A DNA stretch of 64,000 bases from Candidatus Velthaea sp. GTDB lineage: Bacteria; Vulcanimicrobiota; Vulcanimicrobiia; Vulcanimicrobiales; Vulcanimicrobiaceae. Shown piece by piece: positions 1 through 64,000 of the stretch. Numbering within the stretch: position 1 is the stretch's first letter; the number at the start of each line of letters is the position of its first letter. The notes beneath the pieces were generated by a model. It saw nothing but the letters and a program-made list of their open reading frames with translations. It was not told where the DNA came from and searched no databases. Location: contig JBEKHC010000007.1 of assembly GCA_050012475.1 (NCBI GenBank), positions 16,586-80,585 on the forward strand, read 5' to 3'. The translations under genes and the position numbers were made by a program.

Positions 1-654
1 TGCAACGCGAGATGCCTGAGTTCACAGCCACGGGTTATCGTCGCGGTCGCAAGCTGGCAAGTACGGAAACGGGCCTGCCGATCGCGACCTTCCCGCAAAC
101 GCCGACGCCCGAGTTCGCCCGCGTGCTGGCAGCAGCGTTAGCCGGCGACGACTTCGCGCCTTAGTCGCCCTCGATTTCGGCCCACATCCGGCGCCAATCT
201 GCAAGCTGTATCTGATACGCGGAAATCGATTCGAGTACATCATGCTCGGCAATCAGCTGAGGTCTACGTTCAATGCCGAGAGCTTTGCGCAGAAATGGTA
301 GGCGCAATGAGCCCGCGGAGATGGCGAGTACACGAGCACTTCGACGCGTTCCCGACCATGGCGTTCGAGTAAATCGCAAAGACCGAATGGCGCTCGTAGC
401 GCGAGCGCGCCTCGTTCAGCCTGCAATCCCTGCGCAAATTCCCGACAAGCTGGGCCAGCAACTGCAACGTGGGCAACGATCGAGCGAACCCCCATAGTGC
501 GGCTCCGAATCTGCCACTAGGTCTAGCTTGTCGGCTAAACACCTTGCCGTCGGCGACAGCCGACCATGGAACCACCCGCGGATATTGAACGGCGCCGACG
601 TCGCTGGCACATGCGCAGGCAGCCTGGGGTCGAGCGCTCATCTGTCTTTGGCGG

Positions 655-1362
655 CTATTGACTCGCGCGCTCTTCGGCTGCGTGGAACAGGTGCAAACCG
701 ACGAGCCGAGCCAGTAGGGTCGCGGGAAACATTTGTCCGAGGACGCCTTCGAAGTTGGCGGCCGCGCGCGCCAGCGGATGCAGCGGCACAACATCGCCGA
801 ACGTAGTCGACGTCAGAGTCGATAAACTGAAATAGAGCAGCGTCCCGAACGGCGGACGCGGTGGGCCCGAGAGTGCCCCGGGAAAGAAGATTTCGAGTTC
901 CGAATAGACTTGCGCGAACACCAGCGCGATGTCCAGATATAAGACCACGGCGCCCTGGATACGATGGACCGTAACGCGGCCCGGACCGAAGACGGCGTTC
1001 AGGATCACCCACGCGATCGCGATGCCGAAGCAAAAGTTTATCACCGCGAGTAGCGGGAGCACCGCGCCTGATGCAGACAGTCGTAGCGCATTGGTAGCCG
1101 CCGCGAGCATTGCGACCGCGACGACCGTCGTTCGTGCCGCGCCGGCGTCCGCGACAAAGAACGCCGCGATCAGGCCCAGCGCGAGTTGAAAGATCTGCGC
1201 TACGCTCCCGGCGACGACGTGCATTTCGCTGAGCGGCCGCAACACAAACATCGCGAAGACCTGCATTATAAGCGTGACGGTTAGCGCACGATCGCGCCGC
1301 CGCTCCCGACGTGCGATATCGGCGTCGGTGGCTGGCGTGTTGCCGTTCGGCCCGGCACTCAT
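655..1362 (-). CDS. Membrane protein with Ion_trans_2 (potassium channel-like) pore domain
   Basis: Several hydrophobic helices followed by YFSLSTLTSTTFGDVVP..ARAAANFEGVLGQMFPATLLARLVG, the typical pore-helix/filter/inner-helix layout. Confidence 0.8.
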   Translation of the reverse strand: MSAGPNGNTPATDADIARRERRRDRALTVTLIMQVFAMFVLRPLSEMHVVAGSVAQIFQLALGLIAAFFVADAGAARTTVVAVAMLAAATNALRLSASGAVLPLLAVINFCFGIAIAWVILNAVFGPGRVTVHRIQGAVVLYLDIALVFAQVYSELEIFFPGALSGPPRPPFGTLLYFSLSTLTSTTFGDVVPLHPLARAAANFEGVLGQMFPATLLARLVGLHLFHAAEERASQ

Positions 1363-1960
1363 TGGAACCTGAACATTGCTGTCATGTCGGGAACGATTGC
1401 GCTATGGTGCATAACGTCCACTTCGTGCCCAGAAGACCTGTGAAGATCGGTCGTCAGGCCCGCCAATTCTCACCACGGGCACGAATGCGCTTTCGAGCAC
1501 CTAGTGAGATTCTGGCTTGGCGCCTCGACGGGGGCTTGCCCGAATAAGTTAGGAGTGTTGCGCTTGCGCGGCTTGTAGCCGTAGGTCATCGGCTGATCCT
1601 TCGGCGGGTAGGCGTCGTCGACGCAGGTCGGCGGCCTAGTGGCGAGCGCGTTCTCGGCTTTATCGGAGGACGGGATCGAGCAGCGCGCGCCGTTTGTTCG
1701 ATTGACGACGCGGTGTGACGTCCTCACCAGCCGCGCCGTTGCGATATGAAGTTCGGCGATATGAAGCCAAGCGTCTCGCCCTCCAAGTTGCGGAACGCCG
1801 GTGCGTAGAAATCTTCTGGCACTCGAAGACGCGATCCACGCGTTCGAGTGCGAAGTGAATAAGGCGCAAGCGCGTCGCACTACACCGCCGGCGGCTCACG
1901 CGGATTCGCTGATCCCCGTTGATGGGGAGGAATCGGAAGCTTTCTGAGGGCCTTTTAATG

Positions 1961-1984
1961 AAAAAACCCTTACCGAATAAGGGT
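1961..1984 (-). terminator. Rho-independent terminator after the tRNA pair
   Basis: Minus strand ACCCTTA-TTCGG-TAAGGGT-TTTTT directly downstream of the tRNA-Glu CCA end. Confidence 0.8.
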
Positions 1985-1989
1985 CTTCT

Positions 1990-2065
1990 TGGTAGCCCCA
2001 ACGGGATTCGAACCCGTGTTACCGCCGTGAGAGGGCGGCGTCCTAGGCCTCTAGACGATAGGGCC
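1990..2065 (-). tRNA. tRNA-Glu (anticodon CTC), CCA encoded
   Basis: Reverse complement GGCCCTATCGTCTAGAGGCCTAGGACGCCGCCCTCTCACGGCGGTAACACGGGTTCGAATCCCGTTGGGGCTACCA folds as a cloverleaf with TTCGAAT T-loop. Confidence 0.97.
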
Positions 2066-2071
2066 GTAGTG

Positions 2072-2142
2072 CTCCCGGGCAGAGACTCGAACTCCGATAA
2101 ACGGCTTCAGAGGCCGCTGTCCTACCATTGGACGACCCGGGA
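2072..2142 (-). tRNA. tRNA-Gln (anticodon CTG), CCA not encoded
   Basis: Reverse complement TCCCGGGTCGTCCAATGGTAGGACAGCGGCCTCTGAAGCCGTTTATCGGAGTTCGAGTCTCTGCCCGGGAG; acceptor stem TCCCGGG/CCCGGGA, D stem GTCC/GGAC. Confidence 0.95.
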
Positions 2143-2718
2143 ACGCCTATGATTCTTGGCACCGAAAGTTTCGGTCTGGCTGTGACAGTTCGGACACAGC
2201 ATCCGAAGATTCTCAAGACGGTGATCGTCCCGGATGCCGTTGCGGTGATCGATTTGGATGGATAGCGGTTTACCCCTCCACTCCGTGAGGCCGCAGTCGT
2301 CGCATGCATTGATGAGTATACCAGCCTGGATCAAGCGACGCTTGATCGTCGTGCGCGACCGTGAGGTGGCAAGCACTTTGTTGATCGGCGTGAGGCGGCC
2401 GCGAGCCACCAATTCGCCGCGCTGAACGGCCTTCGTCCAGGAGGCGGGCGCAAATCGAAAGCGGTCCCGGCACTCCCGGTACGAGTGGCCCTCATCGTAG
2501 TAGCGCTGCACGTCGGCCCAGTCGTATCTGCGCCGGCGATCGGCAAAGGTTTCGCCGTCTCGCGGCACACGGAGCTCACCGCGGTTCAAGGCCTTGATCC
2601 AAGCGGTGTGCGAAAACCCAAAAGCCTTGCAACAGGCGACGAACCGATGGCCCTCGTCGACGAACCGTTGGACAGCGGCCCAATCGTAGCGGCCACGTCG
2701 CTTGCACTGCTCTTCCAT
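2122..2718 (-). CDS. HNH endonuclease with two N-terminal repeats
   Basis: C-terminal CDDCG..WRGKPLSIQIDHRNG..DHRLENLRMLCPNCHSQT HNH/Zn signature; repeats RYDWAAVQRFVDEGH and RYDWADVQRYYDEGH; start placed at the ATG 7 nt after TATGCT. Confidence 0.9.
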   Translation of the reverse strand: MEEQCKRRGRYDWAAVQRFVDEGHRFVACCKAFGFSHTAWIKALNRGELRVPRDGETFADRRRRYDWADVQRYYDEGHSYRECRDRFRFAPASWTKAVQRGELVARGRLTPINKVLATSRSRTTIKRRLIQAGILINACDDCGLTEWRGKPLSIQIDHRNGIRDDHRLENLRMLCPNCHSQTETFGAKNHRRSRVVQW

Positions 2719-2860
2719 CCGACCAAGCATAGCCAACCCCTATGCCAGCCCCCTGGCACTCTGCCCAGAATACGAGCGAGGCGCCGGGGGAATAGGGTAT
2801 CCCCAACCCGGTGGCCTACTAAGAAACCGCAGGATTCTTCTTTTTTCGAAGGAGTTGCGT

Positions 2861-3925
2861 TTGCAGGCAGTGGTCCTAGTCGGTGGCGAGGGGACGCGAC
2901 TGCGTCCATTGACCCTCGAGACACCCAAACCGATGGTTCCGATCATGAACGTGCCGTTTCTAGAGCGGACCATGGAGCGGCTCAAGGAAGCAGGGATCGA
3001 CGAGGTCGTGCTCCCGGCGGGATACCTGCCGGCAGCAATCAGCGATCACTTCGGCGATGGGTCCCGTTTCGGCATGACGATCGACTACGTCATCGAGGAC
3101 ACGCCGCTCGGAACCGCCGGCGCGGTCAAAAACGTGGCTCAATACATCAAGGGTCCGTTCTTCGTGCTCAACGGCGACGTGCTCACCAGCCTCGATCTGC
3201 GCAAGATGATCGAGCTGCACGAGCGTAAGCGCGGCATGGGCGTTCTTCATTTGATTCGGGTCGACGATCCGTCGGCGTTCGGCTGCGTCGTGCACGACGA
3301 GTCGGGCAAAGTCAGCGCGTTCGTCGAGAAGCCCAAACGGGAAGAAGCTCCAACAAACGAGGTCAACGCCGGAACATATTTGCTCGATCCGGCGGTTCTC
3401 GATCTCATCCCCGACGGACGGATGGTCTCGATCGAGCGCGAAACGTTTCCGCTCGTCGTGGCCGGTTCACGTCCGCTGTATGCATATACGACGAGCGACT
3501 ATTGGATCGATCTGGGAAACCCCAAGGCCTATCTCAGCGCCCACCACAACGTGTTCGACGGCGCGATGCCGCTGGGGATCGGGCAAGGGATCGAGGGGCC
3601 CGGGGCGAAGGATGTTCCTGCTGGTTCGTGCATTACGCCGGTCTATATCGGCGACGGCGTGCGAATCGCATCCGGCGCCAGTGTCGGGCCGTACGCCGTA
3701 CTCGGAGCGGGGTGCTCGATCGGCGCGGGCGCGATCGTCCGCAACTCGGTTCTCTGGGATGCCGTCACGGTAGAAGAAGGCGCGTCGATCGACGGCGCGA
3801 TCGTGGCCAGCCGCGCGCTCATTGGCGCGGGTTCGACCGTCAGGCCGGGATCGGTCATCGGTCACGGTGTCATCGTCAGTTCCGGATCGGAGTTGGGAGA
3901 GAACGCGCGCGTCTCAGCAGGCTGA
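2861..3925 (+). CDS. NDP-sugar pyrophosphorylase (mannose-1-phosphate guanylyltransferase-like)
   Basis: LVGGEGTRLRPLT..PKPMVP motif and C-terminal hexapeptide repeats; TTG start after GAAGGAG. Confidence 0.9.
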   Translation: MQAVVLVGGEGTRLRPLTLETPKPMVPIMNVPFLERTMERLKEAGIDEVVLPAGYLPAAISDHFGDGSRFGMTIDYVIEDTPLGTAGAVKNVAQYIKGPFFVLNGDVLTSLDLRKMIELHERKRGMGVLHLIRVDDPSAFGCVVHDESGKVSAFVEKPKREEAPTNEVNAGTYLLDPAVLDLIPDGRMVSIERETFPLVVAGSRPLYAYTTSDYWIDLGNPKAYLSAHHNVFDGAMPLGIGQGIEGPGAKDVPAGSCITPVYIGDGVRIASGASVGPYAVLGAGCSIGAGAIVRNSVLWDAVTVEEGASIDGAIVASRALIGAGSTVRPGSVIGHGVIVSSGSELGENARVSAG

Positions 3926-4052
3926 TGCCTCGTTTGTGAAACTATCTCTTCGGGTATTACCTTAGTAGAAGATAAGCAGATTGGCCTCAGCGAGTTTGAG
4001 GGCGGCCTCTGGTCGTCTTTGGTTCGTCGGCCATTGCAGAGGTAAAATTTTT

Positions 4053-5249
4053 TTGAACACGTCGCATCGCACGCTTTTTTTAGGATCGTTTCCTCCGCGC
4101 GAATGCGGAATTGCTACTTTCATGAAGGACGTCGTCGATAGTCACGATACGTTCTTCCGAACCAAGAGCAGAATTGTTGCGGTTGACGAGCTGGGCGGCG
4201 AAAGCCGTGTTTATCCCCCGCAAGTGATGGCCCGCTTTGGCCAGAACGATCGTGAAGCATACACCTCGATCGCGCGTTTGATAAATGCCGACTCGTGTGA
4301 CGTACTTAACATTCAACATGAATACGGCCTATTCGGCGGCGAAGACGGCGAGTGGATCGTCGACCTCATCGTAGCCGTCAACAAGCCGGTCATCGTCTCG
4401 CTGCATACCGTGCTGCCCGTGCCGTCCCCCAACCATTTGCGCGTCGCACGGCGGATTTGTGCGGCGGCCAGCGCGATCGTGGTCCTCTCACAGACCGGTC
4501 GCGATATTTTAGTTCAGCGCTACGGCATCGATGAGTCGAAGGTCCGCGTCATCCATCATGGCGTGCCCGATGTTCCCTTCCGCGCCAGCGATGTTCCCAA
4601 AGAATCGTTCGGATTCGGCCAGCGCATGGTTATCTCGACCTTCGGTTTGATCAACCGCGGTAAGGGACTCGAGTATGCCATTGATGCTATGCGCGAAATC
4701 GTCAAACGCCATCCCGAAGCCCTGTATCTCATCTTAGGGGAGACGCACCCGGTCATTCGCCGTAACGAAGGCGAGACGTATCGGGAGTCGTTGCAAGCAT
4801 CGATAACTGAGCACGGTTTACAAGATAACGTCAAACTGGTCGATCACTATCTGGAATTCAACGAGTTAATCAATTATCTGCAAGCAACGGACGTTTATCT
4901 TACGCCCTATCTGAACCCGGTTCAGATCGTGAGCGGCACCTTGGCGTACGCCGTCGGCTGCGGCAAGGCGGTCGTCTCGACGCCCTACCTGTACGCTGAG
5001 GAACTGTTGGCGCACGGCCGCGGCTTCCTGGTCGATTTCCGCGACGCCGCGTCGATCGCCGAAACGATCACGTCGCTGCTCGACGATCCTGAGCTGCGGC
5101 ATGCGACCGAACGGCGCGCTTATCGCTTCGGGCGGCAGATGACCTGGCCCCATGTCGCCGATGCCTACGGCCGGCTGTTCGTAGAACTCACCCCGCGGCA
5201 CCAGCGGACGCTGCGCGTGCAGCCCGCGCCCGTCGCGTTGCCTGCGTAA
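4053..5249 (+). CDS. Glycosyltransferase family 4
   Basis: PPRECGIATF, NIQHEYGLFGG, FGLINRGKGLE and SGTLAYAVGCGKAVVSTPY motifs. Confidence 0.9.
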   Translation: MNTSHRTLFLGSFPPRECGIATFMKDVVDSHDTFFRTKSRIVAVDELGGESRVYPPQVMARFGQNDREAYTSIARLINADSCDVLNIQHEYGLFGGEDGEWIVDLIVAVNKPVIVSLHTVLPVPSPNHLRVARRICAAASAIVVLSQTGRDILVQRYGIDESKVRVIHHGVPDVPFRASDVPKESFGFGQRMVISTFGLINRGKGLEYAIDAMREIVKRHPEALYLILGETHPVIRRNEGETYRESLQASITEHGLQDNVKLVDHYLEFNELINYLQATDVYLTPYLNPVQIVSGTLAYAVGCGKAVVSTPYLYAEELLAHGRGFLVDFRDAASIAETITSLLDDPELRHATERRAYRFGRQMTWPHVADAYGRLFVELTPRHQRTLRVQPAPVALPA

Positions 5250-5255
5250 AGCGGC

Positions 5256-6311
5256 ATGATCGCAAAGTCGTACCCCATGCTTGATCATCTCGTGGCGATG
5301 ACCGACGACACCGGGATGATCCAGCATGCAACGCACGACATCCCCAATCGCGCGACGGGCTATTGCACCGACGACATTGCGCGCGCGCTGATCGTCGCGG
5401 TCAACGCCAGCCGCCGGGGCGCAACCGAAGCGACCGGCAAACGGCTGGTGACCACGTACCTCGCGTATCTGCACGATTCGCAGACGCCCGACGGCTGGTT
5501 CCACAACTTCATGGGTTACGACCGCAGCTGGCAGGACCATCGCGGCACCGCCGACTCGTTCGGCCGGGCGCTCTGGGGTCTGGGCCATTGCATGCGTTTT
5601 GCCCCGCGTGACTCGTGGCGGCGCATCGCCGCCCGCCTTTTTGTTGCGGCGCTGCCGCACGTCGACGATCTCGAACACCTTCGCTCGCGCGCCTACGCTG
5701 CGCTGGGCATCGTTCATGCGCTCGAAGCGCCGGACACCGATCGATTGGTCCTCCGCGCGGCGCTAGTCGCAGCAGTCCGGCCGATCGCCGACGCGTTCGC
5801 CCGTGAAGCAAGCACCGATTGGCGCTGGTGCGAACCAGTCATGACCTACGACAACGCCCGCCTGCCCGAGGCCTTGATCCGAGCCGGTCAGGCACTCGAT
5901 GACGTGCGTTTGACCAACGCCGGCCTGCAGATGCTCGCATTTTATGCTTCGGTCGTGATCGAAGGCGAGACGTTCGTCCCAGTGGGCAACGACGGCTGGT
6001 TCCCGCGCGGGGGCACCAAAGCGCGTTACGGACAGCAACCGATTGAAGCTGCGGGGATGATCGATGCCTCCCTTGCCGCCTACGCGGCCAGCGGTGACCC
6101 GGCCAATCTCCGCCACGCCGAGATTGCGCTCGACTGGTTCTTCGGCGGGAACACCGCCGGTGCGCTGCTGGTGTCCAACGGCGGCTGCTGCGACGGGATC
6201 GACCCGCAAGGCGCGAGCTGCAACATGGGCGCCGAGTCCACCTTGGCCTATCTCCACAGTGCGATGGCGCTGGTCCGGCCCTCGGTGGCTCGGCTGCAGA
6301 TCGTCCGCTAA
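5256..6311 (+). CDS. GT4-associated alpha-helical protein (often fused to GT4 in other bacteria)
   Basis: TDDTGMIQHA, GYCTDDIARAL, TYDNARLPEAL, QQPIE and NMGAESTLA motifs; lies 6 nt after the GT4 gene. Confidence 0.75.
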   Translation: MIAKSYPMLDHLVAMTDDTGMIQHATHDIPNRATGYCTDDIARALIVAVNASRRGATEATGKRLVTTYLAYLHDSQTPDGWFHNFMGYDRSWQDHRGTADSFGRALWGLGHCMRFAPRDSWRRIAARLFVAALPHVDDLEHLRSRAYAALGIVHALEAPDTDRLVLRAALVAAVRPIADAFAREASTDWRWCEPVMTYDNARLPEALIRAGQALDDVRLTNAGLQMLAFYASVVIEGETFVPVGNDGWFPRGGTKARYGQQPIEAAGMIDASLAAYAASGDPANLRHAEIALDWFFGGNTAGALLVSNGGCCDGIDPQGASCNMGAESTLAYLHSAMALVRPSVARLQIVR

Positions 6312-6457
6312 ATTCCTCGGTCCTCACACCGGGGATAGCTCGGCGGATTTTCTCCAGGTCGTTCAAAGACCGACTGGGAAGAGCGCAAGTCGGGCCTTTC
6401 GCGCAATGGCCCGCGACGCTATAGGCGAAATTCGCCTGTTTGGCGAAGATACACGCG

Positions 6458-8620
6458 ATGATTGTCGAGAGCGAACTTCTTAACGACGTTCAGCGGGCTG
6501 CTGTCGAACGAACGGATGGCCCGGTCCTGATCTTCGCCGGAGCGGGTTCCGGAAAAACCCGAGTCCTCACCCACCGCATCGCGTACCTGCTCAATACCAA
6601 GAACGTTTTCCCGGACCGCATCCTCGCGGTGACGTTCACCAATAAGGCCGCCGGCGAAATGAAAGCCCGGCTCGAGCGGATGGTGGGCGAATCGGCCCGC
6701 GACCTTTGGGTCGGCACGTTTCATTCCATGTGCGTGCGCATCTTGCGCCGCGACGGCCGCAAGATCGGCATCGCGTCGAACTTTGCGATCATGGACGACA
6801 CGGATCAGCGCGCGATCGTGCGCGACATCCTGCACGATTTGGATTACGACGAACGGCAGATCGCGCCCGGCGCGGCGCTGGCCGAGATCTCGAAGGCCAA
6901 AAACAACTTGTGGTCGCCCGACGTGTACGAGTCGAAAAACTCGTCGTTCATCGGTGAGCGCTACGCGACGGTCTATCGCGAATACGAACGCCGCCTCAAA
7001 GAATCCAACGGGCTGGATTTCGACGATCTCATCGGCCGCACGATCGAGCTGCTCGAAAACGACGCCGATACGCGCGTGCGCTACCAGTCGAAGTTTCGCT
7101 ATGTGCTCGTCGACGAATACCAAGACGTCAACTACGCGCAGTACAAGCTCGTTTCGATTCTGGCCGGCGAGCACAAGAATCTGACCGTCGTCGGCGACGA
7201 CGATCAATCGATCTATTCGTGGCGCGGCTCCGACTACAAGATGATCCTGCGCTTCGAGGAAGACTTCCCGGGCGCGACGGTCTTCAACCTCGAGGAAAAC
7301 TACCGCTCGACACAATCGATTCTCGAAGCCGCCAACGAACTCGTCGGCAACAACGCTTCGCGGCATCCCAAGAAGCTGTTCACCAGCCGTGCCGCCGGCG
7401 AGCCGATCACCGCGTATCAAGCGGAATCCGAGCGCGCCGAAGTGCGCTACGTGCTCGAGAAAGTCAAAGAACTCGTGCGCGAAGGCGCGGCCTACCGCGA
7501 CTTCATCGTCCTCTACCGCACCAACGCGCAGTCGCGCGTATTCGAAGAAGGCTTCCTCGCCGAAGGCATTCCCTATCGCGTCGTCGGCGGCGTCGGCTTC
7601 TACGCGCGCACCGAGATCAAAGACATGCTCTCGTACCTGCGCTACATCACCAATCCGTCCGACGCCGTCGCGTTCCGGCGGATCGTCAACGTACCGCGCC
7701 GGTCGATCGGACAGCAGACGCTGGCGTCGCTGCTCGAAGCGGCAAACGCGGCGAATATGTCGGTCGGCCAAGCCGTGTTCGACAGCAATCTGCTCAAGCG
7801 CGCCGTGCCGAAGAAGCAGCGCGAACTCGAGCGTTTCGCCGAGCTCATCAACGATCTGCGCACCAAAGCCGAGTCGTTCTCGATCTCCGATCTGCTCGTC
7901 GCGGTGATGGAAGAGTCGGGCTACCTGCGCGAACTGCAAGCCGATGAATCCAACGACGGCAAGGCCCGCATCGAGAACCTGCAAGAACTCGTCGGCGTTG
8001 CGCGCGAGTTCGAAGCCAACCCCGAAAACGGCAGTTCGCTCGAAGACTTCCTGGCCAACATTGCGCTGGTCAGCGATCTCGACGCGCTCGATCCCGAAGC
8101 GTCGTTCGTCACGCTCATGACGATGCACGCCGCCAAAGGCCTCGAGTTCGCCAACGTGTTCTTGACCGGCCTCGAGGAAGGCGTCTTCCCGCACACGCGC
8201 GCGCTCACCGACATGACCGAACTCGAAGAAGAACGCCGGCTGGCCTACGTCGGGGTCACCCGGGCGATGGATCGCCTGTACTTGTCCTTCGCTGGCCGCC
8301 GCACGTTGTTCGGCAATACCTTCAGTCATCCCAAGTCGCGCTTCATCGACGAGATGCCGTCGGTCGAAGTCATCGGCGGGATCGGAATGGGTCAACGTCC
8401 CACCGGCGGCCGCTGGCGCGAAGTGGCGATCCACGAAAACGCCGGCGCGGGCATCGGGCTCGACTTGCAAGAGGGCGACAAAGTGCGGCATCCCAAGTGG
8501 GGTGAGGGCACTGTGGTCTCGGCGGCCGGTGCGGGCGGCGACGGCCTGCTCACGATCAACTTCCCCAACGTCGGGCAGAAGATGGTGATGCTCAAATACG
8601 CCCCGCTCGAACGCGTCTGA
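6458..8620 (+). CDS. pcrA: ATP-dependent DNA helicase PcrA/UvrD
   Basis: AGAGSGKT, VDEYQD, VGDDDQSIYSWRG, HAAKGLEF, EERRLAYVGVTRA and C-terminal VRHPKWGEG domain. Confidence 0.95.
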   Translation: MIVESELLNDVQRAAVERTDGPVLIFAGAGSGKTRVLTHRIAYLLNTKNVFPDRILAVTFTNKAAGEMKARLERMVGESARDLWVGTFHSMCVRILRRDGRKIGIASNFAIMDDTDQRAIVRDILHDLDYDERQIAPGAALAEISKAKNNLWSPDVYESKNSSFIGERYATVYREYERRLKESNGLDFDDLIGRTIELLENDADTRVRYQSKFRYVLVDEYQDVNYAQYKLVSILAGEHKNLTVVGDDDQSIYSWRGSDYKMILRFEEDFPGATVFNLEENYRSTQSILEAANELVGNNASRHPKKLFTSRAAGEPITAYQAESERAEVRYVLEKVKELVREGAAYRDFIVLYRTNAQSRVFEEGFLAEGIPYRVVGGVGFYARTEIKDMLSYLRYITNPSDAVAFRRIVNVPRRSIGQQTLASLLEAANAANMSVGQAVFDSNLLKRAVPKKQRELERFAELINDLRTKAESFSISDLLVAVMEESGYLRELQADESNDGKARIENLQELVGVAREFEANPENGSSLEDFLANIALVSDLDALDPEASFVTLMTMHAAKGLEFANVFLTGLEEGVFPHTRALTDMTELEEERRLAYVGVTRAMDRLYLSFAGRRTLFGNTFSHPKSRFIDEMPSVEVIGGIGMGQRPTGGRWREVAIHENAGAGIGLDLQEGDKVRHPKWGEGTVVSAAGAGGDGLLTINFPNVGQKMVMLKYAPLERV

Positions 8621-8787
8621 CATGGACGCTTTCCGAGCTAGGACAGGCGGCTTGGGCGAAGCCCAAACGCGATGGATTGCGCGCAGCGCAATCCTCTAAA
8701 CTCGCCGCTCTAAAACGATGATGAAGAAGCGAGCGCACGAGCCTCTCGCTTCGAGGGCGATGAGGCGAGGAACCGGGGTCACGGAAT

Positions 8788-9525
8788 TTGGCTGCTGAAA
8801 CGATTCGAGTCGGCGTGGCGGGGGCGCACGGCCGGCTCGGACGCATTGCTTGCGCGGCGGTCAGCACCGCGCCTGGCTTGACGTTGGCGGCGGGGTTTGT
8901 CCGCACGCTGCCGGCGGGCGTCGGCGACGGCGGCCCGGCGCTCTTCGACGACATCGGCGCGTTCTACGCCGCCGGGCTGGACGTGGTCGTCGACTGCACC
9001 GTGTATCCGGTGTCGCTCGACGTTGCGCGGCGGGCCGTCGCGGCCGGCGTCGCGCCGGTGATCGGCGCGACCGGTTGGACCGACGCCGACGTCACGGGTT
9101 TTGCCGAGCGCTGCGAGCAAGCCGGAATCGGCGCGCTGCTCGTGCCGAATTTCTCGATCGGCGCGGCCCTGATGATGCGCTTTGCGGTCGAAGCGGTGGC
9201 GTTCATGCCGCACGTCGAGATCATCGAACTCCACCACGACGGGAAGCGCGACAAGCCCAGCGGAACCGCGCGCTTGACGGCTCGCCGGATCGCGGAAGCC
9301 GGTGGCCCCGCAGCGGTCCCGATCCACAGCGTTCGGCTGCCGGGACTGGTCGCGCATCAAGAGACGATTTTCGGCGGGACGGGCGAAACGCTGACCATTC
9401 GGCACGACTCGAACGGACACACCGCCTACGCCGCCGGGATCGTCCTGGCGGTGCGCAACGTCCGAGCCCAGCGTGGTCTGGTCAAGGGGCTCGACGCCTT
9501 GCTTTTCGCGCAAAGGACAGCATGA
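8788..9525 (+). CDS. dapB: 4-hydroxy-tetrahydrodipicolinate reductase
   Basis: GAHGRLG Rossmann motif, GATGW, ELHHDGKRDKPSGTA. Confidence 0.95.
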   Translation: MAAETIRVGVAGAHGRLGRIACAAVSTAPGLTLAAGFVRTLPAGVGDGGPALFDDIGAFYAAGLDVVVDCTVYPVSLDVARRAVAAGVAPVIGATGWTDADVTGFAERCEQAGIGALLVPNFSIGAALMMRFAVEAVAFMPHVEIIELHHDGKRDKPSGTARLTARRIAEAGGPAAVPIHSVRLPGLVAHQETIFGGTGETLTIRHDSNGHTAYAAGIVLAVRNVRAQRGLVKGLDALLFAQRTA

Positions 9526-10547
9526 GAGTAGCGATAGTCGGCGCAACGGGCGTCGTCGGACAAACCATCTTACAGATCCTCGACGAACGCGCGATCGCGA
9601 TCGACACGTTGTTGGCGTACGCGTCGCGCGACCGCGAAACCGGAATCGTCTTTCGCGGCAAAGCGGTGCCGGTCTTCGCGGCGTCGACCGAGCGCATCCG
9701 AGCCGACCGGCCCGACGTCGTGTTCTTCGCCTCGAGCGACGACGCGTCGGAAGACATGGCCGAGGCACTGGCGGCCGGCGGCGCGTTCGTGATCGACAAC
9801 AGCGCGACGTTCCGGCTCGATCCGCGCGTCCCGCTCGTCATCCCCGAAGTCAATCCGCACGCGATCGGCGCCGACCACCGCATCTTCCCGGTCGCAAACT
9901 GCACGGCGATCGTGCTGTGCGTCGCGCTCGCGCCGGTCGAACGCGCGATCGGCTTGGCCAGCGTTCGCGTCGCGACGTACCAGGCCGTCAGCGGTGCCGG
10001 CCGCGCCGGCTTGGAGACGTTGGCCAACGAAGAAGCGGCGGCGCTGGCCAAAGGCCCGCAGCCTGGCCGCGGCGCGTTCGCGGCGCCGATCTTCCGCAAC
10101 GTCGTGCCCCAAGTCGGTTCGTATGACGGCGACGGCGACACGGGTGAAGAGCAGAAGGTCGTGGCCGAAACCCGCAAGATGCTCGAGCGGCCCGATCTGC
10201 ATGTCGCGGCGACCACCGTTCGCGTTCCCGTCCGACGGGCGCACAGCGAAGCGGTCTTCTTCGAGACCAAGCGCACCACGACGCGCGACGAACTCGAAGC
10301 CGTGTTCGCTGCAGCGCCGGGCGTCGTGTATCATCCGCGCGGCATCGTCACGCCGCTGGACGTCGAGGGCACGGACCTCGTGCACGTCGCGCGCGTGCGG
10401 CCCGAACCCGATTCGGACACGCATTGGCAGATGTGGATCGTCGGCGATCAGCTGCGCAAGGGCGCGGCGACCAACGCCGTGCAGATCTTACAGACGCTCG
10501 TCGAGCAAGGCCGCTTTGCAGTCGCGGCGGGAGCGCCGCAGCGGTGA
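9522..10547 (+). CDS. asd: Aspartate-semialdehyde dehydrogenase
   Basis: VGATGVVG, IDNSATFR, ANCT, TYQAVSGAG, DQLRKGAATNAVQ; ATGA overlap with dapB. Confidence 0.95.
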   Translation: MRVAIVGATGVVGQTILQILDERAIAIDTLLAYASRDRETGIVFRGKAVPVFAASTERIRADRPDVVFFASSDDASEDMAEALAAGGAFVIDNSATFRLDPRVPLVIPEVNPHAIGADHRIFPVANCTAIVLCVALAPVERAIGLASVRVATYQAVSGAGRAGLETLANEEAAALAKGPQPGRGAFAAPIFRNVVPQVGSYDGDGDTGEEQKVVAETRKMLERPDLHVAATTVRVPVRRAHSEAVFFETKRTTTRDELEAVFAAAPGVVYHPRGIVTPLDVEGTDLVHVARVRPEPDSDTHWQMWIVGDQLRKGAATNAVQILQTLVEQGRFAVAAGAPQR

Positions 10548-11758
10548 GCCGCATCGTCGTGCAAAAATTCGGCGGCTCGTCGCTGGCCAGCGCGGAGTTG
10601 CGCGAGATCGCCGCGTCGCGCGTCTTGGCGGTGCTGCAAAACGGCGGCTTTCCCGTCGTCGTGTGCTCGGCGATCGGGCGCGCCCCCGATCCGTATGCGA
10701 CCGACTCATTGGCCAAGCTCGTCGAACCCGCGCGCGGCGGTCCGAATCGCGACGCGCTCATTGCCTGCGGCGAGACGATCGCCTGCGCGGTCTTTGCCGA
10801 ACTCCTGGTGTCGTTGGGGGCAGCCGCGCAGACGGTGACCGGGGGTCAAGCCGGTTTCGTCAGTGACGAACGTTGGGGCGACGCCAAAATTCTGCACGTC
10901 GATCCAACCCACGTGCTGCGCCTGATCGAAAACGGCATCATTCCGGTCGTGACCGGGTTTCAGGCGCTCTCGCAGAACGGCGCGGTCACCACGCTCGGCC
11001 GTGGCGGCAGCGACTTGACCGCGATCGCGCTGGGCGACGCGCTGTCGGCCGAAAGCGTCGAGATCTACACCGACGTGAGCGGCGTGATGACCGCCGATCC
11101 GCGGCGGATCGCCGGCGCGCATACCGTCGAGCGCGTGAACTACGCCGAGATGGTCGAACTCGCAGGCAACGGTGCGAAAGTAATGCACCACAAGGCCGCG
11201 CAGCTCGCGCACGACACCTCGACGCCGTATCTGGTCAAGGGCCTGCGTTCCAACGTGGGCACGACGATCGACGACGGTGCGCCGGCCGACCGCGAACAGC
11301 CCGTTACCGGCATCACGTCGCTGCGCAACGTGACGTTCTTTCGCATCATTCAAGGCGAAGACGTCGAGCATCGCGCCGATCTCGATCTGATGATCTTCGA
11401 GCGGCTCGCCGAGCGCGGCATCTCGGTCGACATGATCAATGTCAATGCGGCCGGCGTGTTTTTCGTCTGCGACACGGAGAACGTCGACGCGGTGCGCGCC
11501 GAACTGAGCAATCTCAATCTGGCGCTGCGCGTGCGCCCCAATTGCGCGAAGCTGTCGATCGTCGGCGCCGGCATGCGCGGCACGCCCGGCGTCATGTACC
11601 GCATCGTCCGGGCCGTCACCCAGGCCGGCGTCGAGATCATCCACTCGACCGACTCGAACATCACGGTTTCGGTGCTGGTGCCGGAAGATGACACCGCGCG
11701 CGCCGAACAAGCACTTCACGATTTCTTTCGGCTAGGGCGCGAGGCGGCGGTTTCATGA
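10544..11758 (+). CDS. lysC: Aspartate kinase
   Basis: VQKFGGSS, TTLGRGGSDLTA, YTDVSGVMTADP and two ACT domains. Confidence 0.93.
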   Translation: MSRIVVQKFGGSSLASAELREIAASRVLAVLQNGGFPVVVCSAIGRAPDPYATDSLAKLVEPARGGPNRDALIACGETIACAVFAELLVSLGAAAQTVTGGQAGFVSDERWGDAKILHVDPTHVLRLIENGIIPVVTGFQALSQNGAVTTLGRGGSDLTAIALGDALSAESVEIYTDVSGVMTADPRRIAGAHTVERVNYAEMVELAGNGAKVMHHKAAQLAHDTSTPYLVKGLRSNVGTTIDDGAPADREQPVTGITSLRNVTFFRIIQGEDVEHRADLDLMIFERLAERGISVDMINVNAAGVFFVCDTENVDAVRAELSNLNLALRVRPNCAKLSIVGAGMRGTPGVMYRIVRAVTQAGVEIIHSTDSNITVSVLVPEDDTARAEQALHDFFRLGREAAVS

Positions 11759-12651
11759 AATCACTTGGGCGAATTCTCACGGCGATGGTCACCCCGTTTG
11801 CTGCCGACGGTTCCGTCGACATCAACGAGGCGTGCCGGATCGCCGAACATCTGATCGAGAACGGACACGACGGAGTAGTCGTCAGCGGAACGACCGGCGA
11901 ATCGCCGGCGCTCGAGACGCACGAGAAGCTCGAGCTGTTCGCTGCGATCAAACGCCGGCTGGGCAATAGCGGCACGGTCGTGGCCGGAACGGGCGGCAAC
12001 AACACCCAGCATTCGGTCGAACTCACCAAGCGCGCCGTCGAAACGGGCGTCGACGCGGTGCTCGCGGTCGTCCCCTATTACAACAAGCCGACCCAGGACG
12101 GGCTGCTCGAACACTTCGGGGCGATCGCCCAGGCGGCCGATATCCCCGTCATCATGTACAACATCCCCGGCCGGACGGGCGTCAACATGCTGCCCGAAAC
12201 GACCCACGAGCTGGCCCGCCGGCATCGCAACATCGTCGGGCAAAAAGAATCGACCGGCAACGTCGAACAGCATGCCCAACTCGTGAGCGGCAACCCGCGG
12301 CCCGATGAGTTCTCGCTGTGGTCGGGCGACGACTATTTCTACCTGCCGGCGCTGGCCCTGGGCGGCTACGGCATCATCAGCGTCGCCGGGCACGTCGTCG
12401 GCCGGCGCATCCGCGCGATGACCGATGCGTTCGATCACGGCAACATGGCGGCGGCCGGTGCCATTCATCGCGAATTGCAGCCGCTGTTCACCGCGCTGTT
12501 CACGATCACCAGTCCAATCCCGATCAAATGGGCGGTGAACCGGCTCGGTTTTGCCGCCGGGCCGTGCCGCTCGCCGCTCGGTGCCATGCCCGAGTCACTC
12601 GCGCGCACGCTCGAACCGCTCATCGCGCCGTATCTCCGGGTGCCGGCTTAG
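11755..12651 (+). CDS. dapA: 4-hydroxy-tetrahydrodipicolinate synthase
   Basis: TAMVTPF, GTTGESP, PYYNKPTQ, YNIPGRT and KES. Confidence 0.95.
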   Translation: MKSLGRILTAMVTPFAADGSVDINEACRIAEHLIENGHDGVVVSGTTGESPALETHEKLELFAAIKRRLGNSGTVVAGTGGNNTQHSVELTKRAVETGVDAVLAVVPYYNKPTQDGLLEHFGAIAQAADIPVIMYNIPGRTGVNMLPETTHELARRHRNIVGQKESTGNVEQHAQLVSGNPRPDEFSLWSGDDYFYLPALALGGYGIISVAGHVVGRRIRAMTDAFDHGNMAAAGAIHRELQPLFTALFTITSPIPIKWAVNRLGFAAGPCRSPLGAMPESLARTLEPLIAPYLRVPA

Positions 12652-12668
12652 CGCTCCACCTGCCCAGC

Positions 12669-13406
12669 GTGGCCTCGATCGACATCCTGGGCTGCCGGGT
12701 CGATGCGCTCGACCGAGCCGGCGCGGCAGCGCGCGTCGCCGCGTTGGCCAACGAACCCGGTCCTTCGCTGGTGGTGACGCTGGGCGTGGAGATGGTCATG
12801 CGCGCGCAGCGCGATGCGGAATTCCGCGCGCTCATTAACGCCGCCGCGCTGAGCCTGTGCGATACGATCGGCTTGCTGTTGGCCTCGCGCGCCCGCCGGG
12901 GCCCGCTGCGCACCCGGGTGACCGGCGTGGAACTCGTGGTCGACCTCGCGGCCCGTTCGGCCCGGCTTCACGACGTCCGATTGTATTTTTTGGGCGCGAG
13001 CGGCGACACCGCGGCGCAGGCGGCGCGCGCGCTGGCCGATCGCTTTCCCGGTGCCGTCGTCGCGGGTGCGCGGAACGGCTATTTTTCCGAGGCAGAGAGC
13101 GCGGCGGTCGCCCAAGCCATCGCCGCATCCGGTGCGAACGTGCTGTGCCTGGGCCTGGGCAGCCCAGAGCAGGAGCGCTGGTTCGCCCACTACGGTGCGG
13201 CAACGGGCTGCGGTGCGGGCATCGGCGTCGGCGGTTCCTTCGACGTCTTGGCGGGAACCGTTCGCCGCGCGCCGCGCGTTATCCAAACGCTCGGGCTTGA
13301 ATGGGCGTACCGCTTGGTGCGCGAACCACAGCGTTGGCGCCGGCAACTCGCGTTGCCGCAGTTCGTTGTCGCGGTGACGAGAGACATGGTCGCTCGTCGG
13401 AGGTAA
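12669..13406 (+). CDS. WecB/TagA/CpsF family glycosyltransferase
   Basis: RVTGVEL, GLGSPEQERW, GVGGSFDV, RAP..GLEWAYRL..R. Confidence 0.9.
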   Translation: MASIDILGCRVDALDRAGAAARVAALANEPGPSLVVTLGVEMVMRAQRDAEFRALINAAALSLCDTIGLLLASRARRGPLRTRVTGVELVVDLAARSARLHDVRLYFLGASGDTAAQAARALADRFPGAVVAGARNGYFSEAESAAVAQAIAASGANVLCLGLGSPEQERWFAHYGAATGCGAGIGVGGSFDVLAGTVRRAPRVIQTLGLEWAYRLVREPQRWRRQLALPQFVVAVTRDMVARRR

Positions 13407-13673
13407 AAGGAGGATGGGACCCGGTCGAGCGAGCGGGGGTTCGCGGGTGCACGGGTAGGATGAGCAGCGACACGAACGGTGAGATCAACGACCCAAACGT
13501 GAAGAATCGCCCCCGATTAGCCGACGAGAATTGTGTCGGTGGCCGATCGTGCCGCGCGGATTCTCCAACGAGTACGAAACCTTTCCCCAATTTTTCTGCC
13601 GCGGCGAGCTTGAGCCGGGGCCTCACGCCCCTAGCGTGAGGGGCACGCAGCGGATTTGGAGCGCCCTCGATAC

Positions 13674-14699
13674 ATGAAAGCAATGATCCTCGCCGGCGGC
13701 ATGAGCACGCGTCTGTACCCGCTCACCCGGACGGTTCCCAAGCCGCTGGTTCCGGTCGTCGGCGAACCCGTTTCCGCTCATCTGCTGCGCTGGCTCAAAT
13801 CCTTCGGCTACGACGAGATCGCGATCAACGTCCACTACCTAGCCGAGACGATTCAAGAGCGCTTCGGAGACGGGTCGGACTTCGGCGTCAAGCTGCACTA
13901 CCTGTACGAGCCCAAGTTGATGGGCAGCGCGGGCGCGCTCAAAGCGCTCGAGGATTATTTCACCGAGCCCTTCGTCGTGGTCGGCTGCGATTGTCTGACC
14001 GACGCCAATCTCGAATCGCTGGTCACGTTCCATCGCAAAGCCGGGGCACTGGCGACGATCGGGCTCGTCGAGGCGCAAGAAGTCGATCAATACGGCGTGG
14101 TGATCACCGATGCCAACGGCCGCATCACCGATTTTCAAGAGAAGCCTCCCAAGGGGACCGAGCGCTCGAAGCTGGTGAACACCGGCATTTACGCGTTCAC
14201 GCCCGGGATCTTCAAATACATTCCGGCCGGCGAGTTCTACGATTTCGGTAAGCAAGTGTTTCCGGCGCTGCGGGCCGCCGACGCCGAGTTCTATGGCTTC
14301 CGCCTCAACGGCGCGTACTGGGCCGATATCGGCACGCCCGAAGAATACGTGCGGGCAACTGCCGACGCACTGGCGGGTCGCGTGCACTTGCGCGGGACCC
14401 GGGGTCGGGGCATCGCCGGCGACGCGCATCTGGGCGATGACGTTCGTATCGAAGGCGACGTCCGGATCGGTTCGGCAGCCCGGCTCGGCGCCCGGGTCCG
14501 GATCGTCGGACCCAGCGTTATTGGCGACGGCGTGACCGTCGGCGACGACGCGCGCTTGGAACGGACCATCGTGTGGGACAACGCCGAGGTTGGCGGCAGC
14601 GCCCAGCTGACTGACAGCGTCGTCGGCATCGACTACCGGGTTCCGCCCGGCACGGTTTTGAACGACACGATCGTCGCCAACGAGCCCGTCGCCTCCTAA
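13674..14699 (+). CDS. Second NDP-sugar pyrophosphorylase (mannose-1-phosphate guanylyltransferase-like)
   Basis: MKAMILAGGMSTRLYPLT..PKPLVP, FQEKP, YWADIGT, hexapeptide tail. Confidence 0.9.
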   Translation: MKAMILAGGMSTRLYPLTRTVPKPLVPVVGEPVSAHLLRWLKSFGYDEIAINVHYLAETIQERFGDGSDFGVKLHYLYEPKLMGSAGALKALEDYFTEPFVVVGCDCLTDANLESLVTFHRKAGALATIGLVEAQEVDQYGVVITDANGRITDFQEKPPKGTERSKLVNTGIYAFTPGIFKYIPAGEFYDFGKQVFPALRAADAEFYGFRLNGAYWADIGTPEEYVRATADALAGRVHLRGTRGRGIAGDAHLGDDVRIEGDVRIGSAARLGARVRIVGPSVIGDGVTVGDDARLERTIVWDNAEVGGSAQLTDSVVGIDYRVPPGTVLNDTIVANEPVAS

Positions 14700-14870
14700 C
14701 GTTGCGGCTCGGCGCGAAGCGCCGAACCCCACGGGCTCGGCTCGGCGCAGTCGGGGCCGCCCTTCAAACGCCGCGGCTCGGCGCGGTTCTTCGAACGCCG
14801 CCGCAGGTGGGAGCAGTCGAGCCTTGCTGCTGCCGCTAGGTGCTCGGGCCGCTCGGCGTGATGGGACGGC

Positions 14871-15569
14871 GTGTGGGAGCGCCTCCGGCGGTGGTTCTTT
14901 CCGGTCAGTTGCGTGGGCTGCGACGTCCCGGACGTGGCGCTGTGCCCAGCCTGCGCGCCGGCGCCCGCCCAGCGCGTAACGGGCGACGTTGCGAACGTCG
15001 CGGTCACCGCAGCGGGCAGCTACGACGGCGTGCTGAGGCGGGCGATCGTGGCGATGAAGCACGGCGAGCGCGCCTATCTCGACCCTTTCGCCGAGCTCAT
15101 CGCGGGCTTGATCGCGCCGGGGGTTCCGCTCGTTCCGCTGCCGACGAGCCGGCGCCGTCGAGCCGCGCGCGGCTTCGACCAAGCCATCGAACTCGCGCGC
15201 CGGGCGGCCCTGCGCCGGCAGGCGCCCTGCTGCGACATCTTGCTCAAGCGCGGGAGCGCGCAGCGCGGTCTGAACCGCCGCGCGCGCCTCGCCGCCGGCG
15301 GGCGCTTTCACCTCAAAGCCGGCGCCGTCGCGCCCGAATTGGCCGTCGTCGTCGACGACGTTTGGACCACCGGCGCGACCCTGGCGGACGGCATCGCCGC
15401 GTTGCGCGCGGCCGGTGTCGCGGTCGTCGGCGCCGTGGTGCTCGCTCGAACCGCGCCCGGGCGGAACTCTCGCTTCGAGCGTGCGGTCTTGTCAGCGGAT
15501 GGCGTCGAAGCGACGCCCGGCCGGCGAGGAGACCGACGCCCATGCAAGCCATTTGGAACGGACAAGTGA
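14871..15569 (+). CDS. comF: ComF family protein (Zn ribbon plus phosphoribosyltransferase-like domain)
   Basis: FPVSCVGC..LCPAC, RGFDQA, VVDDVWTTGATL. Confidence 0.85.
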   Translation: MWERLRRWFFPVSCVGCDVPDVALCPACAPAPAQRVTGDVANVAVTAAGSYDGVLRRAIVAMKHGERAYLDPFAELIAGLIAPGVPLVPLPTSRRRRAARGFDQAIELARRAALRRQAPCCDILLKRGSAQRGLNRRARLAAGGRFHLKAGAVAPELAVVVDDVWTTGATLADGIAALRAAGVAVVGAVVLARTAPGRNSRFERAVLSADGVEATPGRRGDRRPCKPFGTDK

Positions 15570-15823
15570 TCGCCCAAAGCGACGCGACCGAGGTGGTCGA
15601 GGGAAACCACTATTTCCCCGTCGGGGCCATCAAGGGCGAGTTTTTTCGCCACAGCTCGACCCACAGCAACTGTCCGTGGAAAGGCGTCGCCAGCTACTAC
15701 ACGCTGGAAGTCGATGGAAAAGCCAACCCCGACGCAGCGTGGTATTATCCCGACCCCAAACCCGCGGCGAAGAATATCGCCGGCCATATCGCGTTTTGGA
15801 AAGGCGTCGAGGTCAAGCCATAG
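15542..15823 (+). CDS. DUF427 domain protein
   Basis: MQAIWNGQVIAQSD..VEGNHYFP..CPWKGVASYY..AAWYYPDP. Confidence 0.9.
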   Translation: MQAIWNGQVIAQSDATEVVEGNHYFPVGAIKGEFFRHSSTHSNCPWKGVASYYTLEVDGKANPDAAWYYPDPKPAAKNIAGHIAFWKGVEVKP

Positions 15824-16935
15824 AGCTCGAACGAGCTTATCTCGCGCGAGCGTATGAACTCGCGGCGCGTGCGATCGCCGACGCATCGCCGAATCCGCCG
15901 GTCGGTGCGGTCGTCGTCCGTGATGGCCGAACGTTGGGCGAGGGCTATCACCATCGCTGCGGCGAGCCGCACGCGGAAGTCGAAGCCTTGCTTGCCGCGC
16001 GCGCCGGCGGTGCCGACGTTCGCGGCGCAACCCTGTACGTCTCGCTCGAGCCGTGCGACCATCACGGCCGGACCGGGCCTTGCACGCAGGCGATCCTCGC
16101 TGCCGGCATCGCGCGCGTCGTCGCCGGCACGCTCGATCCCAACGCGGTCGCGGGCGGCGGTGCCGCTCGTTTGCGCGCGGCAGGCGTCGCGGTCGACGTC
16201 GTCGACGATTCTGCGGCGCGTGCGCTCATCGAGCGCTTCGCCTTCGCAACCGCGCACGCGATCCCGTTCGTCACGCTCAAGATGGCGATGTCGCTCGACG
16301 GCGCGATCGCTCCCCGCCCCTGCGGCAACTACGCCGTGTCGGGCGCGCCCGCGCGCGAGCTCGTTCGCGATTTGCGCTATGAGTACGACGCGGTGATGGT
16401 CGGAGCGGGCACGATTCGCGCCGACGACGCGCAGCTGACGGTCCGCCCGCACCGCACCCGGCGCAAACCGTACGTGCGCGTCGTCGTGTGCGAAAACGAC
16501 GCCGTGCCGGCGCACAGCCGCGTGTTCGCCGCCCCGCCCGACGCCCCGGCCGGTGCTTACGCGCCGACGATCGTGCTGGCTCCGGCGGGGATTCGCGAAC
16601 GTTTCACGGCGCTCGAGACGATCGCGGACGTCGTGTACGTCGGGCCGTCCGCTGCGCGCACGCTCGATCTCGCCGCGGCGCTGCGGGCGCTGCGCGAACG
16701 CGACCTGTGCAGCGTTCTGTGTGAAGGCGGTCCGACGCTGGGGGGCCGGCTGCTCGAAGCGCACCTGGTCGCGCGCATCGTGTGGTTCATCGCGCCGCGC
16801 TTTCTTCAAACACCGCAGGCGGTGCCGGTGCTCGCCGGCGCCGATCTCACGCGCGCGTTCGACGGGTGGCGCTTCGATCGGGTCGAACGCGTCGGCAACG
16901 ACATGCTAGTGAGTGCTCGAGTCGATCGTGTTTAG
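15820..16935 (+). CDS. ribD: Bifunctional riboflavin deaminase/reductase RibD (start uncertain: ATA 15820 or TTG 15796)
   Basis: SPNPPVGAVVV, HAE, SLEPCDHHGRTGPC, LKMAMSLDG, EGGPTL. Confidence 0.93.
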   Translation: MELERAYLARAYELAARAIADASPNPPVGAVVVRDGRTLGEGYHHRCGEPHAEVEALLAARAGGADVRGATLYVSLEPCDHHGRTGPCTQAILAAGIARVVAGTLDPNAVAGGGAARLRAAGVAVDVVDDSAARALIERFAFATAHAIPFVTLKMAMSLDGAIAPRPCGNYAVSGAPARELVRDLRYEYDAVMVGAGTIRADDAQLTVRPHRTRRKPYVRVVVCENDAVPAHSRVFAAPPDAPAGAYAPTIVLAPAGIRERFTALETIADVVYVGPSAARTLDLAAALRALRERDLCSVLCEGGPTLGGRLLEAHLVARIVWFIAPRFLQTPQAVPVLAGADLTRAFDGWRFDRVERVGNDMLVSARVDRV

Positions 16936-17572
16936 CGGGTTAATCGCGTATCTCGGCCACGTTCGGCGGGTCGACGGCGATCGTCGCACCGGAATGCGGC
17001 TGGTGATCGACGCGCCCGAAGCGACGGCCGAGGGCGTCGCGATCAAAGATTCCATCGCAGTGAACGGCGTATGTCTGACTGCGGTTGCCGTCGACGGCGT
17101 GGCGGTCAGCTTCGACGTCGTGCCCGAAACCGTCCATCGCACGACGTTCGGCACGCTGCGCGCCGGCGATCCGGTCAACCTCGAACTCTCGCTGCGGCTC
17201 GGCGACCGGCTCGGCGGCCACTTCGTTTACGGCCACATCGACGCCACCGCGCAGATTCTGGACAAACGGCCCGAAGGGCAGGGCGACCGGCTCACGATCG
17301 CCACGCCGGCCGCGCTCGACGCCATGATCGTCGAGAAGGGCTATCTCGCCGTCGACGGGGTGAGCCTGACGGTCGCGTCGGTGGCACCGGGCCGGTTTAC
17401 GATCGCGCTCATCCCCGAGACCGCGAAGCGCACGACCCTGGGAACCAAAAGCGTCGGCGGCCAGGTCAACCTAGAAATCGACCCGATCGCACGCTATGCG
17501 CAAGCCGCGATCGCGGCCTACGCGCAAAACGGCGCGACGAACGACGAACTCGCTTGGGCGTATGAGATTTAG
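16928..17572 (+). CDS. ribE: Riboflavin synthase (alpha chain)
   Basis: (M)FSGLI N-terminus, SIAVNGVCLT, GGHFVYGHID, VDGVSLTV. Confidence 0.95.
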   Translation: MFSGLIAYLGHVRRVDGDRRTGMRLVIDAPEATAEGVAIKDSIAVNGVCLTAVAVDGVAVSFDVVPETVHRTTFGTLRAGDPVNLELSLRLGDRLGGHFVYGHIDATAQILDKRPEGQGDRLTIATPAALDAMIVEKGYLAVDGVSLTVASVAPGRFTIALIPETAKRTTLGTKSVGGQVNLEIDPIARYAQAAIAAYAQNGATNDELAWAYEI

Positions 17573-17586
17573 TCGGGCGGCGCGCC

Positions 17587-18063
17587 GTGAACGACGGTGA
17601 ACTGCGCCCGGCCGCGGCTACGGGCATCCGCGTCCGCGATCGGGTCAGGTGGAGTGACATCGACATGATGGGCGTCATGTACTTCGGACGCTACGTGCGC
17701 TTTGCGGAAATGGCCGAGGCGGAATTTTTCCGCGCGATCGGCTACTCGTATGACGAGTTGCATGCGCAGTACGCGATCTGGCTGGCACGGATCCATCTCG
17801 ACATCGATTTCCGCTCACCAGCCCGGCTCGATGATGAAGTGGAATGCCGCGCCCAACTCATCAAAGTCGGCGCGTCGTCGATGCACTTCAATTTTCCGGT
17901 CGAGCGCGCGAGCGACGGCACCCGGCTCGCCGACATCGGCTTGGTGATCGCTTCGCTCGACGCCGTCACGTTGAAGACCACGCGCACACCCGCCGCCTTG
18001 CGCGATCGACTGCGGCCGCACGTCGCAGCGCACGCGCGGCAAGAAGCTGCGGGTTCGCCGTGA
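17587..18063 (+). CDS. Acyl-CoA thioesterase (4HBT/YbgC hotdog family)
   Basis: RVRWSDIDMMGVMYFGRY..E motif, DFRSPARLDD. Confidence 0.85.
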   Translation: MNDGELRPAAATGIRVRDRVRWSDIDMMGVMYFGRYVRFAEMAEAEFFRAIGYSYDELHAQYAIWLARIHLDIDFRSPARLDDEVECRAQLIKVGASSMHFNFPVERASDGTRLADIGLVIASLDAVTLKTTRTPAALRDRLRPHVAAHARQEAAGSP

Positions 18064-19556
18064 ATGGAACACTGTTGGAAACGCAGGACATCATCGCGGC
18101 GATGCGCAGCTGGATCGAAACCGTTGCCGTCGTTCCGCCCGCCTATGATCGCTACGCGCCGTTGGTTACCGATGGGCTGCTGTATTTTTTGGCCCGGCTG
18201 CCGGCGGCGCGTTTGGAAGCGATCGTCGCCGATCAAATGCTGCTCGCCCCCGATGCTTCGGCGGACGAACGGCTCATCGCCGTACTGCGCCAGTGTCCGA
18301 CGCTGCACAAGCTCGGCCAGGTCGTGGCCCGTCAGGATGGCTTGCCGCTCGAGCTCCGGGTGCGGTTGCAGGCGCTCGAATCACTTGCGCCGCCCCCCGG
18401 CGGTTATGATTTTGACGCGCTCGTCGCGCGTGAACTCGGCAGCGTCAGCGGTTTGACGGTCTCCAAGGCGACGCTGGCCGAAGGCAGCGTGGCCTTCGTC
18501 GTTCCGTTCGAATGGCGCTCGGCGCCCGGCGCGGCCCCGCGGCGCGGCGTTTTCAAGGCGCTCAAGCCGGAAGCCGAAGCGCGGCTGCTCGAAGATCTGG
18601 CGATTTGGCCCGACTTGGGGGACTACCTCGAAGTGCGCAGCGTGGAGCTGGGACTCGAGACGCTGGATTTTCGTTCGTTGCTCGACGGGGTCGCGCGCTT
18701 GCTCAGCAACGAGATTCGGCTCGACCGGGAGCAGGAACGGCTCGAACAAGCGCGGCGCTTCTACGCCGACTCACCCGACGTCGTGATTCCCGAGCTCTTT
18801 CCGTTTTGCACGCCGCGGCTGACCGCGATGCAGCGGATCGACGGCGTGAAGGTGACCGATCCATCCGTCCCGCCAGCCAAGCGGCGGCGCCTCGCGCAAA
18901 CGATCGTGGCAGCGCTGTTGGCCAAGCCATTTTGGACGGCTGCTGCCGCCCAACCATTTTTCCATGCCGACCCGCACGCCGGAAACCTGTTCGCGATGCC
19001 CGACGGCAAGCTCGCCATCTTCGATTGGGCGCTCACGACCCAGCTCACCAGCGCCGAATTGGCGGCCGTCGTCCAAGCCTTGCTCTGCGCCGCGGCACTC
19101 GACGAGCCCGGCGTCATCGGCGCGCTGGTCAAATTGGGTGCCCTCAAGCGCGAACCCGATTTGCGCACGGCGGTCGGTCGTGCGCTGGCTGACGTTCGCC
19201 ACGGGAGCTTTCCGGGCTTCGCCTGGCTGACGCCCTTGCTCGACGATCTGGGCCGATCGGGGGCGCTTGCGTTTCCCGAGGAAACCGCGCTGTTCCGCAA
19301 GTCGCTGTTGACCCTCACCGGGGTCATTCGCGACGTCTGGCCCCATGCGTCGATCGACGAAGTGCTCCTGGCCAGCGGCGGCCGTCAATTCGTCGCCGAG
19401 TCGTGGCTTCGCCCGCTGGCGCCCCTCGAGTCGCGGATTTTCGGGACGCATCTCTCGAGCGAGGACCTGCTGCGCCTGCTTAGCACGTTTGCTTGGACGC
19501 CGGCCCGCTATCTGCTTGGTACCTATCGCGATTCGCTGAGAACGAGCGCGCCCTAG
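18060..19556 (+). CDS. ABC1/AarF/UbiB family atypical kinase
   Basis: PTLHKLGQ, GSVA, VFK, FFHADPHAGNL, IFDW. Confidence 0.85.
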   Translation: MNGTLLETQDIIAAMRSWIETVAVVPPAYDRYAPLVTDGLLYFLARLPAARLEAIVADQMLLAPDASADERLIAVLRQCPTLHKLGQVVARQDGLPLELRVRLQALESLAPPPGGYDFDALVARELGSVSGLTVSKATLAEGSVAFVVPFEWRSAPGAAPRRGVFKALKPEAEARLLEDLAIWPDLGDYLEVRSVELGLETLDFRSLLDGVARLLSNEIRLDREQERLEQARRFYADSPDVVIPELFPFCTPRLTAMQRIDGVKVTDPSVPPAKRRRLAQTIVAALLAKPFWTAAAAQPFFHADPHAGNLFAMPDGKLAIFDWALTTQLTSAELAAVVQALLCAAALDEPGVIGALVKLGALKREPDLRTAVGRALADVRHGSFPGFAWLTPLLDDLGRSGALAFPEETALFRKSLLTLTGVIRDVWPHASIDEVLLASGGRQFVAESWLRPLAPLESRIFGTHLSSEDLLRLLSTFAWTPARYLLGTYRDSLRTSAP

Positions 19557-19920
19557 GGGCATTCGCCGAACGGCGACGGCTTGATTGGCCTGCCGCCGGA
19601 GCCTGATTGGATCGGTCGGCGAACTCAGTTTTCTCCCCTTTTCCGCCGATAATGTCGATTGACCGGCGATAAAAGGAGCCGGCAAACGGGCGTTTCTTCC
19701 CCTTGATCGGCAGTGAGCTTGGTAAACCTTGCAAAAAGTGGAACACTTTACGCTTTGGTACGCGTTATGCTGTGTAAGCCAACCGATAGAGCAATGAGAA
19801 TCCCCCTCATACGGAAATCGGTCGGCCCAGTGCCGCTGAGTTGGCCCTTACACGTAGACCGAGAAACGAAGTGAACGGCTGAAGAGTGGGGTAGCACCAT
19901 CGAAGCGGAGTTGATCAATC

Positions 19921-20472
19921 GTGGCAAAGCTTGAACCCAAACCTAGCGGCGTCGCACCGGGCGAGCCTCTTCCAACGCCCACAATTTCGTGTTGTACCGC
20001 GCGTCCGCCATCTTGCCCGCAAATTCGGCCGATCGCGCCGACGGACTCGGATTCGTACCGGAGCATCCTCGAGCGGACGACGCCCGAAGATCTGTATTGC
20101 CGGTTCTTCCATGTGGTCGATCAAGCCGAACTCGACGACGTCAAGCCGTTCGTCGAGCTGCGCCCGGACACGATCGGCTTCATCGCCGAATACGAGTCCA
20201 AACCGCTGGGCGTCGCGCACGCCTTCCTCTCGCCCAACCGTGCCGAAGCCGAGATCGCGATCGTCGTCGCCCGGGATGCCCGGCGCTGCGACGTCGGGCA
20301 CGCGCTGCTCGAGCGGCTCATCGACGAGCTGCGTGCGCGCAAATGCCGCGTCGTTTCGGCCTATTCGCTGTCCGGCAACAGTGCGTTTTCCCATCTCGCC
20401 CGTTCGGTCGGGATGCGTCCGATCGGGCCGCCGAGCGATGTCATGACCTGGACCTTGGCCGCCTCCGCCTAA
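19921..20472 (+). CDS. Stand-alone GNAT acetyltransferase resembling the GNAT domain of Pat
   Basis: IRPIAPTD..EDLYCRFF..AEIAIVVARDARRCDVGHALLERLI..GN pattern; start uncertain. Confidence 0.75.
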   Translation: MAKLEPKPSGVAPGEPLPTPTISCCTARPPSCPQIRPIAPTDSDSYRSILERTTPEDLYCRFFHVVDQAELDDVKPFVELRPDTIGFIAEYESKPLGVAHAFLSPNRAEAEIAIVVARDARRCDVGHALLERLIDELRARKCRVVSAYSLSGNSAFSHLARSVGMRPIGPPSDVMTWTLAASA

Positions 20473-20534
20473 AGGGCGCGCGACCCCGGGGCCGTTGCGG
20501 CAGTCATCGCCGATCGCCCGTAGCCAACAACTCG

Positions 20535-20566
20535 AACGACGTTCGCCCCTCGGCGGACGTCGTTTT
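20535..20566 (+). terminator. Probable rho-independent terminator after the GNAT gene
   Basis: AACGACGTTCGCC-CCTC-GGCGGACGTCGTT hairpin ending in a short T run. Confidence 0.6.
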
Positions 20567-20585
20567 CGTATGACCGCCGTTAGCC

Positions 20586-20639
20586 GCGGCTTACGCCAGT
20601 TGGGCGGTTTGCCCCTATTCAGCGGTTTGGCCCTATTCA
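20586..20639. repeat. 18-bp tandem direct repeat upstream of acs (two near-identical copies plus one degenerate copy)
   Basis: GCGGTTTGCCCCTATTCA (20604-20621), GCGGTTTGGCCCTATTCA (20622-20639), degenerate GCGGCTTACGCCAGTTGG (20586-20603). Confidence 0.8.
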
Positions 20640-20829
20640 AATGAAGCGTCAATTTCATACCACGGCGAACGCGTTCGTGCTTTGTCGCACCGTTTGGCGA
20701 CCGTCGGCGCAACCTAGGGAGGAACCAAGCACGATGGAAGAAATGTCTCTCATCCGCTGCACCTGCTAGTTGCTGCGCCCGCAAACATTTCGTTTCTTCT
20801 CCCCGCCAATTATGAGGGAACTCGTCAAG

Positions 20830-22794
<1,965 letters not shown>

Positions 22795-22937
22795 GAGCAG
22801 CTCGTCGGGTTTACCCGACGGGCGACGATAGGATGGGTGCCCTCGGCTCCGCTCGGTACACCGGGCGGCTCGGGGGTAGCCCGAACACGGCGGATCGACG
22901 AAGTCGATCCCCTCGATCCGGCAACAAGTCGGGGGCC

Positions 22938-23059
22938 GCAGAACAGCACTGCGGCCCCCAGCTTCCCGGCTCTGCGCTTCAAGCGCCGCGCCGGAGCTGC
23001 AGAACGGCTCAGCGGCCCCCAGCTTTCCGGCTCTGCGCTTGAAGTGCCGCGCCGGAGCT
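22938..23059. repeat. Two tandem 61-bp GC-rich palindromic units between convergent genes (REP/BIME-like)
   Basis: GCAGAACAGCACTGCGGCCCCCAGCTTCCCGGCTCTGCGCTTCAAGCGCCGCGCCGGAGCT at 22938-22998 and a variant at 22999-23059; an 11-bp perfect stem GGGGGCCGCAG/CTGCGGCCCCC at 22931-22959 overlaps the first unit. Confidence 0.85.
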
Positions 23060-24353
23060 AGAGCGCGTTCAGCAGTCGCTGAGGGCTTGCGGCGGCGAAC
23101 AGCCGGACGAACTCATCGACCGCAATCCGGGCAAAGTCGCGCGTATCGAGATTGACGTCGAGTTCGACGACGGCGCCGCCGTTGTCGATTTTTTCTTTGA
23201 GACGGTGCGCGAATGCGGCGTCCGCCGCCGGATCGAACATCGGCCGGCCTTCCCGGTTGAGCGACGACCAGCCCTTGCGCGGGATCAAGAAGGTGAACGG
23301 CCCTTTGGCTTGGTTGAGGCGCTGGGCGATCGTATCGGCGGCGAAGGTCAATTCGTCGGCGCTCGCGCGCACCTGCACGCGCAGCGCGTTCTGTTCGACG
23401 CGGTTCTTGCGCGCGGACCCGGTGCGGTTGTCGCGCGAACCGCCGTAGCTGAGGATGTCGAGCCCGCACGGCGCGAGCACGGCCGGTATCCCGCGGCAGA
23501 CGGCGCCCGCCAACCGGCCCGGGCCGGGGTCGCGGTTCCCCATGAAGAGATGCTCGATGACGCCGCCGGTGCAGAGATCGAGCACGCCGGCAAAGGCGCC
23601 GTCGCGGATCATCTCTTCCATCGCCCGATCGCCTTTGCCGTCGGCCTCGAACACGACCGGGAGGAAGCCTTCCTCTTCGAGCATGCCGAGCGCGGCTTTC
23701 ACCGCGACGGCGGCGCAGCCGGACGACGATACGGCGACAACCGGCTTGTCGAAAACGTAGTCGTTGCCGCGCGTCGTATCGACCATCCCGCAGATCGCGC
23801 CGACGGCGTTGGTAAGTTGTGTCTTGAGCAGCGGGTTCATCTTGCCGATGTCGAGCACGGTGTGGTGCAACGTGATGTCGCGCGTCCCGACGAACGCCGC
23901 GATCGCTGCCGGATCGGCCGCGAGCGGCGACGCCATCAGCTTGGGCAGACCGAACGGCAACGTCTTCATGATGCTCGTGGCGACGTGCGACGCGATGGCG
24001 CCGCCGATGCCCATGATGCCGTGGACGCGGCCCGCGCGAAGCAGGTCGTGGACGATCGCCGCGGCGCCCGCGATCTGGTTTTCGATCGCTCGCGTCCGAT
24101 CGGAACGGTAGAAGACGCGGACTTTTTCGACCGGCACGCCGCCGCGCGCCGCGACCTGTTCGCAGGTGATGTCGCCGGCAAACGGCGGCGCCGCCTCCAG
24201 GCTGAAATCCAGCAGCAGCGGCACGTGTCCGCGGCGGCGGATGAGATCTTTGACTAGCCCGACATTCTCGCTTTGCGCATCGAGGCTGCAAGCGACGACG
24301 ATGCCCTTCTTGGGCGTGTCGGTTCCCAATGTCCAGGCGGACCGCATGCGCAT
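23058..24353 (-). CDS. Tm-1-like ATP-binding domain protein (UPF0261)
   Basis: MKTLPFGLPKLMAS, FVGTRDITL, LTNAVGAICGMV, GKGDRAME, LIPRKGWSSL..FDPAADAAF. Confidence 0.85.
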   Translation of the reverse strand: MRMRSAWTLGTDTPKKGIVVACSLDAQSENVGLVKDLIRRRGHVPLLLDFSLEAAPPFAGDITCEQVAARGGVPVEKVRVFYRSDRTRAIENQIAGAAAIVHDLLRAGRVHGIMGIGGAIASHVATSIMKTLPFGLPKLMASPLAADPAAIAAFVGTRDITLHHTVLDIGKMNPLLKTQLTNAVGAICGMVDTTRGNDYVFDKPVVAVSSSGCAAVAVKAALGMLEEEGFLPVVFEADGKGDRAMEEMIRDGAFAGVLDLCTGGVIEHLFMGNRDPGPGRLAGAVCRGIPAVLAPCGLDILSYGGSRDNRTGSARKNRVEQNALRVQVRASADELTFAADTIAQRLNQAKGPFTFLIPRKGWSSLNREGRPMFDPAADAAFAHRLKEKIDNGGAVVELDVNLDTRDFARIAVDEFVRLFAAASPQRLLNAL

Positions 24354-24908
24354 CTACGTCCGAACCGCGGCTCGGGCCGCGAGCTCGCTGCCTTTCCGAT
24401 CCGCGCAGTTGATCGCGCCGATCTCGCGATCGTGTGGAGCGAACGACTGCCGATTCGTCATCAGGTATACGGCCTTTGCAATGTCGACGGTACGCTTGAG
24501 GGGGAAACACGCATCCGCAAAGCGCACGTTCTGCGCTCGACCGACGGTTGAAAGATGAAACCGTCGTTTAATTCTTGTGAAAGAACTTTACTTCAAAAAT
24601 ACGTAGTAGCGCAAGATGTAACGCAAACTATTTTCATGTTACCCAGTAAGACAAAAGTTAGTCTTCCGACAATTAACACACGAAGTGCGGGCCGGAGCCT
24701 GCAATTCGGCATTACACCTACCGTAACCGCAGAATTCCTCGAGTCTAAATGCGACGTAAGTGGTAACTTTCGTTAGCGGCCATCGAAGACATTTGTCATG
24801 TCGGTCGACCGGGTTGGAGCTGCCGTTCCGCTGCGGGGCGGCGTTTTGGTGTGCGCTGTTGTGCGCCCAGTGGTGTCGTGCCGGCGACGGTCGCGAAACG
24901 AAAGCACG

Positions 24909-25325
24909 ATGAAACGTTCGACGTCGACAACGGCCGGATTGCCGCGATGCATTTCCGTTCAAACCGCCGGATCGACGTGGCGGGTGCACGCTGAAGCGAT
25001 GTGCTTCGGCGACGTTCTTGTCGCGATTTGGGGCGGCGAAAAACTACACATCGGGGCAGTTGCTGCTGCGTCGTGGCCAGTTGAACCGACCCGCGACGTC
25101 GAGTGCGACGTCGTCGGTACTGACGTCTATCGGGCACAAAGAGGACGTCGTGGTAAAGCCGGTAGCGGAAGCGCTGTGCGCCGGCTCGGCACCAATGTCG
25201 TCGTTACCTCCGGCCTCCATTGGGATGACCTCCCAGAACGCGGAATCGCCGCCATTCGCGCGAGCTGCACGGAACTCGTCGACTTGGTCGCGCTCGCGCT
25301 AACCAGAGACCCGCCAGCAGGCTAG
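24909..25325 (+). pseudogene. Frameshifted LpdD-like (prenylated-flavin chaperone-like) gene
   Basis: IWGGEKLHIGAVA and RLGTNVVVTSGLHWDDL in one frame; the linking segment SATSSVLTSIGHKEDVVVKPVAEAL is in another frame. Confidence 0.65.
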
Positions 25326-25664
25326 TTTACCGCCACACGTCCCACCAGACGCCGACCGGATGACCCAGGCAGCGAGCGAATGGCGTGCCGGGAGCCGACG
25401 TTTCCATCGGGTAGCAAAGTAGGCCACTGCGACAGCGAGGAAGTCGTGCCGGAAGTCAACGTCCCACTGGGGGAGTAACGGATGACCGCGGTAGCGAGCG
25501 AGCCATGCGCAAAGTCGCCGACCTTAAATCGGGCAGCAAGCCGATGACCGAGACGTACCGGACTAATGGTGCCGCAAACCGACCTTCCAGCGGGCAGCAA
25601 ATCAACCATCGTGGCCATCAACCGATCGGCCGAAGACGGCCTCAATCGGCGATGAAGGTCCGCC

Positions 25665-25694
25665 TTGACATTTGTTAACTCGGGCTTGTAGGCT
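25665..25694 (+). promoter_or_regulatory. Sigma70-type promoter of the HTH-ribBA-ribH operon with a palindrome over the -35 box
   Basis: TTGACA (25665-25670), 18 nt, TAGGCT (25689-25694), 7 nt, GTG; TTGACAttTGTTAA near-palindrome at 25665-25678. Confidence 0.7.
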
Positions 25695-25701
25695 TGAAGC
25701 C

Positions 25702-27126
25702 GTGGAGAATTTTTCAGCCGAGCTGTGCGCGGCAATGAGCGAGGCCGGCGTTTCCGCCGCCGAGCTTGCGCAGCGCTCGGGATTGACCGAGGGCGCGATC
25801 TCCTACCTCCGGTCGGGCCGGCGCGAGCCCTCATTCCGCTCGATCCAGGCGCTCAATGCGGCGCTGCCCGAACTTGCGGCGCGCTTCGATACGGAACGGA
25901 GAAAAATGGACTCGATCGAGTCGGCCATCGCCGACATCAAAGCCGGCAAGATGGTGGTCGTGCTCGACGATGAGGAGCGGGAGAACGAAGGCGACCTGGT
26001 GATGGCCGCCGAGCGCGTCACGAGCGAAGCGATCAACTTCATGCGCAAGGAAGCGGGCGGCCTGATCTGCGTCGCCTTGACGGGCGAGCGCCTCGACCGC
26101 CTGCAGATTCCGCCGATGGTGAACGACAACACCACGCCTTTGGGCACGGCGTTTACCGTCTCGGTCGAAGCGCGCGGCCGGGTCACCACCGGCATCTCGG
26201 CCCAAGACCGCTCGAACACGATTCTGGCCCTGATCGATCCGGCGGCGACGCCGGCCGACTTTCTCCGCCCAGGCCACACGTTTCCGCTGCGCTCGCGCGA
26301 CGGCGGCGTGCTCGTCCGGGCCGGACAAACGGAAGCATCGGTCGACCTCGCGCGGCTGGCCGGCCTCAAGCCCGCGGGCGTCATCTGCGAAATCATGGAT
26401 GATGACGGCTCGATGATGCGCTTGCCGCATTTGCGCGAATACGCGAAGAAACACGATTTGCGGCTGGTCACCGTCAAAGATCTCATCGCGTACCGGATGC
26501 GTCACGAGAAGCTCGTGCAGCGGATCGCCGAGTTCAATTTGCCGACGCCCTTCGGCTTGTTTCGCGGCTTTGCGTACGAATCGAAAGTCGACGACGTCGC
26601 GCACGTTGCGCTGGTCATGGGTCACATCGGCGACGGCAAAGACACGCTGGTGCGCGTCCATTCGGAATGCCTGACCGGCGACGCACTGCATTCGATTCGC
26701 TGCGACTGCGGCGCGCAGCGCGATGCAGCGATGGAAGCGATCGCGCGCGAAGGCCGCGGCGTCTTTCTCTACCTGCACCAGGAAGGCCGCGGCATCGGCC
26801 TCGCCAACAAGCTGCGCGCCTACGCGCTCCAAGATGCCGGCGCCGATACGGTCGAAGCGAACGTTGCCCTGGGGCTGCCGGCCGACAAACGCGATTACGG
26901 CATCGGTTCGCAGATTCTCGTCGATCTGGGTGTCCGCGAGATGCGCCTGCTCACCAACAACCCCACGAAGATCGCCGGACTCGAAGGTTTCGGGCTGACG
27001 CTGGCCGGACGGGTGCCGATTCAGACCAACCCCACCGTGCACAACTCGCACTATCTCGACACCAAGCGCGACAAGATGGGCCACTTGTTTGCCGGCGCGC
27101 CGGCGACCGTGCCGGTCGTGCCGTGA
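25702..27126 (+). CDS. ribBA: Bifunctional DHBP synthase/GTP cyclohydrolase II with N-terminal XRE-type HTH domain
   Basis: N-terminal SAAELAQRSGLTEGAISYLRSGRREPS HTH in frame with DDEERENEGDL, RAGQTEA, RVHSECLTGD, CDCG, QEGRGIGL, LLTNNPTK. Confidence 0.93.
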   Translation: MENFSAELCAAMSEAGVSAAELAQRSGLTEGAISYLRSGRREPSFRSIQALNAALPELAARFDTERRKMDSIESAIADIKAGKMVVVLDDEERENEGDLVMAAERVTSEAINFMRKEAGGLICVALTGERLDRLQIPPMVNDNTTPLGTAFTVSVEARGRVTTGISAQDRSNTILALIDPAATPADFLRPGHTFPLRSRDGGVLVRAGQTEASVDLARLAGLKPAGVICEIMDDDGSMMRLPHLREYAKKHDLRLVTVKDLIAYRMRHEKLVQRIAEFNLPTPFGLFRGFAYESKVDDVAHVALVMGHIGDGKDTLVRVHSECLTGDALHSIRCDCGAQRDAAMEAIAREGRGVFLYLHQEGRGIGLANKLRAYALQDAGADTVEANVALGLPADKRDYGIGSQILVDLGVREMRLLTNNPTKIAGLEGFGLTLAGRVPIQTNPTVHNSHYLDTKRDKMGHLFAGAPATVPVVP

Positions 27127-27620
27127 AGAAGACCGCCGCGGCAACCTCCTATCCCGACGCCAAAGGCAAACGTTTCGCGATCGTTTCGGCCCGGTTTTAC
27201 GGCGATCTCGCCGACTGGCTCGAAGACGGGGCGCGCCGCGGACTGCGCGACTGCGGGGTGAGCGAAAGCGACATCGACTTCGTTGCCGTGCCGGGCTGCT
27301 TCGAGATTCCGCTCGTTGCGCGGAACCTCATCGTCGGCGGCGAGTACGACGGGATCGTCGCGCTGGGCGTCGTCATTCGCGGCGACACGCCGCACTTCGA
27401 CTATGTCGCGGGTGAATGCGCGCGCGGGATCATGAACGTGCAGCTTACCACCGGCGTGCCGATCGGCTTCGGCATTCTGACGACCGAAAATCTCGCGCAA
27501 GCTGAGGAGCGTGCCGATCCGCAGCGGCTCGATAAAGGGCACGAAGCGGCGGTTGCGGCGGCCAGCGTCGCCGTCATCGAACCGTCCAAGCGCGACAAGC
27601 AGCGCGTCGGATTCCGCTAA
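27123..27620 (+). CDS. ribH: 6,7-dimethyl-8-ribityllumazine synthase
   Basis: VPGCFEIP, ALGVVIRGDTPHFDYV, FGILTT, KGHEAA. Confidence 0.95.
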   Translation: MKKTAAATSYPDAKGKRFAIVSARFYGDLADWLEDGARRGLRDCGVSESDIDFVAVPGCFEIPLVARNLIVGGEYDGIVALGVVIRGDTPHFDYVAGECARGIMNVQLTTGVPIGFGILTTENLAQAEERADPQRLDKGHEAAVAAASVAVIEPSKRDKQRVGFR

Positions 27621-27672
27621 ACCGGGCCGTCAATCTTGCGCTGAGAAATGCCCAGCGTTGCGGGCGTAGCAC

Positions 27673-28695
27673 ATGCCGCCAGCGAACGCTCCAGGCGTGG
27701 AATCGGTATGGTTCGACGGCGGAGCCGTTGGTTTTGTCGATCAGCGTGCGCTCCCGCAGGCAGTCGAGCGAAAGCAAGCGACCAGCGTCGATGAGGTGGT
27801 CGATGCCATCGCAACGTTAGCGGTTCGCGGCGCTCCGGCGATCGGTATTTTCGGCGCGTACGGAATCGCGCTCGCCGCCAGCCTGCACGGCGGGCAGCAC
27901 TTCGACGTCGCCGCCCAACGCATTCGCAACGCACGGCCGACGGCGGTCAATCTCGCTTGGGCCGTCGATCGCGTGCTGGCGCGCGAAGACGGCGAGTATC
28001 TCGCCGAAGCGCGCGCTATCCACGACGAGCAGCGCGAGATCGATCGCCGTATCGGCCGAGCCGCCGTCGACCTCTTCCCGGCGGCGGGAAACGTGCTCAC
28101 CCATTGCAACACCGGGCCGCTCGCAACCGGCGGCGACGGGACGGCGCTGGGCTGTTTCATCGCGGCATTCCGCAGCGGGAAAGCACTGCATGTTTACGCC
28201 GACGAAACCCGGCCGCTATTGCAGGGCGCGCGCCTGACGATGTTCGAGTTGCACGAAGCGGGCGTGCCGTGCACGCTCATCGCCGATTCGGCGGCGGCGA
28301 TCACCATGCAGCGCAAAGCGATCGTCGCGGTCGTCGTCGGCGCCGATCGCATTGCCGCCAACGGCGATGCGGCAAATAAGATCGGCACCTACGGCGTCGC
28401 CATCGCCGCCGCGCATCACGGCATTCCGTTCTACGTCGCCGCGCCGCGTTCGACGATCGATTTCTCGCTGGCCGACGGCAGCGGCATCCCGATCGAGGAG
28501 CGCTCGCCCGACGAGATCCGGATCGCTCCGGGCGACGATGTCTACAATCCGGCGTTCGACGTCACGCCCGCTTCGCTCATCGCCGGGATCGTCACGGAAT
28601 ACGGCGTGATTCGGGCGCCGTACGCGCAAACGATACCGGAATTACGGCAACGGCCTGCGGTCGCCGCGGACCATGCCGAACACGTTCGGTCCTGA
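27673..28695 (+). CDS. mtnA: Methylthioribose-1-phosphate isomerase
   Basis: VRGAPAIG, RPTAVNL, LTHCNTGPLAT, DETRPLLQGARLT, NKIGTY, NPAFDVTP. Confidence 0.95.
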   Translation: MPPANAPGVESVWFDGGAVGFVDQRALPQAVERKQATSVDEVVDAIATLAVRGAPAIGIFGAYGIALAASLHGGQHFDVAAQRIRNARPTAVNLAWAVDRVLAREDGEYLAEARAIHDEQREIDRRIGRAAVDLFPAAGNVLTHCNTGPLATGGDGTALGCFIAAFRSGKALHVYADETRPLLQGARLTMFELHEAGVPCTLIADSAAAITMQRKAIVAVVVGADRIAANGDAANKIGTYGVAIAAAHHGIPFYVAAPRSTIDFSLADGSGIPIEERSPDEIRIAPGDDVYNPAFDVTPASLIAGIVTEYGVIRAPYAQTIPELRQRPAVAADHAEHVRS

Positions 28696-28707
28696 GCGCG
28701 GCACGAC

Positions 28708-29709
28708 ATCAAGTATTTCGATTTCGTCGACAAGGAACCGAAGCTCGACGGGCTGATCGTCGTCGAGGGAACCGACGTGCTGCTCGCGCAGCGGGCCATC
28801 GATACGGTCGTCGAGCGCGCCTTGCCCGCCGATATGCGCGCGCTCAACCTCGACGTGATCGCCGGCCCCGAAACCGACCACGTTGGGCGCGCGGTCGCCG
28901 ACGCATCGACCGCGATGCCGTTTCTCGCCGAACGGCGAGTGATCGTCGTGCGCAATTGCCAGCAACTGCGCGCGCAGCCGCGGCGCGACGTGTGGGCCGC
29001 GGCGCAAGCGCTGCCGGCCGGCAACACGCTGGTGCTCGAAGACCTTTTCCCGCCCAATAAGAAGACGAAGCCCGAGCCGTTCGGCGTGCTGGCCGGGCGC
29101 AAAGCGCTGCGCATCGATACGACCCTGAGCGCCGACGCGCGCGAGCGCTTCGTGCACGAAACCCTGGCGCGGTTGGGCGCGCGGGCCGAAGCGCGCGCCG
29201 TCGCGGAGCTCGCCGCCAGCGCCGCCGACCTCGGCTCGATCCAAAACGATCTCGAGAAGCTGGCCCTCTCCGGCAAGCCGATCACGCTCGCAATGCTCCA
29301 GAGCGAGAGCCTCACGATCGAAGATCCAAAAGCCTGGCAGTACGCGCAATCCTTGGTCGAGGGGCGAGCTCAAGAAGCCCTCGCCATCGCCTACGAACTG
29401 TTCGCGACCGATCCGCGCGGCGCGGCGGTCCCCCTCGCGAGCGCGCTCGCCGGCGAGATGAACTTGCTGTGGGAACTCGCGCGACCGGGCGGCGGCGACG
29501 CGGTCGAGCCGCGCCATCGCTGGCGTGCCGGCAAGCTGCAGGGTCTGGCACGCCGGATCGGGGCCGCGCGCGCCCGGCGCGGCTACGAAGCGGCCGTGCG
29601 CGGATTCGAAGCCGTCGTGACCGGGCGCATCGACGACGGCCGGGCGATGATCGAACTCCTCACCGCCGATATCGCTGCCAACGTAACTGCTGTCCGCACT
29701 CCCGCCTGA
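28708..29709 (+). CDS. holA: DNA polymerase III delta subunit (start uncertain: ATC 28708 or GTG 28777)
   Basis: LIVVEGTDVLL, LNLDVI, MPFLAERRVIVV, IQNDLEKLAL. Confidence 0.8.
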   Translation: MKYFDFVDKEPKLDGLIVVEGTDVLLAQRAIDTVVERALPADMRALNLDVIAGPETDHVGRAVADASTAMPFLAERRVIVVRNCQQLRAQPRRDVWAAAQALPAGNTLVLEDLFPPNKKTKPEPFGVLAGRKALRIDTTLSADARERFVHETLARLGARAEARAVAELAASAADLGSIQNDLEKLALSGKPITLAMLQSESLTIEDPKAWQYAQSLVEGRAQEALAIAYELFATDPRGAAVPLASALAGEMNLLWELARPGGGDAVEPRHRWRAGKLQGLARRIGAARARRGYEAAVRGFEAVVTGRIDDGRAMIELLTADIAANVTAVRTPA

Positions 29710-29775
29710 GTGCCCAGCGCGTCGCGCGATCATCGAGGCGCGGCGCGAACGCAACGCGAAGAGCGGCCACGACGC

Positions 29776-31179
29776 ATGAACGAGACAACGTACGCCTCGC
29801 CGTTTTCATGGCGCTACGCGCGCATGGAACTCCGCGAGCTTTTTTCCGAGCGCGAACGGCGCAAGCTCTGGCGCGCGGTGTGGATCGCGCTGGCCGAGTC
29901 GCAGCTGCGCAGCGGTCTCGTATCGCAAGCCGAACTCGACGATCTGCGCGCGCACGCCGGCGACATCGATCTCGCGGCGGCGCTCGCCATCGAGCAGGAG
30001 ATCGGCCACGATCTGATGGCCGAGATTCGCGTTTTCGCGAAGCAGGCCACCGTCGGCGGCGGCAAGATCCATCTCGGCGCCACGTCGATGGATATCGAAG
30101 ATACGGTCGAGATCTATCGCATGCGCCTCGCGCTTCATCAAATCGTGGGTTCGATCGATGCGTTGCTCGTCGCGTTTGCGGCCCAGATCGACGCGCATGC
30201 CGACACGGTGTGCATGGGCTACACCCATCTCCAACCGGCCGAACCGACGACGATCGGTTACCGGCTGGCCGTCTACGCGCAAGACGTGCTCATCGATCGT
30301 GCGGCGCTGCTCTTCAGCCTCGAACAACTGACCGCCAAAGGCATTCGCGGCGCGGTCGGCACGTCGGCCTCGTATTCCCGGCTGCTCGCGGGCACCGGAC
30401 GTTCTGCGGCAGATCAGGAAAACGATGTGCTCGGCGCGTTCGGTTTGAGCGCGCGCGATGTCGCAACGCAAACGTACCCGCGCAAACTCGATTTTCTCTT
30501 GCTCTCGCAGCTCGCGGGCCTGGGTGCGTCGCTGTCCAAATTCGCCGCCGACGTGCGGATCCTGGGTTCAGCGGGTTTCGGCGAAGTCTTCGAGCCTTTC
30601 GGCGCCAAGCAGGTCGGCAGTTCGGCGATGCCGTTCAAGCGCAATCCGGTCATGTCGGAGCGCATCGACTCGCTTGCGCGGCTGCTGCCCGGGTATGCCG
30701 ACGTCGCCTGGCAGAACGCGGCGACGAACTACTTGGAACGGACGCTCGACGACAGCGCGAACCGCCGCACGATCTTGCCCGAAGCCTTGCTGTGCAGCGA
30801 CGAACTGTTATCGCTCGCGCGCAAGATCGTGACCGGCTTGCGCGTCGACGAACGCCGGATCGCCGAGAATCTGCGCACCTACGGACCGTTCGCGGGGACC
30901 GAAGCGGTCCTCATGGAAGCGGCGAAGGCCGGTGCGGATCGTCAGGAAATGCACGAAGCCATTCGCGAGAGCGCGATGACGGCGTACGCCGCGCTCGCGC
31001 GCGGCGAAAGCAATCCGCTCGCCCGGCTGATCGCCGACGACGAGCGCATCGCTCGTTACGTCGACCCGGCCGAGATCCGGGTGCAACTCGATCCCACCGG
31101 GCACACCGGCGATGCCGCGCAGCGCGCGCGCCGGCTGGCTGCCCGCATCCGCGAAACGCTGGAGATTACCGGTGAATAA
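29776..31179 (+). CDS. purB: Adenylosuccinate lyase
   Basis: YASPFSWRY, HLGATSMD, GYTHLQPAEPTT, GSSAMPFKRNP signature. Confidence 0.95.
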   Translation: MNETTYASPFSWRYARMELRELFSERERRKLWRAVWIALAESQLRSGLVSQAELDDLRAHAGDIDLAAALAIEQEIGHDLMAEIRVFAKQATVGGGKIHLGATSMDIEDTVEIYRMRLALHQIVGSIDALLVAFAAQIDAHADTVCMGYTHLQPAEPTTIGYRLAVYAQDVLIDRAALLFSLEQLTAKGIRGAVGTSASYSRLLAGTGRSAADQENDVLGAFGLSARDVATQTYPRKLDFLLLSQLAGLGASLSKFAADVRILGSAGFGEVFEPFGAKQVGSSAMPFKRNPVMSERIDSLARLLPGYADVAWQNAATNYLERTLDDSANRRTILPEALLCSDELLSLARKIVTGLRVDERRIAENLRTYGPFAGTEAVLMEAAKAGADRQEMHEAIRESAMTAYAALARGESNPLARLIADDERIARYVDPAEIRVQLDPTGHTGDAAQRARRLAARIRETLEITGE

Positions 31180-32395
31180 GGGCCATGAAATAACGCGCGG
31201 CAAGACCAAGGTTTTGCACGAATACCCCGGTCAGCCCGACGTGCTCGTCGTGTCGCAGCTCGACGCGATCAGCGCGCGCGACGGCGAACGGCGCGACACG
31301 ATCGAAGGCAAGGGCCGGATCGCGGCCAAAACGACGGCGCGCGTCTTCCGGCTGCTCAATCTGTGCGGCCTGCCGACGCATTATCTGAGCGGCGGCGAAG
31401 ACGACGACGACAACGAGATGCTCGTGCGGCGCGCGCAGATGATCCCGCTCGAAGTCGTCGTGCGCGGCGTCGCCGCCGGCTCGCTGGTCAAACGAAAACC
31501 GGGCATCGCCCGCGGCGCCTTGCTCGTGCCGCGCCTGATCGAGTTTTTCATCAAGGACGACGCCAACCACGATCCGCTCATCGAAGCCGACGAGATCGTC
31601 GGCCGCGGGCTGGCGTCGCCGCAAGAACTCGGCACGATGAGCGAACTCGCGCGCATGACGTACGAAATTCTCGCGCATGCGTGGCGCCGGCGCGATACGC
31701 TGCTGGTCGACCTCAAGATCGAATTCGGCCGCATCGCCAGCGGCGAAGGCAAAGGCTCGCTGGTCATCGCCGACGTCATCGACAACGATTCATGGCGCGT
31801 CTGGCCGCAGGGGCGCGAAGAGCTGATGCTCGACAAACAGATTTACCGCAATCTCGAAACCGTGACGCCGGCCGATCTGGAGTTGCTGCACGACAATTAC
31901 GAACGCGTCGCCGAGATCGTCGGGACGTTTCCCCAAATGCGCCCGGGGATGATCGCGATCCTCATCGACGGCCCGCCGTTTGCCGAACTGGGCAACAACG
32001 TCGCACGCGCCGTCGGCCAATTCGGTTTGGCCTCGGTTCGGCACATCGTATCGGTCGAACGCACGCCGGGATACGTGCTCCAACTCGTCGCGCAGCTCGA
32101 CGCGACCTTTCCCAAGATGGTGCTGATCGCGGTGGGGGCAACCAGCAGCACGCTGGCGGGGATGCTCGACAACGTGAGCGCGAATCCCGTGCTGCGGGTT
32201 GACGCGGCAGCGCTCGATCTGGACGGCGTCGCGTTCAGTTGCGCGAAGGCGCTGGGGCTCGAGGACACCGTCGTCTATGGGCGCGTCATGCTCATGCAGG
32301 CCAACGTGCGGTCGTCGGTGATGCAGGCCGACGCGCAGCTTCAAGCCCAGCAGCAAGCGCAGCAGACACCGGCACCGGGCGCCACTCTTGCTTGA
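31172..32395 (+). CDS. purC: SAICAR synthetase fused to a degenerate PurE-like C-terminal domain (PAICS-like)
   Basis: GKTK, IPLEVVVR, LVDLKIEFG, IADVIDNDSWRVW; about 150 extra C-terminal residues with PurE-like layout. Confidence 0.9.
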   Translation: MNKGHEITRGKTKVLHEYPGQPDVLVVSQLDAISARDGERRDTIEGKGRIAAKTTARVFRLLNLCGLPTHYLSGGEDDDDNEMLVRRAQMIPLEVVVRGVAAGSLVKRKPGIARGALLVPRLIEFFIKDDANHDPLIEADEIVGRGLASPQELGTMSELARMTYEILAHAWRRRDTLLVDLKIEFGRIASGEGKGSLVIADVIDNDSWRVWPQGREELMLDKQIYRNLETVTPADLELLHDNYERVAEIVGTFPQMRPGMIAILIDGPPFAELGNNVARAVGQFGLASVRHIVSVERTPGYVLQLVAQLDATFPKMVLIAVGATSSTLAGMLDNVSANPVLRVDAAALDLDGVAFSCAKALGLEDTVVYGRVMLMQANVRSSVMQADAQLQAQQQAQQTPAPGATLA

Positions 32396-34712
32396 GGAAG
32401 CGTCGCTCGAAAGCGACGTCCTGCGCATCATCGAGCGGCGCAAGCAACTCGCGATCGGGTTGTCGGACGCCGAGATTCGCAGCATCGTGCGCAAGCTCGG
32501 GCGGCTGCCCTCCGACGTCGAGCTGTACGCGTTCGATGCGCAGTGGAGCGAGCATTGTTCGTATAAATCCAGTCGCCGTCATCTGCGCAAGCTGCCGACG
32601 GACGGTCCGACGGTCATGCAAGGACCGGCCGAGGATGCCGGCATTCTGCACCTCGGCGAATGGCAAGGCGATGCCTACGGCGTGGTGATCGCGCACGAGT
32701 CGCACAACCATCCCTCGCAAGTGGTGCCGTTCGAGGGCGCGGCGACGGGGATCGGCGGGATCGTCCGCGATGTCTTGTGCATGGGCGCCGAGGTGATCGC
32801 GATCGCGGACCCGCTGCGGTTTGGCCGGCTCGACGATCCGCATTGCCGCTACGTTGCGCAAAGCGTGGTCGACGGCATCGCCGCCTACGGCAACGCGATC
32901 GGCGTGCCCAACATCGGCGGCGACGTGTACATCGATGCGTCGTTCGACGACAACGTGCTCGTCAACGTCGTCGCGCTGGGTTTGGTCAAGCAAACCGACA
33001 TCATCCATTCCAAAGCACCGGCCGATTCGCTGGGCTGGGACATCGTGCTCGTCGGCAAGGCCACCGATCGCAGCGGGTTCGGCGGCGCGTCGTTTTCGTC
33101 GGTCACGCTCGATGAAGCCGATGCGCAAGCCAACAAGGGAGCGGTGCAAGTCCCCGATCCGTTCTTGAAAAACGTGATCATCCGGGCGTCCTACGCGGTG
33201 TTCGCCGAATTGCGGCGGCGCAAGATCACTGCCGGCTTCAAGGATCTGGGTGCCGGCGGGTTGGCCGGCTGCAGCGCCGAGCTGGTCGCCGCCGGCGGCT
33301 TCGGCGCGCAGATCGATCTGGGGCGCGCGCCCACCGCGCAGCCCAACCTGCCCGCGCCCGTCATCGCGATCGGCGAAACCCAAGAGCGGCTGTGCTGGAT
33401 CGTTCCGCCCGCGTTCACCCCGGAGCTGCTGCGCATCTATAACGAAACCTTCTCGCTGCCCGCCATCGCGCGCGGCGCGTGTGCAGCGGTGATCGGCACG
33501 GTAACCGGCACCGGCCGCTACGTGGCAACCCATCACGGCAGCGTGGTGATGGACGTTCCGCTCGATTTCCTGACCGAGGGCGTGCGCTACAATCGTCCCT
33601 ACACCATCGCTCTGCCGGATGCCGAGCCGATCGACGCGCTGCGCGAGCGCATCGGTTCCGCGTTGCCGCCTTTGACCCGCGCCGAAATTCTGACGCGGAT
33701 CGTGGCCCACCGCGACGTGTGTTCGCGCGCGGCGATCTTCGAGCGCTACGACGCGGTCGTGCGCGGCACGACCGCGGTGCCGCCGGGCTACGCGGATGCC
33801 GGCGTGATCGTGCCGATTCCGGGCGCGCCGCTGGCGATCGCCCTGGCGGTCGACGGCAATCCGCGCTACGGCAAAATCGACGCTCAGCGCGCCGCCGAAC
33901 TCGCCGTCGTCGAAGCCGTCTGCAACGTCGCGGCGGTCGGCGCGCGGCCGCTGGGGATGACCGACTGCCTCAACTTCGGCGATCCGACCGATCCGCGTCA
34001 GCTCGGCGAATTCGTCGCCGCGGTCGACGGCTTGGCGCACGCCGCGCGCGAATTGGGCACGCCGTTCGTCTCGGGGAACGTCAGCCTCTACAACCAATCC
34101 AAAGCCGGCCGCGCCGTGGCGCCGTCGCCGATCGTCGCCTGCGTCGGCGGGATCGCGGACATCGCGCTCACCGCCACCTCGGCCTTCAAGCGCGCGGGCT
34201 CGACGCTGCGCTACATCGGCGCGCCGCAAGCGGCGCTGGGCGGATCGGTGTATGCGGACGTCATGGGCTTCGCGACCAACGCCCTGCCGGTGCCCCACTA
34301 CGCGCAGATTCGCAAAGCCTTGGCCTTGCTGCAGACGGCATATGCCCGCAATCTGGTGTACGCGGCGCACGACGTGAGCGACGGCGGGTTGCTCGCCTGC
34401 ACCGCCGAGATGGCGTTCGCGACCCTCGACGGGACGCCGGTCGGCGCGCGCTTGGACGCGCCGCACTGGGCCGGCGACTTGCTCGAACGCGAGATCTGGT
34501 TCGCCGAGTACGGCGGTTTCGTCGTCGAAGTCAGCGACGACGCCGCCTTCGCCCGGCTCGCCGCCGAACTGCAAACCGACGCTCCGGCGATCGGGGTGAC
34601 GCTTGCACGCGCCGAACTCGTGCTGAGCGCGCCGGACGAAACGATCGGGCTGGCCGAATTGCGCGAAGCCTGGTCCGCGCCGCTGCGTGACTTTTACGGA
34701 ACGGCCGCGTGA
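32388..34712 (+). CDS. purL: FGAM synthase subunit PurL (small type)
   Basis: QWSEHCSYKSS, ESHNHPS, GAATGIGGIVRD, DLGAGGL, DCLNFGDP, VSGNVSLYN, HDVSDGG. Confidence 0.96.
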   Translation: MLEEASLESDVLRIIERRKQLAIGLSDAEIRSIVRKLGRLPSDVELYAFDAQWSEHCSYKSSRRHLRKLPTDGPTVMQGPAEDAGILHLGEWQGDAYGVVIAHESHNHPSQVVPFEGAATGIGGIVRDVLCMGAEVIAIADPLRFGRLDDPHCRYVAQSVVDGIAAYGNAIGVPNIGGDVYIDASFDDNVLVNVVALGLVKQTDIIHSKAPADSLGWDIVLVGKATDRSGFGGASFSSVTLDEADAQANKGAVQVPDPFLKNVIIRASYAVFAELRRRKITAGFKDLGAGGLAGCSAELVAAGGFGAQIDLGRAPTAQPNLPAPVIAIGETQERLCWIVPPAFTPELLRIYNETFSLPAIARGACAAVIGTVTGTGRYVATHHGSVVMDVPLDFLTEGVRYNRPYTIALPDAEPIDALRERIGSALPPLTRAEILTRIVAHRDVCSRAAIFERYDAVVRGTTAVPPGYADAGVIVPIPGAPLAIALAVDGNPRYGKIDAQRAAELAVVEAVCNVAAVGARPLGMTDCLNFGDPTDPRQLGEFVAAVDGLAHAARELGTPFVSGNVSLYNQSKAGRAVAPSPIVACVGGIADIALTATSAFKRAGSTLRYIGAPQAALGGSVYADVMGFATNALPVPHYAQIRKALALLQTAYARNLVYAAHDVSDGGLLACTAEMAFATLDGTPVGARLDAPHWAGDLLEREIWFAEYGGFVVEVSDDAAFARLAAELQTDAPAIGVTLARAELVLSAPDETIGLAELREAWSAPLRDFYGTAA

Positions 34713-35506
34713 CCGCGCGCGTCGCCGTGCCGGTCTTCCCCGGCACCAATAGCGAAGACGAGACCGTCCGGGCGCTGCAAGCCGCCGGGCTCGCTGCCGA
34801 AGCCGTGCACTGGAGCCGGGGCGGCCGGGCATTGCAGGCGTTCGACGCGTTCGTTTTGCCGGGCGGATTCGCGTACGAAGACCGGGTGCGCGCCGGTGCC
34901 GTCGCGGCCCACGACGAGATGACCGATGCGGTGATCGCCGCGGCGCAAGCGGGAAAATTCGTGCTCGGCATCTGCAACGGCGCTCAGATTCTGCTCGAGA
35001 CGGGCCTGGTGCCGGGGACCGGGCCGATCCGCCGGCCGACGGCCGCGTTTACCCCCAATCGCGACGGCGGCCGCTATCTGTGCCGGCACGTCTACGCGCG
35101 CTTCGCGGTCGCGCCCGAGCGCGTGCCGGCGCTGGGCGGTCTTGCGCCGGGCGCCGTCATCCCGATGTGGCTCTCGCACGGCGACGGCCGGCTGGCGGCG
35201 CGGCCCGATGAACTCGCCCGGCTCGCTGCGGGCGGCTACGTCGCCTTCGTCTATTGCAACGCTGCAGGCGAGCCGGCGGCGGCGCCGCAAGGCTCGGCGC
35301 TCGACTGCGCGGCACTGACCAACGCCGCGGGAACGGTGGTCGCGATCATGCCGCACCCCGAACGCGACGCTTGGACCTTCATGCATCGCGACGGACCCGC
35401 GAAGTTGCGCGCGCGCGGCGTGACCGGCGAGATGCTGGCGCCCGCGGGCGGCAGTGTGTTCTTCAGCGCGTTCGCGCAAGCGCTGCGCAGCGGCGCGGTG
35501 CGCTGA
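34709..35506 (+). CDS. purQ: FGAM synthase glutaminase subunit PurQ
   Basis: FPGTNSE, LPGGFAYED, GICNG, MPHPER. Confidence 0.95.
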   Translation: MTARVAVPVFPGTNSEDETVRALQAAGLAAEAVHWSRGGRALQAFDAFVLPGGFAYEDRVRAGAVAAHDEMTDAVIAAAQAGKFVLGICNGAQILLETGLVPGTGPIRRPTAAFTPNRDGGRYLCRHVYARFAVAPERVPALGGLAPGAVIPMWLSHGDGRLAARPDELARLAAGGYVAFVYCNAAGEPAAAPQGSALDCAALTNAAGTVVAIMPHPERDAWTFMHRDGPAKLRARGVTGEMLAPAGGSVFFSAFAQALRSGAVR

Positions 35507-35970
35507 TGGAGGTGCTCGAGAAGGCGTTTGCCGTCGCGCTGACCATCCCCGACAACGAAGCGTTCACCGCGCTCGAAACGCTGCGCCGGTTGGGCTTTGT
35601 GCTGGGCGGCGTCCGCCGCGCCGACATCTGGTCCTTCGAGGTGGACGCGCCGGCGGCCGCGGCGCTGGCCGACACGATTGCGACCATCGAGACGCTTTTC
35701 AATCCCAACAAACACGAGATCGCCGAGCGGCCCGGCGCGCGGCCGCAAGCCGGCGAGGTCTGGATCGCGCCGTTCGACGACCCGGGCGTGGGCAGCATCG
35801 GCCGCGGCTCGATCCCCGGCGTGCACGCGGTACGGCGGCGGGTCGCCTGGCAACTGCTCGATGAGTCCGGCAGCATCGTCGCGCCAAACGTGCTCGAGCG
35901 CGCCGTTGAGACATTTCTGTGTAACCCCGCGTTTCAGAAAGCAATAGGATGTGGATCGATGAACTGGTGA
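35506..35970 (+). CDS. PurS-like protein, about twice normal length (tandem PurS domains)
   Basis: Coupled to purQ (TGATG); two halves each ending in a PurS-like NP motif (LFNPNKHE, LCNPAFQ). Confidence 0.6.
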   Translation: MEVLEKAFAVALTIPDNEAFTALETLRRLGFVLGGVRRADIWSFEVDAPAAAALADTIATIETLFNPNKHEIAERPGARPQAGEVWIAPFDDPGVGSIGRGSIPGVHAVRRRVAWQLLDESGSIVAPNVLERAVETFLCNPAFQKAIGCGSMNW

Positions 35971-35974
35971 CGCG

Positions 35975-37051
35975 ATGAGCATGATGGTGGAGACGCAACG
36001 CGATCAGCTAGGCGAGGACGCCGAAGCGCGGCAATTCTACACGATCGCTACACTGGGGTCGCACTCCGCCCTGCAGATCCTCAAAGGCGCGCACGACGAG
36101 GGCTTCCGCACGCTGGCGATCGCGACGCGTGACACCGAGCGTTTGTATCGAAGCTTCGCCTTCGTCGACGAAGTCATCGTGATCGCTCAGTACTCCGACT
36201 TCATCAAGCTCGTGCCCGATCTGGAGCGGCGCAAGATCATCGTCGTTCCGCACGGTTCGTTCGTCGCTTATCTGTCGCTCGACGATCATAAGAAGATGCG
36301 CATTCCGTACTTCGGCAACAAGGCGGTGCTCGATTGGGAAGCCAGCCGCGAACTGCAGCGTCAGTGGCTGACGCGCGCCGGTCTGCGCGTACCGCGTCAG
36401 TTCCGCACCGGCGCCGAAATCGATCGCCCTGTGATCGTCAAGCTCTACGGCGCGCAAGGCGGCAAGGGGTACATGTTCCTGCGCGACGCGCTGGATTTTG
36501 AAGAACGCGCCAGCTTGCTCGCCCGGCAGAATTATATTCTGCAAGAGTACATCATTGGCGTGCCGCTCTACATTCACTATTTTTATTCGCCGCTGACCGG
36601 CCGGCTCGAGATCATGTCGATGGACCGGCGCTACGAGACCAACGTCGATTCGCTGGGGCGCATCCCGTCGCGTGCGCAAGAGAGCATGGACATCGACCCG
36701 TCGTATGTCGTGGTCGGCAACTCACCGCTGAGCCTGCGCGAATCGATGTTGGCCGAAGCGTATCGGATGGGTGAGGACCTGGTGCGCGTCAGCCAGGAAA
36801 TCTGCGGTCCCAAAGGGCTGTTCGGCGCATTCTGCATCGAAACGATCATCACGCCGGACGCCCAGTTCTACATCATGGAAGTTTCGGCGCGCATCGTCGC
36901 GGGTACCAATTTGTTCATTGACGGTTCGCCGTATTCGTATCTCAATTACAGCGAGCCGATGTCGACCGGCCGCCGCATCGCGCGCGAAATCAAAAACGCT
37001 TTGCTCACCAATTCGCTGAGTGCCGTGCTGGATGACTCGAGCGTTCTTTGA
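35975..37051 (+). CDS. purP: Archaeal-type formate-dependent FAICAR synthetase (ATP-grasp)
   Basis: IATLGSHSALQILKGA, VPHGSFVAY, DRRYETNVD, LRESML, EVSARIVAGTN, MSTGRRIAREIK. Confidence 0.9.
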   Translation: MSMMVETQRDQLGEDAEARQFYTIATLGSHSALQILKGAHDEGFRTLAIATRDTERLYRSFAFVDEVIVIAQYSDFIKLVPDLERRKIIVVPHGSFVAYLSLDDHKKMRIPYFGNKAVLDWEASRELQRQWLTRAGLRVPRQFRTGAEIDRPVIVKLYGAQGGKGYMFLRDALDFEERASLLARQNYILQEYIIGVPLYIHYFYSPLTGRLEIMSMDRRYETNVDSLGRIPSRAQESMDIDPSYVVVGNSPLSLRESMLAEAYRMGEDLVRVSQEICGPKGLFGAFCIETIITPDAQFYIMEVSARIVAGTNLFIDGSPYSYLNYSEPMSTGRRIAREIKNALLTNSLSAVLDDSSVL

Positions 37052-37055
37052 GCGC

Positions 37056-38150
37056 GTGAAGCGCGCGGGCTGCGCGGCCGTCGCGGCAGCCCTGGTTGCG
37101 GGCGCACCTCCGGCGGCGCAAGCCGAGCTGCAGACCGACCCGATGGTGCTCTACGGCACGATGAAGGCGGCGTACGATAAAGGCATCGCGTCGGGCTGGC
37201 ACTTGGGCGACGAGCTGGATTATTTCTCAACCGTGCTCGATGCCGGCCGCGCGTTCGAACTGCGCCGCCGCGACGATCCGGAGAATGCCGCCCTCAAGGG
37301 CACGGCCGTCGATTTGGCCGCGCGGTTGCACTACGATCCGCTCATCAATCGCGATGCCGCCGAGTGGTACGTTCGGCTGGCGGCGCAAACCTACGCCAAC
37401 GATCCCGCCCGCGGCGCCGCCGCGCAGGCGCTGCTTGCCAAGCTCGACGCTGAGGACGCGAATTTCACCACGCTCGCGCACGACGCCGATGCCGACGCGA
37501 GTGCCAACGCCGCCAACTATGCCGGCGACGTCCAAGCGTTGCTCGGCCGGGTCGACGCCGACGTGCGTGCCTACGATTTGACGAAGGATTCGTATTACCG
37601 GTCGCTGGCGCTGCAGCGCGCGGCGGAGCCGGATTTCCCGATCGCACTCGTGCCGCCCGAAACGGCGAAGGACCTCAACGTGTTCACCGATGCCGCGCGG
37701 CTCGGGCGGATCGGCTACTCGACGAACGATCAGGAAGCGGCCAAGGCGATCGTTTCGCATCGCGCCACCGCGAAAACGATCCCGACGATCGGCCACGTCT
37801 TGTCGCACCAAGCGTACTTGGTCGTGACGGCGCCGGCCGACGAGTATTTCGGTCAAACCAAGCTCTCGCCGCTGGGCGTGCGCAATGCGCTCCTGCACAT
37901 CACGAAATATCTCGACGCCGGGTGGGGATCGCAGATGACCGGCGAGGCGCTCTACGTCGTCGATGCACTCGACGATTGGCGTCAGCAATATCCGCGCGAC
38001 TACGAGCTCCCGCGGTTGCTGCTCAATGCCTACAAAACACTCGACCGCATCAACTCACCGCAAGCCCGCGACGCCGAGATCCGGGTGAAGCGGCTGCTCA
38101 CCGTCGAATACAACGCCACGGACGAAGCACGGTCGCTGCTTGAAGGCTGA
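37056..38150 (+). CDS. Hypothetical secreted alpha-helical protein
   Basis: Long ORF with typical codon usage and signal peptide (M)KRAGCAAVAAALVAGAPPAAQA; no family recognised. Confidence 0.7.
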   Translation: MKRAGCAAVAAALVAGAPPAAQAELQTDPMVLYGTMKAAYDKGIASGWHLGDELDYFSTVLDAGRAFELRRRDDPENAALKGTAVDLAARLHYDPLINRDAAEWYVRLAAQTYANDPARGAAAQALLAKLDAEDANFTTLAHDADADASANAANYAGDVQALLGRVDADVRAYDLTKDSYYRSLALQRAAEPDFPIALVPPETAKDLNVFTDAARLGRIGYSTNDQEAAKAIVSHRATAKTIPTIGHVLSHQAYLVVTAPADEYFGQTKLSPLGVRNALLHITKYLDAGWGSQMTGEALYVVDALDDWRQQYPRDYELPRLLLNAYKTLDRINSPQARDAEIRVKRLLTVEYNATDEARSLLEG

Positions 38151-38162
38151 CGTCGAGCGTCC

Positions 38163-39302
38163 ATGACCGCCGCCTTCGACGTTCGTGCTGCGCTCGCGAC
38201 CTACGAGCCGGCGGCGCTGACGCTGTGCTCGATCGGCAGCCACTCGGCGCTCGAAGTCGCCGCCGGCGCGCGCGCCTGCGGTCTGCGCAATCTCATCGTT
38301 ACCGAGAGCGGCCGCGAGCGCACGTACACCGAGCACTATTTTCGCAAGCCCGCTCCGCCGCGCGGCTGCGTCGATGCGGTCTTGGCGCTGGCGAAGTTCA
38401 GCGACGTGCTCGATCCGGGCGTTCAAGACCGGCTGCTGGCGCAGAACGTGCTCTTCGTGGCGAACCGTTCGTTCGAGGTGTATTTGCGCCAACGCTACAC
38501 GTACCCCGAGATCGAACGCGGGATGCGCGTGCCGTTCTTCGGCTCGCGCACGCTGCTGCGCGCCGAAGAGCGCGACGAGGCCGACAACCAGTATGCGCTG
38601 CTCGAGCGCGCCGGGGTCCGCTATCCCAAACAATTTGCCCACGCCCGCGACATCGACCGGCTGTGCATCGTCAAGGCGCCCCACGCGAAGGTCTCATTCG
38701 AACGCGCGTTTTTCCTGGCGCGTTCGAGCGCGGATTACGAACGGCAGTGCGCGCTGTTGCTGGCCGACGGCATGGTCGATGAAACCGGCTTGCGCGGGGC
38801 GGTGATCGAGGAGTTCGCGCTCGGGCCGTCGGTCAATTTGAATTTCTTCTATTCGCCGATGCTGGGTGAACTCGAACTCATGGGCACGGACACGCGCCGT
38901 CAAACCAACCTCGAGGGGCTCAAGAATCTGCCGTTCGCACAAGCGCAGGCGCTCGCCGACGAGCCGGTGCGTTTGGAAGAAGCCGGACATATCTCGGCGA
39001 CGCTGACCGAGTCGATGCTGGAAAAAGCCTTCGCGATGGGCGAACGGTTCGTGCGCGCGACGCAGGCGAAGGGCCGGCGCGGCATCATCGGCCCGTTCGC
39101 GCTGCAATGCATCATCGTCGCGGGCCCGCCCAAGGACTTCATCGTCTACGACGTCTCGCTGCGCATCCCGGGCTCGCCCGGCACGCGCTTCACCCCCTAT
39201 TCGTCGTACCGGTGGGGCCGCGACGTTTCGGTCGGCGAACGCATCGCGATGGAAGTGGTCTGGGCGCGCGACGCCGGCCGGCTCGCGGATATCTTGACCT
39301 AA
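38163..39302 (+). CDS. PurP-like paralogue (DUF1246/DUF1297 ATP-grasp)
   Basis: IGSHSALEV, NRSF, FERAFF, DTRRQTN, GHISATLTESMLE, GPFALQ, YDVSLRIPGSPG. Confidence 0.85.
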   Translation: MTAAFDVRAALATYEPAALTLCSIGSHSALEVAAGARACGLRNLIVTESGRERTYTEHYFRKPAPPRGCVDAVLALAKFSDVLDPGVQDRLLAQNVLFVANRSFEVYLRQRYTYPEIERGMRVPFFGSRTLLRAEERDEADNQYALLERAGVRYPKQFAHARDIDRLCIVKAPHAKVSFERAFFLARSSADYERQCALLLADGMVDETGLRGAVIEEFALGPSVNLNFFYSPMLGELELMGTDTRRQTNLEGLKNLPFAQAQALADEPVRLEEAGHISATLTESMLEKAFAMGERFVRATQAKGRRGIIGPFALQCIIVAGPPKDFIVYDVSLRIPGSPGTRFTPYSSYRWGRDVSVGERIAMEVVWARDAGRLADILT

Positions 39303-39601
39303 CCGGATTCGCGGCGCTGAACGCGCTGCGAATCCATGGCGTTTGACGCTGCGCGCCAAGCGGCGCGCGTCCCTTGGCGTTGCGCGCAAGCTGCGCGTTC
39401 GGACCTACATGTTTGGGCTGCGCGGTCGGCGACGGTCGACCGTTCTCGGCGCGGCCCGCGCGGCGTTCGCCAAGCGGTGTCTGCGCTGCGGCGTTGGGGA
39501 ATGGCAGGACGTGCGTTCAAGTCGGAATCCAAACGAAGGGAGCGCCGAACGGCTATCCCTAAAGGGCGGCGTATGCATCGATCTTTTTAGAGGAGAACTC
39601 C

Positions 39602-39811
39602 ATGAGCGTTTATCGCGTGACTGAGATCATCGGTACGAGTTCGAAGAGCTGGGAGGATGCGGCCCAGACGGCGCTGTCCACCGCCGCCGGAACATTGCGC
39701 GACTTGCGGGTCGCCGAAGTCGTCGAACAGGACATTGCCCTCGACGAGAAAGGCGGGATCGAAGCGTTCCGTATCAAGTTGAAGATCAGCTTCAAGTACG
39801 AAAAAGAGTAA
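39602..39811 (+). CDS. Dodecin family protein
   Basis: SVYRVTEIIGTSSKSWEDAAQ..TLRDLR..ISFKY; AGGAG RBS. Confidence 0.9.
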   Translation: MSVYRVTEIIGTSSKSWEDAAQTALSTAAGTLRDLRVAEVVEQDIALDEKGGIEAFRIKLKISFKYEKE

Positions 39812-39954
39812 CGCCGCTTCGACGTGAAGCGGTGCGCGCGTCGCGAACGAGGCCGATGTTCCGGCTCGAGCCGGCATCGCCAGCGTTCGCGGCCAGCCGG
39901 CGAACGCGTTCTACTGAAACCGGTGGGCATGCCCGGTGGGGCGGGGAGAGGTGT

Positions 39955-41694
39955 ATGTCGACAAATGCGGCGTTTACGATCCAGCACGTTGGAAGTTCCG
40001 AGGTGGTCGAAACCGATCTCACGGGCGTCGATCTGCTCAACGTTCCGCTGCTCAACAAGGGCACGGCATTCTCTGAAGACGAGCGCGACGCATTTCTGCT
40101 GCACGGTCACTTGCCACCGCACGTGGGTACGCTCGAAGAACAGGTGCGGCGGCGAATTCAAGCGCTGCGCGGTTTGGGTTCCGATCTGGAGCGCTATCTG
40201 TTCGTTCGCACGCTTCAGGACACGAACGAAACGCTCTTCTACGCGCTCGTGACCAAACACCTCGAGGAGCTCAATCCGATCGTCTACACGCCGACGGTCG
40301 GTGCGGCGTGCCAGCGGTTCAGCCAGTTCTTTGCCCGGCCGCGCGGTTTGTTTCTGAGTTGGCCGCAGCGTGCAAAGATCGAGCAAATCTTGTCCAATAC
40401 CCGGTTCGACGCCGTCGAGGCGATCGTGGTGACCGACGGCGAGCGCATTTTGGGCTTGGGCGATCAGGGCGCGGGCGGCATGGGAATTCCGATCGGCAAG
40501 CTTGCGCTCTACACCGCGTGCGCCGGTCTGCATCCCCGAACCACGCTGCCGGTGATGCTCGACGTGGGCACCGACAATGCGGAGCGGTTAGAGGATCCGC
40601 TCTACATCGGTTGGCGTCACGAGCGGCTGCGCGGCCAAGTGTACGACGATTTCATCGAGGCGTTCGTGAGTGCCGTGGAGCGCCGCTGGCCGCACGTGCT
40701 GCTGCAGTGGGAGGATTTCGCGCGCGATAACGCCGGCCGGCTGCTGGACAAGTATCGCGACCGGTTGTGTTCGTTCAACGATGACATCCAGGGCACGGCC
40801 GCGATGGCCGCCGGAACGCTGTTGGCGGCCATCGCAGTCACCGGCGGAACCTTGCGCGACCAGCGCATCGTCATCTTCGGCGCGGGTTCGGCCGGCTGCG
40901 GCATCGGCGGCCAATTGCAGCGTTTGATGGCCGCGGCGGGATTGTCGGCGGACGAGATTGGCCGCCGTTTCTTTGCCGTGGATCGCAACGGATTGCTCGT
41001 CGAAGGCGACCCGGATCTGCAATCGTATCAGCTGCCGTTCGTGCAGCCGCGCAGCGCCGTCGCGGACTGGCGGCTGGAACATCCGGGCCGGATAATGCTC
41101 GACGACGTGATCGAGAACGTCAAGGCGACGGTCCTCATCGGGGTGTCGGGGCGCGGCGGCACCTTCACCGAACACGTCGTTCGAACGATGGCGCGCGACA
41201 CGGCGCGGCCGATCATCTTTCCGCTCTCGAATCCGACGGCGAACATTGAGGCAAAGCCCGAGGACCTCATCGCCTGGACCGAAGGCCGCGCGATCGTCGG
41301 TACCGGCAGCCCGTTCTTGCCGGTCAAATACGGCGGCACGTTGATCAAGATCGATCAAACGAACAATTCGTATACCTTCCCCGGGATCGCGCTGGGCGTG
41401 CTTGCCGTGCAAGCCCGGCGCGTGAGCGATGGTATGCTCGAAACCGCGGCGGCCACGTTGGCCGCCGCCTCGCCGGCGCGCCGCAACCCCGGAGCGACGC
41501 TGCTGCCGCCCGTCGCCGATTTACGCAAGGTCGCGGTGTTGATAGCGGAAGCCGTCGCGAAACAAGCGCGCGACGAAAACCTGTGCGACCCGCTCTCGAA
41601 CGCCGAGATCAGCGAGCAGATCGCGCGCAAAATGTGGACACCGGTCTATCCGGCGTTTCGCCGCGGGTCAAAAGGCCGCGACGCCGTTGGGTGA
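39955..41694 (+). CDS. maeA: NAD-dependent malic enzyme
   Basis: NKGTAF, PIVYTPTVG, VTDGERILGLGD, QWEDF, FNDDIQGT, GAGSAG, PLSNPT. Confidence 0.95.
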   Translation: MSTNAAFTIQHVGSSEVVETDLTGVDLLNVPLLNKGTAFSEDERDAFLLHGHLPPHVGTLEEQVRRRIQALRGLGSDLERYLFVRTLQDTNETLFYALVTKHLEELNPIVYTPTVGAACQRFSQFFARPRGLFLSWPQRAKIEQILSNTRFDAVEAIVVTDGERILGLGDQGAGGMGIPIGKLALYTACAGLHPRTTLPVMLDVGTDNAERLEDPLYIGWRHERLRGQVYDDFIEAFVSAVERRWPHVLLQWEDFARDNAGRLLDKYRDRLCSFNDDIQGTAAMAAGTLLAAIAVTGGTLRDQRIVIFGAGSAGCGIGGQLQRLMAAAGLSADEIGRRFFAVDRNGLLVEGDPDLQSYQLPFVQPRSAVADWRLEHPGRIMLDDVIENVKATVLIGVSGRGGTFTEHVVRTMARDTARPIIFPLSNPTANIEAKPEDLIAWTEGRAIVGTGSPFLPVKYGGTLIKIDQTNNSYTFPGIALGVLAVQARRVSDGMLETAAATLAAASPARRNPGATLLPPVADLRKVAVLIAEAVAKQARDENLCDPLSNAEISEQIARKMWTPVYPAFRRGSKGRDAVG

Positions 41695-42906
41695 ACCCAT
41701 GCCGGCCGGACCGTTGTAGCCGGCGCCGGCGTTGCACAGATACGGCGCGAGCAGGCAGATGCCGTTGGACCCGCTCACGATCGAAAACAAACCGGTGGGA
41801 TTTGCGTACAACGAGGCGGCGCCGTTGAGTTGCGCGCCGTTTGCCGCCAGCCCGTAGATCGCGGCGACGATCGGCGTCGAGACGCTCGTGCCGCCGACTT
41901 CGATCCAGCCCTTGTCCTGATACGAGTCGTAGACCGCGACGGGCGTTGCCGGGTCGCCGACCGCCGCGACGTCCGCGAGCGTCCGCTTCGCGCAGCCCGT
42001 ATCGTGCTGCCAGGCGGGTTTGGGCGCGACCGAACTGCAGGCGCTGCCCGTGTTCGACCAAGCGGTTTCGCGCCAACCGCGCGTTAACGTGGAATCGGCG
42101 GCGAGCGTCGTCGCGCCCACCGCAATGCTCGTCGATGCCGCGGCCGGCCAATAGGCCGCACCGTATCCCAGATCGCCGGTTGCGGCGACGACCGGCACAC
42201 CCGGATGCGCCCACATCGCATTTGATTCCGAAGCGTCCTCGGGGATGACGAAGCTGTTGCTGACGGACGTCGCGCCGGCAGCGACCGCTGCCGATACGGC
42301 TGCGGCGAGATCGGTGGCCTTGGTGCTTGCCGCTTGGGACAGCAGCAGACTGCAATTGGGGCAAACCGCCGACGCCATCGCCAGATCGGTGGCGGCCTCG
42401 CGCGCCCAATCCTTATCGCCCGCGTTGCTGCCGGCCGAAATCACGTGAAAACAGCCGGTCGCCGAGGCACAGGCGGGAAGCCCGAACGTCGACCGGTACA
42501 CCGCGAGATCGCTTTCGGCGTTCGGATCGGCAGCCGCGATGACGACGCCGATCGTTTGACCTTGGCCGGCGCCCGCGGAGGGCAACGCATACGCCGATTG
42601 CAGATCGAGGGGATGAAGGCCCGGCACCGCCTGCGCCGGCGTGCCTGGTCCCAACGTCGGTCCGCCCGCCAGTTCGATGTTCGTGCACAGCGCGATATTT
42701 AAAATTGGTATGGTCAGCGAGCAATTTGCGGCAAACGCGCGCAGCTCTTGCGCGTGACGCGCGTTCTGCGTCCCGGGGTTGCTGCCGATGGGGAGCGGCG
42801 GCTGGGCCGACGGTGAACCCGCCCCGCATGCCGCAAGACCAACGATCGCGACGCTTGCAATGCAGCGAACCAACGTGCGCGGTTCAAAGAGTTTTTTCAT
42901 TGACAC
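41668..42906 (-). CDS. Secreted S53/S8 (sedolisin-like) serine peptidase, probable lipoprotein
   Basis: Lipobox-like GLAAC, EAATD, VSNSF, DVAAVGDP, GGTSVSTP, YNGPAGMGSP. Confidence 0.85.
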   Translation of the reverse strand: MSMKKLFEPRTLVRCIASVAIVGLAACGAGSPSAQPPLPIGSNPGTQNARHAQELRAFAANCSLTIPILNIALCTNIELAGGPTLGPGTPAQAVPGLHPLDLQSAYALPSAGAGQGQTIGVVIAAADPNAESDLAVYRSTFGLPACASATGCFHVISAGSNAGDKDWAREAATDLAMASAVCPNCSLLLSQAASTKATDLAAAVSAAVAAGATSVSNSFVIPEDASESNAMWAHPGVPVVAATGDLGYGAAYWPAAASTSIAVGATTLAADSTLTRGWRETAWSNTGSACSSVAPKPAWQHDTGCAKRTLADVAAVGDPATPVAVYDSYQDKGWIEVGGTSVSTPIVAAIYGLAANGAQLNGAASLYANPTGLFSIVSGSNGICLLAPYLCNAGAGYNGPAGMGSPNGVAAF

Positions 42907-42972
42907 TCATTCCTCATCGCTCCGGCGCGGCAGCCGGTGGATCGCAAGGTGCTCGTCGCGCTGCGGACCGCG

Positions 42973-45900
42973 CTACGCGATCGAATGCACCGTGGGCCGG
43001 AAATGCAACACGCCGATCATGGCGGCGACGATCTCCGGATCGAATTGGGTCTCGCGATTCCGCTGGAGTTCTTCGAGCGCCGCGTTGGGCGCAAGCGGGG
43101 CGCGATACGGACGACGAGCGATCATGGCGTTGAACGAGTCGGCGACGGCCACGATCCGGGCTGCCAGCGGGATCGCGCGCAGGCGCAGACCGTCGGGGTA
43201 GCCGCTGCCGTCGAGCCGTTCGTGATGGCCCCGCACGATCGGGATGAATGGACGCAGGAGATCGATGTCGCCGACGACTCGGGCGCCCTCCGCCGCATGA
43301 TTCTTCATGGTCGACCATTCGACTGGGCTCAGCCCGCGCGGCGCATTCAAGATTTCCAGCGGCGTCCGCATTTTGCCGATGTCGTGAACGAGTCCGCACC
43401 GGCTGACGAACTCGACCTGCGTTTCGCCAAGGCCCAAGGTTCGCGCGATTCGCGTACACCAGGCCGAAACGGCCCGGGAATGCTCGGCCGTGAGCGGCGA
43501 TGCGATCTCGAGCTGGTCGATCAGCGTGGCGATCGATGCGTCGACGTCATCGACGAAACGGAGCAACGCCGGTGCCGGGAGCGCCGGCTGCGCGAGCACC
43601 GTGCCCACGGTTTGGCTTGGCCCCGCAAGCCCGCGCCGATACGGCAGCGTCTCGATCAGCCGCGCCATGCCGCCGAACGAGGCCGTCCGCAGCTCGGCCA
43701 GCGCGCTGCGCGCGGCCGCCGTGACGGCTGGTGACTCGAGCGATCCGGCAAGCAGCGCGTCGAGCACGCTGCGCAAGGCGGCGTTGCGCGGCGGCCGTTC
43801 GACCGCCGTGCGATCGGCCCGCTCGATCCAAGTCCGCGTTTGGTTCAGATCGCCGCCGGCCCACGCGGCAAGCGCCAGCGTCAAGAGGGTGAGGTCCGAC
43901 ATCGACGTCGGAACGTCGACGGCCTCCTGCTCGTGCTGCGCGCTGCGCGCGGCGTGTTGCGCGCGTCGCGCCTCGCCTTGGGCCGCGCGATACACGCTGA
44001 TCTGCGCCCAGCTCAACGCACGTCGCTGCGGAGTCGCATAGCGCTCGGCCGTCGGCTGCAGCAGTTCCGCAGCGGCGGCGAAGTTTCCCGAGTACGCGAC
44101 CCGCAACGCTCTCGCCGGCAAAAACGACTCGACGATTTCGACCCCAGCATCGTGTTTGTCGACGGCGGCAAGCTGCGTCTCGAGCGCAGCGAGGGCCGCC
44201 TCGTCGCCGGCTTCTGCCTGCAGCTCGTACATCCCCAGCAGCGAATAGCGTTCGAGCCGCAAGGTCCCGGACTTCACCCCCATCGCGCGCACGCGGCGCA
44301 GGTATTGGAGGCTCGCGATCGCATCGCCGCTGCGATAGGCGATGTTGTATAACACCGAATACGTCGAGGCGGCAACGTCGTACAGCGATTGGGCTACCGC
44401 CAGCGGCGCGGCAATCGATGCCCGTTCGCGAGCGAGTTCGAGTGCTCCGCATTCCAGCGCGACATACGCAGCGCGAGCGAATACCCGAGCGCGCAAAGCC
44501 GGCGGCAGGTCCGCGTCGAGCATCGTGAAGACTTGCTCGGTGCGCGAACGCGCTTCGTCGAGTTGGTTTGCCGCCGCCAATGCCTGCGCGAAGGACGAGC
44601 GGACGTCGATGAGGACCGCGCGCGGCAGCGTCGTCGAGTCGGCGAAGGGTTGGAGCACGGCGCACGCGTCGTCGCGCCGGCGCACTGCAAGTTCACGCGC
44701 GTAGTACAGCGCGATCGTAACCCGCGTGCTCTCGTCGTTCGCGCTTTCCAATCCAAGCCGAAACCAGGCCTCGGCCGCATCGAAGCGGCCCCGCTGAGCG
44801 TCCAGATAGCCGCGCAAAGCGTGCGCCTTCGCGCCCGGCGATGCTTCGGAGCCGTCGCCGGCGTCGAGTGCCTCGCTGATGACGTCGATCTCGCCCGACT
44901 CCAGCAGTTGAAAGCCGTATTCGTCGAGTAACGCGCAGCGTTCGGTGCTCAGCCCCTGGCGGGTTGCAACGTCCAGCGCGTCCCCGACGTGCCCGGCGCG
45001 CCGCAGCGACTGCACCGCTTGGCGCGCAATCGTCGACCGGAACGCGGGCTCGCAAGCGGCAAAGCGCCCGGCCAAGTATGCGCGGAAGCGATCGTGAAAA
45101 CGAAGATTGCCCGCGGAGTCCCGTTCCCACATGAACGGCGCGTCGCAGACCATGGTGGTCCGGATCTCGAAGGCGTCCTGCCAACCGGACAACGCCAGCA
45201 CATCGTCGTCGATCCGCGAGCAAAGCGCGGCGTTGAAGAGCAACGCTCGCTGACGTCCGGAACGGCGATCGAAGATCGCCGTCGCAATGCCCTCGAACGT
45301 GTCGGGCAGGGGCGCGCGGGCAAACGCCTGCGGATCGCGGCACAACCGCGTCAAGGCATACATCACCGCGATCGGCAGCCCGCGCGTGGCGGCCAGGATC
45401 TGCGCGATCGCGCCAGGCTCGAGCGGCACGCCGAACTGCGCTGCGGCCGTCGCGACGTCGAGATCATCGAAGCGTAAATCGGCTTCGTCGATTGGACGAT
45501 CCATCCGGCCGGTGGCCATCCAGAGCGCAACGGGGAGTTCCCCGCTCGTGCGCAGCGCGATCGTCAGCGCATGTTCGGACCGTACATCCGCCAGCGCGGC
45601 GATGAACGCGGCGATGCACGGATCGGACGCCGCATCGTGAAGGTCGTCGAGAACGATCGCCCGATCGATGCCGGCGAGATGCTCGCCCAGCCAATGCGCG
45701 AGCACCATTCCCGGCGAGCGCGATTGGAGCGCTCGCTCCCAGGCCCGCGGGAACGATGCCTGCGCGCCGGGTGCGATCGGCGCGATCGTTTCCGCGAGTC
45801 CGTGAACGAAGCGTCCGAACGTGCCGTGTTCTTCGCCGGCGCGGAAATAAATTGTGTCGGGATCGATGCGCAAGCCGCGCAGAAGTTCGCTCTTACCGCA

Positions 45901-46002
45901 GCCCGCCGGGCCCTGCAAAAGAACGATCCCGGCCGACGCCGGCAAGCGGCACTCGAGCCGCGGGCGTTTGACGCGCGCCGCTGCGGTGCATGTCATCGCC
46001 AT
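42973..46002 (-). CDS. MalT-like NTPase/helical sensor protein with C-terminal HD-GYP domain
   Basis: RPRL..GPAGCGKS Walker A, VLDDLH Walker B, TRGLPIA; C-terminal HSRAV, HDIGK, HHERLDGSGYP, VADSFNAM..RPYR. Confidence 0.85.
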   Translation of the reverse strand: MAMTCTAAARVKRPRLECRLPASAGIVLLQGPAGCGKSELLRGLRIDPDTIYFRAGEEHGTFGRFVHGLAETIAPIAPGAQASFPRAWERALQSRSPGMVLAHWLGEHLAGIDRAIVLDDLHDAASDPCIAAFIAALADVRSEHALTIALRTSGELPVALWMATGRMDRPIDEADLRFDDLDVATAAAQFGVPLEPGAIAQILAATRGLPIAVMYALTRLCRDPQAFARAPLPDTFEGIATAIFDRRSGRQRALLFNAALCSRIDDDVLALSGWQDAFEIRTTMVCDAPFMWERDSAGNLRFHDRFRAYLAGRFAACEPAFRSTIARQAVQSLRRAGHVGDALDVATRQGLSTERCALLDEYGFQLLESGEIDVISEALDAGDGSEASPGAKAHALRGYLDAQRGRFDAAEAWFRLGLESANDESTRVTIALYYARELAVRRRDDACAVLQPFADSTTLPRAVLIDVRSSFAQALAAANQLDEARSRTEQVFTMLDADLPPALRARVFARAAYVALECGALELARERASIAAPLAVAQSLYDVAASTYSVLYNIAYRSGDAIASLQYLRRVRAMGVKSGTLRLERYSLLGMYELQAEAGDEAALAALETQLAAVDKHDAGVEIVESFLPARALRVAYSGNFAAAAELLQPTAERYATPQRRALSWAQISVYRAAQGEARRAQHAARSAQHEQEAVDVPTSMSDLTLLTLALAAWAGGDLNQTRTWIERADRTAVERPPRNAALRSVLDALLAGSLESPAVTAAARSALAELRTASFGGMARLIETLPYRRGLAGPSQTVGTVLAQPALPAPALLRFVDDVDASIATLIDQLEIASPLTAEHSRAVSAWCTRIARTLGLGETQVEFVSRCGLVHDIGKMRTPLEILNAPRGLSPVEWSTMKNHAAEGARVVGDIDLLRPFIPIVRGHHERLDGSGYPDGLRLRAIPLAARIVAVADSFNAMIARRPYRAPLAPNAALEELQRNRETQFDPEIVAAMIGVLHFRPTVHSIA

Positions 46003-46353
46003 GAGCGGCTCGTCCCCCGTTTCGCGCATCGCGCTGCATCGCGTCTCGCCATGCTGGGTAACGTTCTCAATGCGAGCTCCATTTGCCAGCCGTTTTGGCG
46101 CCTGTTCGTGTTTGTCGCCCGAAAGAGCGGTAGCAGTCTCGATTGCCGTGCGGGAGTCTATCCCTCCGCTTGAGTTGCTTGCGCTTCGCTTGCGTTGCTT
46201 CGAACGAAAGGTCTGACGCAACCAGAATTCTCGCTGCACGGGTGGCGGATTTTTCCGCGGGCCGAATACGCGGAATGCAAGCGCGCGGTTCGCCATCGGC
46301 GATCCCGCGAGGCTTTCACGGAGAGGCGGCCTCGCGCGGCGAAGGCCGAGGGA

Positions 46354-47916
46354 ATGCCCGCTGTTTCGACCCGTCCGGCAACCGTCGTCATCCTGGATTT
46401 CGGCGCCCAATATAGCCAGTTGATCGCGCGCCGCGCTCGGGAAGCGCGCGTTTACAGCGAGCTGCTTCCTTACGACACGCCCTGGAGCGACATCGAAAAG
46501 CGCCGCCCGGCGGCGATCATCTTGACCGGCGGGCCCGAATCGACGCTCGCGCCCGGTGCTCCGGGACTGGATCCCGGCGTGCTGGCCAGCGGGCTGCCGA
46601 TCCTGGGCATTTGCTACGGCATGCAACTCTTGGCGCGGGATTTGGGCGGCGAACTCACGCCGCTGCAGCACAGCGAATTCGGCCCCGCGCAGCTGAGCGT
46701 CGACCGGCACGACAGCGCGTTGTTTTTCGGCGTACCGCCCGAGAGCCGGGTCTGGATGTCGCACGGCGATTCGGTCGTCACGCCACCGGCGGGGTTTGCG
46801 GCGCTGGCCCACACGTCGCGCTGCGCGATCGCGGCGATGGGAGATCAGACGCGCAAGATCTTCGCGGTTCAGTTCCATCCCGAAGTGGTCCACACCGACT
46901 ACGGCGCGACGGTGATCGAAAACTTTCTGCATCGCATCGCCGGCATCGCCGGCGATTGGGAGATGGGCGCCTTCGTCGAGCACGCGATCGACGACGTGCG
47001 CGCGCAGGTCGGCGACGCGAACGTGATCTGCGCGCTGTCGGGCGGCGTCGATTCAGCGGTCGCCGCGACGCTGGTATCGCGCGCGATCGGCAAACAGCTG
47101 ACCTGCATCTTCGTCGACACCGGTTTGATGCGCAAAGACGAAGCGCGCAACGTACTGGCGGCTTTTCGCGACGTGCTGCACCTCAACGTCATCGCCGTCG
47201 ACGCCGAAGACCGCTTTCTGACGCGGCTGGCCGGGATCGAAGATCCCGAAGAGAAGCGGATTCGCATCGGTCACGAGTTCATCGCGATCTTCGAGGAAGA
47301 AGCGAAAAAAATCGCGGGCGTGAAGTTTCTGGTGCAAGGCACGCTCTATCCCGACGTCATCGAATCGAAAACTCCGGGTTCCAAAGCCGGGCACAAGATC
47401 AAATCGCACCACAACGTCGGCGGCTTGCCGGAGCGCATGGATTTCGCGCTGATCGAACCGCTGCGGCTGCTGTTCAAAGATGAAGTGCGCGCGGCCGGCC
47501 GGGTTCTCGGTTTGCCCAAGCCGATCGTCGAGCGGCAACCCTTCCCGGGCCCGGGCTTGGCCGTGCGCGTTCTCGGTGCGTGCGATAAAGAACGGTTGGA
47601 AACGGTGCGGCGAGCCGATTGGATCGTGACCAGCGAGATCGATGCCGCGGATCATCTGGTGCCCAAGCCGTGGCAATACTTCGCCGTCCTGACCCCGCTG
47701 CGCAGCGTGGGCGTGATGGGCGACGGGCGCACCTATGCCAATTTGGTCGCGGTCCGCGCGATTACCAGCGAAGACGGGATGACGGCGGACTGGGCCCGGC
47801 TGCCGCACGTCTTGCTCGAGCGCATCAGCACCCGCATCGTCAACGAAGTGCCGGGCATCAATCGCGTGGCCTACGATATCACGTCCAAACCGCCCGCCAC
47901 CGTCGAATGGGAATAG
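46354..47916 (+). CDS. guaA: GMP synthase (glutamine-hydrolysing)
   Basis: LDFGAQY, GICYGMQ, QFHPEV, SGGVDS, IKSHHNVGG, KPPATVEWE. Confidence 0.97.
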   Translation: MPAVSTRPATVVILDFGAQYSQLIARRAREARVYSELLPYDTPWSDIEKRRPAAIILTGGPESTLAPGAPGLDPGVLASGLPILGICYGMQLLARDLGGELTPLQHSEFGPAQLSVDRHDSALFFGVPPESRVWMSHGDSVVTPPAGFAALAHTSRCAIAAMGDQTRKIFAVQFHPEVVHTDYGATVIENFLHRIAGIAGDWEMGAFVEHAIDDVRAQVGDANVICALSGGVDSAVAATLVSRAIGKQLTCIFVDTGLMRKDEARNVLAAFRDVLHLNVIAVDAEDRFLTRLAGIEDPEEKRIRIGHEFIAIFEEEAKKIAGVKFLVQGTLYPDVIESKTPGSKAGHKIKSHHNVGGLPERMDFALIEPLRLLFKDEVRAAGRVLGLPKPIVERQPFPGPGLAVRVLGACDKERLETVRRADWIVTSEIDAADHLVPKPWQYFAVLTPLRSVGVMGDGRTYANLVAVRAITSEDGMTADWARLPHVLLERISTRIVNEVPGINRVAYDITSKPPATVEWE

Positions 47917-47920
47917 CGCG

Positions 47921-49192
47921 ATGCGCATTTTGATCGTGGGCAGCGGCGCGCGGGAAGACGCGTTGTCGTGGCGGCTGGCGCGTTCGCCGTCATGCGAGGC
48001 GCTCTTCCATGCTCCCGGCAACGCGGGCACGGCGGCACGCGGCGAGAATCTGAGCGATGTCGGCGTCACCGACGCGCGCAAGATCGTCGATCGCGCCAAA
48101 GCCCTCAAGATCGACTTGGTCGTCATCGGTCCGGAAACCGCGATCGCTGCCGGCGTCGGCGACCGCGTGCGCGATGCGGGCATCGCGGTGTTCGGTCCGA
48201 ACCGCGCCGGCGGCCGGCTGGAAACGAGCAAGATCTTCGCCAAGCGCTTCATGGACCGCCACAATATCCCGACGGCGCGGTTCAAAGTCGTGCATTCGCT
48301 CGAACAAGCGCACAAGGCGCTCGAAGAGTGGCAGGGCGGCGTGGTCGTCAAAGCCGACGGGCTGGCCGCCGGCAAGGGCGTCGTCGTCGCCGACGACGTC
48401 GCCAGCGCGAAAGCCGTGCTGCGCACCTGGTACGAATCGGGCGTTCCCGGCGGCGGCGTCGACATCGTGCTCGAGGAACGGCTGAGCGGACGTGAAGTCA
48501 GCGTGTTCGCCGTAGCCGACGGCCGGGCGATGATCCCGGTTGCTGCGGCCTGCGACTACAAGCGCGCCGGCGACGGCGACGCCGGACCGAATACCGGCGG
48601 GATGGGAGCGTACTCGCCGCCGGCGAATTTTCCGCCCGAATTTTTGACGATCGTTCGCGAGCAAATCGTCGGACCGACCCTGCGCGGGCTGCTCTCCGAG
48701 GGCGAAGAATACCGCGGCGTCTTGTACTGCGGGCTGATGTGGACGAAAACGGGCCCCGTGGTGATCGAATACAACGCGCGGTGGGGCGACCCCGAAACGC
48801 AAGTGCTGATGCCGCGCGTGACCGGTGATTTCGCGCGCTATCTGCGCTCGGCCGCGGATGGCGCGGTGGAATTCGATGCCGCCGGTCTCTCGAACGAGGC
48901 TTGCGTCGGCGTAACCCTTGCCACCAAGGCGTATCCGTACGAGAACACGCCGGTCGCCGGATTGCCCGCGACGTTCGATTTGCCGCCCGGCGTGACGGCG
49001 TTCTGGGGCACCTCGACGCGGACCGGCGATGTGGTGAGTTCGCCCGGCGGGCGCGTGCTCACGATCGCGGCGCGCGGAGCGACCGTCGCGGCCGCCCGCA
49101 GCGCCGTCTACGACGCGATCGCGCAACTCAAGCCGCAATTTCCGCCCGGCACGCCGCTCACGTTCCGCTCCGACATCGCCAAGCTGTCATAA
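47921..49192 (+). CDS. purD: Phosphoribosylamine-glycine ligase
   Basis: GSGARE, KADGLAAGKGV, DYKRAGDGDAGPNTGGMGAY, EYNARWGDPE. Confidence 0.96.
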   Translation: MRILIVGSGAREDALSWRLARSPSCEALFHAPGNAGTAARGENLSDVGVTDARKIVDRAKALKIDLVVIGPETAIAAGVGDRVRDAGIAVFGPNRAGGRLETSKIFAKRFMDRHNIPTARFKVVHSLEQAHKALEEWQGGVVVKADGLAAGKGVVVADDVASAKAVLRTWYESGVPGGGVDIVLEERLSGREVSVFAVADGRAMIPVAAACDYKRAGDGDAGPNTGGMGAYSPPANFPPEFLTIVREQIVGPTLRGLLSEGEEYRGVLYCGLMWTKTGPVVIEYNARWGDPETQVLMPRVTGDFARYLRSAADGAVEFDAAGLSNEACVGVTLATKAYPYENTPVAGLPATFDLPPGVTAFWGTSTRTGDVVSSPGGRVLTIAARGATVAAARSAVYDAIAQLKPQFPPGTPLTFRSDIAKLS

Positions 49193-49241
49193 CGTTGCAC
49201 GCGTGCCGTCGGCTCCGCCGACTCGAGAAGGAGAAGTAGCG

Positions 49242-50018
49242 ATGCCGCTTGTCGACGTAGCCATCGAAGATTCGATCGGCACGCTCACGATGAATTATGG
49301 TAAGAAGCACAACGCCTTGTGCGCGGCGCTGGTCGACGACCTCATCATCGCGTTCGGACAGCTGCGCGAGCAGCGAGCGCGCGTCGCGATTTTGCGCGCC
49401 GTCAAAGGCGTCGGCGTGTGGTCGGCCGGGCACGACATCAACGAGCTGCCGTTGCGGCGCGATCCGCTGGGTTGGGACGACCCGCTGCGCCATCTCATCC
49501 GCGAGATCGAACACTTTCCCGCACCGGTCATTGCGCTCGTCGAGGGAACCGTGTGGGGCGGCGGCAGCGAGACGGTATTTGCCTGCGATCTGGTCGTTGC
49601 GGCGCCGGGCGTCACCTTCGCGGTCACCCCGGCGCGCTTGGGGGTACCGTACAACGTCACGGGGATGCTGACGTTCCTCAATTCGGCCGACATCCGCATC
49701 GTCAAAGAGATGGCCTTCACCGCCAAGCCGATGTCGGCACAGCGGGCCGCTCAGCTGGGCATCATCAATTACGTCGTCGCCAACGATGAGATCGAAGCCT
49801 TCACCATGGGCTTGGCGCGCGACATCGCCGCCAACGCGCCGCTGAGCATCTCGGTGATGAAGGAGCAGCTGCGGATTTTGGCCGGCGCGCAGACGATGTC
49901 GCCCGAGAAGTTCGAGCAAGTTCAAGGTCTGCGCCGGATCGTTTACGACAGCCACGACTACGAAGAAGGCATCACCGCGTTCAAGGAAAAGCGCGCGCCG
50001 AAGTTTCGCGGCGAGTAG
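49242..50018 (+). CDS. scpB: Methylmalonyl-CoA decarboxylase (crotonase fold)
   Basis: NYGKKHNAL, SAGHDINELP..DPLGWDDPLR, VEGTVWGG, closely resembling E. coli ScpB as I recall it. Confidence 0.85.
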   Translation: MPLVDVAIEDSIGTLTMNYGKKHNALCAALVDDLIIAFGQLREQRARVAILRAVKGVGVWSAGHDINELPLRRDPLGWDDPLRHLIREIEHFPAPVIALVEGTVWGGGSETVFACDLVVAAPGVTFAVTPARLGVPYNVTGMLTFLNSADIRIVKEMAFTAKPMSAQRAAQLGIINYVVANDEIEAFTMGLARDIAANAPLSISVMKEQLRILAGAQTMSPEKFEQVQGLRRIVYDSHDYEEGITAFKEKRAPKFRGE

Positions 50019-50042
50019 CACGCGCAGGCGGGCGCGCTGCAA

Positions 50043-51602
50043 GTGAGCCGCGCATACCTCGTCGGACTCGACTACGGAACGGAATCCGCGCGCGGCGTCG
50101 TGATCGACGCGCTCTCGGGCGAGCACGTCGCACGGCACACGCACGTCTATCGGCACGGCGTGATGGCGCGAGCGCTGCCCGACGGCACCGCGCTGCCGCG
50201 CGGGTGGGCGCTCCAAGATGCCGGCGATTATCTCGAAGCGGCCGCCGAGATCCTGACGGCGCTGGGGCGCGGGCGCACGATCGAGGCGATCGGCATCGGC
50301 TTCACGGCGAGTTCGCCGCTGCCCGCGACGCAAGCCGGCGCCGCGCTTTCCCAGCGTTACCCCGGCGAGCCGCACGCCTACGTCAAACTCTGGAAGCACG
50401 CCGCGGCGCAGCCGTATGCCGACGCAATCAACGCCCGCGGCGGCGCGTTTCTCGCCAATTTCGGCGGCAAGCTCTCCGGCGAGTGGCTCTTGGCCAAGGC
50501 GGCCCAAATCGCCGGCGAAGCGCCTCAACTTTGGAAACAGACCGACCGCTTCATCGAGGCCGGCGACTGGCTGGTGTGGCAGCTCACCGGGTGCGAAGTG
50601 CGCAGTCTGGGATTCGCCGCGTACAAAGCGCAGTATTCCGCGGACGCCGGGTATCCGGCCGGCATCGTGCCCGATTTGGCGGCGAAGCTTTCAGCGCCAT
50701 ATCGCATCGGGTCGGCCGCCGGGACGCTGTGCGAAGCATGGCGGCAGCGCACGGGCATTGGCGGCCGCGCCGTCGTGGCGGTCGCGGTCATCGATTCGCA
50801 CGTGGTATTGCCGGCCGTCGGCGGGATCGCGAGCGGCAGTTTCGTGGCGGCGCTGGGCACGTCCGCCGTCTATCTCTATTTGGCGCACGCGTTTCGTCCG
50901 CTGCCGCCGGGCATCGAAGGTGTGGCATGGGACGGCTCGATTCGCGATACGTGGTGTTACGAAGCCGGTCAGGCCGGTTTCGGTGACACGCTGGCTTGGT
51001 TCGTGAAGACGTTTCCCCGCGCCGGCGGCACCGCCGAGAGCTTCCGCAGCTACAATGCGGCGGCGGCCGAACTCAAAGCCGGTGCCAACCATTTGTTGGC
51101 ACTTGATTGGTGGAACGGGAACCGCGTGCCGCTCGCTGATTCCGGGCTCAGCGGACTCGTGCTCGGGCTGACGGCGCAGACGACGGCCGTCGACATCTAT
51201 CGTGCGCTGCTGGAAGCTTTGAGCTTCGGTGCCCGCACGGTGCTCGATGTGTTTCTCAGCGGCGGTTTCGGCATCGAGCGGATCATCCTGACCAGCGGTT
51301 TGGCACACCACAATCCGCTGCTGGTGCAGATCATGGCGGACGTTTTCGAACGCTCCGTCGAAGTCCCGGAGATCGCCGATGCAACGGCGGTCGGCGCCGC
51401 GATCCACGGCGCCGTCGCAGCCGGGCTCGTCGCCGATTTCGCCGCGGGCGCGCAAGCCTTCGGCGCGCACGCGTTCACCGTATTCGATCCGCGGCCGCAG
51501 AACTTTTCGGCGTATCGGGCGCTCTATGCGAACTACCGCACGTTGTGCACGCAGCCGGGAGTTCAAGCCGCGATGCACGCGCTCAACGCGCAAACAACGT
51601 GA
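50043..51602 (+). CDS. FGGY carbohydrate kinase, ribulokinase-like
   Basis: GLDYGTESAR, YVKLWKHAAAQ, EAGDW, EAGQAGFGD, LDWWNGNRVP. Confidence 0.85.
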   Translation: MSRAYLVGLDYGTESARGVVIDALSGEHVARHTHVYRHGVMARALPDGTALPRGWALQDAGDYLEAAAEILTALGRGRTIEAIGIGFTASSPLPATQAGAALSQRYPGEPHAYVKLWKHAAAQPYADAINARGGAFLANFGGKLSGEWLLAKAAQIAGEAPQLWKQTDRFIEAGDWLVWQLTGCEVRSLGFAAYKAQYSADAGYPAGIVPDLAAKLSAPYRIGSAAGTLCEAWRQRTGIGGRAVVAVAVIDSHVVLPAVGGIASGSFVAALGTSAVYLYLAHAFRPLPPGIEGVAWDGSIRDTWCYEAGQAGFGDTLAWFVKTFPRAGGTAESFRSYNAAAAELKAGANHLLALDWWNGNRVPLADSGLSGLVLGLTAQTTAVDIYRALLEALSFGARTVLDVFLSGGFGIERIILTSGLAHHNPLLVQIMADVFERSVEVPEIADATAVGAAIHGAVAAGLVADFAAGAQAFGAHAFTVFDPRPQNFSAYRALYANYRTLCTQPGVQAAMHALNAQTT

Positions 51603-52491
51603 GCTCCGGCGGTGCTTGCGGTGCGATCGCTTGCGGCGGCCGCAACTCGGTCGATGCGGCGGCAGCGGCGAAGCGCGATCCGACGTCGCGCGTGTAGTCG
51701 GGCGGTGCGTATTTCAGGCGGTACATCGCGCGGTAGCGTTTGACGAGTTCGGGTTGGCGTTCGTCGAGGTACGCGAAGAACGCGTCGCGCGTCACGTCGC
51801 CCAAGTTGAGCACGCTGTGCCAGACGAAGCTCGCGCCGGCGTCGGCCGCAGCGCGCACCACGTCCGCGAGCGCGGCGCGGTCGTCGGTCAACCCCGGAAC
51901 GACCGGGGCGACGCCGACCCCGACGCGGATTCCGGCTTCGGCCAGACGCCGGACGGCCAGGAGCCGCTTCGCGGGCGGCGCGACGGTGGGTTCGAGCTCG
52001 CGCGCCAGGACTGGATCGAGCGTGGGCAGACTGAAGCAGATCGAGATCGCCGCCCGCGCCGCGAATGCGGTGAGGACGTCGATGTCGCGCACGATCAGCC
52101 CCGACCGGGTGATGAGGTGCATCGGCGTTCGCGTCCGCGCGAGCTCGCCGAGGATGCCGCGGGTGATGCGGTAACGGCCCTCGATGGCCTGATACGGATC
52201 GGTCGCCGTGCCGATCGCGACTTCGGTGACTTTCGCTCCGTAGCGCCGCAGTTCGCCGCGCAACACGGCAGCAGCGTTGACCTTGGCGAAGATTTCCGAA
52301 CCCCACGCCGTCACGCCGTCGAGTTCGCGATACGCATGGGTAGCTCGCGCATAGCAGAAAACGCATTGATGCGCGCAGCCTGCATATGGGTTGATCGACC
52401 AACCGAACGGCATTCCCCGAACGCGGTTGAGAATGCTTTTTGCCGCGATTTCCGTAACCCGGATTTCAGCGGCGCGCCGCGCGACTTTCAT
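51583..52491 (-). CDS. Radical SAM protein, SplB/Rv2578c-like (DNA-repair associated)
   Basis: SINPYAGCAHQCVFCYAR CxxxCxxC motif, GTATDPYQAIE. Confidence 0.9.
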   Translation of the reverse strand: MKVARRAAEIRVTEIAAKSILNRVRGMPFGWSINPYAGCAHQCVFCYARATHAYRELDGVTAWGSEIFAKVNAAAVLRGELRRYGAKVTEVAIGTATDPYQAIEGRYRITRGILGELARTRTPMHLITRSGLIVRDIDVLTAFAARAAISICFSLPTLDPVLARELEPTVAPPAKRLLAVRRLAEAGIRVGVGVAPVVPGLTDDRAALADVVRAAADAGASFVWHSVLNLGDVTRDAFFAYLDERQPELVKRYRAMYRLKYAPPDYTRDVGSRFAAAAASTELRPPQAIAPQAPPELTLFAR

Positions 52492-52506
52492 CGAACACGT
52501 GTTCGA
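52491..52506. promoter_or_regulatory. LexA SOS box (Gram-positive/actinobacterial type)
   Basis: Perfect palindrome TCGAACACGTGTTCGA (GAAC-N4-GTTC) abutting the radical SAM start codon. Confidence 0.85.
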
Positions 52507-52567
52507 TTGCAACTCGTACGGTCCCTGGGTGCAACCTGGCGCCGACGACACGGTACATAGGAGCGAG

Positions 52568-53224
52568 ATGTATCAACAGCGTCCACGCTACCCGCAGACG
52601 AGCGCCGCCAACGCGCCCTCGCTGCTGGGTCAAGTCCTCGGCATTACCGCCGTCGGTTTTCTCATCACGGCCGTCGCCGCGTATTTCTTCCAAGGCGTGC
52701 CGTACGGCGTCGGTCTGGGCGCCTCGCTCGGTGGATTGCTCGTGCTGTTCGCCATTAACGGCGCGCGCGCCAATCCGGCGGTCGGGCTGCTGCTGTTCTA
52801 CGCCTTCACCTTTCTGGAGGGAATCGGCATCGCCCCGGTCATCGCGCGCTACGTCGCGCTCGACGGCAACGGCGTCGTCGTCGACGCCGCGACGACGACG
52901 GGCCTGGGCATGCTGATCCTCGCGGCGATCTCATTCACGTTCAGCATCGACTGGCGGCGCTTCAGCGGGATCGCGTTCGGCGCGCTGCTGATTTTGGTCA
53001 TCGCCGGTCTGATCAGCGCCTTCACCCACTTTCTCCAGCCCGGCGTCTACGCGTGGCTGACGCTGGCCGTCTTCACGCTGCTCACGCTCATCGATTTCAG
53101 CCGGATCCGCGCCGCCCAGCCCTGGGAATCGCCCATCCAGTTGGCCGTCGCGATCTACCTCGACGCAATCAACATCTTCCTTGCGTTTCTGCAGATCTTC
53201 GGCAACCGCAATAGCCGCGATTAA
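52568..53224 (+). CDS. Bax inhibitor-1/YccA family membrane protein
   Basis: About 7 hydrophobic segments, FTFLEG, DFSRI, AIYLDAINIFL. Confidence 0.9.
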   Translation: MYQQRPRYPQTSAANAPSLLGQVLGITAVGFLITAVAAYFFQGVPYGVGLGASLGGLLVLFAINGARANPAVGLLLFYAFTFLEGIGIAPVIARYVALDGNGVVVDAATTTGLGMLILAAISFTFSIDWRRFSGIAFGALLILVIAGLISAFTHFLQPGVYAWLTLAVFTLLTLIDFSRIRAAQPWESPIQLAVAIYLDAINIFLAFLQIFGNRNSRD

Positions 53225-53342
53225 CCGCTCCGCGCATCGCGCGACACGCTCGCTCGGCGGGGCCGAGACACCAGGCTCCAAAGATTGCGGCAAAGCCGCA
53301 ATTCTGCCGGGACGCGCTGCGCGCGTTGTTTAACTAGCTGCA

Positions 53343-54779
53343 ATGGCGCGAGCCTACGACGAAGAAGCCGGTCAACCGGCAGGCGACGTCCTTCACGAAG
53401 CCTGCGGCGTAACGGGCATCTATGCGCGCAACGCCGACGTCGCCCGCTTGGCCTACTTCGGACTGTATGCGCTGCAGCACCGCGGTCAGGAAAGCGCCGG
53501 GATCGCCGTAGGCGACGGCACGCGGCTGCAAAGTCATCGCGAGATGGGGCTCATCGGCGGCATCTTCGACGAAGATATCCTGGGCGGGATGAAGGGCCAT
53601 GTCAGCGTCGGGCACACGCGGTACTCGACCAGCGGTGCGTCGGCGGTGTGCAACGCGCAGCCGTTCATCGAAGAGTGCGACATCGGCTCGTTTGCCTTCG
53701 CGCACAATGGCAACCTCACCAACGCCGAGGAATTGCTCGCGCTCCTGCCGCCTGGAATCGAGCTGGACGCCAATTCCGATTCCGAGATCTTGGCCAAAAC
53801 GATCGCCCTCGCGCCGGGTTCGATGTTCGAGAAGATTACCGCGGCGATGCGCATCGTCGAGGGGGCGTATTCGGTCGTAGTGGCGACCGCCGACGCGATC
53901 TATGCGTTTCGCGACCCCTGGGGCGTGCGGCCGTTGTGCGTCGGGACGTACGGCGACGACGGCTACATGATCGCTTCGGAGTCGTGCGCGCTGGCGACGG
54001 TCGGTGCGCACTATCTGCGCGAACTCGACGCCGGCGAAATCATTCGCGTCGACAGCCGCGGGGTTCGCACCGAGCAAATCGACGTGGTCAAGCCCCCGGC
54101 GTTGTGCATGTTCGAGTACATCTACTTTGCGCGCCCGGATTCGGTTTTGAGCGGCCGCTCCATCTATATGGCGCGCTATCAAATGGGGCGAGCGCTGGCG
54201 CGCGAACATCCCGTCGATGCCGACGTCGTGATGGCGGTGCCGGACTCGGCGATTCCGGGCGGAATCGGTTTCGCCGCCGAGAGCGGCTTGGCATACGTCG
54301 AGGGTCTGATAAAAAACCGCTATATCGGGCGCACCTTCATCAGCCCCGACCAGAAAATGCGCAGCCAGGGCGTGCAGCTCAAGTTCAATCCCATCGTCGA
54401 GAACCTGCGCGGACAGCGGGTCGTCGTCGTCGACGACTCGATCGTGCGCGGCACGACCACCCCGCGAATCGTGAGCCTCTTGCGTGATGCCGGCGCCCGC
54501 GAGGTCCATTTGCGCATCACCTCGCCGCCGATCGTCCATCCGTGTTATCTCGGGGTCGACATGGCGACGTATGCGGAGCTGATCGCCGCGAACCTGACGA
54601 TCGACCAGATCTGCGACAAAGTCGGTGCGGACTCGCTGGGGTATCTGACCGTCGACGGTCTAGTCAACGCCACGGGTCGCGAGCGCAGCGATTTCTGCCT
54701 CGGTTGCTTGACGGGCGCGTATCCCTCGACGCCCGCGTTTTCATCGCCTGCCGGAGATCGTCAGCCAGCACTCAAGTAG
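53343..54779 (+). CDS. purF: Amidophosphoribosyltransferase
   Basis: EACG N-terminal nucleophile, LQHRGQESAG, GHTRYST, HNGNL, VDDSIVRGTT, Fe-S cysteines CLGC. Confidence 0.96.
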   Translation: MARAYDEEAGQPAGDVLHEACGVTGIYARNADVARLAYFGLYALQHRGQESAGIAVGDGTRLQSHREMGLIGGIFDEDILGGMKGHVSVGHTRYSTSGASAVCNAQPFIEECDIGSFAFAHNGNLTNAEELLALLPPGIELDANSDSEILAKTIALAPGSMFEKITAAMRIVEGAYSVVVATADAIYAFRDPWGVRPLCVGTYGDDGYMIASESCALATVGAHYLRELDAGEIIRVDSRGVRTEQIDVVKPPALCMFEYIYFARPDSVLSGRSIYMARYQMGRALAREHPVDADVVMAVPDSAIPGGIGFAAESGLAYVEGLIKNRYIGRTFISPDQKMRSQGVQLKFNPIVENLRGQRVVVVDDSIVRGTTTPRIVSLLRDAGAREVHLRITSPPIVHPCYLGVDMATYAELIAANLTIDQICDKVGADSLGYLTVDGLVNATGRERSDFCLGCLTGAYPSTPAFSSPAGDRQPALK

Positions 54780-54904
54780 GTGCGTGCGCGCACCCGGTAT
54801 CTTTCCGACTCAGCGAAGGGTGGAACGTTTTTTCGCGGAAATGGCCCCGTTCAGTGGACGGTTCTCCGTCCGCCATCTGCACTTCGTGGAGAATTCCCTC
54901 ATTT

Positions 54905-55849
54905 ATGAAACGACTCGCACTCGGTGGCCTCGCCGCCGCAGCCATCGTCGCGTTGGCGGGCTCGAATACGATGGCGGCCAAGCCGCTCAATTCGATCGGG
55001 ATCAGCGTCGGCGATCTGGCGAATCCCTTCTTCGTGGCGATCGGCCAAGGCGCATCGGACGAAGCCAAGAAGCTCGGCGGTCCGAACGTGAAGATCACCA
55101 CGGTTTCGAGCAACTACGACCTCAATACACAAGTCGGGCAGATCGAAAATTTCATCGCCAACAAAACCGATATCATTCTGGTTAATGCCGTCGATCCCAA
55201 AGCGATCGCTCCGGTCTTGAAGAAAGCGACCGACGCGGGCGTCGTCGTCGTGGCGTTCGACGTTGCTGCAGAAGGTGCCGACGCGACCGTCATGTCGGAC
55301 AACACCGCCGCCGGAACGACGTCGTGCGAATATCTCGCCAAGCACATCGGCGGCAAGGGCAACGTCGTGATCATCAACGGGCCGCCGGTTTCGTCGGTCA
55401 TCGACCGCGTCAAGGGCTGCGAGAAAGTCTTGAATGCCGACGGCATCAAGGTTCTCTCCGACAATCAAAATGCCAAAGGCAGCCGCGACGGCGGTCTGAG
55501 CGTGATGGCCGATCTGCTGACCGCGAATCCCAAAATCGACGGGATCTTCGCGATCAACGATCCGACCGCGATCGGCGCCGACCTCGCGATCAAGCAGGCC
55601 CACCGCGATGACATCAAACTGATCACGTCCGTCGACGGTTCGCCCGACGGCGAATCGGGCCTCAAGGATAAGGCCAGCTTGTTTGCCGCGACCGCCGCCC
55701 AGAATCCGTACAAGATGGCGTCGATCGCCATTGAGGAAGGCTACGGACTTCTGCAGGGCAAGAAGCCGGCGCAAAAAGTGCTCTTGTTGCCGGTTCCGCT
55801 CGTCACCAAGGACAACGTGAGCGGCTACCCCGGCTGGGTCAAAAAGTAA
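54905..55849 (+). CDS. Sugar ABC transporter substrate-binding protein (RbsB-like)
   Basis: Signal peptide, NPFFV, SDN, DRVKG, FAINDPTAIG, VDGS, AQNP. Confidence 0.92.
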   Translation: MKRLALGGLAAAAIVALAGSNTMAAKPLNSIGISVGDLANPFFVAIGQGASDEAKKLGGPNVKITTVSSNYDLNTQVGQIENFIANKTDIILVNAVDPKAIAPVLKKATDAGVVVVAFDVAAEGADATVMSDNTAAGTTSCEYLAKHIGGKGNVVIINGPPVSSVIDRVKGCEKVLNADGIKVLSDNQNAKGSRDGGLSVMADLLTANPKIDGIFAINDPTAIGADLAIKQAHRDDIKLITSVDGSPDGESGLKDKASLFAATAAQNPYKMASIAIEEGYGLLQGKKPAQKVLLLPVPLVTKDNVSGYPGWVKK

Positions 55850-55864
55850 GTTCATCACCGGCGC

Positions 55865-55897
55865 GCATGAGGTGCCCGTTTGACGGGTACCTCATGC
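55865..55897 (+). other. Intercistronic stem-loop after the binding-protein gene (probable mRNA stabiliser)
   Basis: GCATGAGGTGCCCGT-TTG-ACGGGTACCTCATGC 15-bp stem (one G-T pair), no U tract. Confidence 0.65.
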
Positions 55898-55960
55898 AGC
55901 AGCCGCTACGTTGCCGCTCGAGTACGGCGCCTGATTCGTCAAGGACAATGGTAAGCCGCT

Positions 55961-57469
55961 ATGGATGAAGGCAAACTCATCTTCGAGATGCGCGGCATCT
56001 CCAAAAGCTTCGGCGCAACCCACGCGCTGCGCGACGTCAAGCTGCCGATCTACACCCACGAAGTCCACGCGATCATGGGTGAGAACGGCGCCGGCAAGAG
56101 TACGCTCATGAAGATTTTGTCGGGCGTCTACACGCCCGATTCGGGCGAGATTCTGCTCGACGGCAAACCGGTCAAGATCGAAAATCCCGCCGCCGCCCGA
56201 GACCTCGGGATCAACCTGATCTACCAAGAGCTCAGCGTCGCGCCGCATATGACCGTGGCGCAGAACGTGTTCATGGGCAGCGAGCCGCGCGGGCGGTTCG
56301 GCATCGTCGACGAGCGGGCGATGAACCAGCAGACGGCTGACGTGCTCAAGAATCTCGGCGCGCGGTTCTCGGCGACGACGCTGGCCAAGAATCTTTCGAT
56401 CGCCGAACAGCAGCAAGTCGAGATCGGGCGCGCGCTCATTCACAAGGGCCGCATTCTCATCATGGACGAGCCGACCGCGGCGCTGTCCGATCGCGAAACC
56501 GAACAGCTTTTCCGTATCGTCGAGCAGTTGCGCGACGAAGGGATGGCGATTCTCTACATCAGCCACCGGATGGCGGAGGTCCACCGGCTGGCCACCCGGG
56601 TCACGATCCTGCGCGACGGCGGCTACGTCGGCGAACTCAGCCGCGATCAACTCGAGCCGCGGCGCGTCGTCGCGATGATGGTGGGCCGCGAGCTGGGCGA
56701 TTTTTACGCACATGCCAAACGGACCGGGCACGGACCGGAACTGCTGCGCGTCGAGAACGTCGCGGGCGGAAAAGTCAAACCGGCCAGCTTCAGCCTTTTC
56801 GCGGGCGAGGTAACCGGACTGGCCGGGCTCGTGGGAGCGGGTCGCACCGAACTGGCACGGCTCATTTTCGGCGCCGACATCAAAGAAGCCGGAAAAGTGC
56901 TGCTCGCCGGCCAGGAGGTCGACGTCACCGGCCCCGGACACGCCATCGGCCTGGGCATCGGCTACGTACCCGAAGATCGCAAAAGCCTGGGGCTGTTCTT
57001 GCAGCTCTCGGCGCTGGCCAACACGTCGATGAACGTGCTCGGCCAGCATGCGCGCGGCGGCGTGCTCAACTACGGGGAACTCTTTCGGCTCACCAAGGAG
57101 TCGATCAAAAAGCTCAGCGTGAAGATCAGCGGCCCCGACGGCATCGTCGGCGGTTTGTCCGGCGGCAACCAGCAGAAGGTGCTGCTGGCGCGCTGGCTCG
57201 AGATCGGTCCGAAAGTGCTGATCCTCGACGAGCCGACCCGCGGCGTCGACGTCGGTGCGAAGAGCGAAATCTACAAGATCATCCACCAACTGGCCGACGA
57301 CGGCGTCGCGGTGCTGGTCATCTCGAGCGAACTGCCCGAGCTCGTCGGCATTTGCGATCGTGTGATGGTGATGCGGGAAGGTGAGCTCACCGGAGAAGTC
57401 GTCGGCGACAAGATCACGCAAGAAAACATCATGGCCCTCGCAGCACAAGTCGAAGCTTCGGCAGCGTGA
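55961..57469 (+). CDS. Sugar ABC transporter ATP-binding protein (RbsA-like)
   Basis: GENGAGKST, MDEPT, LSGGNQQK, LDEPTRGVDVG. Confidence 0.95.
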   Translation: MDEGKLIFEMRGISKSFGATHALRDVKLPIYTHEVHAIMGENGAGKSTLMKILSGVYTPDSGEILLDGKPVKIENPAAARDLGINLIYQELSVAPHMTVAQNVFMGSEPRGRFGIVDERAMNQQTADVLKNLGARFSATTLAKNLSIAEQQQVEIGRALIHKGRILIMDEPTAALSDRETEQLFRIVEQLRDEGMAILYISHRMAEVHRLATRVTILRDGGYVGELSRDQLEPRRVVAMMVGRELGDFYAHAKRTGHGPELLRVENVAGGKVKPASFSLFAGEVTGLAGLVGAGRTELARLIFGADIKEAGKVLLAGQEVDVTGPGHAIGLGIGYVPEDRKSLGLFLQLSALANTSMNVLGQHARGGVLNYGELFRLTKESIKKLSVKISGPDGIVGGLSGGNQQKVLLARWLEIGPKVLILDEPTRGVDVGAKSEIYKIIHQLADDGVAVLVISSELPELVGICDRVMVMREGELTGEVVGDKITQENIMALAAQVEASAA

Positions 57470-57521
57470 GCCGCTCGCTGCGCCCAGTCTTCCACGGTCG
57501 TACCGAAGGAACGGTGATGAA

Positions 57522-58526
57522 ATGTCGACGATAACGCTCGGCCCCGCCGAACGCCCTGCGCGACCCAGCGCAGCATCCATCTTCCGTCAAGTCGGGATGC
57601 TGCCCGTACTCATTGTGCTCTATTTGGGAATGTACGCGCTCACCGTGTACGTGGCGGGTTCGGCCGGCTCGAACTTCCTCACGACCAGCAACACGATGAA
57701 CATCTTGCGTCAGGTTTCGATCAACTTGGTGCTTGCGTCGGGAATGACGTTCGTCATCCTCACGGCCGGTATCGATCTGTCGGTCGGCTCGATTCTCGCC
57801 GTGTCGGCAGTGTTCGGCATGCTCATCTCGCTGACGCCGTTAGCGGGTTTGTCCATCCCGGTTTTTCTGCTCGCCGGACTGGCTTGCGGTTTGATCAACG
57901 GCGCACTCGTCGCGTTCGTGGGGCTCAACCCGTTCGTCGTCACGCTGGGCACGATGACCGCCCTGCGCGGCGCTGCCTACTTGTTTGCCGGCGGAACGAC
58001 GGTCCTCAACCAGCAAATCCCGAGTTTCGAGTGGATGGGCAACGGCAGTTTCCTGGCGGTTCCGTGGCTGATTTGGCTCGCCGCAGCCGTAGTCCTCATC
58101 AGCTGGTTCATCCTGCGCAAGACCGTGCTGGGCTTGCAGATCTACGCGGTCGGCGGCAATCCGCAGGCCGCCCGGCTGACCGGCATCAAAGTCGGCGTCG
58201 TTCTGATGTTCGTGTACGCGATCAGCGGACTCTTTGCCGGGTTGGGCGGCGCGATGTCGGCTAGCCGGCTCTACGGCGCGAACGGCAACTGGGGAACCGG
58301 CTACGAACTCGACGCGATCGCCGCGGTCGTCCTCGGCGGCACGAGTCTGAGCGGCGGCGTCGGTGCAATCGGCGGAACGGTCATCGGCGCGCTCATCATC
58401 GGTGTCATGAACAACGGTCTCACGATTCTGGGGCTGTCGTCGTTCTGGCAATATGTCGCCAAGGGCGTCGTAATCGTCCTTGCCGTCATGCTCGACAAGT
58501 GGCGCCAGAAGCACCAAGCCAACTAG
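57522..58526 (+). CDS. Sugar ABC transporter permease (RbsC-like)
   Basis: GIDLSVGS, PFVVTLG, YAVGGN..AARLTG, YELDAIAAVVLGGTSL. Confidence 0.95.
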   Translation: MSTITLGPAERPARPSAASIFRQVGMLPVLIVLYLGMYALTVYVAGSAGSNFLTTSNTMNILRQVSINLVLASGMTFVILTAGIDLSVGSILAVSAVFGMLISLTPLAGLSIPVFLLAGLACGLINGALVAFVGLNPFVVTLGTMTALRGAAYLFAGGTTVLNQQIPSFEWMGNGSFLAVPWLIWLAAAVVLISWFILRKTVLGLQIYAVGGNPQAARLTGIKVGVVLMFVYAISGLFAGLGGAMSASRLYGANGNWGTGYELDAIAAVVLGGTSLSGGVGAIGGTVIGALIIGVMNNGLTILGLSSFWQYVAKGVVIVLAVMLDKWRQKHQAN

Positions 58527-58547
58527 ATTTCCGTGTCGTCCCTCAAC

Positions 58548-58588
58548 CGGTGGAAGGTATGAATCGTCCTGATTCACCCTTTCCACCG
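58548..58588. terminator. Hairpin after the permease gene (possible terminator)
   Basis: CGGTGGAAGG-TA-TGAATC-GTCCT-GATTCA-CCCTTTCCACCG imperfect long stem. Confidence 0.5.
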
Positions 58589-58900
58589 TGCTGCTTGCGG
58601 CTGAAAAGAAACGCTTCACGAGGTGAAGGTCGGGTCGAACGCTTTCGGCGATTGAGCACCCGTTAGCGAGAACGAGTAAGCGGCGCATCACGGCCGCGAT
58701 GACCTGTTTAGCTGCGGCAGACGGGCGACGGCCGTACTGACGATTGCCTCAGTGCTCGACGCGACGACGACATCCGCGCCGGCTGCGGGCGCGAGCTCCG
58801 CGATCGCAACCCCGATCCCTCTGCGCCGCCGAGGATAACGACGCGCTGAAGCGCTGCTCCCGGAGGTCGAGCGTTAGCCCAGCGCGGCCCAGCCGTTCTT

Positions 58901-58999
58901 CTACTCGATGTCGTCGACCGACGGGGGTTCCTCGACAGGGTTCGAGGGGCTCTCCACCGGCGCGTCGGGTTCGGGGAGGACGGGTTCTTGAGGGTTCAT
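58901..58999 (-). CDS. Putative 32-aa acidic Pro-rich microprotein
   Basis: MNPQEPVLPEPDAPVESPSNPVEEPPSVDDIE*, preceded by GAAAGGG, 7 nt after the upstream stop; absent from the ORF track. Confidence 0.5.
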   Translation of the reverse strand: MNPQEPVLPEPDAPVESPSNPVEEPPSVDDIE

Positions 59000-59006
59000 A
59001 GCCCTT

Positions 59007-59252
59007 TCATTCCCAGATCGATTCCCCGCCGTCTGCGGCCGCTGCTCGTGCGCTCAGCGGGCCGCCGTGGATCCCGCACGACAGCCAGTCGACGGGCGCC
59101 TTAAACGTCGTTGGTGACGGCTCCAAGCAGTCGACGACGCAACCGCATTTCCACATCGAGCGATAGACGTTCGGCTTCCCGCTCGACTGCATCATCGCGC
59201 GAGAGTGCGGCGGTCCGATCGCATCGACGATTTCGTTGAAGCGCTTCAGCAA
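59007..59252 (-). CDS. Small hypothetical Cys/His-rich protein
   Basis: WKCGC..C..CGIH pattern; overlaps the stop of the STAS gene. Confidence 0.55.
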   Translation of the reverse strand: MLKRFNEIVDAIGPPHSRAMMQSSGKPNVYRSMWKCGCVVDCLEPSPTTFKAPVDWLSCGIHGGPLSARAAAADGGESIWE

Positions 59253-59638
59253 CCGGCTCGCATCGACTCGACGCCGCCAGTCGCGTTTCGATGCGCGAGC
59301 CCGTCGGGTTGGAGCTGGGTGACGAGATTGAAAATCTTATCGAAGCCCACCACCCGGAGCGTCCGGTAGACACCGGTGTGCGGCCTCACGACGACCGTCA
59401 ATGCCGAGCCCAAGTGCTGGCGCGCCCGCGCCAATGTCGCTAGTCCGCTGGAATCGAAATAGCGGCATTCCGTCAGATCGATCTTCAACGTGGCGCATTC
59501 AGCCAACGCCTCATCGATCGACCGGTTCAGCTCACTTGCGGTGCTGAGGTCGACGTCGCCGAAAACGTGGAGAATGTCACCCTGAGGATCGCACTCACGG
59601 ACGGTGGCGAACTGTTCGTATTTTCCCTTGCTTGACAT
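59246..59638 (-). CDS. STAS domain protein (anti-sigma factor antagonist)
   Basis: GDVDLSTA, IDLTECRYFDSSGL (phospho-Ser motif), RTLRVVGFDKIF. Confidence 0.9.
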   Translation of the reverse strand: MSSKGKYEQFATVRECDPQGDILHVFGDVDLSTASELNRSIDEALAECATLKIDLTECRYFDSSGLATLARARQHLGSALTVVVRPHTGVYRTLRVVGFDKIFNLVTQLQPDGLAHRNATGGVESMRAGC

Positions 59639-59829
59639 CTACGCATCATGCTCGACGCGGCAGTAACATACAAGATGTGATTGCCGGCGGCGCTCGACCG
59701 TCCGCGGGCCAGCGATTCAATGCTCGAAATGGGATGTGCTCGGTCGGCCATCCGGCCGACAGTGAATCCAAACCAAGCCCGTGGGCAGCGCGCATGCCGC
59801 CTGGCTTTCAAGATGTCCAGCGATCGCTA

Positions 59830-60252
59830 TTAGCCAGTCGCTTGCTCGGCGCGCTGCGCGAAGGCGCGGGCGGCGTTGAGCAACGGGTGCTGGACTTCAT
59901 CCAGCGGCAAGTCGCGCAAGAGCAGCATCGGGATCCGATCGTTCAACCGCGGGTTGGCCGCGTGGAGCCAGGCCTGCGCATACTCTCGATCGGCGCGGCC
60001 CGTCAGCATCAGCGTCAACTGCAAGGCAAACCGGAGGACGTGCGGCCGCTGCGGCTCGCGATCGATCATCCATTGCTGAACGGCGCGAGTCTCCTTGACC
60101 CCGCCAATCACGGCGACGGTGGTGGCGCCAAGCAGTTCGGTAAGTTCACGTACAACGGTCCGAATCGGCAAGCCCATGACGTATTCGTGGGCGTCCACGT
60201 CGGAGCGAATCATCCCCTCTTGACCTTCATCGCGATTGCCGAAGTTCGTCAT
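59830..60252 (-). CDS. HTH plus Xre/MbcA/ParS-like antitoxin C-terminal domain protein
   Basis: ELLGATTVAVIGGVKETRAVQQW HTH-like segment; AQAWLHAANPRLNDRIPMLLL DUF2384-like motif. Confidence 0.7.
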   Translation of the reverse strand: MTNFGNRDEGQEGMIRSDVDAHEYVMGLPIRTVVRELTELLGATTVAVIGGVKETRAVQQWMIDREPQRPHVLRFALQLTLMLTGRADREYAQAWLHAANPRLNDRIPMLLLRDLPLDEVQHPLLNAARAFAQRAEQATG

Positions 60253-60259
60253 GCACGGC

Positions 60260-60299
60260 ATTATAACAGGTCAAATCACAGGATGGAAAGCCCCTGTAA
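60260..60299 (-). promoter_or_regulatory. Extended -10 promoter (probably leaderless) with an inverted repeat around -35
   Basis: Minus strand TTCCAT-17nt-TATAAT with TGn extension, then 7 nt to ATG; ACAGG-N10-CCTGT flanks the -35. Confidence 0.65.
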
Positions 60300-60327
60300 A
60301 CCCCATAGATAGTAGACGCATCGTCTG

Positions 60328-60483
60328 TCGGCCAAGCGCCGAGCGAGCGGCGCACCACGAAGAAGCCGCATTGAAGAACGTCGCACGTTCCGTAGCGCGA
60401 GGTCCGTACGCGTCGTAGAGATCTGCCGACCAGCTGGTCGGAGCGGGTGCGCCGCCAGCCGGATCGGCCAAGCGCCGAGCGAG
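60328..60483. repeat. Exact 20-bp direct repeat pair
   Basis: TCGGCCAAGCGCCGAGCGAG at 60328-60347 and 60464-60483. Confidence 0.8.
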
Positions 60484-60796
60484 TCGGGCCCGACGAAAAG
60501 GGTCGACACGCGTTGCAGATATCTGCGGGCCGGCTACGGAGCGGACGCCCCGGCGGGCGGATGGCATCCGATCGGGTCAGCGAAAGCGCGGCAACGGCAC
60601 GATGGTTCGCATCGTCAGTTGCAGTGACGGCGCGTCTGCGCCGGCGTTCGTTCCCGCGTCCAGCGTCCACGCTCCGGCGGAGGCGAAAGATCGCCCCTCT
60701 GAATGTCCCGTTATCATCGCTCGAAAGACGCCACGTCGACATGCATCTTTCGAGCGGATTACGTCAGCAGAAGTTCCTCGCTCAGCCGCGGACCGG

Positions 60797-62329
60797 TCAA
60801 ACGGCGGCTGCCGGGCGTTTTGCTTGACCGTTCACGGCCGGTGCGCCCTCGGAGAGCGCTTCAGCGAGGGCGACGAACGCGCGCACCGGCGTGCCCGTGG
60901 GGCCTTTGGCTTGAAACGGCGACTCGGTGTCGAGGTACGCGGTGCCGGCGATGTCGAGATGGATCCACGGGACGTCGGCGACGAACTCCTTGAGAAACGC
61001 CCCGGCGGTTTCGGCCCCGGCGGCGCGGCCGCCGGTATTCTTGATGTCCGCGATGTCGCTCTTGATGATCGTCGAAAACTCTTCGAACAGCGGCAAGCGC
61101 CAGTAGCGCTCGCCGCTCGACGCCGCGACGTCGAGGAAATGCGCCACCCAATCTTCGTCGTTGGACATCGTTCCCGAGGCCGCGTGACCCAGCGCGATCA
61201 CGCATGCGCCCGTCAACGTCGCGCAATCGATGATTTTCGTCGCGCCCAGTTCGCGCGCATAGCACAGCGCGTCGGCGAGAATCAGCCGGCCTTCCGCATC
61301 GGTATTGATGACTTCGATCGTCTTGCCGTTCATGGCCCGCAGGACGTCGCCGGGCTTGACGGCGCGCGGGCCGGGCAAGTTCTCGCTGGCCGGGATCAGT
61401 CCGATCACGTTGAGTTTGGGTTTGAGTTTGCCCAGCGCATACATCGTTGCGATCACGCCGGCGCCGCCCGACATGTCGTACTTCATCTCGTGCATGTTCT
61501 CGGCGGGCTTGATCGAGATGCCGCCGCTGTCGAACGTGATGCCCTTGCCGACCAAGGCGAGACGTTCGCTCGACCCGGGATCGCCCGTATACGTGAGCAC
61601 GGAGAGCGTCGCGGGTTCGTGCGAGCCCTGCGACACGCCGAGCAGCGAGCCCATCCCTTTGGCGAGCATCTGCGCTTCGTCGAGCATGTGATACTCGAGC
61701 CCAGCCTCGCGCGCCGCGTCCTGCGCGCGCGCGGCGAGGTGGGTGGGCGTCATGTCGTTGGCCGGCGTAAGCGCCATGAGCCGCGCCATATTGATCGCGC
61801 CGCCGACGATTTCACCGCGTTCGATGCCGCGTTTCACCGCTGCGGGATCGAACGATCCTGCCAACACCAAGATCTCGTCGATGAGAATCGGTTTTTCCGG
61901 CTGGGTGCGGTACGTGGTCGTGTCGATCGTGCCCGCCATCGCTCCTTCGACCACGAACGAAACGCTGCGCGCGGGATCGGCCGCCGCTTCGAGCGGCAGC
62001 GCGAACGCGATCGATTTCGTGTTCCGTTTACCAAGATAGCGGGTGCCGGTTCCGGCGTACTTTGCGAGAACCGGAAGTTTGAACTTCGCCCGATCGCCTA
62101 AACCGACCGCCAGCACGCGCCGAAACGGCTGATCCTTGACATGGATGAGCGAGACCTCGTTGAGTTTGCCGGTGATCTCGCCTGCGGCGAGAATGTCGGT
62201 AATGGCTCCGCCGAGCGCCGCATCGGCTTCCGCGGCTGCACCGTCGAGCTTGCCGTCGGTAAAAAGCGGTACGACCAGCGCGCCCGCGAGGACTTTGGTC
62301 GCTGCGTCCGTCGCGATGCGAACTTGCAT
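60797..62329 (-). CDS. pepA: Leucyl aminopeptidase (M17)
   Basis: VGKGITFDSGG, MKYDMSG, NTDAEGRLILAD, ATLTGA, WIHLDIAG. Confidence 0.96.
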   Translation of the reverse strand: MQVRIATDAATKVLAGALVVPLFTDGKLDGAAAEADAALGGAITDILAAGEITGKLNEVSLIHVKDQPFRRVLAVGLGDRAKFKLPVLAKYAGTGTRYLGKRNTKSIAFALPLEAAADPARSVSFVVEGAMAGTIDTTTYRTQPEKPILIDEILVLAGSFDPAAVKRGIERGEIVGGAINMARLMALTPANDMTPTHLAARAQDAAREAGLEYHMLDEAQMLAKGMGSLLGVSQGSHEPATLSVLTYTGDPGSSERLALVGKGITFDSGGISIKPAENMHEMKYDMSGGAGVIATMYALGKLKPKLNVIGLIPASENLPGPRAVKPGDVLRAMNGKTIEVINTDAEGRLILADALCYARELGATKIIDCATLTGACVIALGHAASGTMSNDEDWVAHFLDVAASSGERYWRLPLFEEFSTIIKSDIADIKNTGGRAAGAETAGAFLKEFVADVPWIHLDIAGTAYLDTESPFQAKGPTGTPVRAFVALAEALSEGAPAVNGQAKRPAAAV

Positions 62330-62426
62330 GAAGTGCCTTTCGATGGATGGAACGGTTGGTCGATCAGATGAAGAGTCTACGAACCAATCCGGCACAAATT
62401 GCTCAGTGCATGCCGCGGACCCTGTC

Positions 62427-63443
62427 ATGAGCGATGCCTACGCCCGCGCCGGCGTCAATATCGATGCGGGCAACGAAGCGGTGCAGCGCTACCGCGGCGT
62501 CACCAGCGATTGGACGCATCCCAATGTGCTCGGGACGCTGGGTGGATTCAGCGGCTTGTTTCGCTTGCCTGGCGACGAAACGCGCGCGCTCGTCGGTTCC
62601 ACTGACGGCGTCGGCACGAAAATTCTGATCGCCGCCGCGCTCGAGCGCTATGACGGCGTCGGCGCCGACCTCGTCAATCACTGCGTCAACGACATCCTGG
62701 TCGTCAGCGCGACACCGCTGTTCTTCCTCGATTACTTGGCGGTGGGAAAACTCGATCCGAGCGTGGCGGCGCAAGTCGTCGCCGGCTGTCATCGCGCCTG
62801 CAAGGCGCACGCGATGGCGCTGTTGGGCGGCGAAACGGCCGAGATGCCGGGCCTGTACAAGCCCGGCGATTTCGATTTGGCCGGCACGATCGTCGGCATC
62901 GTCGACGTCGCCGCCGTTCCGGATCGGGAGCGCGTCGCACCGGGCGATGCCATCGTCGGGCTGCCGTCGATCGGCCTGCACACCAACGGCTACACGCTCG
63001 CGCGCGCGTTGATCCCCACTGCTGAGCTGCTCGCGCCCTTCGCCGGTGCAACCTTTGCCGATGCGCTGCTCGCACCGCATCCGTCGTATTACGCGTCCGT
63101 TCGAGCCATCCAAGCGGTAGCCGACGTGAAAGCGATGGCCCACATTACCGGCGGCGGGCTGCTCGACAACGTTCCGCGCACGCTGCCCGGCGGAACGAAA
63201 GCCATCTTCGAACAACAACGCTGGAGCGTTCCGCCGATCGTGAGCGAACTCGTGCGGCGCGGCGGCATGTCGCCCGACGAGCGCTATCGCACCTTCAATA
63301 TGGGGATCGGCTACACGCTCATCGTCCCGGTCACGCAAGCGGAGCGTGCCGTCGGCGCCGTGCCGGGAGCGCGAGTGGTCGGCTGGATCGAACGGCGGGG
63401 CGCCGACGATCCGGCCGTCGTCGTCCATCCCGCGCGCACGTAA
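62427..63443 (+). CDS. purM: Phosphoribosylformylglycinamidine cyclo-ligase (AIR synthase)
   Basis: YARAGVNIDAG, TDGVGTK, CVNDI, GGETAEMPG, HTNGY, AHITGGG, TFNMGIG. Confidence 0.96.
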   Translation: MSDAYARAGVNIDAGNEAVQRYRGVTSDWTHPNVLGTLGGFSGLFRLPGDETRALVGSTDGVGTKILIAAALERYDGVGADLVNHCVNDILVVSATPLFFLDYLAVGKLDPSVAAQVVAGCHRACKAHAMALLGGETAEMPGLYKPGDFDLAGTIVGIVDVAAVPDRERVAPGDAIVGLPSIGLHTNGYTLARALIPTAELLAPFAGATFADALLAPHPSYYASVRAIQAVADVKAMAHITGGGLLDNVPRTLPGGTKAIFEQQRWSVPPIVSELVRRGGMSPDERYRTFNMGIGYTLIVPVTQAERAVGAVPGARVVGWIERRGADDPAVVVHPART

Positions 63444-63450
63444 GCCGATC

Positions 63451-64000
63451 TTGGCGGTCAATCTCCTCGTCGATTTTGCCGACGAGCGATTCGATGCGGC
63501 CGCTGCGGCCCGCGCTCACCGCACGGCCGAAGGGCTTGGGTTTCGGCTCGTTCATGCCGCGCGGGCAGACGATCGGCTCGCGGCCTGGATCGATTGGCAG
63601 TTCGCGCCCAGCTGGTGGTCGGCCGAGGCGCGGGAGAGCGAAGTCTGGGTCGCGCAGGACCAGCGCGGCGACATCGGGGGTTTTGCGGCCTTCGATTCGC
63701 ACGGACTGCGGTTGCCTTGGCTGCGCGAATATCACGCGCAAACCGGGATCGGGATCTTTGGGCCGTTCGGGATCGCGCCGGAGCAGCGCAAGAAGGGACT
63801 GGGCACAGCTCTGCTGGACGCTGCATTGTGCTCGTTGCGGGCCAAACACTATGCGCGAGCGCTGATCCCCGCGGTCGGCTTCGAACGGCTCATCGCAATG
63901 TATCAAACGCGAACTGCTGCGCGCATCGTCGATCGGTACAATTATGATTCGCCGCGGCGCTTTCGCGCGACGATCCTGGCCTCGGGCAGCGGGACCAACG
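63451..64000 (+). CDS. purN: GNAT domain fused to the start of GAR transformylase PurN (truncated by window edge)
   Basis: Open frame from TTG 63451: GNAT motif GPFGIAPEQRKKGLG, then FRATILASGSGTN, the PurN N-terminal phosphate loop; follows purM. Confidence 0.75.
   Translation, partial: MAVNLLVDFADERFDAAAAARAHRTAEGLGFRLVHAARADDRLAAWIDWQFAPSWWSAEARESEVWVAQDQRGDIGGFAAFDSHGLRLPWLREYHAQTGIGIFGPFGIAPEQRKKGLGTALLDAALCSLRAKHYARALIPAVGFERLIAMYQTRTAARIVDRYNYDSPRRFRATILASGSGTN

Follow-up and report, generated by a model that had tools for sequence, protein, structure and literature searches.

A probable chromosomal lineage of phage-type HNH homing endonucleases at the tRNA-Gln(CUG) gene of Vulcanimicrobiota

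Why should a nuclease gene in a bacterial chromosome end inside a tRNA gene? In the window, the 64,000-nucleotide stretch of DNA of the soil bacterium Candidatus Velthaea sp. analyzed here, an open reading frame (ORF) for an HNH endonuclease runs into the gene for tRNA-Gln(CUG), with tRNA-Glu(CUC) following on the same strand (Table 1). The question is whether this overlap is a device that controls the nuclease or a by-product of the place where the gene resides.

Anatomy of the locus and of the HNH protein

The ORF coordinates agree with the tRNA boundaries given by ARAGORN and Rfam, and together they place the last seven codons, stop included, on tRNA-Gln nucleotides 1-21, with the TAG at bases 19-21 within the D-loop, as an earlier sequence-only reading of this DNA had described. 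Within the ORF there are in-frame ATGs at 2730, which fits the N-termini of relatives (ML..M..), and at 2718, which is also a possible start. Each of the two tRNA genes is present as a single copy in the assembly. The terminator that the same reading saw after tRNA-Glu was found as well, as a hairpin and T-run in the sequence; the terminator scan reports the hairpin on the plus strand only, and the minus-strand T-run was read from the sequence. It is the sole terminator-like site in 1500-3200, and none lies between the HNH ORF and the tRNAs. The divergent neighbor gene looks manC-like by eye, judged from an N-terminal GGxGTRLRPLT. Synteny of the locus is chromosomal across the bacterial family, with 70-79% nucleotide identity of the neighbor gene and two tRNAs only. 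A phage copy was considered for the HNH gene of the window and was set aside on this synteny and the two tRNAs, in favor of a relative of phage tRNA-cluster HNH genes.

Table 1. Features of the HNH-tRNA locus, in window coordinates
Feature	Position	Strand	Remarks
Intrinsic-terminator-like hairpin and T-run	1960..1984 (hairpin 1966-1984)	minus	directly 3' of tRNA-Glu; from sequence
tRNA-Glu(CUC)	1990-2065	minus	ARAGORN; Rfam tRNA model 1993-2065, 58.7 bits
tRNA-Gln(CUG)	2071-2142	minus	ARAGORN; Rfam tRNA model 2072-2142, 60.8 bits
HNH/tRNA-Gln overlap, 21 nt	2122..2142	minus	six last sense codons and TAG = tRNA-Gln nucleotides 1-21
HNH endonuclease ORF	2122..2736	minus	204 codons from TTG 2736; C-terminus ...SRVVQW(stop)
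HNH (beta-beta-alpha-metal) nuclease domain	2167..2307	minus	residues ~144-190; CxxC...CxxC zinc ligands; H164, N176, H185 motif
Candidate extended -10 promoter TGGTATACT for both tRNAs	2315-2323	minus	within HNH ORF, codons Ala-Gly-Ile-Leu
Two tandem ~40-residue three-helix (HTH-like) repeats	2413..2688	minus	residues ~17-55 and ~70-108; repeat visible in alignment
16-nt palindrome TGCCAG-CCCC-CTGGCA	2743..2758	.	just upstream of HNH start; kept in congener G003
Nucleotidyl-transferase, divergent neighbor	2861..3925	plus	conserved left flank of locus

Pfam PF01844 matched the HNH ORF at 21.4 bits, a borderline score exactly at the cut-off of 21.4, and PF13392 matched at 21.4 bits, under its cut-off of 24.8; no NCBIfam model came near its cut-off (ZorE, 20.6 versus 600). 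The PHROG HNH families gave clear E values, 7e-28 for phrog_10822 ("HNH endonuclease") and 1.8e-19 for another. Residues H164, N176 and H185 and the cysteines C145, C148, C181 and C184 are invariant across 30 aligned relatives, and an AlphaFold model has strands 159-162 and 177-180 and then a helix in the HNH region. Profiles and residues both point to an HNH (His-Me finger) endonuclease. In the same model the N-terminal repeats form helices 19-52 and 73-106 with pLDDT 83-93, and these tandem HTH-like repeats are presumed to be the DNA-binding part. Structural matches by VIA-align were weak and covered this N-terminal HTH part only (HTH domains of resolvase, Tc3 and SETMAR, Z 3.6-4.4), and a Foldseek search of the PDB with the model of the whole protein gave no match at E <= 0.001, with EcoKMcrA at rank 31 (E 1.6).

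In all 12 close pairs of relatives computed, five of which belong to the layout termed class B below, dN/dS was 0.04-0.16, demonstrating strong purifying selection on the HNH proteins and therefore that a working protein is made. Long-lasting selection of this strength would fit a host function too, and in this respect counts against the homing endonuclease interpretation favored here. That the gene is a decaying relic, a dead insertion whose open frame and tRNA overlap are meaningless, is very improbable: a Pfam score exactly at the cut-off, a stop lost into the tRNA and pseudogenes among the relatives would suit it, but the frame is intact and full length, all catalytic and zinc residues are kept, the PHROG match is at E 7e-28, and relatives of both layouts show the low dN/dS.

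Site specificity, patchy presence and turnover

If the gene were a homing endonuclease, its homologs might be expected at tRNA genes, a check which the sequence-only reading had proposed. Among the 80 best loci (public genomes, one-genome-per-species contigs), tRNA-Gln(CUG) adjoins the HNH gene in all 80, and in 78 it is co-oriented and directly downstream, so that the HNH relative stands directly 5' of the tRNA-Gln(CUG)-tRNA-Glu(CUC) pair. The gene is likewise directly 5' of tRNA-Gln(CUG) in 17 of 20 lower-ranked matches from the phylum sample; 25 of 61 close relatives have an HNH match, 18 of them in the same tRNA-Gln arrangement. In all 8 loci of a second HNH lineage, the gene stands immediately 5' of tRNA-Thr(UGU). 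Three loci with labels from other phyla were examined as possible transfers and are taken to be binning errors: L098 and L105 (labeled Gammaproteobacteria and Acidiferrales) share the Eremiobacterota neighbor gene at 72-74% nucleotide identity, and L092 (labeled Rhodospirillales) has an HNH gene and tRNA-Gln near-identical to those of the Vulcanimicrobiota locus L101.

The presence of the gene is patchy. Of the 401 genomes sampled from the phylum, 196 have an HNH match, with 187 of 296 in one family (f1), 8 of 30 in a second (f3) and none among the 75 genomes of the other 19 families, and presence is mixed within genera (for example 55 of 80 genomes in g45 and 21 of 33 in g25). In the genus of the window, G000 and G003 carry the gene, G001 has only a remnant of about 50 nt (tblastn E 3.8e-4), and G002 has the same flank with an empty site, so the empty relative that had been called for exists within the genus itself. 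Clean empty sites, with the same flank and tRNA pair and the gene absent, were found in G002, G009, G036 and others; those of G009 and G036 have a proximal tRNA promoter and a canonical tRNA-Gln, and that of G002 has no such promoter. At least 6 of the 25 genomes have internal stops or frameshifts (G007, G008, G015, G018, G032 and G053), and 10 loci carry tandem HNH copies that are mutually only 46-57% identical.

The HNH gene and its tRNA-Gln neighbor also differ between closely related hosts, where host history is represented by the linked flank gene only. In 17 locus pairs the neighbor protein is at least 90% identical; HNH identity is below 70% in 12 of these and tRNA-Gln identity below 80% in 11. 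Examples are L075/L085 and L054/L079 (neighbor/HNH identity 98/58 and 97/65), and near-identical hosts carry HNH versions that are 55-66% identical; L005/L061 is a reverse case (neighbor 79, HNH 93, tRNA-Gln 99). Mean pairwise identity is 0.71 for tRNA-Gln(CUG) versus 0.94 for the nearly invariant adjacent tRNA-Glu. Within the genus of the window the corresponding values are 68-90% and 99-100%, and tRNA-Gln(UUG) is 98-100% identical to the copy of G000. The tRNA-Gln(CUG) allele of G001 is 97% identical to that of G007, which belongs to another genus, and in the HNH-free genus g35 tRNA-Gln(CUG) is 99-100% identical. A non-canonical D-arm was seen in 67 of 93 HNH loci versus 2 of 17 HNH-less genomes, two sets that differ in how they were sampled and that share ancestry. 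Beside the HNH gene, tRNA-Gln(CUG) turns over abnormally fast. Overall, however similar two tRNA-Gln alleles are says little about the similarity of their HNH genes (Spearman coefficient 0.10), which does not establish that both are simply co-converted as a single cassette.

A single target site, presence/absence polymorphism, a history discordant with the flank and degenerate copies beside intact ones are the marks of a homing-type element, and each of them was observed. We consider it probable that the locus belongs to a chromosomal lineage of phage-type, free-standing HNH homing endonucleases and that the overlap with the tRNA arises from tight packing; the sequence-only reading had already proposed a free-standing nuclease gene of homing type, and profile matches, site specificity and empty sites agree with it. 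The resident site lies, in two families that belong to a single class of Eremiobacterota (Vulcanimicrobiota), between the divergent sugar-nucleotidyl-transferase gene and the tRNA-Gln/tRNA-Glu pair. The protein would bind DNA through its two HTH-like repeats and cut alleles of the locus that are without the gene or have another version of it. Repair off the HNH-bearing copy, with the invariant tRNA-Glu and the conserved neighbor gene as homology arms, would then copy in the nuclease gene and often also a different tRNA-Gln allele.

A domesticated host gene would be inherited vertically with repeated loss, and its HTH-HNH protein would serve the cell at this locus, for instance as a regulator of the tRNA-Gln/Glu promoter or in the processing of DNA or RNA there. 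Such a gene could account for the fixed position, long persistence and strong purifying selection, for promoter elements that are interwoven with the ORF and for the single HNH copy in this genome. We nevertheless regard it as quite unlikely, because no copy was found in roughly half of the genomes sampled from the same genera and families, degenerate copies and remnants occur, HNH versions differ as stated between near-identical hosts, tandem copies have diverged, the closest kin elsewhere are HNH genes of phage tRNA clusters, and a sister lineage occupies another tRNA gene.

Two layouts, the tRNA promoter and the stop codon

The layout of the locus was tallied over 93 non-redundant related loci. 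Duplicates (L031, L047, L091 and L102) were left out, as were L020 and L099, which are without a co-oriented copy directly 5' of tRNA-Gln: L020 has degenerate HNH copies 3' of the tRNA pair, and L099 has a full-length convergent copy beyond tRNA-Glu. In 51 of the 93 loci (class A) the HNH gene is situated 5' of the tRNA promoter and continues into it, and the promoter encodes the tail of the ORF, with the -35 translated as Leu-Gln and the TAG (or TAA) of the -10 box serving as the stop. The proximal promoter of L080 and L109 has a variant -35, and the promoter match of L097 is a false positive. Class A retains its stop only because the -10 box gives one in two of three frames. The HNH gene had been thought to be inserted between the tRNA operon and its promoter, and this is contradicted by these 51 loci. 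The remaining 42 loci, the window included (class B), are devoid of the proximal tRNA promoter, which was matched outright in 5 of 17 HNH-less loci; the class B ORF ends within or beyond the tRNA in 37 loci and upstream of it in 5.

Over the whole tally, 40 of 93 loci have no in-frame stop until the 5' end of the tRNA has been passed, which speaks against a chance overlap. Stop positions drift from locus to locus (-10, -15, -21, -22, -54 ... -241, and 0 to +10 in five loci), and the stop of the window was shifted from -15 to -21 via a structure-neutral T-to-C change at tRNA position 13. The tRNA overlap of the HNH ORF is itself not the conserved feature. On the HNH tree, which omits 23 loci (partial, with stops in the aligned part, or duplicates), the class label requires just two changes and the window copy is sister to that of its congener, indicating that much of the inheritance is vertical or within lineages. 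Since ORFs of this family terminate in the tRNA promoter or in the tRNA, gene callers assign them varied false tails, which serves as a rule for annotation.

The claim that the overlap leaves no room for a separate tRNA promoter stands as far as the proximal promoter is concerned, which is missing, but a candidate internal one, TGGTATACT, lies within the ORF; a dominant promoter at such a place had been named by the sequence-only reading as evidence against its model. It is 172 nt before the tRNA, is the sole TGnTAnnnT on the minus strand of 2100-2900, and is written in rare codons (GCT, GGT and ATA make up 10%, 18% and 7% of their families in the long ORFs of the window). The same motif precedes the tRNA by 172-213 nt in 21 of the 42 class B loci, and none of 36 class A loci has it at this codon site. 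Judged from consensus and synonymous-site conservation alone, this element probably drives both tRNAs in the class of the window, and with a conserved extended -10 within the ORF an upstream promoter would be dispensable for the tRNAs. Eight class B loci, but not the window, have a further promoter-like element inside the ORF, TTGCAA-N17-TAC[CTG]AT, near codon 118. The promoter that had been read before the HNH gene, TATGCT-N7-ATG, proved to be a -10-like hexamer with no -35. A consensus promoter scan of 1500-3200 returned 0 promoter-like sites, and a relaxed sigma-70 scan of the minus strand of 2100-2900 returned no -35/-10 pair at 8 of 12; with both scans empty, TATGCT is without support beyond its -10-likeness.

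Contigs from an RNA library cover 1938-2244 and 2299-2564 at depth 3.8-4.6, and one contig joins 100 nt of the ORF 3' end to both tRNAs (depth 4.6, possibly DNA carry-over). A DNA run of the same study covers the region alike and the 1938-2244 contig extends past the terminator, hence neither transcription nor transcript ends are readable from these contigs; three further RNA runs gave the conserved tRNA-Glu only. ARAGORN found no tmRNA in the assembly, and the Rfam models detected both a tmRNA, at 63.9 bits, and an RNase P RNA, at 251 bits, in the same genome.

tmRNA rescues non-stop mRNAs, and with its gene in this genome it is the pathway that would take an HNH mRNA severed where the tRNA begins. 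The sequence-only reading had accordingly pictured a single HNH-tRNA-Gln-tRNA-Glu transcript from a promoter before the HNH gene, whose stop RNase P removes and which tmRNA then handles, as an evolved brake on the nuclease. The sole terminator-like site after tRNA-Glu, the absence from the window of the proximal promoter seen in class A, the lack of a stop before the tRNA in 37 of 42 class B loci, the tmRNA and RNase P RNA of the genome and the contig that links the ORF to both tRNAs (the DNA run being alike) are all compatible with it, and the same brake has been proposed for T4 SegB and the T5 F-Tfl enzymes (PMC2330249). We think an evolved brake unlikely: half of the class B loci, including the window, have the extended -10 within the ORF; the stop position is not conserved and that of the window was moved by a structure-neutral change; the class A stop is owed only to the -10 box; the low dN/dS argues that a working protein is made; and TATGCT has no -35, nor is its usable spacing kept in G003.

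The homing endonuclease reading, by comparison, would treat the HNH gene as one that lacks a separate 3' end. In class A the gene would read into the tRNA promoter and stop in the -10 box, and in class B the proximal promoter would have been lost, the ORF would enter the tRNA and the internal extended -10 would probably drive the tRNAs, so that host tRNA expression would then depend on the DNA of a selfish gene. The stop within the tRNA would be a by-product of tight packing. RNase P, acting at the 5' end of the tRNA, would necessarily cleave any full-length HNH mRNA, which could hold nuclease output low; self-limitation of the nuclease through stop loss is possible and is not a new idea.

A bolder scenario, which we offer only tentatively and hold to be doubtful, is that a tRNA essential to the host is kept hostage. 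Phage-descended HNH cassettes would repeatedly overwrite the sole tRNA-Gln(CUG) and its promoter, and the resulting arms race would leave this tRNA hypervariable and tRNA-Glu frozen. In one lineage the tRNA promoter would have moved into the nuclease ORF and would block deletion of the parasite, as deletion would silence two single-copy tRNAs, and RNase P would make the enzyme a one-shot, tmRNA-limited nuclease. Sister cassettes would do the same at tRNA-Thr(UGU), and the whole phenomenon would be restricted to the phylum.

Phage kinship, known systems and significance

Relatives of the HNH gene in IMG/VR have tRNA genes within 3 kb in 73 of 80 loci, and in 32 a co-oriented tRNA starts no more than 150 nt after the HNH match. 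Gene 94 of Rhodococcus phage Francesca, 51% identical over residues 112-204, adjoins tRNA-Glu and tRNA-Gly without any spacer. Over the longest matches, identity to the closest viral relatives is only about 42%, and viral tRNA-Gln(CUG) genes beside HNH relatives resemble their bacterial counterparts by no more than 77%, so that neither a phage donor nor a vector emerges from them. The lineage shares with phage tRNA-cluster HNH genes (phrog_10822, Francesca gene 94) a homologous HNH domain and an ORF packed on the downstream tRNA, without spacer or overlapping. Whereas the phage genes lie among many tRNA genes of varied identity, this lineage occupies one host locus at the sole tRNA-Gln(CUG); it has two N-terminal HTH-like repeats, whereas most phage matches span the HNH part only; and unlike the phage genes it shares sequence with the tRNA promoter in two fixed ways.

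In animal mitochondria, where tRNAs punctuate the transcript, excision of the flanking tRNAs makes the mRNA ends, and stops are incomplete or overlapping. The present locus resembles them in that RNase P cleavage at the next tRNA would define the mRNA end and coding sequence and tRNA may overlap. It differs in that mitochondria complete the stop by polyadenylation and do so genome-wide, whereas here a single selfish gene in a bacterium would be concerned.

The nearest functional parallel is T4 SegB, also a free-standing nuclease gene wedged amid tRNA genes (PMC2330249). At the DNA level SegB recognizes a tRNA T-psi-C motif, and it takes adjacent tRNA genes with it. Its gene is cotranscribed with the tRNAs, the ORF stops where a tRNA is processed, much as the HNH ORF does, and removal of the stop by tRNA maturation was already proposed in 2008 for SegB and likewise for the T5 F-Tfl enzymes, of which F-TflI/II/IV are phage tRNA-cluster HNH endonucleases (PMC2330249). 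SegB, however, has a GIY-YIG fold and resides in a virulent phage genome, and its homing was shown in phage crosses (PMC2330249), whereas the nuclease described here is an HNH protein of a bacterial chromosome for which homing is predicted from sequence. No promoter is described within the SegB ORF (PMC2330249), while the HNH ORF of the window has a candidate one.

Roughly half of the 401 phylum genomes sampled carry the lineage, almost without exception at the same tRNA. Free-standing homing endonucleases are residents of phages, introns and inteins, and full-text literature searches found no description of a large, long-lived homing endonuclease lineage at one bacterial chromosomal site. If the interpretation is correct, the locus would be a natural system for the spread of a selfish nuclease between cells without a phage cross and would explain the manyfold faster evolution of one tRNA gene relative to its neighbor. 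It would also provide two clean cases in which a protein tail and a promoter share bases, and one in which a host promoter has been relocated into the ORF of a parasite.

The HNH gene and its site at tRNA-Gln(CUG)

The ORF that runs into tRNA-Gln(CUG) is an HNH nuclease gene, present in one copy in the genome. It scores exactly at the cut-off of PF01844 (Pfam) and matches PHROG HNH families with E values of 7e-28 and 1.8e-19, and H164, N176, H185 and two CxxC pairs are invariant across 30 aligned relatives. An AlphaFold model of the protein (mean pLDDT 76.7) showed two three-helix repeats and then a beta-beta-alpha unit; structure searches with it returned weak HTH matches only. Alternative in-frame ATG starts lie at 2730 and 2718. 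The final seven codons, stop included, are nucleotides 1-21 of tRNA-Gln, and this overlap, first noticed in a sequence-only reading, proved real (ARAGORN and Rfam agree) and recurrent among related loci. Both tRNAs are single-copy among the 54 tRNAs of the genome. An encoded 3' CCA is missing from the tRNA-Gln gene of the window (2066-2074: ...GGGAGC then AC); most relatives and the adjacent tRNA-Glu have one.

Features of the HNH-tRNA locus in window coordinates
Feature	Position	Strand	Remarks
HNH ORF	2736 (TTG) to TAG 2124-2122	minus	204 residues, C-terminus ...HRRSRVVQW, then stop
Candidate extended -10 motif TGGTATACT	2323-2315	minus	in codons GCT GGT ATA CTC (Ala-Gly-Ile-Leu)
tRNA-Gln(CUG)	2071-2142	minus	ARAGORN; Rfam tRNA model 60.8 bits
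tRNA-Glu(CUC)	1990-2065	minus	ARAGORN; Rfam tRNA model 58.7 bits
Terminator-like hairpin and T-run	1966-1984		3' of tRNA-Glu

A protein search yielded 2334 relatives, mostly of 188-202 aa, and the gene adjoins this tRNA pair as a rule. Matches occurred in 25 of 61 close genomes, and 18 of these 25 carry the gene co-oriented and immediately 5' of tRNA-Gln(CUG)-tRNA-Glu(CUC). The other seven comprise two cut by a contig end, one whose copies are degenerate and lie 3' of the pair, two with a weak match and no nearby tRNA, and two with a second lineage. Among one-genome-per-species contigs, from records titled Eremiobacterota or Vulcanimicrobiota MAGs, 557 of 600 pattern matches encode a relative. 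In each of the best 80 loci the gene is next to tRNA-Gln(CUG), which is co-oriented and directly downstream in 78; in two the arrangement is convergent, beyond tRNA-Glu. The sequence-only reading was right about what sort of element this is and that it is linked to the tRNA. Twenty lower-ranked matches from the phylum sample gave the same arrangement in 17, a convergent one in one and no tRNA within 500 nt in two.

In some genomes an extra or displaced HNH copy lies past tRNA-Glu, where it follows the pair in the same orientation or faces it convergently: L255 (genome G401, 501-893), L020 (G008), L081, L099 and L266. Four loci (L087, L092, L098, L105) come from contigs labelled as Acidobacteriota or Pseudomonadota MAGs. 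The neighbour gene of L098 and L105 has 72-74% nucleotide identity to the Eremiobacterota one, and the HNH gene and tRNA-Gln of L092 are near-identical to those of a Vulcanimicrobiota locus; the labels of these three are probably binning errors.

Two promoter layouts and a candidate promoter inside the ORF

The 75 nt 5' of tRNA-Gln were aligned for all loci, and the 93 non-redundant loci counted fell into two layouts (L097 and L109 were assigned by hand, L080 by a wider regex). The 51 class A loci have a strong promoter, TTGCAA-N17/18-TAGTAT, whose 3' end is about 14 nt from the tRNA, and the HNH ORF reads through it: the -35 hexamer encodes the Leu-Gln of a conserved tail, LQ(D/E)xxxxxV-stop, and the stop codon, 12-54 nt 5' of the tRNA in 48 of 51 loci, is either the TAG within the -10 hexamer or a TAA three bases further. 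The same promoter is found 5' of the tRNA in HNH-less genomes, outright in G004, G009, G021, G030 and G036 and with a divergent -35 in G031 and G034. The 42 class B loci, among them those of the window and its congener G003, lack this promoter, and just 9-50 nt separate the last conserved codon (N195) from the tRNA. In 37 of the 42 the reading frame meets its first stop inside or past the tRNA start, at -15 (14 loci), -21 (4), -10 (3), -22 (1) or further, to -241 (15); the remaining five stop upstream, at 0 to +10. The window's -21 stop is common to four loci only, and close relatives stop at a TAA at tRNA positions 13-15. Position 13 of the window's tRNA-Gln is C, with D-stem pairing retained, so the frame continues to the TAG at 19-21. 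Since the stop position drifts, we argue that the overlap is tolerated, not selected. On a tree of 74 full-length HNH proteins the class label requires just two changes, a number as low in 0 of 500 shuffles.

In the HNH-free sister family (genus g35; L130, L134, L135, L137) a near-consensus promoter, TTGACC-N17/18-TATAAT, precedes the tRNA-Gln/Glu pair by about 105 nt, together with a conserved leader of about 70 nt.

The sequence-only reading had placed a TATGCT-N7-ATG promoter 5' of the HNH gene, where a consensus scan gave 0 sites. That location was wrong, and the candidate promoter is internal, TGGTATACT within the ORF, a result which the reading itself had named as refuting. Within 2100-2900 the minus strand has no extended -10 motif other than TGGTATACT. 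Twenty-one of the 42 class B loci, from several clades, have it or TGGTATAAT 172-213 nt 5' of the tRNA, as against 0 of 36 class A loci at that codon site and 3 of 51 anywhere within 700 nt. In the window's long ORFs the codons involved are rare: GCT accounts for 10% of Ala codons, GGT for 18% of Gly codons and ATA for 7% of Ile codons. Elsewhere, synonymous divergence between clades has reached or passed saturation (dS 0.3-4). This pattern suggests that TGGTATACT is under selection as DNA itself, most likely because it acts as a promoter for the two single-copy tRNAs; it would then drive both from within the HNH coding sequence, which would supply a leader of about 170 nt. Of the remaining class B loci, eight have another -35/-10-like pair, near codon 118, and 13 have neither.

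Polymorphism, selection and turnover

The gene is polymorphic at a syntenic locus. Matches at E <= 1e-20 occurred in 196 of 401 sampled genomes of the phylum, all in two families (f1, 187/296; f3, 8/30; the other 19 families, 0/75), and presence is mixed within genera (g45, 55/80; g25, 21/33; g52, 13/18). The divergent nucleotidyl-transferase gene (2861-3925 in the window) precedes 67 of 74 full-length HNH loci and also stands beside HNH-less ones. Within the window's genus, G003 has the gene, G001 retains only a remnant of about 50 nt of the HNH motif, and G002 supplies the empty site that had been sought, with the same neighbour and tRNA separated by 225 nt and no HNH trace. Internal stops or frameshifts affect at least 6 of the 25 HNH-positive relatives, and ten loci hold tandem HNH pairs whose copies are 46-57% identical. 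Genomes flagged as unpublished are included in the counts: G022, G024, G031, G032, G048 and G059 (G024 among the 8 tRNA-Thr loci described below, G031 among 17 HNH-less loci, G032 and G059 among the 25 positives) and, in the 401-genome sample, also G234, G251, G262, G288, G347 and G392; no conclusion rests on unpublished genomes alone.

In G001 (L115, 1307-1385) the interval from the neighbour gene to tRNA-Gln contains an opposite-strand tRNA-Ser(UGA), 115 nt 5' of tRNA-Gln. G003 shares with the window a 16-nt palindrome, TGCCAG-CCCC-CTGGCA (2743-2758), that separates the divergent neighbour from the HNH start and may serve as an operator or as a bidirectional terminator; the G036 empty site has an unrelated GC-rich hairpin at the matching place.

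The HNH gene is working, and turning over. dN/dS was 0.04-0.16 in all 12 computable close pairs, five of them class B; the set leaves out one pair with a stop codon and the saturated L001/L002. In 17 locus pairs with neighbour proteins at least 90% identical, HNH identity was below 70% in 12 and tRNA-Gln identity below 80% in 11 (neighbour versus HNH: L075/L085, 98% and 58%; L054/L079, 97% and 65%; L060/L087, 97% and 55%; L034/L038, 94% and 61%). L005/L061 is the reverse case (neighbour 79%, HNH 93%, tRNA-Gln 99%). Mean pairwise identity was 0.71 for tRNA-Gln(CUG) versus 0.94 for tRNA-Glu(CUC), and within the window's genus 68-90% versus 99-100%. The tRNA-Gln(UUG) of G001-G003 is 98-100% identical to the copy in the window's genome, G000. 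For tRNA-Gln(CUG), the alleles of G001 and of G007, which belongs to another genus, share 97% identity, and tRNA-Gln(CUG) in the HNH-free g35 is 99-100% identical. D-arms more than two changes from the common type occurred in 67 of 93 HNH loci versus 2 of 17 HNH-less genomes (one a remnant carrier), an indication and not a test, given that the sets share descent and came from different sampling. Overall, tRNA-Gln and HNH similarity gave a Spearman coefficient of 0.10, which speaks against a simple cassette model.

Variant tRNA-Gln(CUG) D-arms in L009, L014 and others are of types usual in other tRNAs or phyla, and the 5' TCCCGG acceptor strand is kept in all; one variant resembles the D-arm of E. 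coli tRNA-Gln.

Phage kinship and the predicted fate of the transcript

Related genes sit at other tRNAs and in phages. A second lineage of 93-258 aa, 41-48% identical in the HNH motif, lies co-oriented directly 5' of tRNA-Thr(UGU) in 8/8 loci of the same bacterial family (L023 1474-1755; L144-L149, L159, L168); in one locus the ORF passes through tRNA-Thr. In IMG/VR, 591 of 607 pattern matches encode relatives. Among the best 80, tRNA genes (up to 24) lie within 3 kb in 73, and a co-oriented tRNA starts at most 150 nt after the HNH match in 32. The two viral relatives most like the window locus stand between tRNA-Gln(UUG) and tRNA-Gln(CUG), and one has its ORF end inside the tRNA, as in the window. 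Matches were found in 234 cultured phage records; in Rhodococcus phage Francesca, annotated HNH gene 94 adjoins tRNA-Glu and tRNA-Gly with zero spacer. The T4 SegB paper describes a free-standing homing endonuclease inside a tRNA cluster that recognises the tRNA T-psi-C motif and takes tRNA genes along (PMC2330249), and a viral tRNA cluster survey notes HNH genes within clusters. The HNH protein is predicted to cleave DNA and to home. Full-text searches outside subscription journals turned up no description of genes like these living at a tRNA locus of a chromosome, nor any from Eremiobacterota.

Sequence inspection and a site scan found no terminator-like site between the HNH ORF and the tRNAs, and we infer on this ground that a full-length HNH transcript reads into them. 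RNase P would cut it at 2142/2143. A ribosome trailing polymerase could reach the TAG before the tRNA folds, and once cut the HNH message would lack a stop, which would make expression low and self-limited. RNase P RNA and tmRNA genes are both in the genome. RNA-library contigs cover 1938-2244 and 2299-2564 at a depth of about 4, but a same-study DNA run covered the region alike, so they decide nothing. An RNA-library contig carries a 14-nt tandem duplication, CTTTCTGAGGGCCT, at 1939, just past the terminator, and a base change at 1954; these are a strain variant.

The expression brake put forward in the sequence-only reading is an already known idea. What is new is that phage-type HNH genes form a chromosomal lineage that has persisted for a long time at one essential tRNA, that the HNH ORF and the tRNA promoter share bases in two ways, and that the tRNA adjoining the HNH gene is replaced rapidly.

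Follow-up and report, generated by a model that had tools for sequence, protein, structure and literature searches.

How is riboflavin synthesis controlled in a bacterium whose only enzyme for the entry into the pathway carries a putative DNA-binding domain at its N terminus? As far as the available parts of three papers go, bacterial riboflavin synthesis is described as riboswitch-controlled (PMC5397151, PMC13028884, PMC13151069). The locus that raises the question lies in a 64,000-nucleotide stretch of DNA from Candidatus Velthaea sp., here called the window, whose first letter is position 1 in all coordinates given. At 25702-27126 of its forward strand, the window encodes one 474-aa protein in which an XRE-type helix-turn-helix (HTH) domain and a short variable linker precede a complete RibBA, and a 16-bp site, CTTGACAnnTGTTAAG, spans the −35 box of the leaderless promoter predicted for it. 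The features are as follows.

25664..25679, forward strand: 16-bp palindromic operator candidate, CTTGACAttTGTTAAC, whose left half includes the −35 box (matrix, conservation).
25665..25704, forward strand: predicted leaderless promoter, with TTGACA (25665-25670), an 18-nt spacer, TAGGCT (25689-25694), 7 nt and GTG (25702) (sequence).
25702..25905, forward strand: HTH of XRE/Cro-C1 type (residues 1-62) and variable linker (residues 63-68) (Pfam HTH_3, AlphaFold2, dN/dS).
25898..25908, forward strand: Shine-Dalgarno-like GGAGA with an in-frame ATG (25906-25908), a possible second start giving plain RibBA (sequence).
25906..27126, forward strand: complete bifunctional RibBA, with DHBP synthase at about 25918-26493, GTP cyclohydrolase II at about 26521-27018 and the stop at 27124-27126 (Pfam, 4i14_A).
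27123..27620, forward strand: ribH, lumazine synthase (Pfam DMRL_synthase, 162.2 bits).

The frame is open to 27126 from either a TTG at 25672 or the GTG at 25702. HTH_3 (PF01381) is found by Pfam at residues 24-65 of the protein (P0001) with 24.7 bits against a cut-off of 23 (E 2.4e-5), and the same frame gives DHBP_synthase with 293.9 bits and GTP_cyclohydro2 with 234.6 bits. These two matches cover positions 1-191 of the 191 in the PF00926 profile and 2-165 of the 165 in PF00925, and stand in the usual order, so the RibBA is complete. Its match to a solved RibBA chain, 4i14_A, has an E value of 2.6e-145 over residues 1-398. RENEGD (residues 93-98), HSECLTGD, C323, C334 and C336, which we take to be the catalytic and zinc residues of RibBA, are invariant among 84 sequences. 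The HTH is modelled by AlphaFold2 as a compact fold of five helices (3-15, 19-26, 30-38, 45-54 and 56-62), with a block-mean pLDDT of 77-92 over residues 1-60 and values below 50 at residues 64-67; by PDB sequence match, the closest solved sequence is that of phage 434 repressor, with E 0.013. A search of the genome returns this fused protein as its sole RibBA match. The GTG start of ribH overlaps the stop of ribBA (GTGA), implying that the two form one transcription and translation unit; in 29 of 30 related loci, too, RibH comes after RibBA.

The HTH-RibBA fusion is a real and selected product. A DNA contig from another sample (X2) spans 25572-26216, including the HTH-RibB junction, with 0 differences, and one from a further sample (X3) spans 25640-26213 with 3 substitutions and no indel. 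A 300-nt contig from an RNA library, identical to 25719-26018, bridges HTH and RibB; no contig of the RNA runs covers 25300-25704 or any other part upstream of 25705, which is a weak hint. A search of 41 relatives returned 30 loci, and in 23 of these the HTH is in frame and free of stops; the same holds for 76 of the 80 loci from genomes of named species, a set of 80 in which 11 loci repeat earlier ones. In a sample of the phylum, residues 1-130 are matched in 278 of 296 genomes of the window's family and in 5/5 of its sister family, mostly with E between 1e-40 and 1e-77, and among the matches listed all 150 begin at residue 1-9. PF01381 or PF13560 is present on all of the 120 relatives listed except P0034, P0107 and P0120. 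Two families of one order of Vulcanimicrobiota (Eremiobacterota), an order of soil and peat bacteria, retain the fusion in frame. In the ESM Atlas the protein has a cluster of its own, with 52 members, HTH_3 on 88% of them and Vulcanimicrobiota as the commonest phylum; two RibBA clusters there carry HTH_3 on 16-17% of their members, a lead for fusions elsewhere.

Selection acts on both parts. Within genera the HTH has a dN/dS of 0.07-0.17; that of RibBA is about 0.05, and the linker is near neutral. The HTH is thus under purifying selection and the enzyme domains are under strong purifying selection. A start codon at the RibB boundary is lacking in 17 of 23 fused orthologues, so that the fused form is their only RibBA. 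With a single RibBA, mostly no alternative start and selected enzyme domains, the working enzyme of the cell is probably the same polypeptide that carries the HTH. The notion that the upstream frame is open by chance because the genome is GC-rich, or through faulty assembly, and that the gene truly starts at the ATG at 25906, could appeal to the GGAGA and ATG at 25898-25908 and to two related genomes, G331 and G384, where HTH and RibBA are out of frame with each other, but as a general explanation it is refuted, and next to nothing is left of its probability, by an HTH_3 score above cut-off, purifying selection, retention in two families, the boundary start codon missing from most orthologues and a junction seen in two other samples. 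The preliminary description of this DNA, made from its letters alone, had an HTH running without a stop into a complete RibBA, and three Pfam domains in one open frame bear it out; the architecture of HTH_3, DHBP_synthase and GTP_cyclohydro2 that it proposed searching for is conserved in many relatives, and the stop or read error at the junction that would have told against it is not what the contigs of two other samples contain.

What, then, might the HTH bind? A core palindrome, TTGACAttTGTTAA, lies at 25665-25678 and extends to the 16 bp at 25664-25679. TTGACANNTGTTAA has one occurrence in the genome of 5,363,455 bases, and with a matrix built from orthologous sites the candidate operator is the top of the genome at 27.1 bits, the runner-up having 20.2. 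As to the promoter, the strict leaderless geometry is present in 15 of 23 fused orthologues and 8 deviate; TTGACA is perfect in most orthologues, with a spacer of 17-18 nt. The genome has 28 instances of this leaderless pattern, 12 of them before an ORF of at least 80 aa, as against 4 (0 before such an ORF) in a control read backwards. Judged by the E. coli consensus the −10 box is weak, and a stricter sigma-70 scan leaves the ribBA promoter out because just 3 of the 6 positions agree with TATAAT.

The site is present in all of 24 fused loci, 30-40 nt ahead of the start. All 78 loci with enough upstream sequence in the larger set score at least 15 bits, with 45 distinct site strings; the distance from site to start is 29-42 nt in 73 of the 78 and up to 72 nt in the rest. 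T3, C6, G11, A14 and A15 are invariant in these 78, and T2 and A5 are found in 77. The second half-site is as well conserved there as the −35 box, though the promoter does not need it. Three orthologues (L008, L011 and L012) have a second related site further upstream. Tandem Repeats Finder reported no repeat in 24500-26200 of the window, although degenerate 61-bp repeats are present within this region.

Relatives whose RibBA is unfused provide the comparison. Among nine sister-family operons (ribD-ribE-ribBA-ribH) without the fusion, none has a site of 8 bits or more, and none of four unfused RibBA genes nested within the fused clade has one of 7 bits or more. In the RibBA tree two clades have 100/100 support, and the starred branches require at least three changes. 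One unfused locus, L063, keeps TTGACA-17-TAGCCT-6-ATG and has lost the second half-site. HTH and half-site were lost together in at least two lineages, and by parsimony in four; the co-occurrence across relatives does not count as independent evidence, since the feature arose once. Elsewhere in five fused and five unfused genomes, the site pattern is at background level. The preliminary description had placed TTGACA-18-TAGGCT-7-GTG and a near-palindrome with the −35 box as one half where they are indeed found; TTRACAnnTGTYAA, which it expected upstream of fused orthologues and not of unfused ones, is distributed in just this way (24/24 and 78/78, as against 0/9 sister-family operons and 0/4 unfused genes within the order), and the palindrome, whose lack of conservation would have counted against it, is kept upstream of the fused genes.

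That the HTH has ceased to bind DNA and acts instead in protein-protein contacts or in solubility, TGTTAA being a feature of the promoter of this gene, is very unlikely. The most conserved stretch of the domain is the predicted recognition helix, in which every one of 84 proteins has G27, I33, S34 and R37, and at least 90% have T29 and E30; the half-site went with the HTH in L063 though the promoter stayed; and TTGACANNTGTTAA occurs once in a genome with 28 promoters of the same leaderless geometry. The palindrome could instead be the site of a separately encoded regulator, with the fused HTH binding elsewhere or having another role. Other XRE proteins could bind it: when the HTH profile was run against 1.84 billion representatives it matched 8,748 proteins at E<=0.001, dominated by multi-HTH repeat proteins and generic XRE proteins, with no informative sister group for the HTH. 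However, site and HTH stand together in every fused locus of both sets and both are missing from the four nested unfused loci and the nine sister-family operons, the genome has no other strong site for the HTH, and no free-standing close homologue of the HTH was found: among 19 matches to shorter proteins 15 are fragments of the fusion, since the RibB domain is present on them too. A separate regulator is therefore quite improbable.

We consider it likely that HTH-RibBA is a trigger enzyme, a dimer repressing ribBA-ribH by sitting on its own −35 box. The sole RibBA of the cell, which carries out the two entry steps of riboflavin synthesis, has an N-terminal XRE-type HTH. Dimerisation through the DHBP-synthase domain would present two HTH heads, and these would bind the half-sites of CTTGACA-nn-TGTTAAG, a palindrome that overlaps the −35 box and is centred about 30 bp before the predicted start of transcription and translation at 25702. 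The bound protein would keep RNA polymerase off the promoter, and repression of the leaderless ribBA-ribH transcript would grow with the amount of enzyme, a protein-based negative feedback. DNA binding, repression rather than activation, and binding as a dimer are here predictions, and the interpretation in the preliminary description is, taken as a whole, partly supported.

A structural model is consistent with the dimer. Modelled as a homodimer, residues 1-280 score 0.83, whereas the best of 3 controls reaches 0.00; the calibration mark for this score is reached by 20 of 30 solved one-chain pairs and 1 of 23 solved single chains, and the pass may reflect likeness to known structures, because DHBP synthase dimers are already solved. 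At least 98% of contacts are shared between the runs, with a partner pLDDT of at least 87. Two-fold symmetry is available in the model. Its interface is confined to residues 94-238, however, and the HTH heads are outside it, which counts against the reading, the model being silent on the heads.

Binding of the palindrome by HTH-RibBA need not mean repression. The protein could activate, or be an activator or a repressor depending on its concentration, as with ClgR and the C proteins of restriction-modification systems, likewise small HTH proteins of XRE type; C.BclI and ClgR are among the weak PDB matches of the HTH (E 0.13 and 0.1), the weak −10 box, at 3/6 against TATAAT, could call for activation, and L008, L011 and L012 have their second related site upstream. 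Set against this are the perfect TTGACA and the 17-18 nt spacer of most orthologues, and the centre of the site about 30 bp before the start, over the −35 hexamer, which is a position for a repressor, class II activators binding near −41.5. In addition, L063 keeps the same promoter in the absence of the HTH and the second half-site, which argues that the promoter stands without the protein. Activation is unlikely, though it survives better than the other alternatives weighed above.

Two elaborations of the repression model can be put forward. The RibBA body might serve as a sensor, in which GTP or ribulose-5-phosphate in the catalytic sites, or a bound pathway intermediate or flavin, alters the way the two HTH heads are held by the DHBP-synthase dimer, and promoter occupancy would then track precursor supply or flavin demand. 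We regard this as possible, though on balance doubtful. Against the trigger-enzyme reading itself, no ligand pocket besides the catalytic sites is known for RibBA, and according to the available part of a 2026 review riboflavin exerts no direct regulation on the enzymes of its pathway (PMC13151069). The other concerns the internal start. The ATG that opens the RibB part is at 25906-25908 (a corrected position); GGAGA and ATG are both kept in 4/4 loci of the window's genus, the ATG is also present in two sister-family loci, and at this position the other 17 fused loci lack a start codon. In this genus, internal initiation at the Shine-Dalgarno and ATG could add a short, headless isoform. A heterodimer of long and short forms has one HTH, so the ratio of the isoforms would tune repression.

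How far would such control reach? That no FMN riboswitch is present, as the preliminary description had surmised, agrees with searches for RF00050, which found none in the window at Rfam gathering scores, none in 25200-25950 at E<=1 and none in the whole genome at E<=1. None was found either in 41 relatives, or in 151 genomes of the phylum in a survey whose positive controls were detected in 7 of 14 genomes. Both fusion and FMN riboswitch are absent from the sister family and from other families of the phylum, so the fusion is not a necessary replacement for the riboswitch. The candidate enzyme-repressor had been thought to control riboflavin synthesis; the predicted reach to ribBA-ribH stands, but for the pathway as a whole the claim does not, as ribD-ribE (at about 15.8-17.6 kb of the window) has no site upstream and would lie outside the control, which is predicted for ribBA-ribH only. 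A wider regulon was considered and rejected. None of the next-best matrix matches (20.2-17.0 bits) is connected with riboflavin. They are located in an AT-rich spacer full of repeats that follows an AidB-like acyl-CoA dehydrogenase, within ORFs that have no Pfam match, within an Xre-antitoxin ORF and within a phosphoglucomutase gene. Pattern matches in five other fused genomes adjoin unrelated genes (ferritin-like, DUF5996, ScpA, epimerase).

The claim that the system was undescribed holds to the extent that no paper on an HTH-RibBA fusion was found in the literature, supplements aside. The nearest counterpart is RbkR of Archaea, which on the available part of its description is likewise a flavin enzyme with an N-terminal DNA-binding domain, has palindromic operators both at its own gene and at rib genes in organisms that lack FMN riboswitches, and came to light through the same kind of comparative-genomic prediction (Rodionova et al. 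2017, PMC5397151). By the same partial account RbkR catalyses the last step, as a CTP-dependent kinase, whereas RibBA catalyses the two entry steps; its HTH is winged and archaeal, that of HTH-RibBA being a bacterial five-helix HTH of XRE/Cro-C1 type; and its regulon is wider, with stimulation by CTP and suppression by FMN known from experiment, as against a site on the protein's own promoter only (PMC5397151). The domains here are HTH_3, DHBP_synthase and GTP_cyclohydro2, not a riboflavin kinase with a winged HTH, and HTH-RibBA would function like RbkR without being a member of its family.

Among established trigger enzymes, BirA and NadR have an HTH or winged HTH and PutA has a ribbon-helix-helix. 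The resemblance to HTH-RibBA, as far as the consulted text covers them, is that each places a DNA-binding domain on an active enzyme that represses genes of its own pathway, and in PutA the enzyme body likewise gives the dimer and the DNA-binding domain is N-terminal; they differ in having no RibBA and no part in riboflavin synthesis, and in that their ligand logic is known (PMC5397151). Protein factors on a promoter of bifunctional ribA (ribBA) have been described in Wolbachia; in the part of that study available, however, wBmxR1 and wBmxR2, which bind the ribA promoter, are separate proteins not fused to the enzyme; they co-regulate type IV secretion genes and are reported to activate a reporter (Li and Carlow 2012, PMC3518464). 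The FMN riboswitch (RFN element, RF00050) also exerts feedback control at the 5′ end of ribB, ribBA or a rib operon, but it is RNA and needs a leader, and the ribBA mRNA here is predicted to be leaderless. Phage 434 repressor and Cro, of the XRE family, share the five-helix HTH_3 fold class and bind as dimers to short palindromes that overlap promoters, operators of the 434 type being 14 bp long; their sequence similarity to the HTH is weak (the E of 0.013 given above), and their dimerisation is intrinsic or by a C-terminal domain, unlike that of HTH-RibBA, where the enzyme body would supply it.

The unit is compact and testable, made up of a single gene with a 16-bp site and a leaderless promoter, and the joint losses of HTH and half-site amount to a natural experiment. 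Should the sensor reading prove true, the entry enzyme of riboflavin synthesis would for the first time be seen to form the basis of a metabolite-sensing transcription factor, and Bacteria would have their first dedicated protein regulator of the riboflavin pathway, standing in for the FMN riboswitch in a phylum in which none was found. The trigger-enzyme reading, if true, would itself add a new enzyme family to the trigger enzymes BirA, NadR, PutA and RbkR, and would mean that in the little-known phylum Vulcanimicrobiota/Eremiobacterota there is protein-based control at the entry enzyme of the pathway.

The XRE-type helix-turn-helix (HTH) head and RibBA share one stop-free frame, as the preliminary description had noticed, and the frame holds three Pfam domains: HTH_3 (24.7 bits; cut-off 23) and a complete enzyme of DHBP_synthase (293.9 bits) and GTP_cyclohydro2 (234.6 bits). 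The relevant features of the window are:

about 15.8-17.6 kb, ribD and ribE, 8 kb upstream of ribBA
25664-25679, palindrome CTTGACAttTGTTAAC, containing the -35 box of TTGACA-18-TAGGCT-7-GTG
25702 (GTG) to stop codon 27124-27126, + strand, HTH-RibBA ORF of 474 residues
27123 (GTG start), + strand, ribH, its start overlapping the ribBA stop

Because of that overlap, ribBA and ribH are taken as one unit. mtnA begins 53 nt after ribH, and no terminator-like hairpin was found in the gap. At E≤0.01 Pfam gives no match for the 310-aa ORF further on (28777-29709), which had earlier been given the name holA. The purine run (purB, purC, purL, purQ) ends in a paralogous gene pair with DUF1246 and DUF1297 (35975-37051 and 38163-39302), which we take to be PurP-type, archaeal-style FAICAR synthetases; the 376-aa ORF between them (37020-38150) has no Pfam match.

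Among solved structures, RibBA chain 4i14_A aligns with the enzyme part at E 2.6e-145, and the 68-residue head is closest to phage 434 repressor and a HigA antitoxin, each at E 0.013. AlphaFold2, given an alignment of 84 relatives, models the head as five helices (block-mean pLDDT 77-92 across residues 1-60), followed by linker residues 64-67 at low confidence. dN/dS is 0.07-0.17 for the head in five within-genus pairs and about 0.05 for the RibB and RibA domains in within-genus pairs; pN/pS of the linker is about 0.9 over all pairs. A start codon at the RibB boundary is absent in 17 of 23 fused orthologues and RibBA is matched just once in the genome of the window, which argues that the fused protein must be the working RibBA. 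A read error at the junction had been a concern; DNA contigs from two other samples cover it free of indels. A 300-nt RNA-library contig, identical to 25719-26018, spans the head into RibB, but is only a hint since DNA may be present in such a library too. In the window, 25898-25908 holds a Shine-Dalgarno-like GGAGA and, after 3 bases, the in-frame ATG with which the RibB part begins; the GGAGA is coded by CGG-AGA (Arg-Arg) and conserved in 4/4 loci of the genus, and the boundary start codon is absent from most other genera. With this internal GGAGA and ATG, the genus may produce both the DNA-binding enzyme and plain RibBA, and, if so, mixed dimers with one HTH only.

RibBA is present in 41/41 related genomes searched. 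For the family of the window (f1) and for f2, a sister family within the same order, the match begins at query residues 1-5 and is stop-free; for f3, the class's next family, it begins at residues 37-71. Translation of the 30 loci returned revealed a conserved head (F..L..AM..AGLSAAELA.RSGLTE.AISYLRSGRR.PS) in 23; the unfused loci include G036, a genome flagged unpublished, and the phylum tallies include 13 such genomes. In a phylum sample of 401 genomes, residues 1-130 of the fused protein were matched in 278/296 f1 and 5/5 f2 genomes, mostly at E 1e-40 to 1e-77 among the matches listed, and all 150 places listed start at residue 1-9. Among those listed from f3 (27/30) and two more families the level is just 1e-13 to 1e-24, consistent with a match to RibB only. 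Within this sample the fusion is confined to one order. The head by itself, used in a word-based search of proteins, gave 128 RibBA-length clusters, with an HTH Pfam family on all but three of the best 120. In a larger set of 80 related loci, 11 of them repeats of earlier loci, 76 are fused in one frame. The 80 belong to Vulcanimicrobiota/Candidatus Eremiobacteraeota (a few MAGs are labelled otherwise) and include Candidatus Velthaea (among the closest), Lustribacter, Elarobacter, Baltobacteraceae and Vulcanimicrobiaceae. Several low-scoring loci are fragments at contig ends, and in two genomes head and enzyme are in different frames. There the HTH and RibBA frames overlap with a frameshift in the linker (G331:C14, ~666162-666549, loci L065/L069; G384:C23, ~37636-38024, loci L066/L070), which is due to misassembly or else to a natural separation of regulator and enzyme. 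Every one of the listed fused proteins is publicly named as plain bifunctional RibBA.

The palindrome, with the -35 box as one of its halves, is present as described and proved to be conserved before the fused genes. An equivalent site lies 30-40 nt ahead of the start in all 23 fused loci (21/21 in this first count without the unpublished-flagged G024 and G011) and in L059, a locus added later. With a matrix built from the sites of the 23, the window's site scores 27.1 bits against 20.2 for the runner-up in the 5.36-Mb genome, where the exact pattern TTGACANNTGTTAA occurs once. The runner-up (locus L031 2350-2780; G000:C6, ~33500-33930) is in about 1.2 kb of AT-rich intergenic sequence after an AidB-like acyl-CoA dehydrogenase gene, full of short repeated words (ctttaca, cgttaaa); the region has an iteron-like or mobile-element appearance and is unrelated to riboflavin. 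In the set of 80, a site of at least 15 bits lies within 90 nt in 78/78 loci with enough upstream sequence, as 45 distinct strings. Its second half, TGTTAA, varies no more than the -35 box (G11, A14 and A15 in 78/78, T12 in 73/78, T10 in 67/78). Coding constraint does not explain this conservation, since the upstream neighbour differs between genomes (a PAC_bac gene in the window, ribE in others). Fused loci L008, L011 and L012 have a second, weaker copy 35-100 nt further upstream of the main site, possibly auxiliary operators. The stretch from the PAC_bac gene to the ribBA promoter is occupied by four to five degenerate direct repeats of 61-bp period, 71-86% alike (25337-25600), with no copy elsewhere in the genome, none upstream of ribBA in the genus's three other genomes and no Rfam match; one other sample has indels within them.

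Strict leaderless geometry (-35, 17-18 nt, TAnnnT, 6-7 nt, in-frame start) is found in 15 of the 23 fused orthologues, the remainder being mostly near variants. Genome-wide this pattern has 28 occurrences, of which 12 precede an ORF of at least 80 aa, against 4 and 0 in a backwards-read control, so such promoters are used in this organism. The centre of the site is about 30 bp upstream of the predicted start and overlies the -35 hexamer, a position from which repressors act.

Site and head are present or missing together. In f3, with a compact headless ribD-ribE-ribBA-ribH operon, 0/9 loci have a match of at least 8 bits, each including at least 2 kb upstream of ribD, and among four genomes with headless RibBA inside the fused order (L060, L062, L063, L024) 0/4 have a site of at least 7 bits; the palindrome is thus absent from these unfused loci, as had been anticipated. 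A 30-row maximum-likelihood tree of the enzyme part (L005, L011, L013 and L025 excluded for a stop in the aligned span) splits f3 from the fused order at 100/100 support and nests the four headless genes among the fused. Counting only its well-supported branches, no fewer than three changes are needed (a gain and two losses); the parsimony count is five. L063 is, on comparison of promoters, the most telling of the four: it retains TTGACA-17-TAGCCT-6-ATG and has lost TGTTAA, so the second half-site is not a promoter requirement and accompanies the head. L024 is the weakest, because its fragmented genome also has a fused fragment on another contig.

Modelled as a homodimer, residues 1-280 scored 0.83, and the best of 3 controls 0.00. 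In the calibration of the tool, 20/30 proteins solved as same-chain pairs and 1/23 solved as single chains reached that mark. Runs agreed in at least 98% of contacts, with partner pLDDT at least 87, and the interface is confined to residues 94-238 of the DHBP-synthase domain. The pass perhaps comes from likeness to solved structures, dimers of DHBP synthase being among these. On this model, the two-fold symmetry needed for the palindrome is available from the enzyme body. It is from that symmetry that the protein is read as an enzyme dimer with one head on each half-site, so that the -35 box would be blocked and ribBA-ribH placed under negative autoregulation. DNA binding by HTH-RibBA, the sign of its effect and any ligand are what we infer. 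The interpretation passes all tests possible by sequence comparison.

The preliminary description had also seen no FMN riboswitch: none was found in the window, in the whole genome at E≤1, in 41 relatives or across 151 genomes from the phylum, by a search positive in 7/14 control genomes. Since the headless families are likewise without one, the fusion is one solution in a riboswitch-free phylum and not a one-for-one replacement.

We found no paper on an HTH-RibBA fusion, in keeping with the earlier statement that no enzyme-regulator built on RibBA was known. The closest known system is RbkR, in which an archaeal riboflavin kinase carries a fused winged HTH and ligands have been demonstrated (PMC5397151); its logic is alike, but enzyme, fold and domain of life differ. 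The same paper names BirA, NadR and PutA as bacterial trigger enzymes (PMC5397151). In Wolbachia, the regulators acting on the ribA promoter are free-standing (PMC3518464), and for bacteria the consulted parts of two 2026 riboflavin-synthesis reviews mention riboswitches and RibR alone (PMC13028884, PMC13151069). If the proposed autoregulation holds, HTH-RibBA joins the trigger enzymes as one whose enzyme family, pathway position and phylum are all new to that class.
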